The position numbers were made by a program, and so were the translations under genes. A stretch of DNA of 63,196 nucleotides, filler included, from Stramenopiles sp. TOSAG23-3 (taxonomy: Eukaryota): NCBI GenBank assembly GCA_900128585.1. It is 7 parts of 7 records of this genome, joined end to end, with 100 filler letters (N's around TTAATTAATTAA, not from the genome) between each part and the next. Parts side by side here need not be neighbours in the genome. Positions count along the whole stretch, not along the records: positions 1 to 11,886 come from LT642721.1; 6 more parts are not named here. One strand, written 5' to 3'. Shown one piece after another: positions 1 to 63,196 of this stretch (positions within the stretch are counted from its first letter, which is position 1; each line of letters opens with the position of its first letter). The notes beneath the pieces were generated by a model. The model saw nothing but the letters and a program-made list of their open reading frames with translations, did not search any database and was not told the DNA's origin.

Positions 1-2
1 GG

Positions 3-365
3 GGGAAAATTCAAGAGGGGACAGGATACGCAATTTTTCAGGTGAAGTTCCAAGCCCTTATGTTCCGTCCGTTTGTGAATGAGGTTATAGATGCGAAGGT
101 TGCTAGATGTAACCACCTTGGTATTGTTGCGCACGCTGGCCCCTTTGAAATATTTGTGAGTCGGCTTCAAATGTTCGACGATGGGGAGCCGGATTTCGAC
201 GCCGCACGCGAATCATGGATGTCCCCCGAAAAACTCAGCGAAATCAAAGAAGGTAGTAAGGTCCGAGTCCAACTGATCACCGTGGACCGGGAAGAAGGGC
301 GCTGGTCGACTGTAGGCAAAATGGCAGGTGACTTCCTAGGAAGTATAGAAGATGAGGAAGACTGA
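3..365 (+). CDS. RPB7: RNA polymerase II subunit RPB7 (5' truncated by the window edge)
   Basis: The frame is open from base 3: GKIQEGTGYAIFQVKFQALMFRPFVNEVIDAKV...AGPFEIFVS...GDFLG. This matches the RPB7 pattern (FRPF.GEV.D, GP..IFVS, C-terminal D.LG). Confidence 0.88.
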   Translation, partial: GKIQEGTGYAIFQVKFQALMFRPFVNEVIDAKVARCNHLGIVAHAGPFEIFVSRLQMFDDGEPDFDAARESWMSPEKLSEIKEGSKVRVQLITVDREEGRWSTVGKMAGDFLGSIEDEED

Positions 366-819
366 GCTCGCGTCGTGGTAGGAACTTGTTATATGGGTGG
401 GCAACGATGAATTTGATTGGGTACCACCACTGCTTTCCTTACTGTTTCACCGCGATCTTTGGAACTAACTATACAGTTAACGAAACCAAAACTCAAAAAA
501 AAGATTATTGCTTCTGTGTTTGTATTTTTAGTAGTGTAGTACTGTATCATCTACTGCTATAGCTAAACTAATTCACTTTTTTTCTCTTTCTCGCTCTCCT
601 CCTGCTGAGATTTAATTGTATACTTAGATAAAACTATTTCCTATATCTTTAATACAAATATGAATTACTTGTTCAATTTCCCNNNNNNNNNNNNNNNNNN
701 NNNNNNNNNNNNNNNNNNNNNNNNNNNNNNNNNNNNNNNNAGAATAATACCAATAAAAAATAAAATCACACACACACACAAGAGAAAATCATCATCACTC
801 ACATAAAATATCTCTATTG

Positions 820-854
<35 letters not shown>

Positions 855-856
855 AA
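820..856. repeat. (GAAA)n microsatellite
   Basis: Directly visible tetranucleotide run. Confidence 0.9.
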
Positions 857-990
857 ATGAAAGGAATCTATCGACCTAATAACCTATATGAATCTACCTG
901 CGTTCATTTTTTATCAAAGGAGCTGTGGGATGCCAAGAATGTAAACAACAGAGAACAGTTGTTTGGCCAACTTGACACCGCTTAATATTA

Positions 991-3759
991 ATGGCGACGG
1001 ACGAGGCTGTAGCGTCTTTGTACTACGGGGCCGTCCACCCCTGCTTTTTTCGGGACGACGAAACGTCTGCGTGCCAATACTTGGAAGAGTGCGACAGTAT
1101 TGAAGGTGCGTTGGCGAAGTTAAAGGTACAAAAGGATCATGTGGAGAACAAAATTAGGAAATTCACAGAGACGCAAAGGGGACAACTTGTCGCCGGCTGC
1201 ATGGACGTCGTAAACGCGAGAGCAGGGTACGTCCGCGTAAAGGACAAAATTCAAGCGCACAGGGAAAACTTGCTGAATTCAAAAATTGTTATGGCGACCA
1301 TGTCGAGAAATATCCGCGCGTTACTGTTTGACCAAGACCTGTGTGAGACGTCGCTGGGGTACCTAATGAAAATAAAGGCTTGCCAGAACTGTGAAAACAT
1401 GGTCTCCAAGTATTTGCAGAAACAGGAGTTTGGGAAAGCGACCGAATTAATTCTAGAAAACTTACGGTTCACAGGAAGCAAAGAAATGGACTTGGTGGTC
1501 TCTGTTAAGCTGCTGAAAACAAGCGTAGAAAAGCAGCGCTCTATGTTGATCGGCAAGCTAGATGAAAGATTGGGGGAGCTACTGTACGAACAAGTAGATG
1601 TTCGCGCGGATGAATCCGAACTGCGGGAAAAAATCAGGACACTCTCTTCCCTTGTTCATAAGCTTCTCTTCGTCCACGGTTCAGAAAACTGCGAAGGGCC
1701 TAAGCCAAAGACAAGCATTACAAAAGAGCTGTATAAACTGAAGGTGTCCCAAAACGCTCAACGCTTTTTCCATGATCGCTGCTGTACTTTGTTGCGAAAG
1801 TACGCCTTTCGGAACCAGCAAGATTACTTGAATAATGGACAATGGCTGATTTACCACCTCATGAAAGACCTCTTGGGAGATTGTCGTGTGTACATGGAAC
1901 GGTTTTGGTATTTTTTCATTGGTGGCGGCCTTGAGCGCGGGGTCGACGTGGGTGGGGTCCCGCCGCCGTCGTGGAAGGAGAAGAACAAAGACAACCAGCT
2001 GCTGTTCTTTGTGTGGAGCACGGTGCAGATGGATTTGATTGATATTTTACAGCGCCACTACGAAGACAATGGGGCAAACTACTCGAAGAGCTCGAACGCT
2101 GAGACCCCGCCCTCGGTGCCTGGCGAGGCAAGAAACCCGCTGCGCGCTGAATCCCTGTTTTCGTTTTCAAATTGCAAAGGCTGGCCGACCCTGGCTTCCC
2201 CACCATTTAATCGAGGAAACGACCCTCCGGAAAAGACGAATCGCCTCGCTTCACCAGAAAAAGTACACGACGAGTTCTCTACACTCTTGATATGCGAACC
2301 ATCGCTGTACCACGCCGTCGCAGTAAACCCCATGGTGAAGCAGTTGTCGTCCGATATTGACGCTTGGGTGGAGACATGGAGCATGCACGGTGGTGGCAAC
2401 ACTTCAACCTATAGTAGCTGGAATGAATTAGAGTCAATTTCGGCGTTTGTACTCCGGACGAATGACTTGCTGTCCCACTGCGTTAAGAGCAGTATCATCA
2501 GCGAGATGAGTGCGATCTGCGATGCACCAGCTGCATTTGACACAAACTGTACAAAGGACGCTTGCGTGCCCGGGGGGAAAGTAAAGATCTTTGCAAGCTC
2601 GTTTGAATTAGTAGCGATGATCGAGTCGTGGTACGGCCGGATGATCACCGCAAAGGATACGCATGTCAACGAGCCGGGGTTTTTCTTCAACAGGACTCTT
2701 TTTGGCTCTCTTCAAGAGTCTATCCAAAGTGCCGTCGACCGCTATTCGAGGCTCTGCAAACGGCTGGTTGAAGACCACGCAGACTGCTGGTCCGTGAAGC
2801 GGCTAGCTAACCACAGCGTTGCGATGCCCCAGTCGGGTTGTACGTGTACGTACAAACGGTTTTTGGAAAGTTTTTTTTCCAGGGATCACGTAGACGATGG
2901 TATCAAAGCTGAATTGACGCAGCAGGCCCATGGGCTGGAGCATTCAGGGGATGCCGACCCGATGGATGCCCGGTCTTTTTCTTTACTAGAATACGATTTG
3001 ATGGAAAAATCACTTCGTCGTCCAGGGCGCCACGCGCAAGACTGCGGCAAGGCCGACGATGGTCTCGCGTCTGATTTTTTCCCAGAAGGGTGCACGCTGC
3101 TTCCTATGACCCAAGGGTTAGACTGCATGGCCTGCATTTACACTAGTTTAGTGTATTTGAAATCTAAGATTGAAACCTTGGGGGATCGGTTTACAGGCAT
3201 CACGAACCACGCCTTTTCGACCGATGCACTTCAATCTTTTTCGAGCAAATGCATTTTTGCCGTCCACGCTTCACTCCGCTTACGGTGCCATTGGAGATTG
3301 AATGCGGTACCCCATCAGCTTCGAGAGTTGGTAGATCCTGTTTACCCCTGTCTGCAGCTGCTGTGCAACGATTTGGCCTTCTTTTTTGAAAACATCTTTC
3401 CAATGCTAGACTCTACCGGTTCGGAGTTTTGCGCGGCAGGCCTTGGGTCATTAATAGGCACTATACTGATAAAACACGCGAGGGCCATTCTTCAAAGCAA
3501 TGCCCTGGCAATTGCGGACGACAACAGTGCTGCGCGAGAGGATGGCACCAGGATTTTGCTCGGGAGTTTTGTAAGCCTTCAACAGGCAATGTTGGGGTAT
3601 TTTCCGGGCGCATTTACGAGTGCCGAGAAGGTATTGGAAATATGCCGCATGGGAGGGGGTGGTGACGATCGCGTGGCACTGGCAAACGCGGGAAGCTGTC
3701 GTTTCAGCTCTTTTGAAATAGAATTTTTGAAGGAAGTTAATCAGGTCAATAGTATTTAA
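991..3759 (+). CDS. SEC8: Exocyst complex component Sec8/EXOC4-like protein
   Basis: 922 aa helical ORF. The N-terminal coiled coil (KDKIQAHRENLLNSK...MVSKYLQKQEFGKATELILENL) and the C-terminal KCIFAVHASLRLRCHWRL resemble Sec8 (KENLLSCK..., CLLVLHLEVRVHCFHYL). Confidence 0.7.
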   Translation: MATDEAVASLYYGAVHPCFFRDDETSACQYLEECDSIEGALAKLKVQKDHVENKIRKFTETQRGQLVAGCMDVVNARAGYVRVKDKIQAHRENLLNSKIVMATMSRNIRALLFDQDLCETSLGYLMKIKACQNCENMVSKYLQKQEFGKATELILENLRFTGSKEMDLVVSVKLLKTSVEKQRSMLIGKLDERLGELLYEQVDVRADESELREKIRTLSSLVHKLLFVHGSENCEGPKPKTSITKELYKLKVSQNAQRFFHDRCCTLLRKYAFRNQQDYLNNGQWLIYHLMKDLLGDCRVYMERFWYFFIGGGLERGVDVGGVPPPSWKEKNKDNQLLFFVWSTVQMDLIDILQRHYEDNGANYSKSSNAETPPSVPGEARNPLRAESLFSFSNCKGWPTLASPPFNRGNDPPEKTNRLASPEKVHDEFSTLLICEPSLYHAVAVNPMVKQLSSDIDAWVETWSMHGGGNTSTYSSWNELESISAFVLRTNDLLSHCVKSSIISEMSAICDAPAAFDTNCTKDACVPGGKVKIFASSFELVAMIESWYGRMITAKDTHVNEPGFFFNRTLFGSLQESIQSAVDRYSRLCKRLVEDHADCWSVKRLANHSVAMPQSGCTCTYKRFLESFFSRDHVDDGIKAELTQQAHGLEHSGDADPMDARSFSLLEYDLMEKSLRRPGRHAQDCGKADDGLASDFFPEGCTLLPMTQGLDCMACIYTSLVYLKSKIETLGDRFTGITNHAFSTDALQSFSSKCIFAVHASLRLRCHWRLNAVPHQLRELVDPVYPCLQLLCNDLAFFFENIFPMLDSTGSEFCAAGLGSLIGTILIKHARAILQSNALAIADDNSAAREDGTRILLGSFVSLQQAMLGYFPGAFTSAEKVLEICRMGGGGDDRVALANAGSCRFSSFEIEFLKEVNQVNSI

Positions 3760-4014
3760 AAACAAAAATTTAATTGTTTCTGTAAGAGGTAAGGGCGTAC
3801 GTAAGAAGTAATTCGCTTTAGTTCTTTGTAATTAAGAAAAAAATGCATCATTTTTTCTCTGTAATTCTAAAGTATGTTAAGTAAAATTTATTACTTAAAA
3901 TGAGAGTTCTTAAAACATACTACATAATTTATTTATTTTTTATTACTTCAGAAATAAAAAATGAAATTTGTACCTCTAGTATTTGCAAAATTTATATCCG
4001 TTTCTATTTTCTTT

Positions 4015-4431
4015 CTAAATATCTTCTTCAACTTCTTCCCAATTCGCGTCGATTCCTCCAATCCAATCTAACAAATCGTCTACTTCCTTTTCCATTTCGC
4101 CTGTCTGGTTTTCTGCAACCTTAATACAAGGTTTTGCGCTAGCCTTGGCGGTATTCGCATCGAAGCTCTCTTTTGACCCCTTTTTTAAAGCGCGTTCCCG
4201 CTGGGCCATCCATTGCTCGCGTTGCCATTCCATATGAGCTCTTTGGTTTTGCTTGCATAAGACTTGATTTGGCATGGTAGGCGGAAATGCAGATCGGCTT
4301 CCCATGCCCAAAATTGTTGGCCCCTTTGACGCTTTTCGTTTGACTTTTACGCTGCTTCTTTTGCTAGACAGCTCATTTGGGTTTCCAAAATTTTCTTCAT
4401 TTCTTTCTTTGGCTTCTTGGTAAAGGGACAT
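4015..4431 (-). CDS. Small hypothetical protein (about 138 aa)
   Basis: ATG-initiated ORF (MSLYQEAK...EVDDLLDWIGGIDANWEEVEEDI) with coding-like composition, lying between AT-rich flanks. No family recognised with confidence. Confidence 0.55.
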   Translation of the reverse strand: MSLYQEAKERNEENFGNPNELSSKRSSVKVKRKASKGPTILGMGSRSAFPPTMPNQVLCKQNQRAHMEWQREQWMAQRERALKKGSKESFDANTAKASAKPCIKVAENQTGEMEKEVDDLLDWIGGIDANWEEVEEDI

Positions 4432-4931
4432 ATTTATACAGTTCTTGTTTCCATCCACGGAAAGTCCTAGTTTATTTACAATAATTTATTGTTTTAAATC
4501 AGAATCTACATAGATTTTATCGACTAGAAAATCGTTTGTAACTTTGTAAATATTTATGTATCTATTTAGTTTCATTCTTGAAAAAAGGCAGGAGGGTTGC
4601 TTTATTATTTTTTGAAACTCCTTCTTCTTCTTTCTTTTTTTTTTGTTGGTTGAAGAAAAAAAAAAAAAATATATATATATAATGGATGATGATGATGATT
4701 TTATTTTGTTTTTAGAATTATTAATTATTATTTTTTTAATATAAAATATACTGCTGTGTACGAGGCACGAGGCACGAGGCGTAATATAAATATGAAAAAA
4801 ATATAACTGATGAATGACGACCGACCTATATAAATAAATACCTACCCGTCCCCGTCCCGACGACTGACGTTGTGTTTTCTAGTATTTATATTTTATAGTT
4901 ACTGGTACGTACCAGTACGTACGTACACAGC

Positions 4932-5096
4932 CCAAGTGGTGATTCATGTCGCATTTTAAAATTATTTTGGAAACCAACCCAATGATATGCCTATGTAATA
5001 TATATCCCTATCAAAACACATTAGAAAATGGAAAACGAATAAAAGGGTTGGTTTCCAAAATAATTTTATTAAAAAAATGCGACATGAATCACTTGG
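4932..5096. repeat. Long inverted repeat (about 49/52 bp arms, 64 bp spacer), MITE-like
   Basis: Left arm 4932-4980 is ccaagtggtgattcatgtcgcattttaaaattattttggaaaccaaccc. The reverse complement of the right arm 5045-5096 is ccaagtgattcatgtcgcatttttttaataaaattattttggaaaccaaccc. Confidence 0.85.
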
Positions 5097-5116
5097 ATTA
5101 TTATTAATTTATTTAA

Positions 5117-5186
5117 CCAGATCATTTCTGAGGAGTCATCATGATGATGATGATTTTTTTTACTCCGAACAGAGTTTCATTTCTGG
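5117..5186 (-). promoter_or_regulatory. Eukaryotic SECIS element (type II-like) in the 3' UTR of the D27-like gene
   Basis: The minus strand reads CCAGA-A-AUGAA-ACUCUGUUCGGAGU-AAAAAAAA-UCAUCAUCAUCAUGAUG-ACUCCUCAGAAA-UGAU-CUGG. It has helix I (CCAGA/UCUGG), an AUGA...UGAU GA/GA core, helix II (UCUG/CAGA plus GGAGU/ACUCC), apical A residues and an apical mini-stem. Confidence 0.8.
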
Positions 5187-5222
5187 CAGGCGGGCGGCGT
5201 TGTGACAAAAATCGTTTTGTCT

Positions 5223-6152
5223 TTATGCCGATTCCTCGTAGGCCAATTCAACGTGTTTTTGCCCTTTCTCTGGCTTGGTTCTGTTGCGTAATGACAAAGG
5301 TGGAAGCGCAGAATTTGCCTCCATGGAGAAACGACAACGCCCTGTTTTGAGATTTGGGGTTACTTTCCATTTGGCACCGAGAATTCCTGGACCGAAGAGC
5401 TCCTCCATTCCCACTTGTCACTCGTTGATACAAGCACGGTTTCCCTTCGCATCATCGTCGTAAACTTTACGGGCTCGCGAGAGAAACGTGCAACTCGGTA
5501 TTTCCAAGCAAACGCTGGACCCTTTGTCTTCGCCAATGCTGTCGTCTCTGCTAGGTGTGGCATCTCTACAGAATACCGGTACAAAGGGTACGTACGTAAA
5601 CCCAATCAGCCACCAACCTAAAAGAGGGAAAATTGTCGTGGCGATTACCAAACGAAAGACGAAAGAGTTCAGTAGGTTGTTTGTACAACATTTATTGACC
5701 TCTTTTCTCATTAACGGAAACGGAAATTCAGTGATGCGCTTGCGCATTGAAACCCGGGCCTCTTCTTCGGTTATTTCCATAATGTTTTCGAACAGGATTC
5801 CCCCGTAACCAATTGGAAAAGCTTTCAACAGCTTCTCAAACGTTGCTTCTTTGAACGACGGTTTAACAGTGAACAGGCTGACCACCCTGGTCACCATCAT
5901 GTTCATTAACCGTATCCATAACCAACGAAAGGGCGTCAACACAACATAACTAACAGACCACAATACATTTGACGGTGCTACGATGCACACATTCGCGAGC
6001 AACGCCTGCAGCCTATACAATTTGAGACATCCCAAAACGGAAAGAGTCAGCAGAATGAGGCAGTACCCCAACAACACGAGACCGAGGATGACAAGGCCGG
6101 GGTGCCCACTCTCAAGGACATCTTGGACCGTAAGGATTCCAAATCCCACCAT
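5223..6152 (-). CDS. D27 (DWARF27) beta-carotene isomerase-like protein with in-frame TGA (candidate Sec245); 309 aa
   Basis: ORFs 5418..6152 and 5223..5414 are in the same frame, separated only by TGA(5420-5418)-CAA. The joined sequence WWLIGF...EIPSCTFL...RACINE*QVGMEELF...PNLKTGRCRFSM follows the D27 pattern W L.GP...V.KCRYL...GICINTCKLPTQ.FF...PNFED.SC.F. The true stop is TAA at 5225-5223, with a SECIS downstream. Confidence 0.8.
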
Positions 6153-6738
6153 ACTTCCAGTTCCAAAAGTGCGACGGTCTAACCGTTTCCAGATTATCTT
6201 TTCTTCTCTATATCCTTTAATGAAGCATCCATTTATTCTTTCTGAAACAGTACTAATACAGTTCGTGTGTATTTAAAATGAATGTATTTGAACAACTCTA
6301 TACTAATACTTATTTTTGTTTTTTCCACTTCTTATTTATTATATTATTATTATGTATTAATACTGCTGTGGTGGTACTTCTTCTTCTTTTTTTTTTCTCC
6401 CTCTTCTTCTTTTCTGCTTCCACTTCTTTTTTCCACTGTGTTTTTGTGTACAGTTCGAACAGTGCGGTACCTGGTACTACCTGTACAAGGTACGGTACAT
6501 GTACCGAAGTCAAATATTCGTAGTAGTAGTAGTTGTATTAAAAATAAATATGTACGAATAATAATTATTATTATTATTATCCAAAAATAATATAATTAAT
6601 ACTTCGTCTATTTCCTAACCCTTACCAAACAAACAAACAATCAATCGAAAAAATGAAACCAAGTTGAACGAAGCGGAAAAATTAAAATAATACATCAGAT
6701 TAGACAGCACAATCTGATAAAACCTACAATCAACAGAA

Positions 6739-8598
6739 ATGAACCTATTAAACTCAGCCCTTGGATCGCTCAGCACTCCGTTGGTCGGGGGCCTCAGTTA
6801 CGCCTTTGGTCGGAGCGGGGCAGACGTTTCGCAACGTAGTAACTGCGCAGGTTTGCACCAAAAAATGTTAGCAACACTGCCGACGACTATGGAACCCAAA
6901 GAAAGCCTAAGCGACGAGGCTATCAATATGATGGTCGAGGGGGCAGTTCGCGGTTCCCAGACTTTGAAGAACATGTCGGCCGCCGAACGTGCTCAGTTGG
7001 CGAGAAAGTGCGCGAAAAGTTGCGCGCAAGCAACCGTTAGTATTGTAGACGATACCATCAAATACAAGGGTAGTTACGAGACTGGGCGGGGGGAAGAAAC
7101 GATCGCGTGGAGTGCTACCGTTGGGACTGTTCGTGAACTCGCAGAGACGCTCGAAGTCATCGCGGCATCAGGCCCATCTGGCCTTTTGCAACAGCCAACG
7201 AGCACTTCGACAAAAGGCGGGAGGACAAAGGCCACCGTCTTTCCCCGAGGCTTTTACCAGCACATGCTTTTTTCGGGGTACAAAGGGGAACTATGGTTCA
7301 AAGAGACGCCGGAGGTCAGCAATCCCATCGACAACCCAGCAGAAACTTGGCTTCTTCTTGGTGCTGGTAACCAGGCGACCGTGATAGGTTGCGATGTTGC
7401 TCACCTGGTCTTTGCCGTCGGTTGTGCACTTGTTTGCAAAATCAACCCAGTAAACGATTATTTGAAGACGCACATGGAGAAAGCCTTTGCACCTCTAGTA
7501 GAGCTTGGGATAGTTCAGTTTTGCTATGGCGGCATTTCGGAATCGCAAAAGCTTATTCACGATTCTCGTATAGACGGCATTCACATGACCGGATCAGACA
7601 AAACATATGATATAATACAGTTTGGACCGAAACTTGGCGAGAACCCTGTTCCGTCCCTTAAAAAGATGATTGCAACAAACAAGAAATTGAACAAACTCAA
7701 CCTGAGCAAGCCGTTCATGGCCGAGTTAGGGTGCTCGACCCCGTACATAATCTGCCCCGGTAAATGGAATGCTGCTGACATAGACTTTCACGCCCGCGCA
7801 GTGGTATCCATGTGTGTGCACAACGGGCACTATAATTGCCTCGCAGCACAAAATATAATCGTTTCTGCCCATTGGCCGCAGAGGAAAGATTTTGTCGACG
7901 CCGTCAGGAAGCATTTACAAGCAACCCAGTCACGTTCCGCGTATTATCCCGGCGCTGCATCGAGATTAGAGCAGTTTCGAGCAGCCTACGCAGAACAAAA
8001 AATCTCAAACTTTAATGGAGGCAAAGCAAGCGATGGTGTGTTGCCTTGGACAATTATTGAAGGGGTGTCATCAGACAGCCCTGCGTGCAACCATACATGC
8101 AGGAACGAGGCGTGGACCGCTTTAATGACGGAAATCGTCGTCCCTTCCAAATCTGATGCTGATTTTTTAGAGCAAGCTGTAACGTTTTGCAATGAAAAAG
8201 TCTGGGGAACCTTGAGCTGTGCTATATTCATGCCCCCAGATCTGATCGCGCGCGAGCCAATTGCTTGCGAAGCGGCGGTTGCAAACTTGAAGTATGGTTC
8301 CGTGTGCGTCAATGCCCCGACGGGTTTAGGGTACTTTGTGACTGCGTGCTCCTGGGGGGGTTACATCGGCCACTGCCCAACGGACATTCAAAGTGGGATC
8401 GGGCAGATTCATAACACGCTACTATTTTCGAACGTAGAAAAGTCGGTCATTCGAGCCCCGTGGAATTCTGCCGTCACTCCAATGTGGTTTCATGACAATG
8501 CCAACCACGAAGCGCTGGCAAACGCGGTAGTCGATTTTCAAGCGTCTCCTAACATGATAGATTTTACCAGAGTGGCACTTGCTGCGGTGAGGGGCTGA
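6739..8598 (+). CDS. Aldehyde dehydrogenase superfamily protein (divergent, bacterial-type subfamily)
   Basis: Motifs GAGN, VCKINPVN, HMTGSDKT (NAD binding), ELGCSTPYII (catalytic Glu), NGHYNCLAAQ (catalytic Cys), GTLSCAIF and LKYGSVCVN. Confidence 0.85.
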   Translation: MNLLNSALGSLSTPLVGGLSYAFGRSGADVSQRSNCAGLHQKMLATLPTTMEPKESLSDEAINMMVEGAVRGSQTLKNMSAAERAQLARKCAKSCAQATVSIVDDTIKYKGSYETGRGEETIAWSATVGTVRELAETLEVIAASGPSGLLQQPTSTSTKGGRTKATVFPRGFYQHMLFSGYKGELWFKETPEVSNPIDNPAETWLLLGAGNQATVIGCDVAHLVFAVGCALVCKINPVNDYLKTHMEKAFAPLVELGIVQFCYGGISESQKLIHDSRIDGIHMTGSDKTYDIIQFGPKLGENPVPSLKKMIATNKKLNKLNLSKPFMAELGCSTPYIICPGKWNAADIDFHARAVVSMCVHNGHYNCLAAQNIIVSAHWPQRKDFVDAVRKHLQATQSRSAYYPGAASRLEQFRAAYAEQKISNFNGGKASDGVLPWTIIEGVSSDSPACNHTCRNEAWTALMTEIVVPSKSDADFLEQAVTFCNEKVWGTLSCAIFMPPDLIAREPIACEAAVANLKYGSVCVNAPTGLGYFVTACSWGGYIGHCPTDIQSGIGQIHNTLLFSNVEKSVIRAPWNSAVTPMWFHDNANHEALANAVVDFQASPNMIDFTRVALAAVRG

Positions 8599-8949
8599 GT
8601 GTTTTTGTAAATTCACGCCTAGTGTGTGTGTGAACGTTGTTGAACGGAGAAAAGTAAACACGGCCTTGCATTCTTTAAAACACGCACATTTCCTCTCGCG
8701 TAAATACAAAGTAATTTAATTTGCACATATTAATATTGTACGACGAAATTCTTCTCTTGTCTGAATTAGGTCTGTTTTTTAGGAGTTATAAGTAGATATT
8801 TTTTTGTGTTTAAGTATTGCAGACCGAAACTGACGCAAACGACCCTCCCCCGACATCCCAATTCACAAACGACAATCCCTTGACTGATTTACAAGACAGA
8901 CAACGAGCACCTCTAAAACATTTACGCCGCTGCTTGGAAAATCACACAA

Positions 8950-9064
8950 CACATACCGATCCGGACCATGCATGGAGTACATGATGTGAGAATGATAGTC
9001 AACACTAAGTGACAAGGGTATATTGATTAGTAAAACCACAAAAGCAGAGATAAGTTCGCAGTAC
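8950..9064 (-). repeat. Dispersed repeat, copy 1 (homologous to 47311-47426)
   Basis: The reverse complement gtactgcgaac...ttttactaatcaatatac..ccttgtcacttagt..gactatcatt..atgtactccat.catg.tccg.atcggta aligns end to end with 47311-47426. Confidence 0.85.
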
Positions 9065-9343
9065 ATGAAGGAACGTAAACCTCTAATGGTCAAAAGGAGC
9101 AGATTCATTTTCGCGGTACATGAGAAAGCTGAATTTGCGTCGATGCCAAAAGACCCGTAGTCAACTTCCTCATACGATGTCTCGCTCGTAAATGAAACAG
9201 TCCATGTGTGATTTTAAGATTAATTCTTATAGTGCTTTTTTGGGGTCGTATATTTTATTACTTCTCTCTCTCTCTTTTATTTCAAATTTGGAAAAATGTA
9301 CACGAGCCCACGCTGTAGAAACCCTCATCTCAATCTTCAATCT

Positions 9344-10921
9344 TCAATCTTCATCGGCCATGTCGGCCCATGAACTAGAAACGCGCCGTTCTATCGCTGG
9401 GGGAGGTTTTGGTTTTGCCCCCTCGGTGCCAGCATCACCCGGGTTCTCCACGTATGTTTCCTTTCCCGCGTCGGCGTCCTCTGCTGTTGCTGCCTGCTTT
9501 GCCTCTTTCCTTTTCTCTGCTCGGGCCTTAAACTTCTCTCTTCTGTCAATCGCTTCGTCGATCAGCTTATTTGCCTCGTCAATATTTTCACGAGTACCAA
9601 CAATGTAGCACTTCGTCGCATTTTTTGCAATCCTTATTGTTGCGCCGCTCTCCGCCTGGATACTCCTGATATTTTTTCCCTCCCGCCCCACTACTGCGGA
9701 TACGGCTTCTCCGAGCTCTCGCTCCTCCTTCAATTCTCCGGGCTTCACCTCCACCAAAGGCTCGGAGGCAGTTTCCAACAACTTCATAATCATCGCCTCT
9801 GCCTTCAAAACATTGTTCTTCGTTCCCATGATAACCATGGTCGCCGGCGCGTCCTTGTTCTCGGAACTGTTCGCTCGCTTTAGCTTCAGACGGGCGTTGC
9901 TCTCCAACTCAACGGCACGGATGCGAGCGCCGCCCTTTCCCATCACAGCCCCAATACGATCCGTCGGTATCGCAACCCTCCGCTCGAACGAAATATCTCG
10001 CATTAGGGTCTCCACCAGGGCTTTTCCTCTCTTCACGGCGGTCTCCTCCCCGGCAATGGTCACGCTGTTGGTCTCACGATCGACAATGAACGATGCCCCG
10101 CACTGGTCTTCCAGCCTTCGGATAGTGGATCCTTTGATACCAATGAGGGCAAGTCGGTTCTGCTGCGTTTTCAAATCAATCGTTTCCTTGTAAGCGTTCT
10201 CCAAGTCTTTCCCTTTGTCGCCCGCCTTCATGGACTCAAGCACCTTTCCCTTGGCTTCCTCTACCTGCCGGGGAAGCCCCTTAATGACCACTTCCCGCGG
10301 GGGGCCCGCGCTGATGCTCAGCCGCGCTCCCGTTTCCTTCTCGATTTTTTTAATGTTCGCGCCCGCCTTTCCCACTAGGCGGCCTACGTCCGAGTCATCT
10401 ATTGGGATAGATTCGACAACCCTCTCCGGGCGGGACGGCTTTTTCTCTGGGCTCTTCGATGGCGACGGGGCCCTGGGCGTCTTCGGGCGCTTTTGCACAG
10501 TGCTCCACGCTTCGCCGTCGTCAATCGGCTCTTCCATTTTTTGGACGCTGCTTTCCGGGGCGCGCTCAGCCTTCGATTTTTTCTTCGATTTTTTCTTGTT
10601 GGGTTTGCTGTCGGTTTTGGCGGCGCCTGTTTTGCTGGGTGCCGACCCTTCGGGAGCCCGGGTCGGCTCCTTTCCCTTGGTATCTTTCTTCTCGCGCTTC
10701 CCGCTCGCCGCCACGGGTTTCTGTTTCTTCTTTTTTTTCGGACTGTTTTTCTTTTTGGAGGGGGCTGAGTTAGAGGATGCCCGATTCGCGGTATTGCCCT
10801 TGCTCTTCTCCACGGCCTCGTCGTCTTCAACCTTTGTTGAGCGGGAGCATATTGCACCAAGTGCCAGGGTCCCAATACTGCAGGCAGCAAGGGTAATCAA
10901 AACCACAGTTTCCTGCTCCAT
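9344..10921 (-). CDS. Membrane-anchored multi-KH-domain RNA-binding protein
   Basis: N-terminal hydrophobic anchor, a Lys-rich linker and four KH GxxG motifs (LVGKAGANIK, LIGIKGSTIR, VMGKGGARIR, VVGREGKNIR). Confidence 0.88.
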   Translation of the reverse strand: MEQETVVLITLAACSIGTLALGAICSRSTKVEDDEAVEKSKGNTANRASSNSAPSKKKNSPKKKKKQKPVAASGKREKKDTKGKEPTRAPEGSAPSKTGAAKTDSKPNKKKSKKKSKAERAPESSVQKMEEPIDDGEAWSTVQKRPKTPRAPSPSKSPEKKPSRPERVVESIPIDDSDVGRLVGKAGANIKKIEKETGARLSISAGPPREVVIKGLPRQVEEAKGKVLESMKAGDKGKDLENAYKETIDLKTQQNRLALIGIKGSTIRRLEDQCGASFIVDRETNSVTIAGEETAVKRGKALVETLMRDISFERRVAIPTDRIGAVMGKGGARIRAVELESNARLKLKRANSSENKDAPATMVIMGTKNNVLKAEAMIMKLLETASEPLVEVKPGELKEERELGEAVSAVVGREGKNIRSIQAESGATIRIAKNATKCYIVGTRENIDEANKLIDEAIDRREKFKARAEKRKEAKQAATAEDADAGKETYVENPGDAGTEGAKPKPPPAIERRVSSSWADMADED

Positions 10922-11283
10922 CTTCTACAAAAGGGAATGCACGTTTTCAAAATTGTGTTATTAATGAACGGTTAAAATTCTTGCTAATAAAATGAACGTC
11001 TCCTGTTCCTTTTTTTTTTTACCTATTCTATTTTTTTAAATTCCTTTTCTTTCTCTTTATAAAATGTTCGTGCGTAGCTAAGCTGTAGTAGAAAAGATAA
11101 AACTATTATGATATATAAAATTCTATTATTATTATTACCTTTGTTTTATATATAATCCTCCTCCTCCTCTTCTTCTCGTATAATACCAAGAAGAAGAGGT
11201 GGTACCGTCGGATTAAATAATAATATACCGTAGTAGGTATTATTAGAAATAATTATTATCTTCTTCTTCATTTAAAAGAAGCT

Positions 11284-11324
<41 letters not shown>

Positions 11325-11886
11325 AGATGATATTTAATAAATAATAAGTTCCCTCCTTGGTATTCCTACTATANNNNNNNNNNNTAATATATGGTATTCC
11401 GTGGATATATTTGTACTATTTATTATCTTGATGATCTGATCATCCACACGAGACGCGAAGGAACAACAACGAGAGGAGACGAGAGAGAGGCTTACTAGAC
11501 TATTATTTTATTTATATTAGATTAGACTACGTTGTTATACTTTATAGTAATTATATATGCCAGACAACTAACAAATATAAACGAAGACGACCAATACATA
11601 ACTAGACTAATAACAATAGGATATACCCCACCCCTCTTTTTTCTATTTTCTTTGTTCAGTTGTATTTCTTTCTCTCTCCTTTTTTTAATAGAATGTGTAT
11701 CTGTACAATCCACGGAATATAAATAATGTACGTACACTCCATCATCAATTGGTGTGTGGGATGAGGTGGGGTGGGGTGGGGTGGGGTGGGGGGGTGACCT
11801 TCCTTTCTTTCATTATCTTCTGTCTCCATCATCACATCCTCGTATAAATTAATTAAATATCTTCTATTATACAGTAAGTAGTATAA

Positions 11887-11986
11887 NNNNNNNNNNNNNN
11901 NNNNNNNNNNNNNNNNNNNNNNNNNNNNNNTTAATTAATTAANNNNNNNNNNNNNNNNNNNNNNNNNNNNNNNNNNNNNNNNNNNN
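11887..11986. other. Artificial contig linker (N44-TTAATTAATTAA-N44)
   Basis: Identical 100-nt spacer with stops in all six frames. It recurs at 23850-23949, 35779-35878, 47657-47756, 59529-59628 and 61363-61462. Confidence 0.97.
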
Positions 11987-11987
11987 C

Positions 11988-14900
11988 GTTAATGTGACGC
12001 TACTAGCAGCGACGTCGCACCCAGCCACATCTTCGTGCAAGGTTGCGCCAGCATCGATCAGTTTCCCAGCAGGCTGGAATGGCACAAACGTGCCTGTTCA
12101 GATAGATGTCAGTGGGAATAATATCGACGAGGGAACGGACGAAGAGGTTTTCACGTGTATTGTATTGCACACAGTCAGATCCACCGATATGCAGTACGCT
12201 TTCAGCCCATCTCGATCATTAATGATTAGCGTGATAAACGATGACACAGCTGATCTGAATTTGTGGACTGTCTCGGATATAGACGAATCCTATGAATACA
12301 AAGTTAAATTCTTATCTTTCTACAACTTAGAGGGAGGAAGTTTCAAGTATGGCATGCGCTTGGAATCAGAACCTCTATGGCCTGTGCGTATCGAGCCGAA
12401 AATAGCCATAAGGAATCCTGAAAATATTTTGTTCCCGCCCATTTTACTTGTGGAGCCAAAGTATATTGTTTTCGGGCAATCAAATTGGAGTGTGCATCAA
12501 CTCCTTACGTATTCTAGTATTCCCGATTACGTGGACAACGATATTTGCAGATTTGACATTACTCACAATATAATCACTGACGATAATGTCTTAAGTACAA
12601 AGCTTGCCGCCAAAGAACTGAAAGTCGTTGTTAATGCGGCTGATGATGACACTGCCAAATTGATAGTAGAATCAAAGCAAATTATACTGAAGGAAGCTGG
12701 TGATCTTGAGACCATCCAAATCACTGGTCTTACTTCCGAACCAACCTTTGACGTGAACATTACGGTTGAAACTTCTCCTTCGATACAAGCGAGCTCAAAT
12801 CCAGTGATAAAGAGAAAAGAATGGAACAATTTTTCACAAACGATTGAACTGTACGCTCTTCAAGGAGCTCCAGCGGGTAGCGCTGTGATCCGCCTTCAAC
12901 CAAGAAGTCAAGATCCAAAATACAACTTTTCCGAGGCTGGAATTTCGTTGGATGTTGTTGTGTTGGTAGCCAACCCCCCAGCGCTGATCGGAATCCCCCA
13001 GGTAGCGAGTCTTAATGAAGGGGATTCGTTGTTATATCAAATAAAATTGTCAACAGAGCCTAGTGACGTGGTAAAAATCTTTGTGTCATCAGCTAAATGC
13101 AATGTAAAGGTCGAAATAGTGTTCAATAAAAATAACTTTGATGTTCAGGTCCCCGTGATCATCCTGACAAAAAGTCGCGCATTCGCAACTGCAAAGACAT
13201 CGCTAGTGGGCATGTGCAACGTTTTTCATCGGGTGGAAAGCAACGATCCTGACTATGCAATTATTCCTGATCAAATGCTACCAATTGACATCATCAGCAA
13301 AGGGTGCGGAGTCGGTGAGTATTTTGGCACCTACAACCGTACCAATGGTACCGAATGCATCTGTGGCCCGCAATATTACAAGCCGCCCTTAGAAGATTGT
13401 TCCCAATGTCCTGAGAATGGTCTTATCTGTGACAGAGCTGGGATTAAGACACCCGCTGTCGCACGAGACTACTGGCGCCACGATCCTACGTCTCCAAATT
13501 TTGAAGAGTATCCAATATACGAATGCATCATTCCAGATTCATGCGTAGGTGGAAATTCAACGAAAGGGAGATGCGCAGCAGGGTACGATGGCTCCGCCCC
13601 AATATGTGCCGTATGTGCGAGAGACTACGTGTTTCAACAGGGGATTTGTTTCCCTTGCGAAGGATACATAGCTGGAGGTATCACTTCTCCTACACCACAG
13701 ATGCTGCAGGGGGCTTTGGTGTGCATGTTTTTGGGGATGGCGTTCATATACTATTATTTCACCCTTCCCGCGTTGACTCGTGAAGAAGAGAATGATTTGC
13801 GCATTAAACTGAGTACCCTAGATATCGAAGCTCTGTTTGAAAAGAAGAAGAAACTAAATTTGTTAGCATTTAGTCATTTGGTGGATGCCGAATTGACCGA
13901 TTGTCATTGACAAGGACAAGAATGGAAATATCTCCAAGACGGAGTTGATAGACTACACCACCGACGATGGAACGATCGATATAGATGAATTGCAGGAAGG
14001 GAGGGCCGACCTAAAGGATAGACAAGAAAATGTAGCAGATGCGGTGGCCACCCTAGGGACTGCCATGGTCAAATTCAAGATCTTGTTAACGTACGTCCAA
14101 TGCATGAGCTTTCTCCCAGTAGTTTTCGAATTACCGTTTCCAAAGACCATGACACATATGATGAAACTATTGGAGTTTTCTTCGCTAGATATTTATTCCT
14201 TCTTTGGAGAAGTTTCGTGCCACATGCAAACGACATTTAAGCAAAAGTTTGTCTTTCACATGCTTCTCTTTCCTGTGATTTGCGCGTGTGTGGGAACCGT
14301 TTGGAAGCTTATCCTATTGAGGGAGAAACACCTAGGAAAGTATTTTGAACCGAACTTCACCAGGGAAAGTATGAAGACACGTCTTTATACGTTTGCTTTG
14401 CTGCTTGCGTTTGGTCTGTATGCGGGTCTATCTACAAAAATCTTCAGATTGTTCAAATGCAAAAAAGTCCAAGGGCGTTTCTATTTGGTAGCAGATTACT
14501 CGGTAGAATGCTACGTCGGTACTTGGTGGAATTACGGCGGCGTAGCTATCCTGTGCATCATAATATATGTGATCGGCGTCCCTGTCGTTCAATTCTACGC
14601 ACTTCTGAAAAATCGGCACCACCTGCACGAGACCTCCGCGCTAGATCAGCAGTCGCATCGACTGGTGAAGAAACAGTTTGGGTCTCTGTACGATAACTAC
14701 ACCGAAGATTGTTTTTACTTTGAAATGGTCAATATGTTTCGCAAATTGATGATGACTGGTGGTCTTATCCTTGTAGGCGAACAATCGGCGGTACAAGCTT
14801 TGTTGGGGATACTTACCTGCACCGTTTGGCTTGTCCTGGTAGCGGCGAAATTCCCCTACAAAGCGTATTGGGATAACATGTTGGAAATTGCGCTTTCGTT

Positions 14901-15612
14901 TGGTCTTCTGATGTCTCTGATTAGTGGTTTCGCGTTGGAATTGTTCAAGTCAAAAGAAACCGATGGATACGAGCAGGTTGCGTTTGATATCTTGCTGGTG
15001 CTGATGATTTTCGGCTGTATCTCAGCTGGGATATTTGCTCTTGTTATTACACTTCCGTTTTGCAGGACTTGTTTTATCAAATATGCGATGAAGGGGAGGA
15101 TTCAAACGAAAAGAAATCTGATGAACGAGTGGTTCATAAAATACCTCCTTATTGTGAAATGGCTTCCTGAGGAAGAAATACAACGCAATTTTAAATCGTT
15201 TGGAGAGCAATTGGAAAACGAAGCAAATCGAAGGATGCAACAGTCGCAAAAGAAGAAGCGAATGTCCAAAATCTATCCTACGAAAAAGACAACTCTAGAT
15301 GCCATTGTGAAGATTGTGAAGACCAAAATGTTGGCAAAGAAACGACAAAAATTATTGGCAATTCGCAAAGTTATGCTACCAGCTTCTGGTAATAAAAAGA
15401 AGGCGAGTTTGAAATCGTTGGGAAGTTTGGTGAAGGAGCATGTCCGATCAAAATTTAGACAAAGACACATGCACACCATGGAGGTAAATCGTATCCACGA
15501 AGACCGAGAGAAACAGAGCCATCATCTTAGGAGGAAACAAGAAGAGATGAACGACTTGAAGGTACAGAAGAAAAAGAAATTAGAGGAGAGATTAAAGTCG
15601 AGAAAAAAATGA
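11988..15612 (+). CDS. Large cell-surface multi-pass membrane protein (Calx-beta-like repeats, Cys-rich region, EF-hand, multi-TM C-terminus); 5' truncated, frame break near 13900
   Basis: ORF 11994..13910 carries INDD/ADDD Calx-like motifs, CSQCP..C, C..GY.G..PICAVC and a TM segment. The +1 frame, open from 13897, gives IDKDKNGNISKTEL, KFKILLTYVQCMS, LVADYSVECY and FGSLYDNY...YFEMVNMFRKLMM. Confidence 0.8.
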
Positions 15613-15644
15613 TATGGGTAAAGTATTTTTTAGCTTTACACAAA

Positions 15645-15722
<78 letters not shown>

Positions 15723-15773
15723 NNNNNNNNNNNNNNNNNNNNNNNNNNNNNNNNNNNNNNNNNNNNNNNNNNN

Positions 15774-15809
<36 letters not shown>

Positions 15810-15814
15810 TCGAC

Positions 15815-15850
<36 letters not shown>

Positions 15851-15865
15851 TTCTTTCTTCTTCTT
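15645..15865. repeat. (TTTC)n microsatellite spanning an assembly gap
   Basis: Directly visible. Confidence 0.9.
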
Positions 15866-16362
15866 AATTATTATGTCGCTTAAACATTTTAATACATCAT
15901 AGCATTTGTGGGAAAGGAGGAGGAAAAAAGAAGCGAGAAGAAAAGACAAAATTACAGAACCAAGTTAGGATTAGGGTACGACGAAGCTAAATTTAATTAC
16001 TTAAATAATATATAATAACAGCCAATTTTCTTGTTTTATTTTTTTAGAAAAGACAAAAACAACAACAAACAACATTTTATTATTTTTGATGATGTTATGT
16101 GAATGATGATATGATATGATAACAACAACACAACAACAACAACAACACCACGCGCTGAATTAATAATAATGAAAAGAAGAAGTAATTTATCTGTCTCATG
16201 GAATACCAAACTGTACATCGATCCTATACTACCAAAATGTGGTGGTTACACACATCGAGACTTTATCCTTCATGGTCTGCAAATTCGCTCCTCCATTCGC
16301 ACGTCCATAAAACGTTTACAGAACGACACTAATAGTGCTGTTAAAGAACTGTATGTAGCAGT

Positions 16363-17082
16363 ATGTCAGCCGAGATCCAGGTCCCGCTCATGAGTGTTCG
16401 GTCCGGCGAACCGTCTTCCGACCGCACCGGCGCCTTTTTCGGGCCGCAGGACCGCAAAGTGTCGACGAAAACGGCATGGTTATTCGTGGTGCTTGCGGCC
16501 GTCGCCGCCGCAGGCATTACTGTGGCGATTATGTTGAGCGTAGGCTTTCATCTACCTGACGGGGCCGTTGGGGCAGGTGGCCAAGGCGCGATGCGCGTTC
16601 TCGTCCTCAACGGGCTGGGCTTGGACGTTCGCGGACAGACCGAGGCAAGCCGCCTTAAATTTGGCAGCTCTGCAGTGTACAGCGACTACGTGAAGATTGC
16701 GAAAGACAGCGCGCGAGAGCTCGGGGTCGAGGTTGAGGTTCGGCAGAGTAACAACGAAGCTGAGTTCGTGCACTGGGTACGGACGGCAGCCCAGGAGGGC
16801 TTCGATGCGATGCTGATGAACCCGTCGGGCTTCCTGAAGAGCGCCGCAGTAGGTGCAGCGGTGGGAGAGGTGGGAATGCCCTTTTTCGAGGTGCACTACT
16901 CGAACGTTCTGGCAAAAGGTTTGGTGACGACGGTCGGCCAAAACTCCACAGGCGTCTTCTACGGGAATAAACTGCTCAGCTACCGCTACGCTCTCATTGG
17001 GGCAGCAGCTACTGACACAAAGAAGTGGACGCAGTTCGACTACCCACCATCATCCTCAATAACTAGTAAATTGCTTGGGTAG
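16363..17082 (+). CDS. Divergent type II 3-dehydroquinate dehydratase-like protein with an N-terminal transmembrane helix
   Basis: MRVLVLNG, QSNNEAEFV, MLMNPSG and FFEVHYSN match the AroQ fold motifs. They are preceded by the TM segment AWLFVVLAAVAAAGITVAIMLSVGF. Confidence 0.8.
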   Translation: MSAEIQVPLMSVRSGEPSSDRTGAFFGPQDRKVSTKTAWLFVVLAAVAAAGITVAIMLSVGFHLPDGAVGAGGQGAMRVLVLNGLGLDVRGQTEASRLKFGSSAVYSDYVKIAKDSARELGVEVEVRQSNNEAEFVHWVRTAAQEGFDAMLMNPSGFLKSAAVGAAVGEVGMPFFEVHYSNVLAKGLVTTVGQNSTGVFYGNKLLSYRYALIGAAATDTKKWTQFDYPPSSSITSKLLG

Positions 17083-17240
17083 CAGTTCTTTCTTCTGTGA
17101 TCCGAAGTCCGGGCCCGATCCTTCCGTCTTCGTACATTAATAATTTAAATCCCAAGCAAGAGGAACAAACCTGAAATGTATTATAGTGGCTTATGCCATA
17201 GATACTGTAGTAGAAGTATTTAAAATTTTCTTGTTTTTAG

Positions 17241-17643
17241 TATTATGTTGAATTTCGTTCACAATTTCAGTTATTGAAAAAACAAATTATTGAGAATCCA
17301 GGGTTTGAAACAACAATGAAAATGAAACCTTTGAAAAATGAATTAGTTGTTTCGATTAAAGATATTAAATTCTACCAAATATATTTCAGAATTATCATTG
17401 TACATTGATGTTATTTTACGAATGAGTCAAAAACCTAAAAGTATTTTGTTACAATCCGCAAAACTAAAGAAAATGAAAATAAAATCATCGGATCTGAAAA
17501 TACAAGATGATGTAGATACAGTTGTAACAGAATTATATAAACCAACCGAAGAAGTCAAAGAAGAAGAAGAAGAAGAAGAACATGATGGACAACAGGGAAT
17601 AGAATTAGATGATGCGGATTATTATGAAGATGAGAAACCATGA
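17241..17643 (+). pseudogene. AT-rich frameshifted gene fragment, possibly giant-virus derived
   Basis: The frame from 17241 (EFRSQFQLLKKQIIENPGFETTMKMKPLKNELVVSIKDI) joins ORF 17347 (NSTKYISELSLYIDVILRMSQKPK...) if one A is removed at about 17367. Codon usage is unlike the neighbouring host genes. Confidence 0.4.
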
Positions 17644-18338
17644 TTAATTAAGGATATATATATATATGAAATGTTTTATACTGTGTGTATGTAAAAGAGG
17701 TATATTTTCTCACTTTTTTAATTCTATTTAGTTTTATTAATAGGAAAGTCCTAATACGTATATACACATAGCCTTATCATAACAAATGGTCTCACATCGT
17801 TATCCCTAAACACATTTCCTTACTTATAGTTTGCTTGTCTTTCTTCTTCTTCTTCTTTTCCTTTTTCTTCTTCTTCTTCTTCCTCTTTGTCCTTCTTCTT
17901 TGTTGTTGTTGCTTCTCTTCTTTTCTTCTTCTTCTTCTTCGTTCTTTTCTTTCTTCTTCTTTTCTCTTCTTCTTCTCTTTCTTCTTTTTTTTGGCAAGAG
18001 TAGTTGTTGTCATCATAAAGAAGAAGAAGTAAAAAAAAATGTTTTTTCCATTTTATTTGATGAAAAAATATAAAATAAATAATAATAATATTATATTGTT
18101 TGCGTTCTATGTTGTTTGTTGGTGATATTATGTTTCAAAATGGTGGATGGTTTGGGGATTGTTTAGCTTATGCGGAGGATTGAGGAGGATTTGTACAGCC
18201 AACGGCGTGTCAATGTTCAATTTGTTTCTTTTCTTTTTCAGACGTCATTTATAAGCAAGCACAGGACTTTGGCACCTACCCTCACAGTTGAAAGCGGCGT
18301 TCCTTTTTTCTTTCTCTTTCTCGTTGCTGCCCAATAGC

Positions 18339-19229
18339 ATGTTAGGAATTTTTGCACCGAAAGTGTGTGTTCGTAGGTCGACCCGGTGGGCGTCGTTCCT
18401 TGGGACACTGGGTTCGGCACGGAGCCCTCTGCATCAGAATCTGGCGGCTTTCTTTAACCCGGACCATAGTTACCATCGTTCTCGACAACTTTCGGAGGAG
18501 CATACTAGCAGGCCCATTCGTGCGAACAAAGCGGTCGCAAAACTTTTGAAAATTTCTCGGCGAGAGGCGGAGAAGTACTTGACTGGAAAGCGTGTACAGA
18601 AAAACGGGGTGACCATCAGCAACCTGGCAACGTCCATCGACCTTGCAAACGATAAGGTGGCCGTGGATGGAAAGGTGTTGAAGGAGGCGAAGGAAAGGGT
18701 TCTTAAAGAACGCCCTCGCCTGTGGCTTTGCCATAAATACGCAGGCGAGTTGGTGACAATGGACGATCCGCAACAACGCCCGACCATCTTCCAGCGTTTG
18801 GAAAGGCTGGGCCTTCCAGCAGGGTTAAAGTCGGTGGGACGTTTAGATTACAACACGTCTGGGCTAATATTGTTTACAAACGACGGCCAATTGAAACGGG
18901 CGCTCGAGCACCCCAAAGCGTCCCGGCTTACGCGGAAATACCGCGTAAAAGTAAAGGGGAAAATCCGTCGATCCTGGCTCAGTTTCTTGCGCTCTGGGGC
19001 CAAGATAAAAGGGATTCAATACCGACCGATCCGTGTAAAAATCGTAAAAGAAGGGAAACCATATAGCCATTTAGAGGTTGAACTGAACGAGGGAAAGAAG
19101 AACGAGGTACGCCGTGTTCTATCCGCTGGTGGTATGTTTGTCAACGAACTCAAACGCATTGAATTTGGACCTTACAATTTAAAAAACCTAAAACCGGGAA
19201 GTGCCATAGAGGTGAAGCTTCGTCATTAA
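18339..19229 (+). CDS. RsuA/RluB-family rRNA pseudouridine synthase, probably mitochondrion-targeted
   Basis: S4 domain (SRREAEKYL..RVQKNG), HKYAGELVTMDDPQQRPTI, the catalytic GRLDYNTSGLILFTNDG and EGKKNEVRR. The N-terminus from ATG 18339 is Arg/Ser-rich and poor in acidic residues. Confidence 0.92.
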   Translation: MLGIFAPKVCVRRSTRWASFLGTLGSARSPLHQNLAAFFNPDHSYHRSRQLSEEHTSRPIRANKAVAKLLKISRREAEKYLTGKRVQKNGVTISNLATSIDLANDKVAVDGKVLKEAKERVLKERPRLWLCHKYAGELVTMDDPQQRPTIFQRLERLGLPAGLKSVGRLDYNTSGLILFTNDGQLKRALEHPKASRLTRKYRVKVKGKIRRSWLSFLRSGAKIKGIQYRPIRVKIVKEGKPYSHLEVELNEGKKNEVRRVLSAGGMFVNELKRIEFGPYNLKNLKPGSAIEVKLRH

Positions 19230-20497
19230 CGAAGTACGTTGGTACCTCAAACGCTTCGATTGAATTTGAATTTCGGACCTTCCAATTTAAAAAACTTAAA
19301 ACCCGAAAGTGCCATCTATATTAAAAGATGAACGACTATATATTTTATAACTATAAAAAAGGGAAGTTTGAAGTTCATTCTTCTTCCTTTTTTTTTTCTT
19401 CTTCTTATTATTCTTCTTTTTCTTCTTCTTCTTCTTCTTCTTCTTCTTCTTCTTCTTCTTCTTTCTTCTTCTTCTTCTTCTTCCTTTCTTCTTCTTCTTC
19501 CTTTCTTCCTTTCTTCTTTCTTCTTCTTCTTCTTCTTCTCTTCTTTTTTTGTCGTAACATTACCCTAACCTTAACCCTAAAATACAAAGAAAGAGAAAGG
19601 AGGAGTTTAGTCCCAAAGAAAGAAAGAAATTAAATAAAAAAAGGGGGGGGTTATGTATTAATATAGAAATAGCACTGAACTACTATATTCTATATAGTAT
19701 ACTATATTTAGATAGAATATTTATATAATAATAATAGTATTATAAATAGGTATTTGTATTGTATTCATTATAATTCTAAGTTATTAAGTACAGAAGGACT
19801 GTCCAATTCGTTAATTAAGCGAAGAAAGAGCGAAGAGGGAAGAAACAGGGAATAGCAAGGGAACTTCAAACGAAAGTCTTGCTTTATGGTATAATTGTAG
19901 TCTAAATAGTACTTGACCCTATATATAGGGTGAAGCTTTAAAGAAAGAAAGAGAAGCCACCTAAAATTAAGGAAATGTATTTTTGTTGGATAATAGTATG
20001 GGACCCTTTTTGATGCTAAGTCTATCTATTTGTATGGATTTATATGAAATCATTTCTTGATATTTCATAATAACTAAATAGAATTGAAAAAATGATAAAA
20101 TATACATCTTTTACATATGAATAGCATATATATATATTTCCTTAATATTTGATTATTTGGTCCAGCTCTTCTTTGCTTTGTCCTTCTTCTTCTTCGTTCT
20201 TCTTCGAGGAGAAGAAAGAAAGAAGAAATAATTAATAATAATAATAATAAAAAAATAAAAATTAATTAAAAAAAGAATGTGAGTGAGGAAAAGAACTAAT
20301 GGATCAATTAGTTAGATAAGTCGGTCGGTGTGCGTGTGTTTTGTCCTTTTGTGAAATGATTTTGAAGAAGTCATCTTCGATTGTGCGTTCGTTTGTTCGT
20401 TCGTTTCTTCTTGTTGTTGTTACAAAACAATACAATATTGTTCCTACGTTAGCGCTTGCTGTTCTTGTTCTTGTGCTTGTTGTCGAGCGAGTGAGAA

Positions 20498-23400
20498 ATG
20501 GCAGGACGGCGTGCACCGAGGAGGAGGATGGACCGCCAGCGTAGTTTTGTCCAGCTCGTAGTAGCCTTTCTCCTAGTTTTCGTCTCCCTTTCCCATGCAT
20601 TGGACAGTGGCAAATCGACCAGTGAGAAGACGGCCGCCAAAGGAAAGACCATGCTCCGGTCTCAGGCTGGTGCTCTGCTGAAACGGGACGGGGCCTCGGC
20701 ATTAGGAGGAGGGGGAAACGCCAATAACGTGGTAGTCCAGCAAGCGGCCGTTGCGGGGAACACCGGGTCCCAGGCGCACCAGTGCCCCGCGGAGAACGTC
20801 GAAGACCTGGAAGAGGACGACTTTACGTCCGTTTTCAAGACCGGGCTGCCCAAAGACTACTTTGTATATTTTTTCAAGCCGAACGAGCCCAACTGCGAGG
20901 CCTTCGCGCCCAAGTACGACTGTGTTGGGACGGAATACAAGCCGCTCGCGTCGACCACGCACGTGGCCAAGTTTCCAGCGTCCGACCACCCCGTGGTGCG
21001 GGACGAGTATGACATCACGGTGTACCCGACCTTACGGTTTTTTCCAAAGGGGTACATCCACACGCCGAACGCGCAAGGCATAGAGTATAGTGGGGAGATG
21101 GAGAAGGACAACGTCGCCGCGTGGGTCCACGTCATGCGTGGGAAAACGGCGAAAAACGTTGCGGACCACGTCCCCGCGACCAACAGCATACAGATAGGCA
21201 CCACGCCCGGGGCGTCGGACGTGATGGAAGACGGGAAATCCAAGGCCGACATGCCCATGTCCAAGACTACCGCCACGGAAGACATGCTTTACTTGCAAGT
21301 GGAGGACCCCTCCGTCGATCAGGCACTGCTGTGCGGGGAGAAGGGCCTCGCGTCGGGAAAGTGCATGAAGGCCGTGTCCACGACGGAGAAAATCTGCCAA
21401 GTGCGAATTGCACGGCCGACGGGGGAGGCCGGCCGGGCGAAGGGCGGGCACCGGCTGTGGTACAAGTGCATTTCCGCAGGGACGTGCAACATAGCGGCGG
21501 AGGTTATGTCCGCGCCAGAGCCTGCGATGTTTCACTTCAAACACGAGTGCACGGCGGCCGCGCGGGTGGGGTTTAAGATCGGCACCGTCACGGGCACCGG
21601 GGACGTGGTGAACAACGGGTTCGTGGATCAAGACTGGAGCCTGGGAACGGCCGACCCGAAGGCGACGGCGCAAGGGGAAGAGTCCTCGATGACGTTTTCC
21701 TTGATCGACACCGTAGAGGCTGGCGGGTTTGACGTTCGCCCCGTCAAAGTGCAAGTCGGGGACACCGACCTCGTCACCGTCAAAGTCACCGGGGACATCC
21801 CGACCGTGGAGAGCACGCTCCGCCCGAACGTGTACCTGAACCACCCCAAAGTGTACAACGCGGCGCTGGAAAAGCCTGCCTCCATGAGCAGCGTGTGGAA
21901 CGGCCACGCGGCCAGCAAGGCCGTGGACGGCTCGCACGGGACCCCTGGGGAATCCCACCTTGCCTGTGCGATCACGGGGAAGCACGGGGAGGACCCGGAG
22001 CCGTACTGGGAAGTGGACTTGGGCACCGACGTTGCAAAGAACGAAATAGTGAAACACATCCGTGTCTGGAACACGCCCTCCCTGGACACGCAGTACCGCC
22101 TGGCTCCGGTGGTGGTCCTTGTCTCCGCAGAGCCCCTGCCGAGGGGGTTGAAGGCCGCGCAAGAGAAGGCCTTGTACTCGAAAAGTTTTTCCGACATCAA
22201 AGCCGTGTACGACTATGTCTTGCCCGCCAACGACGCCTTCGCCCGGTACGTCCGCGTCCAACTGGTGAACAAGGACTTCCTGCAGCTGGCGGAAGTGGAA
22301 GTGTTCGTTGTCCCGTCGGACATTCGTTGCGAAGACCCGATCAGCGACCACGGCTTTGCCATCTGCGCAAAGGGCGGCGTGAACCAGCCGGTCTCCTCAA
22401 AATTAGAATTCACGTGCAAGCGCCCGGGGACCACAAACGTCCAGATGACCGTCCCGTTGTTCCCGCAGTACCACCCCAACAATCCGCTGAAGTACGCCTT
22501 TCAAAAGAAATGCAGCGCCGAGGCCGCGGTCGACTTTCTCGTGGGCAACAGCAAGGATGGGGGCGAAATCGTGGACGCCGGGGTGGTGGAGCGCGGCTTT
22601 GTGCACGCCAAGACGGTGAAGGAGGCCTTGAAGACGGAGAAACGAAAGGTCATATCGGGCGACGAGCGCGTGCTTGTCATGTACATGCAGGCCAAGAAGG
22701 ATTCGACCCAGACCATTAAATGGCCGAACATGACCGTCCACCAGGACGACAAGGCGATGAACCCGACGCTGATACCATGGCACTTGAAGCCCGACGATCT
22801 GACCGTAAAGGACACCCCCACCGGAGTCAACGTTTCGTTTGGTTGCGTGAAAAAAGGGTTTGGAATGGTCAACTTCAAGCTGACCTACACCCCGATTTTC
22901 CAACCGTACTCTCCGATCCAATACAGCATCCTGAAGGAGTGTGGCGGCAGGCCCGTGGGGCTGAATGTCCACATGGCCGGGCAAGGGAAGGAAGAGGGGA
23001 CGGGGAAAACCATCCCGGCGTTTTCCGAGGAAAAGAACCTGGTAGCGATCGTCGACGGTGTCGCACAGAAGGATTTCTCCGACGAGGACAAGACGGTGGG
23101 CCCGGGGCAGGTGCCGGAAGAGGAAGCCTCCACGACGTTTTACCTTGATGTCCCCCCGACAGAGTTAGAGTACGCCGAAGGGCACCGAAGTGCGCCCAAA
23201 ACCACGTGCCGGAGCTCGCTGTTTAGCCAATGCCGCCAGCTGCAGAAGTCTCATACGCATGGCGCGCCCGTTCGCGCCTCGTGCGAGCCTAACATTTGCA
23301 GCGGGGACGTCTTCGGCCTGACGCACGGGCCGGTAATGTCAGGGGAGGCGGTGGGCAGTGGTGCGTCGGCGCCGGAAGAGTTGGAAGCCGCCAACGGCAA

Positions 23401-23677
23401 AATACCCATGAAAGTCCACTACCATTGCACGAAACGGGCCAAGACGACGGTTACGTTGACGTTTCAGAACGAGTTTTACGACCCCGTCTCCGTATCATAC
23501 GTGAAGCACTGCTACCCTTGGACCCACACGACATGGGGACGAGTGGTGGTTTGGACCAGTGGCATCCTCGGCTCCGTAGGATTTATTTGTGCCATTTTGT
23601 TTGTCGGGGGGCAGAAATCTCTCTACCACAGGATGGCGCATGGAAACAGTATCGACTACATGGAATTGGAAGAGTAA
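20498..23677 (+). CDS. Type I membrane protein: signal peptide, thioredoxin-like domain, four C...KxC repeats, F5/8C (fucolectin-like) domain, C-terminal TM
   Basis: Trx-fold segment FVYFFKPNEPNCEAFAPKY...YPTLRFFPKG; F5/8C segment NAALEKPASMSS...ASKAVDG...PYWEVDLG...ARYVRVQL...LQLAEVEVF; TM segment VVVWTSGILGSVGFICAILFVG. Confidence 0.85.
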   Translation: MAGRRAPRRRMDRQRSFVQLVVAFLLVFVSLSHALDSGKSTSEKTAAKGKTMLRSQAGALLKRDGASALGGGGNANNVVVQQAAVAGNTGSQAHQCPAENVEDLEEDDFTSVFKTGLPKDYFVYFFKPNEPNCEAFAPKYDCVGTEYKPLASTTHVAKFPASDHPVVRDEYDITVYPTLRFFPKGYIHTPNAQGIEYSGEMEKDNVAAWVHVMRGKTAKNVADHVPATNSIQIGTTPGASDVMEDGKSKADMPMSKTTATEDMLYLQVEDPSVDQALLCGEKGLASGKCMKAVSTTEKICQVRIARPTGEAGRAKGGHRLWYKCISAGTCNIAAEVMSAPEPAMFHFKHECTAAARVGFKIGTVTGTGDVVNNGFVDQDWSLGTADPKATAQGEESSMTFSLIDTVEAGGFDVRPVKVQVGDTDLVTVKVTGDIPTVESTLRPNVYLNHPKVYNAALEKPASMSSVWNGHAASKAVDGSHGTPGESHLACAITGKHGEDPEPYWEVDLGTDVAKNEIVKHIRVWNTPSLDTQYRLAPVVVLVSAEPLPRGLKAAQEKALYSKSFSDIKAVYDYVLPANDAFARYVRVQLVNKDFLQLAEVEVFVVPSDIRCEDPISDHGFAICAKGGVNQPVSSKLEFTCKRPGTTNVQMTVPLFPQYHPNNPLKYAFQKKCSAEAAVDFLVGNSKDGGEIVDAGVVERGFVHAKTVKEALKTEKRKVISGDERVLVMYMQAKKDSTQTIKWPNMTVHQDDKAMNPTLIPWHLKPDDLTVKDTPTGVNVSFGCVKKGFGMVNFKLTYTPIFQPYSPIQYSILKECGGRPVGLNVHMAGQGKEEGTGKTIPAFSEEKNLVAIVDGVAQKDFSDEDKTVGPGQVPEEEASTTFYLDVPPTELEYAEGHRSAPKTTCRSSLFSQCRQLQKSHTHGAPVRASCEPNICSGDVFGLTHGPVMSGEAVGSGASAPEELEAANGKIPMKVHYHCTKRAKTTVTLTFQNEFYDPVSVSYVKHCYPWTHTTWGRVVVWTSGILGSVGFICAILFVGGQKSLYHRMAHGNSIDYMELEE

Positions 23678-23950
23678 AAGCCTTTGTTGGCAAGGTGTTT
23701 AAGTGTACAGTTCCGAAGTTTTTGTAAATTTTATAAATAAGAAGCACACATTAAAAGTGTGCGAGATTAAAGTAGTAATGGGGGGATTTTTGGTAAAATC
23801 TCAAATCCAAAAATTTAAAAAAAATATTTCATTTTAGCACGGTATACCANNNNNNNNNNNNNNNNNNNNNNNNNNNNNNNNNNNNNNNNNNNNTTAATTA
23901 ATTAANNNNNNNNNNNNNNNNNNNNNNNNNNNNNNNNNNNNNNNNNNNNG

Positions 23951-25495
23951 AAAGTGGCGTCAGAGCATGAAGCTGAGGAGAGCGAAACTGCGGAGACTTA
24001 CGAGAAAAAGTACGCGGGGGAAGCGATATGGAACCCGGACGTCAAAGTGCCGAGGAGCTGGCTGAAAGAGAGCAAGGCCGCCAGGTTTGTTGACAACCAC
24101 GTAAACGTTCCTTACGAACTGTTGCGGAAGAAGACGCTTTCCACGATTAGAAAGAATTTTACCACATTTTGCTCCGCGGTGGTCTCGGAAGATAACCCCG
24201 AAGCCTTGCACCAAGCATTCGAAAAGTGGTACTTTACGTCGAAAAGCAAAGAAGCAAAGGGCGATTTTATGGACCCCTTATTGGCGAGCAAAATTGACGA
24301 AGGTGCGGAGCAAGTGTTGGCAAACAACCTAGCAGACCTGGGGCGGGTGGCGCCAGCTACGGCGCTGTCGACGGCACGACAAGTCTCCAAGGCCTTAACG
24401 CGGGCCAATTTTGTGTTCAAACGGCAGGTGTCGCACTTCGGGTACAGGTTCTACGAGCCGCAAACGAAGCGGCGGCGGGGGGAAAAGCATGTCTCGAAGA
24501 AGAAAGGCGTCAATATGGGAAATGAGACAATCGATGAAAGCATGATCCAGCTGAAGTATCGCAAAAGCAAGGTGAGGATCACTGTACAGCACTACGAAAA
24601 GTTAGAGGCCCTTCTGAAACTTAGGTGCGGGGATGGGCTTACCCAGAAAGACGAGCGCATATTTTGTTTGTTGAGTAGGTATGGTGCCATCAACGGGGAG
24701 CATGCCCAAGGCGCTGGGTTCCAAGCAGCGCTGCCGGGGTCATGCTTTGATGTCCTGCTGAAGCATTTGGATTGTCGGATGGAGTGCTTTGCAAGCCCGC
24801 TGAACTGCCGCTATCCTAAATTTTGCAGCGCATTCAAGGACACGGATGCCGCGTTTGGTTCCGTTGGCAGCTTTTTCGAAGACTTTCATCCTCGCGAAGG
24901 GTCGTTTGAAGCGAATCCCCCCTTCGTCGATGGGTTGATAGAAAAAATGGCCGAGCGGATGGATTCCTTTCTGGACGATTCTTCCAGCGGCCCGCTGTCT
25001 TTCGTTGTCATCATCCCCAAGTGGGACTCCACGAAAGGCTGGCTGCGGCTGCACAATTCGAAATTCTTAAGGCGGCACATATGTTTGAAGTCTCGCGAGC
25101 ACGGCTACACAGAAGGGGCCCAGCACGTCTTGCACTCGCGGTACCGAATTTCCACTTGCGACACGAGCATTTTCTTTCTACAAAATAGATTAGGAAAGAA
25201 GAAATGGAAAGTATCGGACGAGCTAGAGGAAGAAATTGAAAAGGCTTTCGTGAGCAGGCATTTAAAAAAGGGCATCGCATTATCAGCCCAAGGACCAGGC
25301 GAAGACTCTTCGGGCCAAGTGAAGGATGAGCCCCATGAAAGGGACACTACAAATGAGATCGACGACATTTTCAAGACCAGCCGTGGACAAAAGCACTCTC
25401 GTCGTCGCGCCGAGGAAGGCGGCGACGATGACGACGATCATCCGAGGAAGAAGACGAAGAAGAAAAAGAAGAAAAAGAAGAAAAAGAAAGAGTAA
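23951..25495 (+). CDS. PCIF1: PCIF1/CAPAM-like cap-specific adenosine N6-methyltransferase (5' truncated)
   Basis: Motifs RIFCLLSRY, GFQAALP, ECFASPLN, FCSAFKDTDAAFGSVGSFF, GSFEANPPF, GPLSFVVIIPKW, HGYTEGAQH and FLQN. Confidence 0.9.
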   Translation, partial: KVASEHEAEESETAETYEKKYAGEAIWNPDVKVPRSWLKESKAARFVDNHVNVPYELLRKKTLSTIRKNFTTFCSAVVSEDNPEALHQAFEKWYFTSKSKEAKGDFMDPLLASKIDEGAEQVLANNLADLGRVAPATALSTARQVSKALTRANFVFKRQVSHFGYRFYEPQTKRRRGEKHVSKKKGVNMGNETIDESMIQLKYRKSKVRITVQHYEKLEALLKLRCGDGLTQKDERIFCLLSRYGAINGEHAQGAGFQAALPGSCFDVLLKHLDCRMECFASPLNCRYPKFCSAFKDTDAAFGSVGSFFEDFHPREGSFEANPPFVDGLIEKMAERMDSFLDDSSSGPLSFVVIIPKWDSTKGWLRLHNSKFLRRHICLKSREHGYTEGAQHVLHSRYRISTCDTSIFFLQNRLGKKKWKVSDELEEEIEKAFVSRHLKKGIALSAQGPGEDSSGQVKDEPHERDTTNEIDDIFKTSRGQKHSRRRAEEGGDDDDDHPRKKTKKKKKKKKKKKE

Positions 25496-26643
25496 AAGAG
25501 CCCACCCAAATTAATCTTAATCAAAATAATACTGTGCCAACCCAGCATTATTAAGCTTATTATTACTAAGAGACGCCATCCAAAGAAAGACGACTGCTCT
25601 TGTTTTAAATAATTATCATAGTTGTTTTTGTGTATATGATAGTAAATAATTACTTATTACGTATGATACGAGGGTATCTATCATAGAAATATACGTTAGT
25701 CGTCTACGAGGAGTATATTGTACATTGTAATCTCAATTATTTCTTTCTTCTTCTTTTCTATTCGAACTTTTTGTTCTTGTTGTGTTGTGTTGTGTGTGTC
25801 CCTCATATTAAATTATTTTATATAAAATAATAATAAGCTGTGATGACACCATTCCTTCTTCTTCTTCTTAAGCTTTTTATTAAATAATTATTTTTTTAAT
25901 TAATTTTTGAAAAGAAAAAAGAATAAAAAGGAGATATATTATACAATACAAAAATAAGGTAATTAAATAAATAGGCGTTAAAGTATACAAGTACATAATG
26001 TAATACAATACAGTAATAATAATAAATAGGAAGTAATACTTAATAGAATACTATTATATAGTACTATTTATATAATAGTACTAACTTTTAACGCTTCTTC
26101 TTCTTCCTTTTATTTTTCAACTTTTACTGATGCTGTGATGATGATGGAGGAGGAGAAGATAAAAGAAGTATTCAAAAAAAAAAAAATATTATTTTTATTA
26201 TTTCAATTATTTCTTCTTCTTTCTCTTCTTACATATATATATACGGTAGAGGAGAGAGAGAAGAGGAGAGAGAGAAGAGGAGAGAGAGAAGAGGAGAGAG
26301 AGAAGACGATTATTATTTATTATTATTATTTTATTATGTATATCAATGTTTTGAACTAAAACTAAAAACGATGAAGAAATCAAAAAGAAAAAAAATAGAT
26401 GACGTTCAAACAAACAAGTTTTGAAATATTCCCAATTTGATTCACGTTTTTTTTCTTTAGAGAGAGAGGAGACGTACGCGAACGTGTAGTTCTATTTTTA
26501 TTTCTACTACTACATACCCGGTTCTGTTTGTTTCGTACTTGCGGGGGGTTGTTGACAAATCCACCACTATATATACAGCAGAACGAAGCTTGGGGACCGT
26601 GCACAACGTTTTGGCGTACGTTTGACCCAAGGGATTAGACGCG

Positions 26644-28674
26644 ATGAGTTCTCTGCTCGACCGCCTGCTGTCGGTCGCGAAAGACTTCGAAGCGGAGCGT
26701 TTTCAGGAGCAAGTGGAGCATAAAAAGGAGTTGCGCACGATTGAGCAGCAGATGCGGACCCTGCGCGAAACGTCTCAGAACCGTTTGGAAGAAATATCGT
26801 TCCTGGAGGCCCAGTTAGAGAACGCTCACGCAGAGAACAAAGAGCTTCACCTGTCTTTGGAGAAGTCTACGGAGGACGGAAACGCGAGCGAACGGGTGGG
26901 GCTGATCCGGGAGATCGTCGCGTTGCGCTTTCTCGCAGCGGACCTGGCGGCGAAGAATAAAATATTGGAAAGCAGGGACAAGGAGAACGCGAACTCTGCG
27001 AACACCGAAGACAAGGACGGCGTGAAGACCGACGGGGAGGCGGGCGAACGTCCCCCGAAGGGCCTTTCCTTTGTTTCGGAAGATAAGGTCAACGCCCTTG
27101 CGAGCAGGCAGTCGTTCTATGATGCCGTGTTGGTGGGGGACAAGGACAAAATGCTGTCCATTCTTCAGCCCGGCGTCACGTTCCAAGACGAATTTTTAGG
27201 GATTGTCAACAGCGCACTGTTGAAAGGGTGCGGTGGGGCCAGTTTGAACAGTGCTGCTCCCAAGACCACCACCGCGGATTCGTTGCCTTTGGAAGGCAGC
27301 GGGGCCGCCGTGGGGGGCAAGAAGGCCCTTGGCGAAGGGAAACAGATGGAGGTAATAGACGTTTTGCTCGCGGCGGGGGCAACCATGACTGCGCGGGGCA
27401 GCGCTGCCGGGGCCGCGAACAATGCCGGGGGCACGAAGAGCCTCACGCCCCTGCATGCCGCGGCCGGCTCCGGGTCCGCGCTTGTGGTCGAATCCATCCT
27501 GGCCCAGCCGGGGGTCAACGTGAACGCTCTCGACGGTGAGAACCAGACTGCAATGCACATGGCAGCTCACGCTACGGCCAAGGCGTCGACGGCGGCGATC
27601 CTGAAGGCGCTTCTGATGGCCGGGTGTGATTTGACGATCGCAAACAAGGAGGGAAAGACTGCGATGGACATCCTGGAGTCCATCGCGGCGCAGGAAGAGA
27701 CCAAACATCCCGAGCAGAGCGCCGTGGTGGCCCGAGTGAATTCCGCCATAGAGTCCTTCAAGGACCCCACTACAAGGTTCTGGAACTGCAGCGTGCGCGC
27801 GTTCGACGCGTACAGCTCCGAAAACTTCAAGGTTGCCCTGGACGTGTACGCCGAGGCGATCCAGCTCGTGACAGAGTTCGGCCTCCCCGTGTCGAAAGAA
27901 GACCAGTCCCGCCTGTACTACAACCGTGCCCGCGCGTTGTGCCATTTGAACCAGCGCTTGAAAGCGGTGGAGGACCTAGAGTCTGCGCTGGACCTGTCCT
28001 CGGAGTACACGAATGCCCGCGCTTTGCTGGCGCAGTGCCATTTCGAACTGTTTCAGTACGACCGGTGCGTTCAGGGCCTGAAGGTCGTGCTCGAGAAGGA
28101 CCGGACCAACGCCAAATGGAGCAAACTCATAGGGGAGGCACGGCGGCTGCGGGATGCGTCCCACTACGACGTGCTCGGGATAACACGGGGCACGGACGAG
28201 GCCGGGATCAAGAAGGCCTACCGCCGCGGAAGCATCAAGTGGCACCCGGACAAGCATAGGGACCACCCGGACAACACCGCGAGGGCGAACACGATGTTCA
28301 AACGCGTGAACGAGGCCAACCAAGTCTTGGGTGATTCGTACAAGAAGTTGCTGTACGACGTGGAGCTGGACCGAAAGAAGGACGAGTTCAAGCAGCCGGC
28401 TGCACCTGCGCCCCGCCGGGCGAGCGCACGGAGCGAGTTTGAGTCTCGTTACCCACCCCCGTCCAGCGCGGCACGACGGAGCAGCAAGGCGTCCATGGGG
28501 GGGCAGAGGGACGTGTTCAAGGAGATATTCTCTCGGAGGGACATGGACGATTTGGAAGAGGAATACAACAATTGGCAGAGGGTGAGCGTCGATACGCACG
28601 GGGTCATGTCCTCGGACGGGGCCAGCTCCGACTACTACGATGAAGAAGACGAGGAAGAGATCTTCGGGTATTAG
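26644..28674 (+). CDS. Coiled-coil + ankyrin + TPR + DnaJ domain protein
   Basis: Ankyrin repeats (LTPLHAAAGSG, NQTAMHMAA, GKTAMD), TPR segments (LYYNRARAL, ARALLAQC) and a J domain (HYDVLGI...IKKAYRR...WHPDK). Confidence 0.92.
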   Translation: MSSLLDRLLSVAKDFEAERFQEQVEHKKELRTIEQQMRTLRETSQNRLEEISFLEAQLENAHAENKELHLSLEKSTEDGNASERVGLIREIVALRFLAADLAAKNKILESRDKENANSANTEDKDGVKTDGEAGERPPKGLSFVSEDKVNALASRQSFYDAVLVGDKDKMLSILQPGVTFQDEFLGIVNSALLKGCGGASLNSAAPKTTTADSLPLEGSGAAVGGKKALGEGKQMEVIDVLLAAGATMTARGSAAGAANNAGGTKSLTPLHAAAGSGSALVVESILAQPGVNVNALDGENQTAMHMAAHATAKASTAAILKALLMAGCDLTIANKEGKTAMDILESIAAQEETKHPEQSAVVARVNSAIESFKDPTTRFWNCSVRAFDAYSSENFKVALDVYAEAIQLVTEFGLPVSKEDQSRLYYNRARALCHLNQRLKAVEDLESALDLSSEYTNARALLAQCHFELFQYDRCVQGLKVVLEKDRTNAKWSKLIGEARRLRDASHYDVLGITRGTDEAGIKKAYRRGSIKWHPDKHRDHPDNTARANTMFKRVNEANQVLGDSYKKLLYDVELDRKKDEFKQPAAPAPRRASARSEFESRYPPPSSAARRSSKASMGGQRDVFKEIFSRRDMDDLEEEYNNWQRVSVDTHGVMSSDGASSDYYDEEDEEEIFGY

Positions 28675-29665
28675 AAGAACGCGCGCGAGCGCACGCCAGA
28701 AATGTTTATTCCGCCGCTGCCTTTAGAAGACTACACGTGTGTGTTGAAAAGTATGCCCCCCCCTGTTTGTGTTTGTATTTATTGTTCAAAAATGAAAGTA
28801 ACTCTTAAAGTTTTATTTTTCGAGGAACTTTCTGACAAAACCAAATATACTACGTTGGTATTTTACCCGGATACTGTTTATCTTGGATTCAATATAATAT
28901 CCCCGTTGGACTCCTCGTAAATTTTAGTTTGATCGTTGTCGTCTATATAATAACAGCCAATTTTCTTGTTTTTATGATATATTATTATAAGTATTTCAAA
29001 TATTTCAAAAGGAAACTATTTATTATTATAATTTAAACACCGTGCTGTGTATATATATAGTATTGTTCAATTATAAATTACTAGTCGTCTTTCTCCAACT
29101 GCCGTGCGTGGGTTGTTCTATATAGGACAAATATATGTAATAAGTATATAAAATAATATACTTATATATTTAAATAGTCTAACACTGAGGAGATGAATTT
29201 TTATTTTTCACACAGTTGTTATTTAGTATAATAGTTATTTATATAAGCTATATAGTGTACATAATAATAATAGCATCGAAATAAAAAAAGAGAAGAATAA
29301 TGAAATACATTTTAATCTCTCCAAGAGTTAAAAAATAACATAGGAATACAAGGAAGAAACCAAATATTACGGCGGCGGCTGGCAGTTAGTTGAAGTACGA
29401 CGAAGTAAGAAGAAGAACGAAAAAGAAGAAGAAGTAGTAGTAGGGTTCTCCGTTCTCCTCCTCCCATCCAGATGATTTTAAAAAATGAAGAAGTACGAAA
29501 GTGGTATGTATGTGTACATGTATGGGGGTATATATAATTTATTAAAATATTCGTTTCATGTTCCGTTCGTTTACAGAAAGATTAATATCAATTTAGGTGG
29601 TGCAACAGTTAGTTTTGATTTTGTATCAACAATATTCTTTCCTTGTTCAGTGTTCGTACGCGAAC

Positions 29666-31222
29666 ATGCCGTTTCATTTTAGGACCCTGGGCGCAGGCCT
29701 GAGGCTTGCCCCTCGAACGCGGCGCTTGTTCCTCGGGCTGGTGGGTGGCACGAGCAGTGCGTTGGTCGCAACGTTCTTGGCAAAGGAGGCCGAACACGCA
29801 GAATCGAGTGGAATGCCGGCAGGTTCCGGGTCGGTGTTGTTGAAGAGATGGCTGAAAGAAAACGGGGTATCCGTAGAGGGGTCAGAGACTGTCGGCAAGG
29901 TATATTCCGGTCCAATCGTACACTCTAACAAGTTCGGGCCTGTGGAAATTTTGGAGGAAGGGGTCGTTGGCGTCAGCGAGGATGGGAAAATTTTGTTTGT
30001 TTTTGACGAAAGCGAGGCGAAGAAGAAGTTGGCAAGCCTAAAGTTGGGCAGCGAACTAAACGTTTGCCGGCTCGGCAAACGGTTTTTGATCCCTGGGTTT
30101 GTCGACGGGCACGCCCACGCCCCCCAGCACACGTTCACCGGGACCGGGCTGGACCTTCCACTCTTGCAGTGGCTGATGACGTACACCTTCCCCGCCGAGG
30201 CAAAGTTCAAGGACCCTGACTACGCCAAAACAATGTACCGGAAAGCCGTCATGTCGCACTTGAAAAATGGTTCGACGACCGTGAGTTACTTTGCGACCAT
30301 TCATTTGGAGGCGTCGAAAGAGTTGGCAAATATTGTGGAAGAGCTGGGGCAGCGGGCGTACGTCGGGAAGGTCAACATGGACCGCAATAGCCCGGATTAC
30401 TACTGCGAGACTACGAAAGGCTCTCTGAGAGACACGATGTCGTTTGTCCAGTTCATCCACGCCATGAACAACCCGCTAGTCACGGCCGTAATTACCCCCC
30501 GGTTCGTCCCGTCTTGCACCCCGGACTTGATGAGAGGGCTGGGCATCATTTCGAGAAGCTTCGGGCTGCCCGTGCAGTCCCATATGTCGGAATCCATCGC
30601 GGAAGTGAAGTGGGTCGCCGACTTGCACCCCGACTGCAAAAACTATGGCTCGGTCTACGACAAGTACGACTTGTTCCATGAAAACACGTACATGGCCCAC
30701 TGCATTCACTGCGGCTCATCGGAAAGGGACTTGGTCCTGAGGAATGGCGTTGGCATTGTCCATTGCCCGTTGTCCAACTTTTCCATCGCCTCCGGCCTTT
30801 GCAACGTCCGCGAATGGGTGGAGGAAGGGCACATCGTTGGCCTAGGAACGGACGTCTCCGGCGGCTACTCTCCCTCTATACTGACTGCCATTCGACACGG
30901 GCGGATTGCCTCGATCGAAGTGGCAAGAAAGAACGGATTTGAAGGCGAAAACGCCATCAAAAAGGCCCTCACCTTCGACGAGCTGTTCTTCTTAGCAACC
31001 CTCGGAGGCGCGCAAGTGTTGGGGCTGGACGACAAGATTGGAAACTTTCAGGTCGGGAAAGAGTTTGATGCCCTCGTCGTTGATGCGTACCGCGAAGGTG
31101 GCCCAATCTGCGATTACGAAAACGAGAACGAAACAACTCGAACTCGGTTTGAAAAGTTTCTGACCCTTGGCGACGACAGGAACATTACAGAAGTTTACGT
31201 TAAAGGAAAACAGTGCATTTAA
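29666..31222 (+). CDS. GDA: Guanine deaminase (amidohydrolase superfamily)
   Basis: Motifs PGFVDGHAHAPQ, LPLLQWLMTYTFPAE, ITPRFVPSC, QSHMSES, MAHCIH, HCPLSN and GLGTDVSGG. ATG 29666 starts a presequence-like leader. Confidence 0.93.
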   Translation: MPFHFRTLGAGLRLAPRTRRLFLGLVGGTSSALVATFLAKEAEHAESSGMPAGSGSVLLKRWLKENGVSVEGSETVGKVYSGPIVHSNKFGPVEILEEGVVGVSEDGKILFVFDESEAKKKLASLKLGSELNVCRLGKRFLIPGFVDGHAHAPQHTFTGTGLDLPLLQWLMTYTFPAEAKFKDPDYAKTMYRKAVMSHLKNGSTTVSYFATIHLEASKELANIVEELGQRAYVGKVNMDRNSPDYYCETTKGSLRDTMSFVQFIHAMNNPLVTAVITPRFVPSCTPDLMRGLGIISRSFGLPVQSHMSESIAEVKWVADLHPDCKNYGSVYDKYDLFHENTYMAHCIHCGSSERDLVLRNGVGIVHCPLSNFSIASGLCNVREWVEEGHIVGLGTDVSGGYSPSILTAIRHGRIASIEVARKNGFEGENAIKKALTFDELFFLATLGGAQVLGLDDKIGNFQVGKEFDALVVDAYREGGPICDYENENETTRTRFEKFLTLGDDRNITEVYVKGKQCI

Positions 31223-31883
31223 GGCGTCGCCAAACGCAAACAGTAAACGAACGTTTTACATTTATTTTCATATCGCTTTATTTTTCATCTCGTTTTTTAA
31301 AAGTATGATGTGTGAGAGATATGATAAAAAAAAAGTTTTTTACATTTTTTTTTTAAATGTGGTGGTGGTATAATAGAAATACCACATATACCACACCACC
31401 ATGTCGTTCTTCTTCTTCTTCTCAATGCTGTGGTGCTATACATTTAATTATAATTAGTTCTATATCTTCTAAAATATCGAACCTAAAAAATAGACTAATA
31501 ATAATAACGGTTGAGATGAAATCATGAGATGCTGTGTAAGCTTCAAAACAAAAAGAAGAAGGAAGGAAGAAAAAACAAAACAAAAAATGCGAAAAAAAAT
31601 AATAATCCACCACGCCAACAAAAAAACAAACAGACACATTCATTTTTTGTTTGTATAAATTATTCTCTTTTTCATTCCACTATTTACATCGTAATACTTC
31701 ATTATATGAATGTAAAGAAAAGCAAAGTATCAAGCATGTGTTTCTTGTACGTTTTTTTTTTTAAAATAGAAAGAACTCGTCAAAGAAGTACATTCGCTTT
31801 CTGGGAGTTGCGCGGGCGTTTTTCTGTTGAGGGTGGGTATTGCTAGGTGCCCTGCTTTTTTTTCTTTCTGTTTTGTTGTAGGC

Positions 31884-33956
31884 ATGTCCAATAGTAATTT
31901 GAGGGCGGCGAAGGCCGCGAAACTACAGAAACGGGATAATACAAAAATTACCACCTACAAATCGGATGTGTTTCTGCTGGAGGCGAGGGCCGACAAATTA
32001 AGGCGTTACCGTGGACCGAATCCGCCAAAGATGGTCCTACGCCCCAATGTGAAACGCCACGGTGTGGGGAAGGGGTCTGGAAACGCTACGGAGAAGCAGA
32101 TAGACGATATTATTGACGGCAACAAACAGCCCACGGCCGTCGTAAAACGGTACGAATACGCGTCCGTGAACGAAACAGCGTGCAGCCTTGCGACCGATTT
32201 GGAGCTGAAGCAGTTAATCCAAGATAAAATGGTTCTCGTAGAAAACTTACTGGTCGCCGCGACAAAGGGGACGGAGGCAGCAATAAACAGCAAGGCCATC
32301 GAAGACGTGGACAAAACGTTTGCTGCGGGCTCGCCAAGCCTGTCTCGCTTGCCGAGCTACATGGGGGTGATCGACCGCTGCCTGCACCTTCACAAATTGT
32401 TGTGCCAGACCAAAGACGCCCTGGACGCGTCGTTGTCCCGGGAAAAGAAGCTAGTAGAACAGAACCGCTCGATGCCTGCCCCTGCCGCCAACGTGTTCCC
32501 GTCCGATTCGCAGCGCCGCGACGCCGGGGAAGCGCCAGCCTCCGCGCGCAGCAGCGGCGAAACCCCGGAGAGCAACCCTGCGAATGGGAAAGTGGAGGCA
32601 CTGGAGAGCGAGCTGGAAAAATGGAAAAGTGTTGTAAAAGAAATGGAAAGCGAGCATTTGAAGGAGTTGGAAAATTCGTCCAACAAGGGGAGCGAGGCGT
32701 TTCAAAAGAAGCTAAAGTCGGTAGTGGAGGGTTACGAAAGCGACACGAAGAAGATTCAGGCGAGGTTGGCAACGGTCGAGATGGGCAGTAGCAAAAAGGA
32801 TAGCGAGATAGAGAGTTTAAAGGCGGCCAACAAAACGTTAAAAGAGGACTTTGCTATTGCACAAAAAGAGCTAGAGATCGCGCTGGGAAAGTTGAGCAAA
32901 GCCTCGAACGGGTCCAACGACCACGCGCAGGAGATCCAGGCCGTGAAGGACAAGCTTGTGGCCTTGGAGAAGGCGGGGGAAACAAAAGACGAGAGGGTCA
33001 AGGACTTGGAGTTGGAAACGACGACTTTGAACGTGTCTACGGCCAGTTTGCAGAAGGAGCTGCAGCTGGCGCTCGATAGCCTGCAGGCTGCGACGGCAAA
33101 CAGGGACAAGTTGCAAGAGGAACTAAAATCTTATGTCGATGATCAGCAATCGAAAGCAGAAGGCGAAACAAAGCAAGCGGAGGAATTTATGAAGCGCATC
33201 GAAGAGTTGAACGCCGAGTTGGTCTCGGTCAGGGAGGCCGCTGCAAAGTACGACCAAGTCGACGAGATGGTTGTGAAACTTCGCATTGAGATGATGGACA
33301 AAGAGAGCAAGTGGAAGCAACGTGAGAAGGAGCTTGTGGATGCGGGAATTGCCACGCTGGCCCGAGAGAAAGAGTTGGAAACAAGCCGGGACGACGCGGT
33401 GAAGAAAGCAAACGACTTGTTACAGTCCCACAACGAGTCGGTCGGGAAGCTTAAGACAAAGCTGCGAGCGGCAGAGGCTGTCCCGGCACGAATCGAACGG
33501 ATGAGCAAGGATGCAAGCTCAAGGTACCACGAGATGGTCGGACAGCTGCAGCTTCAAATATCAAAGATGAAACAGCAGAGTTCCGTCGACGAGGGCACGA
33601 TGAAATCCCTCAAAGAAGAGGCGAGTATACTGCGCAAACAGATCGATGACATCTCCCAGAGTCGGGCCGACGCAGCAATGCGCGCAAGCGGGCTGTCGAA
33701 ACAGGAATTCGAGGACACGTTCGAGGCGGTTATGCGGGAAGAGTTCGATGCGATGCGTGCCGCGTACGAGAAGCGGTTGGAGGGGAAACGCTCGGAGATA
33801 GAGACCATCAAGCGATCTTGCAATCGTGAAGTGAGGGAGGCGATTGAGAAGTCGAAGGCTGGAGTCGTTCGCATGGACATGACCGTTCGGAGGAAAGAGG
33901 CAGAGATCGAACATTTGCTCGAACAGTTGGAAGAGTGCAGGACGGGAGACAAATAA
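31884..33956 (+). CDS. Long coiled-coil protein, function unknown
   Basis: About 690 aa ORF rich in E/K/A/L heptads. The first ATG is at 31884. Confidence 0.8.
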   Translation: MSNSNLRAAKAAKLQKRDNTKITTYKSDVFLLEARADKLRRYRGPNPPKMVLRPNVKRHGVGKGSGNATEKQIDDIIDGNKQPTAVVKRYEYASVNETACSLATDLELKQLIQDKMVLVENLLVAATKGTEAAINSKAIEDVDKTFAAGSPSLSRLPSYMGVIDRCLHLHKLLCQTKDALDASLSREKKLVEQNRSMPAPAANVFPSDSQRRDAGEAPASARSSGETPESNPANGKVEALESELEKWKSVVKEMESEHLKELENSSNKGSEAFQKKLKSVVEGYESDTKKIQARLATVEMGSSKKDSEIESLKAANKTLKEDFAIAQKELEIALGKLSKASNGSNDHAQEIQAVKDKLVALEKAGETKDERVKDLELETTTLNVSTASLQKELQLALDSLQAATANRDKLQEELKSYVDDQQSKAEGETKQAEEFMKRIEELNAELVSVREAAAKYDQVDEMVVKLRIEMMDKESKWKQREKELVDAGIATLAREKELETSRDDAVKKANDLLQSHNESVGKLKTKLRAAEAVPARIERMSKDASSRYHEMVGQLQLQISKMKQQSSVDEGTMKSLKEEASILRKQIDDISQSRADAAMRASGLSKQEFEDTFEAVMREEFDAMRAAYEKRLEGKRSEIETIKRSCNREVREAIEKSKAGVVRMDMTVRRKEAEIEHLLEQLEECRTGDK

Positions 33957-34068
33957 GAGCGAGAGAGAACCTCTTTCACAAAAATTCAAAAAATTTCTTT
34001 TAATTCTTACAATTGTTAGGAGTACTTGCCTTACCACCACCTATATGTTTTATTTCGCTCTTCCCGTT

Positions 34069-35070
34069 TCAAAGGGAGGGGTAGCGTTGTTTCTTTCCAG
34101 AGGCCATGTCTCGTTCATCACGTTCCGTCTCGACAACGACCTCTTCCACCACAACACTTCTACCGTCACTCCCGTCTTCCTGAACGGTGGAAAACCCTAC
34201 CCGTAGCATGTCGAAACGGAACCGGTTTATTGTTTTCCCCCCGTCTTCTCCACCTTTGTTGCGCCTCTTGCTGCTGTACGAAGTCAATGGTCGAACGTCT
34301 TTGGACAGCAGTTCGATGAGGGCACGGCATACTTTCTCCCCGTCCGTGTAATGACGCAGCCGCCCGTTTTCCGCCGCGTCCCGTATCTCTTCTTTCTGGC
34401 TGTCCAAAATCGTCACGTGGTGGGGCGTTCGCTCAACATCAATGCCGCACCAGCGCGGTGTCAGCGCAACGGGTACACTATCGTACGGCGTCACGTACGG
34501 CTTTATGTCCACCACGGGCGTCCCATCCACCAGGTCTATGGCCGAAAGGACCACCGTCCGTTTGGTACACAAGACTTTTTCGATTTTCGCCAGCGTGATG
34601 CCCAGCGCGTTCGGGCGGTGCGGCGTCCTCGTTGCAAACAGGCCGATCGACTTTCCTTTCAGCGCCGGCGGCTTTACCTTGGGCCGAAAACTATGGCGAT
34701 GGTCCAAGTGGGTCCTACTTGTCAGGCTAAAGTTGGTGTTTTGGTGAAAAATGAAGAGTACCCAAACGTGCGAAAAATTCTCTAGCCCTTCCAGGGCCGC
34801 GTAGGGGACTCGCTTGTGAAATACTATTTTCCCCTTCGTAGACGGGGCAAAGCTGCCCTGGCGCGGAGTTCCACGGCACTCTCTGAAACACGACTTCACG
34901 ACCCCGATTTCGTAAATAGGAAAGTGCGTCGACGAAGCAGCCTTTTTCCCCCCACCCTTGCCATTTTTCTTCTGGGCAGCCCGCCGCCTAACGTCTCGCA
35001 CCCGAGAAGCGCACAGGGCCGAGCACGCCAACAGGGAGAAAAGGAAGGGTGCCCCAGGATACTCGGCCAT
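34069..35070 (-). CDS. TRMO: tRNA (adenine37-N6)-methyltransferase TrmO/TsaA
   Basis: Motifs IGVVKSCF...GTPRQG, LEGLENFSHVWVLFIFHQN, GLFATRTPHRPNALG and DLVDGTPVVDIKPY. Confidence 0.93.
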   Translation of the reverse strand: MAEYPGAPFLFSLLACSALCASRVRDVRRRAAQKKNGKGGGKKAASSTHFPIYEIGVVKSCFRECRGTPRQGSFAPSTKGKIVFHKRVPYAALEGLENFSHVWVLFIFHQNTNFSLTSRTHLDHRHSFRPKVKPPALKGKSIGLFATRTPHRPNALGITLAKIEKVLCTKRTVVLSAIDLVDGTPVVDIKPYVTPYDSVPVALTPRWCGIDVERTPHHVTILDSQKEEIRDAAENGRLRHYTDGEKVCRALIELLSKDVRPLTSYSSKRRNKGGEDGGKTINRFRFDMLRVGFSTVQEDGSDGRSVVVEEVVVETERDERDMASGKKQRYPSL

Positions 35071-36460
35071 AATAAACAACGCGTATGTACACGCTTTACT
35101 CAAACGGGAAAATGCCTCAATCAACCTTCAAATATTTACTTACATATATATACATGCATATACACAACTTCACAAATCTTTCCCGTCGATTTCAATATAA
35201 TTCATCATTCATATATTTATTAAAATAGAAGAAAGAAGAAGAAGAAAAAAAAGAAGAGAGAGCAGTAATAAAAAAAAAAAAAAGTAGTAGTTTTTTTTTT
35301 TAATAATAATAATAATATTTTTTTAAAGACTAGACTACCGCTACCGCCGTACTGTAAAAATATAATAATTATTTATTATTATTATTATTTTTTTACCCTT
35401 CATTCCACCCCGATCCCCATCACTCCCATCCCACCGCGTCCCTATCATCTTTATACTTGTACGAAGTTAAATTCGTATTCTCCACATCATGAATAAAATA
35501 AAAAATAAAATCGCTTCTTTTCTTTTTTTTCTTCCTTCCTCCTCTATTTTTTTTCTTTTTGATGTTCTTCCACTGTCTGATATATGAATACAGTACACAC
35601 AACACATAAAAACTAGTCTTTATATATAGAAAACTAACTTCTTTCTTTCTTCTTGTTTCTTTCTTCTTTCTTTCTTTCTTCTTCTTTCTTTCTTCTTCTT
35701 TCTTCTTTCTTCGTTCTTCTTCTTTCATTCTTCTTTCTTCGTTCTTCTTCTTTCTCGTTCTTTCTTTCTTTCTTTCTTNNNNNNNNNNNNNNNNNNNNNN
35801 NNNNNNNNNNNNNNNNNNNNNNTTAATTAATTAANNNNNNNNNNNNNNNNNNNNNNNNNNNNNNNNNNNNNNNNNNNNATTTTTTGTTTTTCTTTGTTTG
35901 CATGCTATTAACTGTTTTTTTTTTGAGATTTTTCCTATCTAACATATGCTTATTTGCGTACTTGTAAAATACTCTACACTACTACTATATCAAAGTGTTT
36001 CCCGTAAAAACGTCACTTTCGTATATATCTTAAGATATAATAAAATCTATATATTGTTTTTCTCACGTTTAAAAAAAACGAGAGATAAAAAAACGTGATC
36101 AAATGAATCATTCAATTCAATAATCAACAACTTTTAGAAAAAAAAACCGTTTTAAAGCGTCCGTGACAATCCTGTGTGCCTGTCTCTCGGGTTCAGAATT
36201 GTTTTCTTAAACAGTTTTCTCTCCTCTTAAAATTAACTTCGAAATAAAAAAGATTTCAGAGGATAAACGACTATCTGTGTGTTACTTGAAATATTTGAAG
36301 ACTTAAAATTGAGTCGTTAAAACATGCCCTACATTTCTACTCATAAGAGGAGCCTCCATTTCTTTCTGTCGTCGCAGCACAACCATAAAATAATGATCCC
36401 GGAGTCGCGTTATACAAAGGTCAATCAGAATGGAGTCATTTTTCAGGAAATTTGTAACTA

Positions 36461-38830
36461 CTATACAAAAAGATTGCCTTCTTCGCAAACTATAGTTTCG
36501 ACGTCACGGTATATGCCATGAAAACAGTTTGAACACATAAATTGCAGAAGTCTGGTTTTGCTTGATGTGTCAAGTTTGTTAATCTGGGGGCAGGCAAGAA
36601 ATTCATTGACTAATTCTTTTGTATACGAATTTACCAGCTTTGCAGTCACTGGTCGGCTTAGTTGGTGCTTTAAGCTTGATTTTAAAAAAATCGATAAATT
36701 ATTTGCCCTAGAAGAGAAGGTGCTCTCAATCTGTTTTCTTCCACTACCGCAAATCTCAGTTGAAAATATTTTCTCTCTAGCAAGATCCTGGACTTGATGC
36801 TGGATATATGCAAAAAGCATTGCCAAAGATAAATTTCCCGATGTCAACATCCAACGAACAAATTGAGCAAGAAAAACAATCTTTTGCAGCTCGGTCGCTT
36901 TATTTCGATGTATACAAGTCGATAGCTCTTCAAATATTTCATCTTTTAGTTGAAAAATTAGTCGTTGGTGATACTTTTTATCCAAGCGACTTGTTACCTT
37001 CAAAAACGAACGCATATGCTCGCCAGAACCCCCTTTTGAATTTAGGAAAGCCTTGATCATGTAATTTCCAACAGAAGGGTACAATGTCCAAGGTAATCTA
37101 CTTATGTGATGTTGTAAATTATTTGTTTCGGTAAAAAATATAAGGTTTTGAACAAAAGAAAACAAGGAGCTTTCAGAATCGCTACTGATATATGTTTCTT
37201 CTTTAAGTAACCCGTGGCAAGCAGAATCAATTAATGTGTTTGACGAGTACCCTAGATTTTTTGCATGTCGCAATCGAATAACTGTATCAAGAATAAGACG
37301 AAACTGGGTTTTTGTCTCTGCACACTCGTTCATGTGAAATCCACATTCTGATATTAAAGAACAACACAAGCATATTTTGAGACCAAAAAAGTCTTTGATA
37401 CACATATTTAACAGACAAAATATATGTTCAGGAGGACAATTTCCGAATTTATACAACACAGCTAAATATTTGGAGCACACCATAGTACAATATGTGTACT
37501 GGCGTCCCTTTCTTTCAACATAAGACACAATTTTCTTTAATGCTGTCCGCATAAATGATATTGCTATATCCGAGTCGTATTTACTACATACGGCAATCGC
37601 TCTGCAATAATATGGGACCAATCTCAATCTTATGTCGGAGAATGAAGCAAGTTCTTTTATGAAGTCTTTCTTCCTATACGACAGAATATATCGCCCAAAA
37701 CGCTTCAAAGATGAATCAAACGATTTAATATTTTGTGTCTCAAAGATAGATAATAAAGAATCCGCATGGAGTGCTACAGCTACGTCAATATTTTGTTTAG
37801 TATCAATTCCGCCCATAGCCATTATTGGTAACTGTACTTCGGCACAGAAAAAGGCTTCTTCTTCTTCATTTTCCCATATAGATTCTGAGGCAAGTTCAGT
37901 TTCCCGTTTATGAATTATTTCCTTGGCTTCTTCCTCTACTTTATGCAAAGCGTCGCATATATTTGTCGCTTTGCTATCATCACGAGATTGCACCAACAAT
38001 GCCAAATGCAAAATACAGGTCTTTAACTTATTCAGTGGGTGGTCATTCGGTAAACTTGTAAACATTGAATTTCCCTGGGTCCTTTCTTTATATTTTTGCT
38101 TCCAAATCTGGACTGCAAGTTCTAGAGTTTCAATAATGTCGTCCTCTACCCTCTTCATTTTACAAGGTGTCACTCGTTCGTAGACGGAAACTTTATTTTC
38201 GTGTTCAAGAACTTCTGATACGTGGAACAATTTTTTTATGCCTCGGCATATAACATTTGCATTGCTAATTAAATCTATCAATGTATTCAAATCGATGCAC
38301 TGTTGATCAGTAGAAAGTTTTAGCAGCGTGGACGAAACGACGGACGCAATATCAGCGAACTCCCATACAACCCCCTTGTTATATAATTTGCAAAGTATAG
38401 CTATAAGACTATTGTTTTTCCGGTTCTGTATTCTTCCCTCCCTAGCATCAATTATGGCCTCGGACGATATGCTTTCAATTATAGATTCAGTAATTCCATC
38501 ATAACGAGAGTGGAGAAGCTGTAGAATATTTATAAAGGAATTTTCATCAAAGTTGTCTAGTAATAATGTATGCTCAAGAGCTTTTGAAATCTCATCAACA
38601 AATCTTGTCAAGTTGACAGTATGAATAATGCGTTCGATTTGCTGGAAGTTATCCGTGTTAGGATGTTTAATTTTTCTCAGAAAAATATTTATGCTTTTGA
38701 GGTTCGGTTTGAGTTGTTTTTTTGTCTTATTCCACTCCCTCCGAATCCCAACCAAGCGTTTCGGCGAAAAGAATTTCCTCTCGTGTATGCCCTTGGAGCT
38801 TACACTTTGTATAGAAGTTTCAGAACTCAT
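36461..38830 (-). CDS. UPF2: Divergent UPF2-like MIF4G protein (nonsense-mediated decay)
   Basis: LKPNLKSINIFLRKIK...VNLTRFVDEI resembles LDSSLKKNTAFVKKLK...LNLSKYIAE. SIWENEEEEAFF, LVPYYCRAIA, LYKFG and RLPW follow in UPF2 order. Confidence 0.7.
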   Translation of the reverse strand: MSSETSIQSVSSKGIHERKFFSPKRLVGIRREWNKTKKQLKPNLKSINIFLRKIKHPNTDNFQQIERIIHTVNLTRFVDEISKALEHTLLLDNFDENSFINILQLLHSRYDGITESIIESISSEAIIDAREGRIQNRKNNSLIAILCKLYNKGVVWEFADIASVVSSTLLKLSTDQQCIDLNTLIDLISNANVICRGIKKLFHVSEVLEHENKVSVYERVTPCKMKRVEDDIIETLELAVQIWKQKYKERTQGNSMFTSLPNDHPLNKLKTCILHLALLVQSRDDSKATNICDALHKVEEEAKEIIHKRETELASESIWENEEEEAFFCAEVQLPIMAMGGIDTKQNIDVAVALHADSLLSIFETQNIKSFDSSLKRFGRYILSYRKKDFIKELASFSDIRLRLVPYYCRAIAVCSKYDSDIAISFMRTALKKIVSYVERKGRQYTYCTMVCSKYLAVLYKFGNCPPEHIFCLLNMCIKDFFGLKICLCCSLISECGFHMNECAETKTQFRLILDTVIRLRHAKNLGYSSNTLIDSACHGLLKEETYISSDSESSLFSFVQNLIFFTETNNLQHHISRLPWTLYPSVGNYMIKAFLNSKGGSGEHMRSFLKVTSRLDKKYHQRLIFQLKDEIFEELSTCIHRNKATELQKIVFLAQFVRWMLTSGNLSLAMLFAYIQHQVQDLAREKIFSTEICGSGRKQIESTFSSRANNLSIFLKSSLKHQLSRPVTAKLVNSYTKELVNEFLACPQINKLDTSSKTRLLQFMCSNCFHGIYRDVETIVCEEGNLFV

Positions 38831-40074
38831 GCTTTCCGCCTCCGTATACAGAAGTCGTGCTCCAAAAATGAAAAACTCGAGAACAGAAATTAAAACTTTG
38901 CCTTATTAGGTGAGCGCCGCAATTGTTGTCTGGTACTCGAAATTATATGCATGTTGCTTAAAATTTTCTTTCAGTTGTGTTTGTTGTTTCTGTTGTAGAA
39001 GAAAGACGAAAAAAAAAGATTTGAAATAATTAATAATAATAGATAGTCGTCTATTATTATTTTTTATTAAAAAAAATAAGAGGAGTTGTCAGCAGTGTAC
39101 AGCAGTGTTCATAGTGTGGAAGTTTTTTTTTGTTGTTGTTGTTGTTGTTGTTGGGTTTATTTGTTCAGGTTTTTTGTTGTGTTGTTGTTGTTGGTCACAT
39201 TTTTTTTTCTTTTTTTTTTGTTAAACTGTTGCCCCCCCCTTCTTCGGGCCAGAACCCTCCCTGATCGTAGTGTTTTAATGGAATATTTAAAATTTTTATT
39301 TAACTTATTATTCTTAACTCTATTATGTGGGGCAATAGCATAAATATAATTGTTGTGAAGAACAGAATATTTTGAGTTCGTTTTTACAGGGTGTTATAAA
39401 ATTTTCCCTGCGCCCTCATTTTACTTAAAAAAGGATTAAAGTTTTATAAAATGAGATTACGGGACCGTATTCTCACATGTGGTACGAAAATGATGTTTTT
39501 CTGTTATCATCTCTTTGTACATTTTCTGTTGTAGTGCGAAAAGATGTTTTTTCTCGTATTTTTTTACTCAACTTACAGGAATGTGATAGATTCAGTTGTT
39601 TATTCCAATTCTATACATAAAATTAAGTAAGAATTCCTTATTTTTTAGTAATCCAATTACCCCATTACAAGCTAAAATCGCCGTATCAATACAAAACTGT
39701 GTACCGTTGCGGTTTCGTTAATTCCTGATGGCATTCAAGTAGCTTATGTACACGGGTTTCCGAATGTGATACTACGACAATTAGTTGTGTGGTGAAACAG
39801 AATTTGGTACAATTTCAATATTCTAACAAGACCTAATAAAATTAGAAAAACATAATGTACTAAATTTTAGTGTATCTGATTCTCCAAGTGACTCCGACGA
39901 GTTCAGTAAAGAAGTGATCTACTCACAAGGGTCTCCACAGATGGTTGATATTACCACGGATTTTGACTGGGATTTGGGTCGCTTTGTTGAGATCAAATCG
40001 CCTTTCACAAAAAAAAAAGAAATATTATCACCTGGTAATAATTCTTCTCATTGGAATAGGATCCACCACGACGG

Positions 40075-40316
40075 AACGAAACTAAAAATCAAATTAAAAA
40101 AATCAAGATAGGATTAGGGTTGGATTTGAAGTAGTAATTGATTTAAAATGAGAGTCTTAAAACATACTATATATTTTGGTCTCATATCAGAAGGTCAACG
40201 AAACGAAATTAAAAAATCAAATTAAACCATCAAGATAGGACTAGGGTTGGAACTGAAATCGTAATTGATATAAAACGAGAGTCTTAAAGCATACTATAAA
40301 TTATTTTTCAGAAGGT
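40075..40316 (+). repeat. Diverged tandem duplication of an about 120-bp unit carrying a dispersed motif
   Basis: Units 40075-40195 and 40202-40316 share aaaaatcaaattaaa..atcaagatagga.tagggttgga...gtaattgat.taaaa.gagagtcttaaa.catactata...tcagaaggt. The core also occurs at 3895-3922 and, reversed, at 47590-47610. Confidence 0.85.
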
Positions 40317-40361
40317 TAGGCAGAGGGCTCAAACTAATCAAATTGGAATGATTGTATCAAC

Positions 40362-41804
40362 CTAATCATCGCTATTTGGGTAATAATGCTTCATGCACAG
40401 CTTGATGGCAGAAACCCACGAGTGAACATTACCAGATTCGTCGGAAAGATGATAGGTTCTGTCCGGGGTAATCACATCAAACTTTTTTGTGCCGATAACA
40501 TCAACAATTAAGTCTCTGCTCCATGGGATTTCTCCTTTAAATTCCATTTCCTCTTCGTCGAAATAAATATACCTTGGTCTAACTCCCCCTGAAAGCAAGA
40601 TGAAAAATCGAAGCCGTGTAGAAAAGTACCGCCTCTTCCACAATTTTCCACAGTGTAAAACCTGTTCACCATCAAATATATACTTCCCCCATTTTTTGTC
40701 AACATCAACTTTCGTTTGTAGTTCGCTTACCATGGGTGATTTTGGGACACTATTTTCATGTTTCGTATTCAAACAAGAATCATCTTCAAACTGTTCATCT
40801 AAGTCTAGCAGTGAAAAATTTAAATTAGACCCATCTCTAGAAGGTGTTGAATATGAAGGAGAAGATGGTATGTAAGGAGCATCTTGTCTATGTAAATCTG
40901 ACCATTTAAAAGAGGGATCTTCAGAAAAAAACGGGTGAGACATTAAGGCTGGATAATCATTTCCAGATCCCATCTTTCCTGCACCCAACCTCAAACTAGA
41001 ATCTGCTGTTAGGAACGAAAGGATCAGTGTCTTTGAATGAAGGCCAATACTTGGTGGGAAAAAAAATGATTGTGGGCAAAAATTTCCAATTTCTTGAAAA
41101 GTTAAATACTCAGATTCTCCTTTAAAGGGTGGTCGCCCAACCAACATATGAAAAAAGATGCAACCTACAGCCCAAATATCACAGCCTATATCGACGGCTT
41201 CGTCTCTGAGAACTTCTGGCGAAACGTATTCAGCGCTACCAACAAACGCGACACGAAGGTGTTGATCACACGATCTTAAATTCAAAGCAGAACCAAAATC
41301 AACTATCTTAATATGCCCCGAACTAGACAGCAATATATTTTCTGGCTTTAAATCTCTGTGAACTACGCGCTTCTCGTGTAAGTACCGTAAGCCTGTTATT
41401 ATTTCACTCAAATAGAATCTTGCGAATCGGACAGGCAAGGCAAAATCTTTTGTTGTACATTTTTCTCGGTGAAAATCAATAACTTTGCGAAGTTCTCCCC
41501 CGGAACACAATTCAGTGATCATGATGAGACTATCGGTCGCTCGAAAAGAGCTAAACAGGCGTAGTATGTTTGGGTGTGATAGTGTTTGTAAAAGCTGTAC
41601 TTCTCGTAGTACAGCAGCTGTCTTTCCATGTTTTAAAATAAACCTAATATCCATGATTTTCGCAGCAAACAGATCGTCTTTATTAGCACTTTTGTATTGC
41701 GCAAGCAATACTTTGGCAAACGCACCCTCGCCCAACACGCGGCCAAATAAAAAGTCATGAGTACTGGGTTTCTTTCCTCCTGTGTTTGCAGTTAATGAAG
41801 ACAT
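40362..41804 (-). CDS. PDPK1: 3-phosphoinositide-dependent protein kinase 1 (AGC kinase + PH domain)
   Basis: Motifs DFLFGRVLGEGAFAKV, HRDLKPENILL, DFGSA, FVGSAEYVSPEVL and FKGESEYLTFQ. The C-terminal PH segment reads FKGEIPWS...TPDRTYHL. Confidence 0.93.
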   Translation of the reverse strand: MSSLTANTGGKKPSTHDFLFGRVLGEGAFAKVLLAQYKSANKDDLFAAKIMDIRFILKHGKTAAVLREVQLLQTLSHPNILRLFSSFRATDSLIMITELCSGGELRKVIDFHREKCTTKDFALPVRFARFYLSEIITGLRYLHEKRVVHRDLKPENILLSSSGHIKIVDFGSALNLRSCDQHLRVAFVGSAEYVSPEVLRDEAVDIGCDIWAVGCIFFHMLVGRPPFKGESEYLTFQEIGNFCPQSFFFPPSIGLHSKTLILSFLTADSSLRLGAGKMGSGNDYPALMSHPFFSEDPSFKWSDLHRQDAPYIPSSPSYSTPSRDGSNLNFSLLDLDEQFEDDSCLNTKHENSVPKSPMVSELQTKVDVDKKWGKYIFDGEQVLHCGKLWKRRYFSTRLRFFILLSGGVRPRYIYFDEEEMEFKGEIPWSRDLIVDVIGTKKFDVITPDRTYHLSDESGNVHSWVSAIKLCMKHYYPNSDD

Positions 41805-43079
41805 AAACACAGAACACAATTATTCACCAGGGAGAAAAAATGCAACTAACATGACGAAATGCTATAAATCTCCATGAAGGGGAAATTCTGGTAAACAGGG
41901 TACGTCTTGGATCGTTCACGGTCAATAAGTCGAAGACGTCGAAAACGTGATAGTACTGTCGTTTCTTGAAGACCACCTCTTTTCACGCCCACAACAAAAC
42001 ATCAGATAATCTAATTAGAGCCCCCCACCCCCGATCAACACAACAAAAAAGTTGAATATATTATTTTGAGACAAAAAACCTTATTTTGAGAGCCTATTGT
42101 GTATACGTAAAGAAGGGATTAGAAAGGACGTACGATGCAATTTTCAGTAAAGTAAAGAATGTTTTCTAATTTATAGTTATTTAAGTACATAAAAACTATT
42201 CATTAAATACATAGAATCGAGTAAATACACGATTTCTAATTCATGGTGGCTATATAAGACTTTACTGACATTTGGTTCGTCCGTCCCTCCTAATCCCTTA
42301 TTTACACAATAGGCTCTTCTAAATAAAGGGGGTTTCGTTATTTGGTGCTGTGTGGTGTAAATATAAATCACTTAGTGCGACAAAGCACAAATGAAAGAAG
42401 GGGCCTTATTTTACATTTAAGTGGCCTGTTACGATTCTCCTGCACCCTCTCAGGGACTAATCTTCTATCGAATTTATCCCGAAGGGTCATTTAGTTATGA
42501 TTTTGAACTGGACGCTCGAGGCTTAAGGAGTTCTCGACTAGTAGAATAAAAATAAGTCGTTCAGAACAGAAGGAAAATACTATATAATTATTATATATAC
42601 TATTCTCTTGATAAAAGATTTTAAAGATAATTAACTCGCACAACATCCTTTACTTTTCTCTAAAACTTATATACAGTAATAACGATACCTGGTCGGCCTT
42701 CAACAGGAAAAAGAAGCGTATGGTAAAAACACTATATACCACAGTAATCGATGCTACTACTATGTTAAAAGGACGAAGTTATATTCTCGTGATTTTTAAC
42801 AAAAGTGTCAACAGTTGTGAGAATAAACCGAAATAAATAGCTCGGAGCTCTTATTAATGGATGGATAGAGGGGATCAGGAAGGGGAAAGATTTCTCTATA
42901 AAGCGTCTTCCGTCGAACTGAGTCGGTGTTACCATGGCAATAGAGAAGTCCGGAGAAGATAATATTTCATTTATTGTAATTAAACATTTTTAAATTTACT
43001 GAACGCAACGGTATCGATTACAGCTTACCAAGCGTTGTCACTTAAATTGCGAAGATGAAGAAAGGGTAGTTTTAGCGAG

Positions 43080-53272: not shown

Positions 53273-54550
53273 CGGACGCAGAAAGACTCTTCGATAAACT
53301 ACAGGCTGCGTTGCACGATCTTGAGCGTCTCAGTTACCTCCTGAGACGATTTAATAATGGGGCCGATGGTCGGTGGAGACAACTTGAAATTGTACGGGGT
53401 TGGTTGGACCGTTAGAACGTCCGATCGGTCGCGAGCCCGATTTTGTTTTCTTCTTTCCACTTTCTTCCAAGTCTTTATTTTAAATTAATTATTATTTTTA
53501 ATTGTTTTCTTTCTTAGAAATCGGGTGGCCCTTTGGTATGTCTATATTAGAAGGCTCAAGTACAGACTAATCCAGCCTTTCAAGAGAGGGAACGATTCCA
53601 TAATGGTTCAAAGGAACATCGGCGCCATTTCCATCCTTTCTTTTCTATTCTGATAGAATCATCCATGTAGTCTCTAATATTAAAAGGGGTTCACCATTGA
53701 AAATAGATGTACTTGGAATGCATTCAAGTGACTTCATCTCCAAATCACTTTCTTGCTTTCTACATTAAGGATTAAAGTAAATACAAAATACAAAGCTAAA
53801 TATATTGTCGTATCGATCTTTCGTATTGTTTCTTAATATCAAACAACTACAAAATCAATCGAATATCGAGCATTGGAAAACATTCATCCTTAGCAAAAAA
53901 GAGAGTAGTTTACAATTGGAATTAGAATTGGATTTACAATTGGATTTAGAATTTGATCAAAATGAAGCGGGATCAATTCCCCCCCCTTTTTCTTTCATTG
54001 AAAAACGATGATTTAAACCTCGATTTAAACCTCGCTTTACTAACATAAACAGAGCATCAAAATAGAATAGAAAACATCAGATAGCATAGGATTATAATAT
54101 TAAGGATTTGAATCAGATTTCAGGAATTATTAGTGTTTATGTTTTTGTACATACACACAGTGTTGTAAAGAAGGAGTATGATAGGAATCTTGTTATTTTT
54201 TTATGTACAGATAATTGTATTGTTATTAATATATAAAGACAGCAGAGGATCATTTTTCGCGAAATTCCTATTTTTTGGAAGCCATACTGTGTTCCTGTTA
54301 AATTTGTGGCCTTCCAAATCGCTATTTTTTATTAATTTTATATCTCATCGACGGCGGCGGACGGATTCACAAGCCAAGAACGACACAAAGAATTGGAAAG
54401 AATAACAAGATAAGATTTAAAAGCAGGGTTGGAATTTGGAATTGTAGAGTGACACCCCTGGAACTGTATACATTGACCCATTGTACCAATTTAGGGTTAA
54501 AACTTCCATCTTCTTCTTTACATTTTTTCTGGTCGACCGTTTTATCAACC

Positions 54551-55828
54551 ATGGCGGATTTGGCGGCGGCGTTTGCGGCTGCTCACGCTGACACGCAAGT
54601 CTTGCAAGAAGACGTGGAGCCTACGGTACGGGTGAAGCCGGACGCTGGTCCCGAGACAGATCATCCGATCCAACCGACGGAAGACGTCGATGAAGACGAT
54701 GCCGAAAGCAGTGTGAGCGACAGCGAAGACAGCAGCAGTGAAAGCGAAAGCGAGGGCTCGGAAGAGGATAGGGAGACCTTGTACAACGAAGTCAACGCTG
54801 GGATTGCCGAGGACAGTGACGCCGCACAAGCCGACGCTATCCCGTCGTTCCCGAAAACAAAAAATGAGATTCTGCCCCATGAAACCGGGAAAAGAGACGA
54901 GGATCCCCAAACCATTGTATTAGAAGACGAAATGACGATCGAAAAGGTGGGCGTGGTCATGAACATTGTGGACGATACGACCGTGCTGGTGCAAACCCAG
55001 GACAACGGACAGACGCCACTGGACCAAGGGAGCATACTGTGCGTACTTCGCGAGAAGGACCAGTCGCGGTTGCCTTTGGGATCCGTCGATGAGATATTTG
55101 GACCGATAGGGAAACCGTTGTACGTGGTTCGGGTAGCGCGGGGGTGTGAAGAGGGGGAAGAAGTACTTCAGCTGCTCAAAGGGAACCCGGGCACGGCCGT
55201 GTACTCCGTCAAAGAGATGGCAAAAGTCATTGACCCGAACAAACTCGATACGCGAGGGTCGGACGCTTCCAACCGGTACGACGAGGAGGTAGACGATACC
55301 GAACAGGATTACTCCGACGACGAGGAGGAAGCACGCGCGAAGCGAGCAAGACGAAACAGGAGGAAAGGGGAAAGTGCCGACGGCGCGGGGAACAACGCGC
55401 CCCGGAGGCGCGTGAGGGTGAACCGAAGGCCGCAGCAGCAGCAGCACGCGTCGCAACCGTCCAACGCGCACTATGGTCAGCACCATCGGAACCAAGCGCC
55501 GCGCGCTTACAGCGGCGGCCGGGGCCACATCTCTCAGCCCCCGCCGATGGGGTACCATCAACCGGGCAGTCAAGGGCAGTCGTACCCACCACCGATGCTG
55601 CAGCCACCGTCGGCGTACGCTCGCCCAGGAATGCAGTACAACAACCCACAATTTGTGCGGCCTCCTCCGTACAACCAGTTCATGATGGGGCAACACGTGA
55701 TGCCGCCGCAACAAGGCTTCTACGGCCGCGGGTGGCCCCAGCAACAGTATTACCCCCAGCAGCAGTTCTTTCGGCCCCCACCAATGCACCCCAATGCCCC
55801 CGCCCCACCGAAGAAGGGCCAGCAGTGA
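54551..55828 (+). CDS. NAF1: H/ACA snoRNP assembly factor NAF1
   Basis: Acidic N-terminus, PKTKNEI, the Gar1-like PLGSVDEIFGPIGKPLYVVR, GSDASNRYDEEV...DYSDDEEE and a Pro/Gln-rich tail. Confidence 0.92.
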   Translation: MADLAAAFAAAHADTQVLQEDVEPTVRVKPDAGPETDHPIQPTEDVDEDDAESSVSDSEDSSSESESEGSEEDRETLYNEVNAGIAEDSDAAQADAIPSFPKTKNEILPHETGKRDEDPQTIVLEDEMTIEKVGVVMNIVDDTTVLVQTQDNGQTPLDQGSILCVLREKDQSRLPLGSVDEIFGPIGKPLYVVRVARGCEEGEEVLQLLKGNPGTAVYSVKEMAKVIDPNKLDTRGSDASNRYDEEVDDTEQDYSDDEEEARAKRARRNRRKGESADGAGNNAPRRRVRVNRRPQQQQHASQPSNAHYGQHHRNQAPRAYSGGRGHISQPPPMGYHQPGSQGQSYPPPMLQPPSAYARPGMQYNNPQFVRPPPYNQFMMGQHVMPPQQGFYGRGWPQQQYYPQQQFFRPPPMHPNAPAPPKKGQQ

Positions 55829-55880
55829 CGTAGGAAACCAGCATAGAAACCCGATAAGCTTATATTGTGTACATAATATG

Positions 55881-56012
55881 TTACTTAAATTACAGCCAAT
55901 TTTCTTGTTTTAAAGGTAAGATATGTTATGCTGTCATAAATTACTCAAGAGGGTTCCATCGATGAAAAGAGAAATTAACACACACAAGTGACATTGGCTG
56001 TTATTTAAGTAA
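55881..56012. mobile_element. Short MITE-like element with 20-bp terminal inverted repeats
   Basis: The left end ttacttaaattacagccaat and the reverse complement of the right end, ttacttaaataacagccaat, differ by 1 mismatch. The end motif recurs at about 16014-16037, 28949-28972 and, reversed, 47253-47268. Confidence 0.7.
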
Positions 56013-56160
56013 TTAAAATTGATGTACTGTGTACTACATCAATATATAAATAATTGTATTTTTCAAGTTTTAGCTACACGTACTATCAGAAAAGGAGCGC
56101 TTGGTGGCTTATTTTATTTTTGTTCTTATATGCACACCACACACCACCACACCCTCCTCT

Positions 56161-59100
56161 CTAGTCAATGTGCAAGTTCATCTTTATGTTCATTGCGCCG
56201 AGCTCATTCGCAAGGTAACGAAAGACGTACGGCATGGAGACGCGGACAATTTCCGATGTCCCATTGCCCTTACTTTCCTCCCCTTCCCCGTCCTTTTGGG
56301 AACCGGAGCACGCCCGGCAAATAATTTCATCTTCTTCGTCGTCCAGACCGTCGCTAGTATCCTTTCCACCCCTGGCTTTCCGAGACTTCACGGACGTGGG
56401 CCCAAGGAGGGAGCCGCAGGACTTGCACACGTACGCCGTGTGCTTGTCGGAGCAGTTCATCAGGCGGTCTTGCAGCAAAAACGATGCGCCGTGGGCAATA
56501 AAAGAGTCCCGCTCCATCTCTCCAAAACGAATGCCACCGTGCTTCTTTCGCCCCTTAATAGGCTGGCGGGTGAGGACGTTGATGGGACCCGTGGAACGAA
56601 CTTGCGACTTGTCGGAAACCATATGTCGCAGCCTTTGGTAGTACACCACGCCGATGAATATGTCCGCGTGCATCTCCCTGCCGTCAACGCCGCTGTACAA
56701 GGGCTCGCTCCCGTAGTAATTGTACCCTGCCGCACGGAGCTGCTCGCCAAAGTAATCAACGGCGTACTGGTTTTCATGGTACTGAAACGGGGTCGAATCC
56801 TGGTACGTCGCGTGCAGCGCCCCCGCCTTCCCCGCCATGCTCTCGATCAACATACCGATCGTCATTCGCGACGGGAACGCGTGGGGGTTGATGATTACGT
56901 CCGGGGACATGCCACTCTCCGTGAAGGGCATGTCCCGCTGGGGCCACAGGACACTGCAGACCCCTTTCTGCCCGTGCCTGGAGCTAAACTTGTCCCCAAC
57001 GATAGGGTTACGGTTGAATCTGAGCTTAATCTTAACCTTGTTCTCCGACACCATTCGGACCTCGTCTATGTACGCGGGCTCCGAGCCCTTGTGCTTCATG
57101 GCCCTGCTCTTCCCCGTGCTCTCATTGATGATGCTGCAGAGCGGCTCCCCCTCCCTTACCATGACGCCGACGGGCGGGAGGCCGTCCTTGTCCAGGGACT
57201 GGTAAAACAGCTTCGTGGTCGCGTCGTCGACGATGCTCGACACCGACCCAGCCGTTGCCTGGATCCGCGTGGCCCCGGTCTCCCCGCTTCCCTCCTCGTC
57301 GTCGAAGACGGTCTTTGTCGCCACCGCGTCTGCGCCCCCGGCCGGCGCGGTCGCCTGGGCCTTTCGCGACCCGCGCGGGTCCACGTTCCCGAAGTACTCC
57401 CCCGCCGTTGGGACGGTCTCGAATGTGAGTGTCTTGTACACAGTCCCGTGCCCAAACCCGCGCTCCATGGACGACTTGTTGATGATCATCGCGTCTTCCA
57501 TGTCGTAGCCGGTGTAAGAAATGACGCATACGACCGCGTTCGTGCCGTTCGGGTACTCGTCCATCCCGTACATCTCCTGCCCTTTGTTCTGAACAATAGG
57601 GGCCTGCGGGGTCTGGATTCGGTACAGCTTCGTGTCGGTGCGGTGCACGAGGGAGTGGGCGGGCGTGCCCATCGTTTGCTTCCCCATCTGGCACTGGTAC
57701 ATGTTCCTCGGGCTTTGGTTGAAGTCGCTGAAGGGCGTCAGCGAGGCAATGACCGACAGCATGTTCGTCGGGGTGATCTCGACGTGTGTCGGGGCCCTGC
57801 CGTACATCACCCCGCCGGAGCCCTCGTTCCTCTTCTCCTCCTCCAAACACTCCTCGTCCGTGCACGCAATGTCCAGGAAGACTTGCTCCATCGGGCCCAG
57901 GGTCTCTTCTTTGTCCAACTGGCGGTGCCACACGGGCCTGACCAGACGGGCGGCCGCAGTGGCGAGGTAGAGCCCCGGGTACGGCCCTCGCCGCTTCCGC
58001 TTCTGCTCGCCGTCGGCCGAGCCCTTCTCCTCCGGGTCTTTCTCGGCACCGTCGACGGGGGGAAAGTACGCAATTTCCAGGGACGGGGGCACGCCGCGCT
58101 GCTTCAACACCTTGAGCGCCCGCAGCTGGTCCACGAACCGCTCCGCCTTCGCCGCCGGGATGGACCCCATGATCCTCCCGTCCAAGACGACGCTCAGCTC
58201 CGACGCCGCCTGGACCAGCAGCCCACTGTTTCGGGTCAGGCTGTTCATGCCCATCCCGCCGAACAGGGTGCGCATCGCCTCGACCGTGGCCGCCCCGTCG
58301 GTGATGCGGGGGTCTTCGCAGACGATAGACGCGCTCGACGAGAGGTGCTGGAGCAGCCCGCAGGGCCCCCCGTCCGGGGTGTGGACGGGGCACAAGAACC
58401 CCCACGACTCCGGCAAAAGCTTTCGGACCGTCGTGGTCTTCATCGTCGTGAAGAACGCCCCCCGGTGGACGCTCCGAAAGTGGGCCAGGTAACGGTAGTA
58501 GTTGAGCTTCTCCGCGACGACGGTGTAGCCGCTCGCCTGCATCAGGTCGAGCCCGCTCGTGCTTACCAGGTTCCCGGTGGCCAGGAAGTACTTCATTTTC
58601 TCCCCGATGTCGCCCTGCCGGGCCATGATCTTCTGGTAGTAGACCAGGTCGTGCAGGCGCCCTTCCATGACCGCACGGTTCGTTCGCCGGTCCTTGATCA
58701 TGGAAAGCTTCAGCCCGTTCATGTACTCCTCGATCTTCTCCTTCACGATCATCAGGTAGAGGTGCCCGGGGGTCAAAATTTCTTGGTTCATCAGGCTGTC
58801 CGCGTTGTCCTCCATGACGTCGTCCGTGACGAACGCGTACAGCTTCCGCAGCATGACGACAAGCAGGTCGAACTTGTCCTGGCCCACCTTGGCCGTCTGG
58901 AACGCCCGCTCGGCCTCGCTCTCTTTCGCCGCCCCGGCATGCTCGGCTTCATCCTCTGATAAATGTACAAATATGAAGCGCCGGAACAGGAACTCGCCCA
59001 CTTCGGCGTCCGAGACGCACGGGGGCATCCGCAGGGCCGCCCGAAAGCGGGCGCCGACGTACGCGAGGTGCTGGGACTTTGTGAACAGGTTGTACCGCTT

Positions 59101-59526
59101 GCTCTCGCTCAGGTTCAGCTCGATCCGCCCGGAGACGAACGCGCTGTTCACGTTGCCCTCCGACACGACGCGGTTGTATATTTCCTGGTCGCTCGTGTCG
59201 ACCAGCGCCTTGAGGACGAGGACGGCCGGGATGAAGAACTCCTGCTTGTTCACGCTGAACCGGATCATGGCCCCGCCGTCCTTCAGGTAGTGCAGGGACA
59301 CGCTGACCGCGCTCTGGTCGCGGCGGACGCACCGTATCACGACCGCCTTGGACGAGTAGTTTGGTCCCCGCTTCCGGAACGAGGGGCGTTCGATCGCCAT
59401 CGGGTGGTTCCGCTTCGGGATCTGCAGCATCCGAATGACGCGCTCGATCCCGTTGCAGATGAAGGTCCCCCCGAACTCGTGGGCCTCCTCGTGGCGCTTG
59501 ACGAGCTGCGCGGGCGTCAGGTTCCT
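56161..59526 (-). CDS. RPA2: RNA polymerase I second-largest subunit (5' truncated by the contig end)
   Basis: Motifs EFGGTFICNGIERVIRM, YFLATGNLVSTSGLDLMQ, VRKLLPESWGFLCPVHTPDGGPCGLL, NQSPRNMYQCQMGKQTMG, GYDMEDAM, GDKFSSRHGQKG and GGIRFGEMERD. Confidence 0.97.
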   Translation of the reverse strand, partial: RNLTPAQLVKRHEEAHEFGGTFICNGIERVIRMLQIPKRNHPMAIERPSFRKRGPNYSSKAVVIRCVRRDQSAVSVSLHYLKDGGAMIRFSVNKQEFFIPAVLVLKALVDTSDQEIYNRVVSEGNVNSAFVSGRIELNLSESKRYNLFTKSQHLAYVGARFRAALRMPPCVSDAEVGEFLFRRFIFVHLSEDEAEHAGAAKESEAERAFQTAKVGQDKFDLLVVMLRKLYAFVTDDVMEDNADSLMNQEILTPGHLYLMIVKEKIEEYMNGLKLSMIKDRRTNRAVMEGRLHDLVYYQKIMARQGDIGEKMKYFLATGNLVSTSGLDLMQASGYTVVAEKLNYYRYLAHFRSVHRGAFFTTMKTTTVRKLLPESWGFLCPVHTPDGGPCGLLQHLSSSASIVCEDPRITDGAATVEAMRTLFGGMGMNSLTRNSGLLVQAASELSVVLDGRIMGSIPAAKAERFVDQLRALKVLKQRGVPPSLEIAYFPPVDGAEKDPEEKGSADGEQKRKRRGPYPGLYLATAAARLVRPVWHRQLDKEETLGPMEQVFLDIACTDEECLEEEKRNEGSGGVMYGRAPTHVEITPTNMLSVIASLTPFSDFNQSPRNMYQCQMGKQTMGTPAHSLVHRTDTKLYRIQTPQAPIVQNKGQEMYGMDEYPNGTNAVVCVISYTGYDMEDAMIINKSSMERGFGHGTVYKTLTFETVPTAGEYFGNVDPRGSRKAQATAPAGGADAVATKTVFDDEEGSGETGATRIQATAGSVSSIVDDATTKLFYQSLDKDGLPPVGVMVREGEPLCSIINESTGKSRAMKHKGSEPAYIDEVRMVSENKVKIKLRFNRNPIVGDKFSSRHGQKGVCSVLWPQRDMPFTESGMSPDVIINPHAFPSRMTIGMLIESMAGKAGALHATYQDSTPFQYHENQYAVDYFGEQLRAAGYNYYGSEPLYSGVDGREMHADIFIGVVYYQRLRHMVSDKSQVRSTGPINVLTRQPIKGRKKHGGIRFGEMERDSFIAHGASFLLQDRLMNCSDKHTAYVCKSCGSLLGPTSVKSRKARGGKDTSDGLDDEEDEIICRACSGSQKDGEGEESKGNGTSEIVRVSMPYVFRYLANELGAMNIKMNLHID

Positions 59527-59866
59527 GANNNNNNNNNNNNNNNNNNNNNNNNNNNNNNNNNNNNNNNNNNNNTTAATTAATTAANNNNNNNNNNNNNNNN
59601 NNNNNNNNNNNNNNNNNNNNNNNNNNNNCTTGAGAGAAGAAGAAGAAAGAAGAAGAAGAACAAATTTTATTATTGAAGAACTTCAACAGAATCAAAAAGA
59701 CATTCTGTTGGTTGTTCCACAGAAAATAGTCATTCTTGTTTCTACAAAAATAATACCGATGGGCTAAATTCGACAAGATCATCTGCGGCTGATAGCGTGC
59801 CGTACGATACACATCGGTATAGATTTTTTTCTTCTTGAATAGTCTGTCCGACGCAGCAGAGCAACC

Positions 59867-61336
59867 ATGCGGCGGGCGGGCATCTTATCCGTGACGGCGG
59901 TGGCAGCGGCGACGACGTTGTCTCGGCATAGAGAAGCTGCAGAGTCGGAGCCTGAAGCGTTGCGTGCTTCCCCCTCGGGGTTGCCCATAGCTTCCCCAAG
60001 CAAACCGTACTGGTTGGAGAAACTCCCTGAAAGGCTGCAAGCGTACCGTAATTTTCGCTCCTCGCCGACGCTCCCAAAACGGGCCAACGTTGTCATCGTC
60101 GGATCGGGAATGAGCGGAGTGTCGACGGCGTACCATCTGGCGCAAGCCACAAGTGCATCCTCCGACCCTTCGGTTCTCCTCCTGGACGCTCGTGAAATAT
60201 GCGGCGGAGCTACGGGTCGAAATGGCGGTTTTCTCCATGCCCACGGCCTGAACGAGTGGTGGACCTTGTACAAGAAGTACGGGGCGCGAACAGCGACCGA
60301 GTTGTGCTGGTTTGAACGGAAAGGGAGAGAGGCCATCAACGAGGTGTCGTCGGAGCTGGCCGTGGATTGTGACATAGACCGGGACATCAAGCTCGTCATG
60401 CTGTTTCCCGGCGACGACCAAAAGGGGATGAAAGAAACTTTGGGCGCTTTTTACCCGGTGCGGTCCCTTCTCCGGGCCTTCGGGGTGAGGGTGTTGGAGT
60501 CCGCTGGCGAAATTGCGAAAGAGTTGAACGTCGGGGATGGCCAAGTGCTTCGCAACGCCGTTGTCCTTGAGAAGGGCTGCGATACGTTCTGGCCGGCAAA
60601 GTTCGTTCTGGGGGTTTTGGAAGATTGCATAGAAAGGGGGGTCGAGGTCCATGCCCACACCCCAGTCGTTGAGGTCACAAAGAAAGACGGCAAGGTCCTC
60701 GTCCGCACCGCTCGTGGAAATGTATTGTGCGAAAAGGTCGTGTACGCCACGAACGCGTGGACGTCCGCCCTGATTCCGGAGCTTGCGGCGTGCATCCAAC
60801 CGGTGCTGAACACGGTGGTGTGCACGGCCCCAAACAACGGGGCGTTGCTTGCCGACCCGCTGAGGCGCACTGGCCAAAGTGTTCACCCGGGTTACCATTA
60901 CTTTCACCAAAGGGAAGATGGGAGGATCGTTCTTGGGGGTTTCCGTCACCTCCTCGATGGGCGAGGCGTCGGCGTGTTTGAAGACGGTGCACCTAGTTCG
61001 GAGACAATGGAGTCGGTTCGGGCCTTTTTGCCAAGCCTGGGGTTTCAAGTTGGCATTGCAATAGAGCACGAGTGGACGGGCATTATTGGGTGGTCGATGG
61101 ATGGACTCCCGTTCGTCGGCCCTCTCCCTGGGAACGACACAGCGTTCGTGTGTGCGGGCTTCAGCGGCCACGGGATGACCCAGGCATGGCTGTCCGGGAA
61201 AGCGACCGCGAACATGGTCCTTGGGAAAGCGCCAGGGCGGCCCTTCGTTAGAGCGTTTCTTCCGAGCGAGGAACGGGTCCGGGCAACGTCCAAGCTAGGG
61301 GGCGATTGGTTCTCGTACGAGAAGGCCAAGCAGTGA
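59867..61336 (+). CDS. FAD-dependent oxidoreductase (DAO/PuuB-like family)
   Basis: Motifs VVIVGSGMSG, GGATGRNGG, VYATNAW, WTGIIGWSMDGLPFVG and CAGFSGHGM. Confidence 0.9.
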   Translation: MRRAGILSVTAVAAATTLSRHREAAESEPEALRASPSGLPIASPSKPYWLEKLPERLQAYRNFRSSPTLPKRANVVIVGSGMSGVSTAYHLAQATSASSDPSVLLLDAREICGGATGRNGGFLHAHGLNEWWTLYKKYGARTATELCWFERKGREAINEVSSELAVDCDIDRDIKLVMLFPGDDQKGMKETLGAFYPVRSLLRAFGVRVLESAGEIAKELNVGDGQVLRNAVVLEKGCDTFWPAKFVLGVLEDCIERGVEVHAHTPVVEVTKKDGKVLVRTARGNVLCEKVVYATNAWTSALIPELAACIQPVLNTVVCTAPNNGALLADPLRRTGQSVHPGYHYFHQREDGRIVLGGFRHLLDGRGVGVFEDGAPSSETMESVRAFLPSLGFQVGIAIEHEWTGIIGWSMDGLPFVGPLPGNDTAFVCAGFSGHGMTQAWLSGKATANMVLGKAPGRPFVRAFLPSEERVRATSKLGGDWFSYEKAKQ

Positions 61337-61462
61337 AAGAGAGAAGAGAGAGATCAGAGAAANNNNNNNNNNNNNNNNNNNNNNNNNNNNNNNNNNNNNN
61401 NNNNNNTTAATTAATTAANNNNNNNNNNNNNNNNNNNNNNNNNNNNNNNNNNNNNNNNNNNN

Positions 61463-63194
61463 CGATCGGTGTGATGTTTCCGTTGTCATTGGCGGGTATG
61501 GTAATGTTCACCGGGGCTACCGTGCAATTGAATGCTGGTTTTGTAGAGCTGGACAGGAGATGTATTACCACTGTGGCCGTCGGGGCCAGCCCGTTCGACA
61601 GCCCAATGCTGTAGGTTACGGTTTCCATTTCAGTGACAATTTGAAGTCCTGCTGGAATCCCGGTGATTTCGCCCTTGTCAACATCATACGTGTACGTGGC
61701 CCTGTCGCTCGTCTGCCCCGCCGTCGTCAGTGCGATCGTCCTCGTGGCCCCAAAGTTCCCTGCTTTGTCGTACTGGCAATTGACCTGACCGCTGGTCGGC
61801 ATTTCCACGCCCGTGCACTCGCTGCTGCACCCATTGATTTGAAATACTATGATAGTTTCGACACTGGCCTCCTCGCCAAAGTCCGTCCCAAAAATCTGCA
61901 GGGTCCCGCCGTTGAACGGGGGGGCGATTACATGCGTTATGTTTGGCCGATGGTATGAGAACAGCACCGCGGTGGACACATACATCACACCGTCCACCGC
62001 TATTGTAATGGGATAGTTAGAGCCTACTCCCGCCGGGGAAACGCCCGTGATGCAGGTTCTATTGAAAAACGAAACGTTCGCCCACTCCTGCTGCCTGCTA
62101 CTTGTCCAGACACGTATGGTGGAGGCAGCGGTGGCCCCAAAGTTCTTCCCAATGAACACGGTGAAGGTGCCCCCCAACGTGGACTGGTTGTTCGGGTGGA
62201 TCCCTGTGATTTCCGCGGCGACGCAATCGGCTTCCTCGTCGTGCAAGCTTGCGTTGAGCCCTGGGTCGACGATGTGGCGGCCCGTGGGGCACGATGCGCA
62301 AGGCCGTCCTGCGCCGCTCCACGTTCCCGCCGCGCAGATCTCGCACGTTGCTGGCGGCGGCAGGCTGGTTTCGTTGACAGGGGGGTCATGGTGCCCGGCG
62401 GGGCAATCAAGCAACGAAAGGCACAGGACACCGTGGTTTGCATTCGATCGGGCAGAACAACTGTTTGTGAATGGTAAGGTGGTACAGGGGTTGGCGACGC
62501 AGGCAGTCGGGGTTACGTATTCGTCGGCACCGTCCGTGTCAGTGTCGTCATCGTAGCCATAAAAGTCGAAAGACCCGTCGACCGACAAAAACTTGGTGTT
62601 AATAATCATTACGATGGGAACACTACCATTCACTTTATTCGTCATAATCAGATGTCCATGTTTCCCCTCACCTGAGTCAGTCGTTGCTTCGTTTCGTACA
62701 AATATACATTCCCTTATATTCACTATCGACTTAAGGGTTAAAAAAAGTCCACCGCCACCCATCCAACCAGTTGATCCCCCCTGTGTTTGTTTATTTTCAA
62801 TCAATTGAACCCTTGTTAAATTCACTTGGCAAGGACTGGTGGGATCACCTTTCATTACAATACCACCTCCTCTCCGTGATGCTGTATTCTTTATATACGA
62901 AGAATCAATAATTGAAACTGTGCTGTAAAAAACGCACATCGCACCTCCACCCTTCCCTGCTGTATTCTTCTTAAATGTATTCGATTCGCCGTTAAATGTT
63001 CCTTTCTTTAAATAAACCCCCCCTCCCTTATCAGTGGCATAGTTAGATTTAACTAACACAGAAGAGAAGAGCAGAGTTGGTCGTGCATCCTCAGCATAAA
63101 CGGCAGCAGCATAGACAGCACCACCTAGATCAGCACGATTATTGAAAAAAACAGAACGGGATATGTTCAAATGGGCAGCGACTCTGAAAATATA
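61463..63194 (-). CDS. Fragment of a large surface protein (GGA/FxxN beta-helix repeats, Cys-rich region, IPT/TIG domains, Calx-like start); truncated at both ends
   Basis: FFNNRADLGGAVY, NYATDKGGGVY, FKKNTAGKGGGAM, CEICAAGTWS..CASCPTG, TVFIGKNFG and LQIFGTDFG. The frame is open across the whole contig. Confidence 0.8.
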
Positions 63195-63196
63195 AA

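What the first reader, a model, noticed from the sequence alone, without database searches (positions are those of the whole stretch)
5223..6152. Candidate new selenoprotein family: D27 beta-carotene-isomerase-like protein with UGA at a conserved cysteine
Seen in sequence: the ORF track splits this gene in two (5418..6152 and 5223..5414), but both parts are in one frame and are separated by a single TGA at 5420-5418. Read through, the protein is 309 aa: ...WWLIGF...EIPSC221TFL...RAC241INE-U245-QVGMEELFG...VTPNLKTGRC273RFSM..., ending at TAA. Established knowledge: the C-terminal domain of DWARF27 (D27), the iron-binding beta-carotene isomerase of strigolactone synthesis, has the pattern WL.GP...KCRYL...GICINTCKLPTQ.FF...PNFED.SC.F. 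The TGA falls on the second Cys of CxxxC, and the similarity continues past it (PN....C.F), so a stop here would cut the domain in half. A SECIS-like hairpin sits in the 3' UTR. Inference: this is a Sec-containing D27-like protein in which Se replaces a probable metal or Fe-S ligand rather than a thioredoxin-type redox residue. D27 is not among the selenoprotein families I know of. The N-terminus is hydrophobic (membrane-anchor-like) rather than plastid-transit-like, so the substrate may differ from the plant enzyme.
Basis: partly seen in the sequence, partly recalled or inferred. Interest (0 to 1): 0.93.

Follow-up and report, generated by a model that had tools for sequence, protein, structure and literature searches.

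The report
Selenocysteine D27-like iron-sulfur protein gene
A marine protist gene encodes a membrane-anchored relative of the plant carotene isomerase D27 in which a conserved UGA codon appears to put selenocysteine where D27 has one of the four cysteines that hold its iron-sulfur cluster, which would be a new kind of selenoprotein.

Summary
Window 6152..5223 (-) is one frame of 309 codons, broken only by TGA at 5420-5418 (codon 245).

- **Conserved TGA.** It sits at the same column in all 5 related loci. Two independent orthologue groups are 57-64% identical to the window protein.
- **Coding continues past it.** Downstream sequence is under purifying selection, and one group has an intron 27 nt after the TGA that keeps the frame.
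- **Family census.** Of 37 family representatives covering the column, 32 end exactly there and 5 carry Cys.
- **SECIS.** A type-2 SECIS-like hairpin (5187-5116, -) starts 43 nt after the stop. Equivalent elements lie in the orthologues' 3' UTRs.
- **Reads.** Contigs from three RNA-library studies and one DNA run keep the TGA, unspliced.
- **TGA is a normal stop** in other window genes.
- **D27 link.** All 7 full-length members tested have Pfam D27-like_C as best hit, but only one passes threshold (window protein 17.8 < 27 bits). The C..CxxxU..C spacing matches the published [4Fe-4S] ligands of rice D27.

Not tested: Sec machinery (no genome), selenium incorporation, cluster binding.

I found no paper linking D27/DUF4033 to selenoproteins. 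Identity with the unnamed "Hypo" or MSP algal selenoprotein families cannot be excluded.

The parts
5421..6152 (-). Coding region before the Sec codon (codons 1-244), from ATG at 6152-6150
   Evidence: Orthologues align from about residue 21 onward. An RNA-library contig of run X9 covers 5078-6165.
6015..6110 (-). N-terminal hydrophobic segment (residues 15-46), a likely membrane anchor
   Evidence: Kyte-Doolittle 19-residue windows >=1.6, peak 2.68. No transmembrane or transit-peptide predictor was run.
5418..5420 (-). In-frame TGA, codon 245, read as selenocysteine; second position of the C241-x3-U245 motif
   Evidence: TGA at the same column in 5 of 5 loci. Unchanged in contigs of RNA-library runs X9, X13 and X18 and of DNA run X5, with no joints. 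Cys at this column in 5 homologues.
5226..5417 (-). Coding region after the Sec codon (codons 246-309), followed by stop TAA 5225-5223
   Evidence: First 32 residues are 28/32 identical in L002 and 25/32 in spliced L003 (read from the alignment printed). pN is 0.16-0.26 over the first 38 codons while pS is 0.84-0.90.
5313..5462 (-). Stretch matching Pfam PF13225 D27-like_C (residues 231-280 = profile 34-82 of 88); it spans the TGA
   Evidence: E 0.0034, 17.8 bits, below the gathering score of 27. No hit when the two halves are scanned separately.
5490..5492 (-). Cys221 codon (TGC), first of four conserved Cys/Sec positions
   Evidence: Invariant in alignment A2 of 23 sequences. Codon read.
5430..5432 (-). 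Cys241 codon (TGT), first residue of CxxxU
   Evidence: Invariant in alignment A2. Codon read.
5334..5336 (-). Cys273 codon (TGT), fourth conserved Cys, in the 'C.F' motif after P-N/D
   Evidence: Present in all 11 sequences that cover it: window, L002, L005, L003, P0053, P0060 and the five Cys-forms.
5116..5187 (-). SECIS-like element, type 2. Helix I is 5187-5183 paired with 5120-5116. Two unpaired A follow at 5182-5181, then AUGA at 5180-5177. Helix II is interrupted. An unpaired run of 8 A lies at 5161-5154, starting at the 16th nt after AUGA. A 7-bp mini-stem is 5153-5147 paired with 5142-5136. UGAU is at 5124-5121.
   Evidence: MFE fold -18.9 kcal/mol, z -2.47, 4 of 200 shuffles as good. 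It is the only candidate in both strands of the whole window under my descriptor. Equivalent elements occur in L002, L005 and L003. It is covered by the X9 RNA-library contig, whose differences fall in the A-run and the mini-stem loop only. No Rfam SECIS hit.

Best explanation
This is an expressed nuclear gene of a marine eukaryote. It encodes a 309-residue selenoprotein. UGA245 is recoded to selenocysteine by a type-2 SECIS element in the 3' UTR (shown as far as sequence analysis can show it; my odds about 0.9). The protein belongs to a diverse, so far unnamed family of environmental protist proteins, predominantly in the Sec form. The family has an N-terminal membrane anchor and a core distantly related to the D27 / D27-like beta-carotene isomerases (Pfam D27-like_C; odds about 0.75). 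By inference, its four invariant positions C221, C241, U245 and C273 correspond to the four cysteines that bind the [4Fe-4S] cluster of rice D27 (C199, C211, C215, C242). On that reading the selenolate of U245 is a direct ligand of one iron of the cluster (odds about 0.5). By analogy with the mechanism proposed for D27, the cluster would take and return one electron from a lipophilic, conjugated, membrane-resident substrate held in a hydrophobic pocket, allowing a double bond to rotate. Replacing S by Se at one ligand would tune the cluster's potential, reactivity or oxygen sensitivity. The substrate is unknown. The membrane anchor, in place of a plastid transit peptide, suggests a different location from the plant enzyme.
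For: **Sec coding**
- There is a single in-frame TGA. TGA is at the same column in 5 of 5 loci.
- An intron (182 nt, GTAAGT..ATATAG) lies 27 nt downstream of the TGA in L003/L004, and the frame is restored after splicing.
- Synonymous sites are saturated on both sides of the TGA (pS 0.77-0.99). pN after the TGA (0.26-0.34; 0.16-0.26 in the first 38 codons) is no higher than before it (0.24-0.32).
- Of 59 family proteins, 32 end exactly at C-x-N-E, 5 read through with Cys, 3 are separately called post-TGA pieces, and 19 do not cover the column.

**SECIS**
- My descriptor finds 1 candidate in 2 x 63,196 nt of the window, 43 nt after the stop.
- It finds 1 on the gene strand of L002 and 1 in L005, each 45 nt after the stop.
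- In L003 a long-range helix joins AUGA 1345 to UGAG 1480 (MFE z -3.9, 0 of 200 shuffles as good).
- In all three groups the unpaired A-run starts at the 16th nt after AUGA. Helix II differs in sequence but still pairs.

**Reads**
- The stretch is held by 20 of 24 listed runs from 15 studies, 6 of them RNA libraries.
- Contigs of 3 RNA-library runs from 3 studies and 1 DNA run cover the TGA with no difference and no joint. They carry allelic differences elsewhere, at 5557 and 5562.

**TGA is an ordinary stop elsewhere**
- 22 of 66 stop-to-stop frames >=150 codons end in TGA. These include a DAO oxidoreductase ORF whose Pfam match covers profile positions 2-353 of 353.

**D27 link**
- PF13225 is the best Pfam hit in 7 of 7 full-length members tested (E 8e-7 to 0.05). 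P0043 scores 29.3, above the 27-bit gathering score, and carries PF13225 in the database's own precomputed annotation.
- The OsD27 ligand assignment and C-x11-C-x3-C-x26-C spacing come from PMC13254051 (passages read). Here the spacing is C-x19-C-x3-U-x27-C.
- In the AF2 model of the Cys-form P0011 (pLDDT 84, pTM 0.78) the CxxxC lies on one long helix and the last Cys on a strand, as described for D27.
Against: - No Rfam SECIS family matched, at gathering score or at E<=10.
- My SECIS descriptor was written after I had seen the window's hairpin, so its specificity in the window is partly circular.
- It found nothing in L003 under either the strict or the relaxed setting. The L003 element I propose has about 100 nt of extra apical structure and a weak helix I.
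- The descriptor also gave candidates that are probably false: L002 (-) 9955-9879, and two in L004, one of them inside the coding region.
- For 29 of the 32 truncated family proteins I have no DNA, so that their stop is TGA is inferred.
- The window protein is below Pfam's threshold, as are 6 of the 7 members tested.
- The Atlas neighbour with PF13225 scored only 0.80, which is a lead only.
- No Sec machinery could be sought, because no genome is held. There are no tRNA genes in the window.
- RNA-library contigs can contain DNA, so transcription is likely but not proven.
- Neither cluster binding nor selenium has been shown.
Confidence: 0.75

Rival explanations
1. It is a genuine selenoprotein, but C241-x3-U245 is a redox-active thiol/selenol pair that forms a selenylsulfide. 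It is not a pair of iron-sulfur ligands. The family would have lost the cluster, or would use Sec for catalysis or electron relay.
For: Most known selenoproteins use Sec in redox motifs next to Cys (established knowledge). In methanogen HdrA, Sec197 was recently modelled as a Cys-Sec relay and not as a cluster ligand (PMC13518236, passages read). Residues i and i+4 on one helix could come close enough to bond.
Against: All four Cys/Sec positions of the D27 ligand set are kept. C221 and C241 are invariant in 23 aligned sequences. The fourth Cys is present in all 11 sequences that cover it. A simple redox pair would not need this. The spacing matches D27's cluster ligands.
Confidence: 0.25
2. 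The family is already catalogued as a selenoprotein under another name. Candidates are the 'membrane selenoprotein' MSP, or one of the 'hypothetical protein'/'Hypo' families of algal selenoproteomes. In that case only the D27 and Fe-S connection would be new.
For: MSP is described as a predicted membrane selenoprotein found almost exclusively in the Sec form (PMC2375036 and PMC7539508, passages read). That resembles this family's membrane anchor and its 32:5 Sec:Cys ratio. Several 'hypothetical' selenoprotein families are listed there without description.
Against: MSP is reported to have two Sec residues and to occur in Dictyostelium, Chlamydomonas, Volvox and Ostreococcus. This gene has one TGA. 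In the 20 family clusters I looked up, no member came from those organisms: all were environmental, plus two diplonemid transcriptomes and one unnamed EukProt entry. Searches for 'selenoprotein'+'D27', 'DUF4033', and 'selenocysteine'+'carotene isomerase' gave no relevant paper.
Confidence: 0.2
3. It is a selenoprotein, but the resemblance to D27 is convergent (a cysteine-rich motif) and not homology.
Against: Seven members sharing only 24-66% identity all pick the same Pfam family over the same profile region, as best hit in each and as the only hit at E<=0.03. One passes the curated cut-off. The secondary-structure order and the weak structural neighbours are those reported for D27.
Confidence: 0.15
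4. The TGA is not read as Sec. It is either a true stop giving a 244-residue protein with a conserved downstream element, or it is read through or reassigned to a standard amino acid.
For: Gene callers stop there in 32 family representatives. No direct evidence of selenium exists. No Rfam SECIS hit was found.
Against: The codon-level conservation after the TGA is protein-like. An intron that keeps the frame lies after it. Stopping there would remove the fourth conserved Cys and half of the Pfam domain. Five homologues have Cys precisely at this column. TGA ends other complete genes in the window. SECIS-like elements are conserved in the 3' UTRs.
Confidence: 0.05

Closest known systems
DWARF27 (D27) and D27-like1 beta-carotene isomerases, Pfam PF13225 D27-like_C (formerly DUF4033)
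   Same: PF13225 is the best and essentially only Pfam hit of 7 of 7 family members. Four conserved Cys-type positions have the spacing C..C-x3-C..(26-28)..C, the middle pair lies on one helix, and the last is on a beta-strand. The weak structural neighbours are TRAPP Bet3 and H-NOX, as reported for D27. The hydrophobic character is consistent with a lipophilic substrate.
   Different: Sec replaces the Cys that corresponds by spacing to OsD27 Cys215. There are 19 residues, not 11, between the first two ligands. An N-terminal membrane anchor takes the place of a plastid transit peptide. Six of the seven members tested, including the window protein, fall below Pfam's gathering score. The family is known only from marine environmental eukaryotes and diplonemids. 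Substrate and activity are unknown.
[quoted passage not shown]
   Same: Sec stands in for a Cys that binds a metal centre and is not in a thioredoxin-type redox motif. Cys-form homologues coexist.
   Different: Those are prokaryotic enzymes and the metal is Ni or Mo/W. Here the host is a eukaryote using a 3' UTR SECIS, and the inferred partner is an iron of a [4Fe-4S] cluster. I know of no natural precedent for that. The one candidate I recalled, HdrA, turned out on checking to be modelled as a Cys-Sec pair.
MSP, the 'membrane selenoprotein' of Ostreococcus, Chlamydomonas, Volvox and Dictyostelium (PMC2375036)
   Same: It is a predicted membrane selenoprotein of unicellular eukaryotes, of unknown function, almost always in the Sec form.
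   Different: MSP is reported with two Sec residues and in other lineages. No sequence was available to compare because the supplements are closed.

Membership tests
Eukaryotic selenoprotein gene (UGA-Sec with 3' UTR SECIS) | In-frame UGA conserved in orthologues | tested here: met
   TGA at the same column in 5 of 5 loci. 4 are independent of the window and fall in two orthologue groups at 57-64% identity.
Eukaryotic selenoprotein gene (UGA-Sec with 3' UTR SECIS) | Protein-coding conservation continues downstream of the UGA | tested here: met
   pN 0.16-0.34 after the TGA with pS 0.77-0.99. A frame-preserving intron lies after the TGA in L003/L004.
Eukaryotic selenoprotein gene (UGA-Sec with 3' UTR SECIS) | Cys (or Sec) aligned with the UGA in homologues | tested here: met
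   5 Cys-forms and 32 forms ending at the column, among the 37 that cover it.
Eukaryotic selenoprotein gene (UGA-Sec with 3' UTR SECIS) | SECIS element in the 3' UTR: helix I, AUGA / GA quartet, helix II, unpaired A's | tested here: met
   Window 5187-5116 (-), L002 5909-5961 and L005 454-506 under my own descriptor. L003 1345-1483 only by folding. The descriptor was written after seeing the window element.
Eukaryotic selenoprotein gene (UGA-Sec with 3' UTR SECIS) | Match to a curated SECIS covariance model (Rfam) | tested here: not met
   No SECIS family at E<=10 in window 4600-5500, and none at gathering score in the window or in L002-L005. That Rfam's SECIS models are built mainly on animal sequences is recalled, not checked.
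Eukaryotic selenoprotein gene (UGA-Sec with 3' UTR SECIS) | Host has tRNA-Sec, EFSec, SBP2, PSTK, SecS, SPS2 | not testable with these tools
   No genome is held for the window. ARAGORN finds 0 tRNA genes in the window.
Eukaryotic selenoprotein gene (UGA-Sec with 3' UTR SECIS) | Selenium in the protein | not testable with these tools
   Needs 75Se labelling or mass spectrometry.
D27 / D27-like (Pfam PF13225 D27-like_C) | Score at or above Pfam's gathering score (27 bits) | tested here: not met
   Window protein 17.8 bits, E 0.0034. Among 7 family members, only P0043 passes (29.3 bits); the others score 13.9-21.9 bits. The family is therefore a distant relative, not a plain member of the Pfam family.
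D27 / D27-like (Pfam PF13225 D27-like_C) | Four cysteines that bind the [4Fe-4S] cluster (OsD27 C199, C211, C215, C242) | tested here: met
   C221, C241, U245 and C273 are conserved with matching spacing. The third position is Sec. The equivalence is inferred from spacing and profile coordinates.
D27 / D27-like (Pfam PF13225 D27-like_C) | D27 core fold (helices backing a four-stranded antiparallel sheet; related to TRAPP Bet3 and H-NOX) | tested here: inconclusive
D27 / D27-like (Pfam PF13225 D27-like_C) | Beta-carotene cis/trans isomerase activity and plastid location | not testable with these tools
The N-terminus is a hydrophobic anchor. No targeting predictor was available.
MSP (membrane selenoprotein, PMC2375036) | Two Sec residues | tested here: not met
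   One TGA in the 309-codon frame. The feature is taken from the paper's text.
MSP (membrane selenoprotein, PMC2375036) | Sequence similarity to MSP of Dictyostelium, Chlamydomonas or Ostreococcus | not testable with these tools
   MSP sequences are only in supplementary files, which are closed. None of the 20 family clusters looked up holds a member from those organisms.

The most novel reading that the evidence does not exclude
This would be the first natural protein in which selenocysteine is a direct ligand of a [4Fe-4S] cluster. It defines a widespread, predominantly Sec-form family of membrane-anchored D27-like enzymes in marine protists, heterotrophs such as diplonemids included. The selenolate ligand would tune a one-electron, cluster-driven isomerisation of a membrane polyene or other conjugated lipid.
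Probability: 0.35. Interest if true: 0.9.

Novelty: new variant of a known kind. Interest (0 to 1): 0.8.

Why it matters
Nearly all known eukaryotic selenoproteins use Sec in thiol-type redox chemistry. A family that places Sec at an iron-sulfur ligand position would extend what selenium is used for in eukaryotes. It would also give inorganic biochemists a natural Se-ligated cluster to study.

The finding shows that automatic gene calls truncate most members of this family at the UGA (32 of 37 representatives). The family's Fe-S domain is therefore invisible to domain annotation in ocean metagenomes.

It extends the D27 superfamily, known from strigolactone and carotenoid metabolism in plants, algae and cyanobacteria, to non-plastid, membrane-anchored proteins of marine protists. 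That raises the question of what substrate they act on.

It may also add to the links between the selenium and iron requirements of marine microbial eukaryotes.

Tried and rejected
- **Rfam.** No SECIS family at E<=10 around the gene or at gathering score in the window plus L002-L005. Only sub-threshold miRNA-like hits appeared, on a neighbouring inverted repeat.
- **Genome-level checks.** No genome is held. The genome search could not use the loci. So Sec machinery and bona fide D27 genes from control genomes were out of reach.
- **ESM Atlas.** With the natural Cys-form P0011 it gave only leads under 0.9: rank 3 was a PF13225 cluster at 0.80, and ranks 1-2 were bacterial hypothetical proteins.
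- **Fetching canonical D27 proteins for a profile-profile test.** A profile of 40 family sequences returned 3 proteins, all family members. The C-terminal domain of P0043 returned only itself. No hhalign test against D27 could be made.
- **PDB sequence search** with the family profile: 0 hits at E<=1.
- **Foldseek** against the PDB: no match at E<=0.001.
- **MAFFT alignment of the three SECIS candidates** misaligned the 3' arms. I therefore built no covariance model and ran no pair-count statistics. The statement that helix II keeps pairing with different sequence rests on separate folds.
- **Loose motif** ATGA-N12-16-AAAA-N20-50-TGAT: 7 window matches against 2.1 expected. It is too unspecific to use.
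- **Scan for other ORF-TGA-ORF junctions.** 21 were found, and none but this one looks like a selenoprotein.
- **RNA contig ends** near 5078-5087 coincide with a repeat that also breaks the DNA contigs. They say nothing about the poly(A) site.
- **Sec/Cys tree.** At least 2 state changes are needed on an unrooted tree of 28 rows. The direction (Sec ancestral, or gained twice) cannot be told without a root.
- **Literature.** HdrA Sec as an Fe-S ligand, which I had recalled, was checked and is not what the recent structure paper proposes. A Chlamydomonas selenoprotein review does not mention MSP.
Full report
**1. The observation**

On the minus strand, 6152..5223 is a single reading frame of 309 codons, interrupted only by TGA at 5420-5418 (codon 245). 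It ends at TAA 5225-5223. Table-11 ORF calling splits the gene into a 244-residue ORF and a 63-residue GTG-started ORF.

**2. Is the TGA real, and is it read through?**

A scan of metagenome contigs returned five loci. L001 is the same sequence as the window. L002 and L005 form one orthologue group at 61-64% identity. L003 and L004 form another at 57-58%.

- All five have TGA at the same column.
- In L002 and L005 the frame simply continues after the TGA.
- In L003 and L004 it continues for nine codons. It then meets a 182-nt AT-rich intron with GTAAGT and ATATAG ends, and resumes in a frame that restores the alignment.
- Over the first 32 residues after the TGA, the window protein is identical to L002 at 28 positions and to spliced L003 at 25 (read).
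- Synonymous sites are saturated everywhere (pS 0.77-0.99). Non-synonymous divergence after the TGA is 0.26-0.34, or 0.16-0.26 in the first 38 codons. Before the TGA it is 0.24-0.32. The downstream part is therefore under at least as much protein-level constraint as the upstream part.

An exhaustive HMMER search of 1.84 billion representative proteins gave 56 hits at E<=0.001. With the three extra hits, I examined 59 proteins:

| Class | Count |
|---|---|
| End exactly at the motif C-x-N-E, one residue before the TGA column | 32 |
| Continue with Cys at that column | 5 |
| Short ORFs that start just after the column | 3 |
| Fragments that do not reach the column | 19 |

For only 3 of the 32 do I have DNA showing that the stop is TGA. 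For the other 29 it is inferred.

The representatives differ by more than 50% from each other, so this is a large and old family that is mostly in the apparent Sec form. On an unrooted tree of 28 members built from the pre-TGA part, at least two Sec/Cys changes are needed, and apparent Sec forms lie on both sides of the midpoint.

**3. Independent reads**

The stretch is held at half or more of its sampled words by 20 of 24 listed runs from 15 studies, all marine or aquatic. Six of them are RNA libraries from five studies. I laid contigs of three RNA-library runs from three studies and one DNA run.

- One 1,092-nt contig of the oligo-dT library X9 covers 5078-6165, which is the whole coding region plus the 3' UTR hairpin.
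- Contigs of X13, X18 and the DNA run X5 also cross the TGA.
- None shows a difference at 5418-5420 and no joint was reported, so the TGA is neither an assembly error nor spliced out in these contigs.
- The RNA-library contigs differ from the window at 5557 and 5562. They therefore come from another allele, the one seen in protein P0002, and still keep the TGA.
- Such contigs can include DNA, so transcription is likely but not proven.

**4. SECIS**

The hairpin lies in the 3' UTR, with AUGA starting 43 nt after the stop. Its parts on the minus strand are:

- helix I, 5187-5183 paired with 5120-5116;
- two unpaired A;
- AUGA at 5180-5177, opposite UGAU at 5124-5121;
- an interrupted helix II;
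- an unpaired run of eight A at 5161-5154;
- a 7-bp mini-stem.

This is the layout of a type-2 eukaryotic SECIS.

A descriptor that I wrote finds exactly one candidate in both strands of the 63-kb window, and it is this one. It requires helix I of at least 5 bp, [AG]TGA..GA cores, a spanning helix II with at least 7 pairs, and unpaired AA 10-18 nt from the core. Because I wrote it after seeing the element, the fairer test is the orthologues:

- The unchanged descriptor finds one candidate on the gene strand of L002 (5909-5961) and one in L005 (454-506). Each is 45 nt after the stop.
- It finds none in L003. There, folding shows a long-range helix joining AUGA 1345 to UGAG 1480, with about 100 nt of extra apical hairpins (z -3.9, 0 of 200 shuffles as stable).
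- L004 ends 45 nt after its stop.
- The descriptor also gave candidates elsewhere: one on the opposite strand of L002, and two in L004, one of them inside the coding region. It does produce false positives.

In all three groups the A-run begins at the 16th nucleotide after AUGA. Between the window and L002 the core motifs are alike, while helix II has a different sequence that still pairs. The X9 allele differs from the window only in the A-run (four more A, one A to C) and in the mini-stem loop.

Against this, Rfam's SECIS models give no hit.

**5. TGA is not generally reassigned**

22 of 66 stop-to-stop frames of 150 codons or more in the window end in TGA. One is a DAO-family oxidoreductase ORF whose Pfam match covers the entire profile. 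Others are a KH-domain protein and a Naf1/Gar1-domain protein.

**6. What the protein is**

- The read-through protein's only Pfam hit is D27-like_C (PF13225): E 0.0034, 17.8 bits against a gathering score of 27. The hit spans the TGA (residues 231-280) and is absent when either half is scanned alone.
- The five natural Cys-forms and the L002 read-through all have the same best hit (E 8e-7 to 0.05). P0043 passes the curated threshold at 29.3 bits and carries PF13225 in the database's own annotation.
- A 2026 paper on rice D27 (PMC13254051, passages read) assigns Cys199, 211, 215 and 242 as ligands of a [4Fe-4S] cluster. Its evidence is modelling, anaerobic spectroscopy and loss of activity in C211A/C215A.
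- It places Cys211 and Cys215 on one helix, and relates the fold to TRAPP Bet3 and H-NOX.
- The present family keeps four positions with the same pattern: C221-x19-C241-x3-U245-x27-C273, against C-x11-C-x3-C-x26-C in D27.
- An AlphaFold2 model of the Cys-form P0011 (40-row alignment, pLDDT 84, pTM 0.78) puts the CxxxC on one long helix and the last Cys on a strand.

I read this as a distant D27 relative. Membership in the Pfam family as curated is not met for the window protein.

The N-terminus (residues 15-46) is a strong hydrophobic segment. Some subfamilies carry long N-terminal extensions.

**7. Mechanism**

Shown, as far as sequence can show: UGA recoding signals, and a conserved four-position Cys/Sec set.

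Inferred: U245 is one of four ligands of a [4Fe-4S] cluster. By analogy with the single-electron-transfer mechanism proposed for D27, the cluster would act on a lipophilic conjugated substrate.

The main rival is that C241/U245 form a redox-active selenylsulfide. That is what a recent structure paper proposes for Sec197 of methanogen HdrA (PMC13518236, passages read). The conservation of all four positions argues for the cluster.

**8. Novelty**

Searches for 'selenoprotein'+'D27' (55 papers, 15 listed, none relevant), 'DUF4033' (9 papers, all plant D27 or unrelated to selenium) and 'selenocysteine'+'carotene isomerase' (2 papers, both irrelevant) found no report.

The survey of algal selenoproteomes lists 42 families. 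They include MSP, 'Hypo', FeS oxidoreductase and FeS reductase, but it does not mention carotene, D27 or DUF4033 in its main text (PMC7539508, passages read).

MSP is said to have two Sec residues and to occur in Dictyostelium and green algae (PMC2375036, passages read). That does not fit this gene. Its sequence, and those of the 'hypothetical' families, are in supplements that I could not open.

In the 20 family clusters I looked up, members are environmental 'hypothetical proteins'. The exceptions are two diplonemid transcriptome proteins, both Cys-forms (Artemidia motanka and Namystynia karyoxenos), and one unnamed EukProt entry.

**9. Verdict**

This is a real and well-supported selenoprotein gene. 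It belongs to a widespread family that gene callers truncate, and it is distantly related to D27. Sec sits at the position of an iron-sulfur ligand. The selenoprotein call is strong. The D27 homology is probable. The Se-Fe ligation is a well-motivated inference that needs biochemistry.

Noticed in passing
window 4935-5097 (perfect 24-nt arms at 4957-4980 and 5045-5068): A long inverted repeat lies just beyond the gene's 3' UTR. It gives sub-threshold plant-miRNA-like Rfam hits (MIR4208, 45.9 bits against a gathering score of 140). In the marine DNA run X5 its summed depth is 57-667 against about 5 for the gene. It therefore looks like a multi-copy, MITE-like element, and contigs of all runs break there.
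   Followed up: partly
window 5143, 5146, 5153-5155: The allele in RNA-library run X9 differs within the SECIS-like element only in the unpaired A-run (four extra A, one A to C) and in the 4-nt loop of the mini-stem. The paired positions are untouched.
   Followed up: partly
proteins P0020, P0021, P0043, P0051, P0060 (C-termini): Four Cys-form members and one post-TGA fragment end in a shared L-[ED]-W motif. The window protein and its close orthologues lack it. It may be a sorting or interaction signal of one subfamily.
   Followed up: no
proteins P0029, P0036, P0039, P0040, P0044, P0054: One subfamily ending in K-C-[LV]-N-E carries a 120-200-residue N-terminal extension. In P0029, P0040 and P0044 it contains a conserved W-x-G-D-G-x-W..N-x-x-W-x-G-R-G segment, ahead of the hydrophobic region. 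No domain was assigned.
   Followed up: no
L002 9955-9879 (-): A second hairpin passes my SECIS descriptor on the opposite strand of the orthologous contig. It could belong to another selenoprotein gene or be a false positive.
   Followed up: no
window 6739-8598 (+): The divergently oriented neighbour, about 590 nt upstream of the gene's start, is a 619-residue ORF. It has a partial aldehyde dehydrogenase match (profile 149-297 of 461, E 4e-9).
   Followed up: partly
window 20495-23677 (+): A 1,060-residue open frame with a single thioredoxin domain (residues 105-211). No in-frame TGA was noted in it.
   Followed up: no
window 4905-4930 and 6450-6500 (-): Short GTAC-rich, partly palindromic tracts flank the gene on both sides, in the intergenic DNA.
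   Followed up: no
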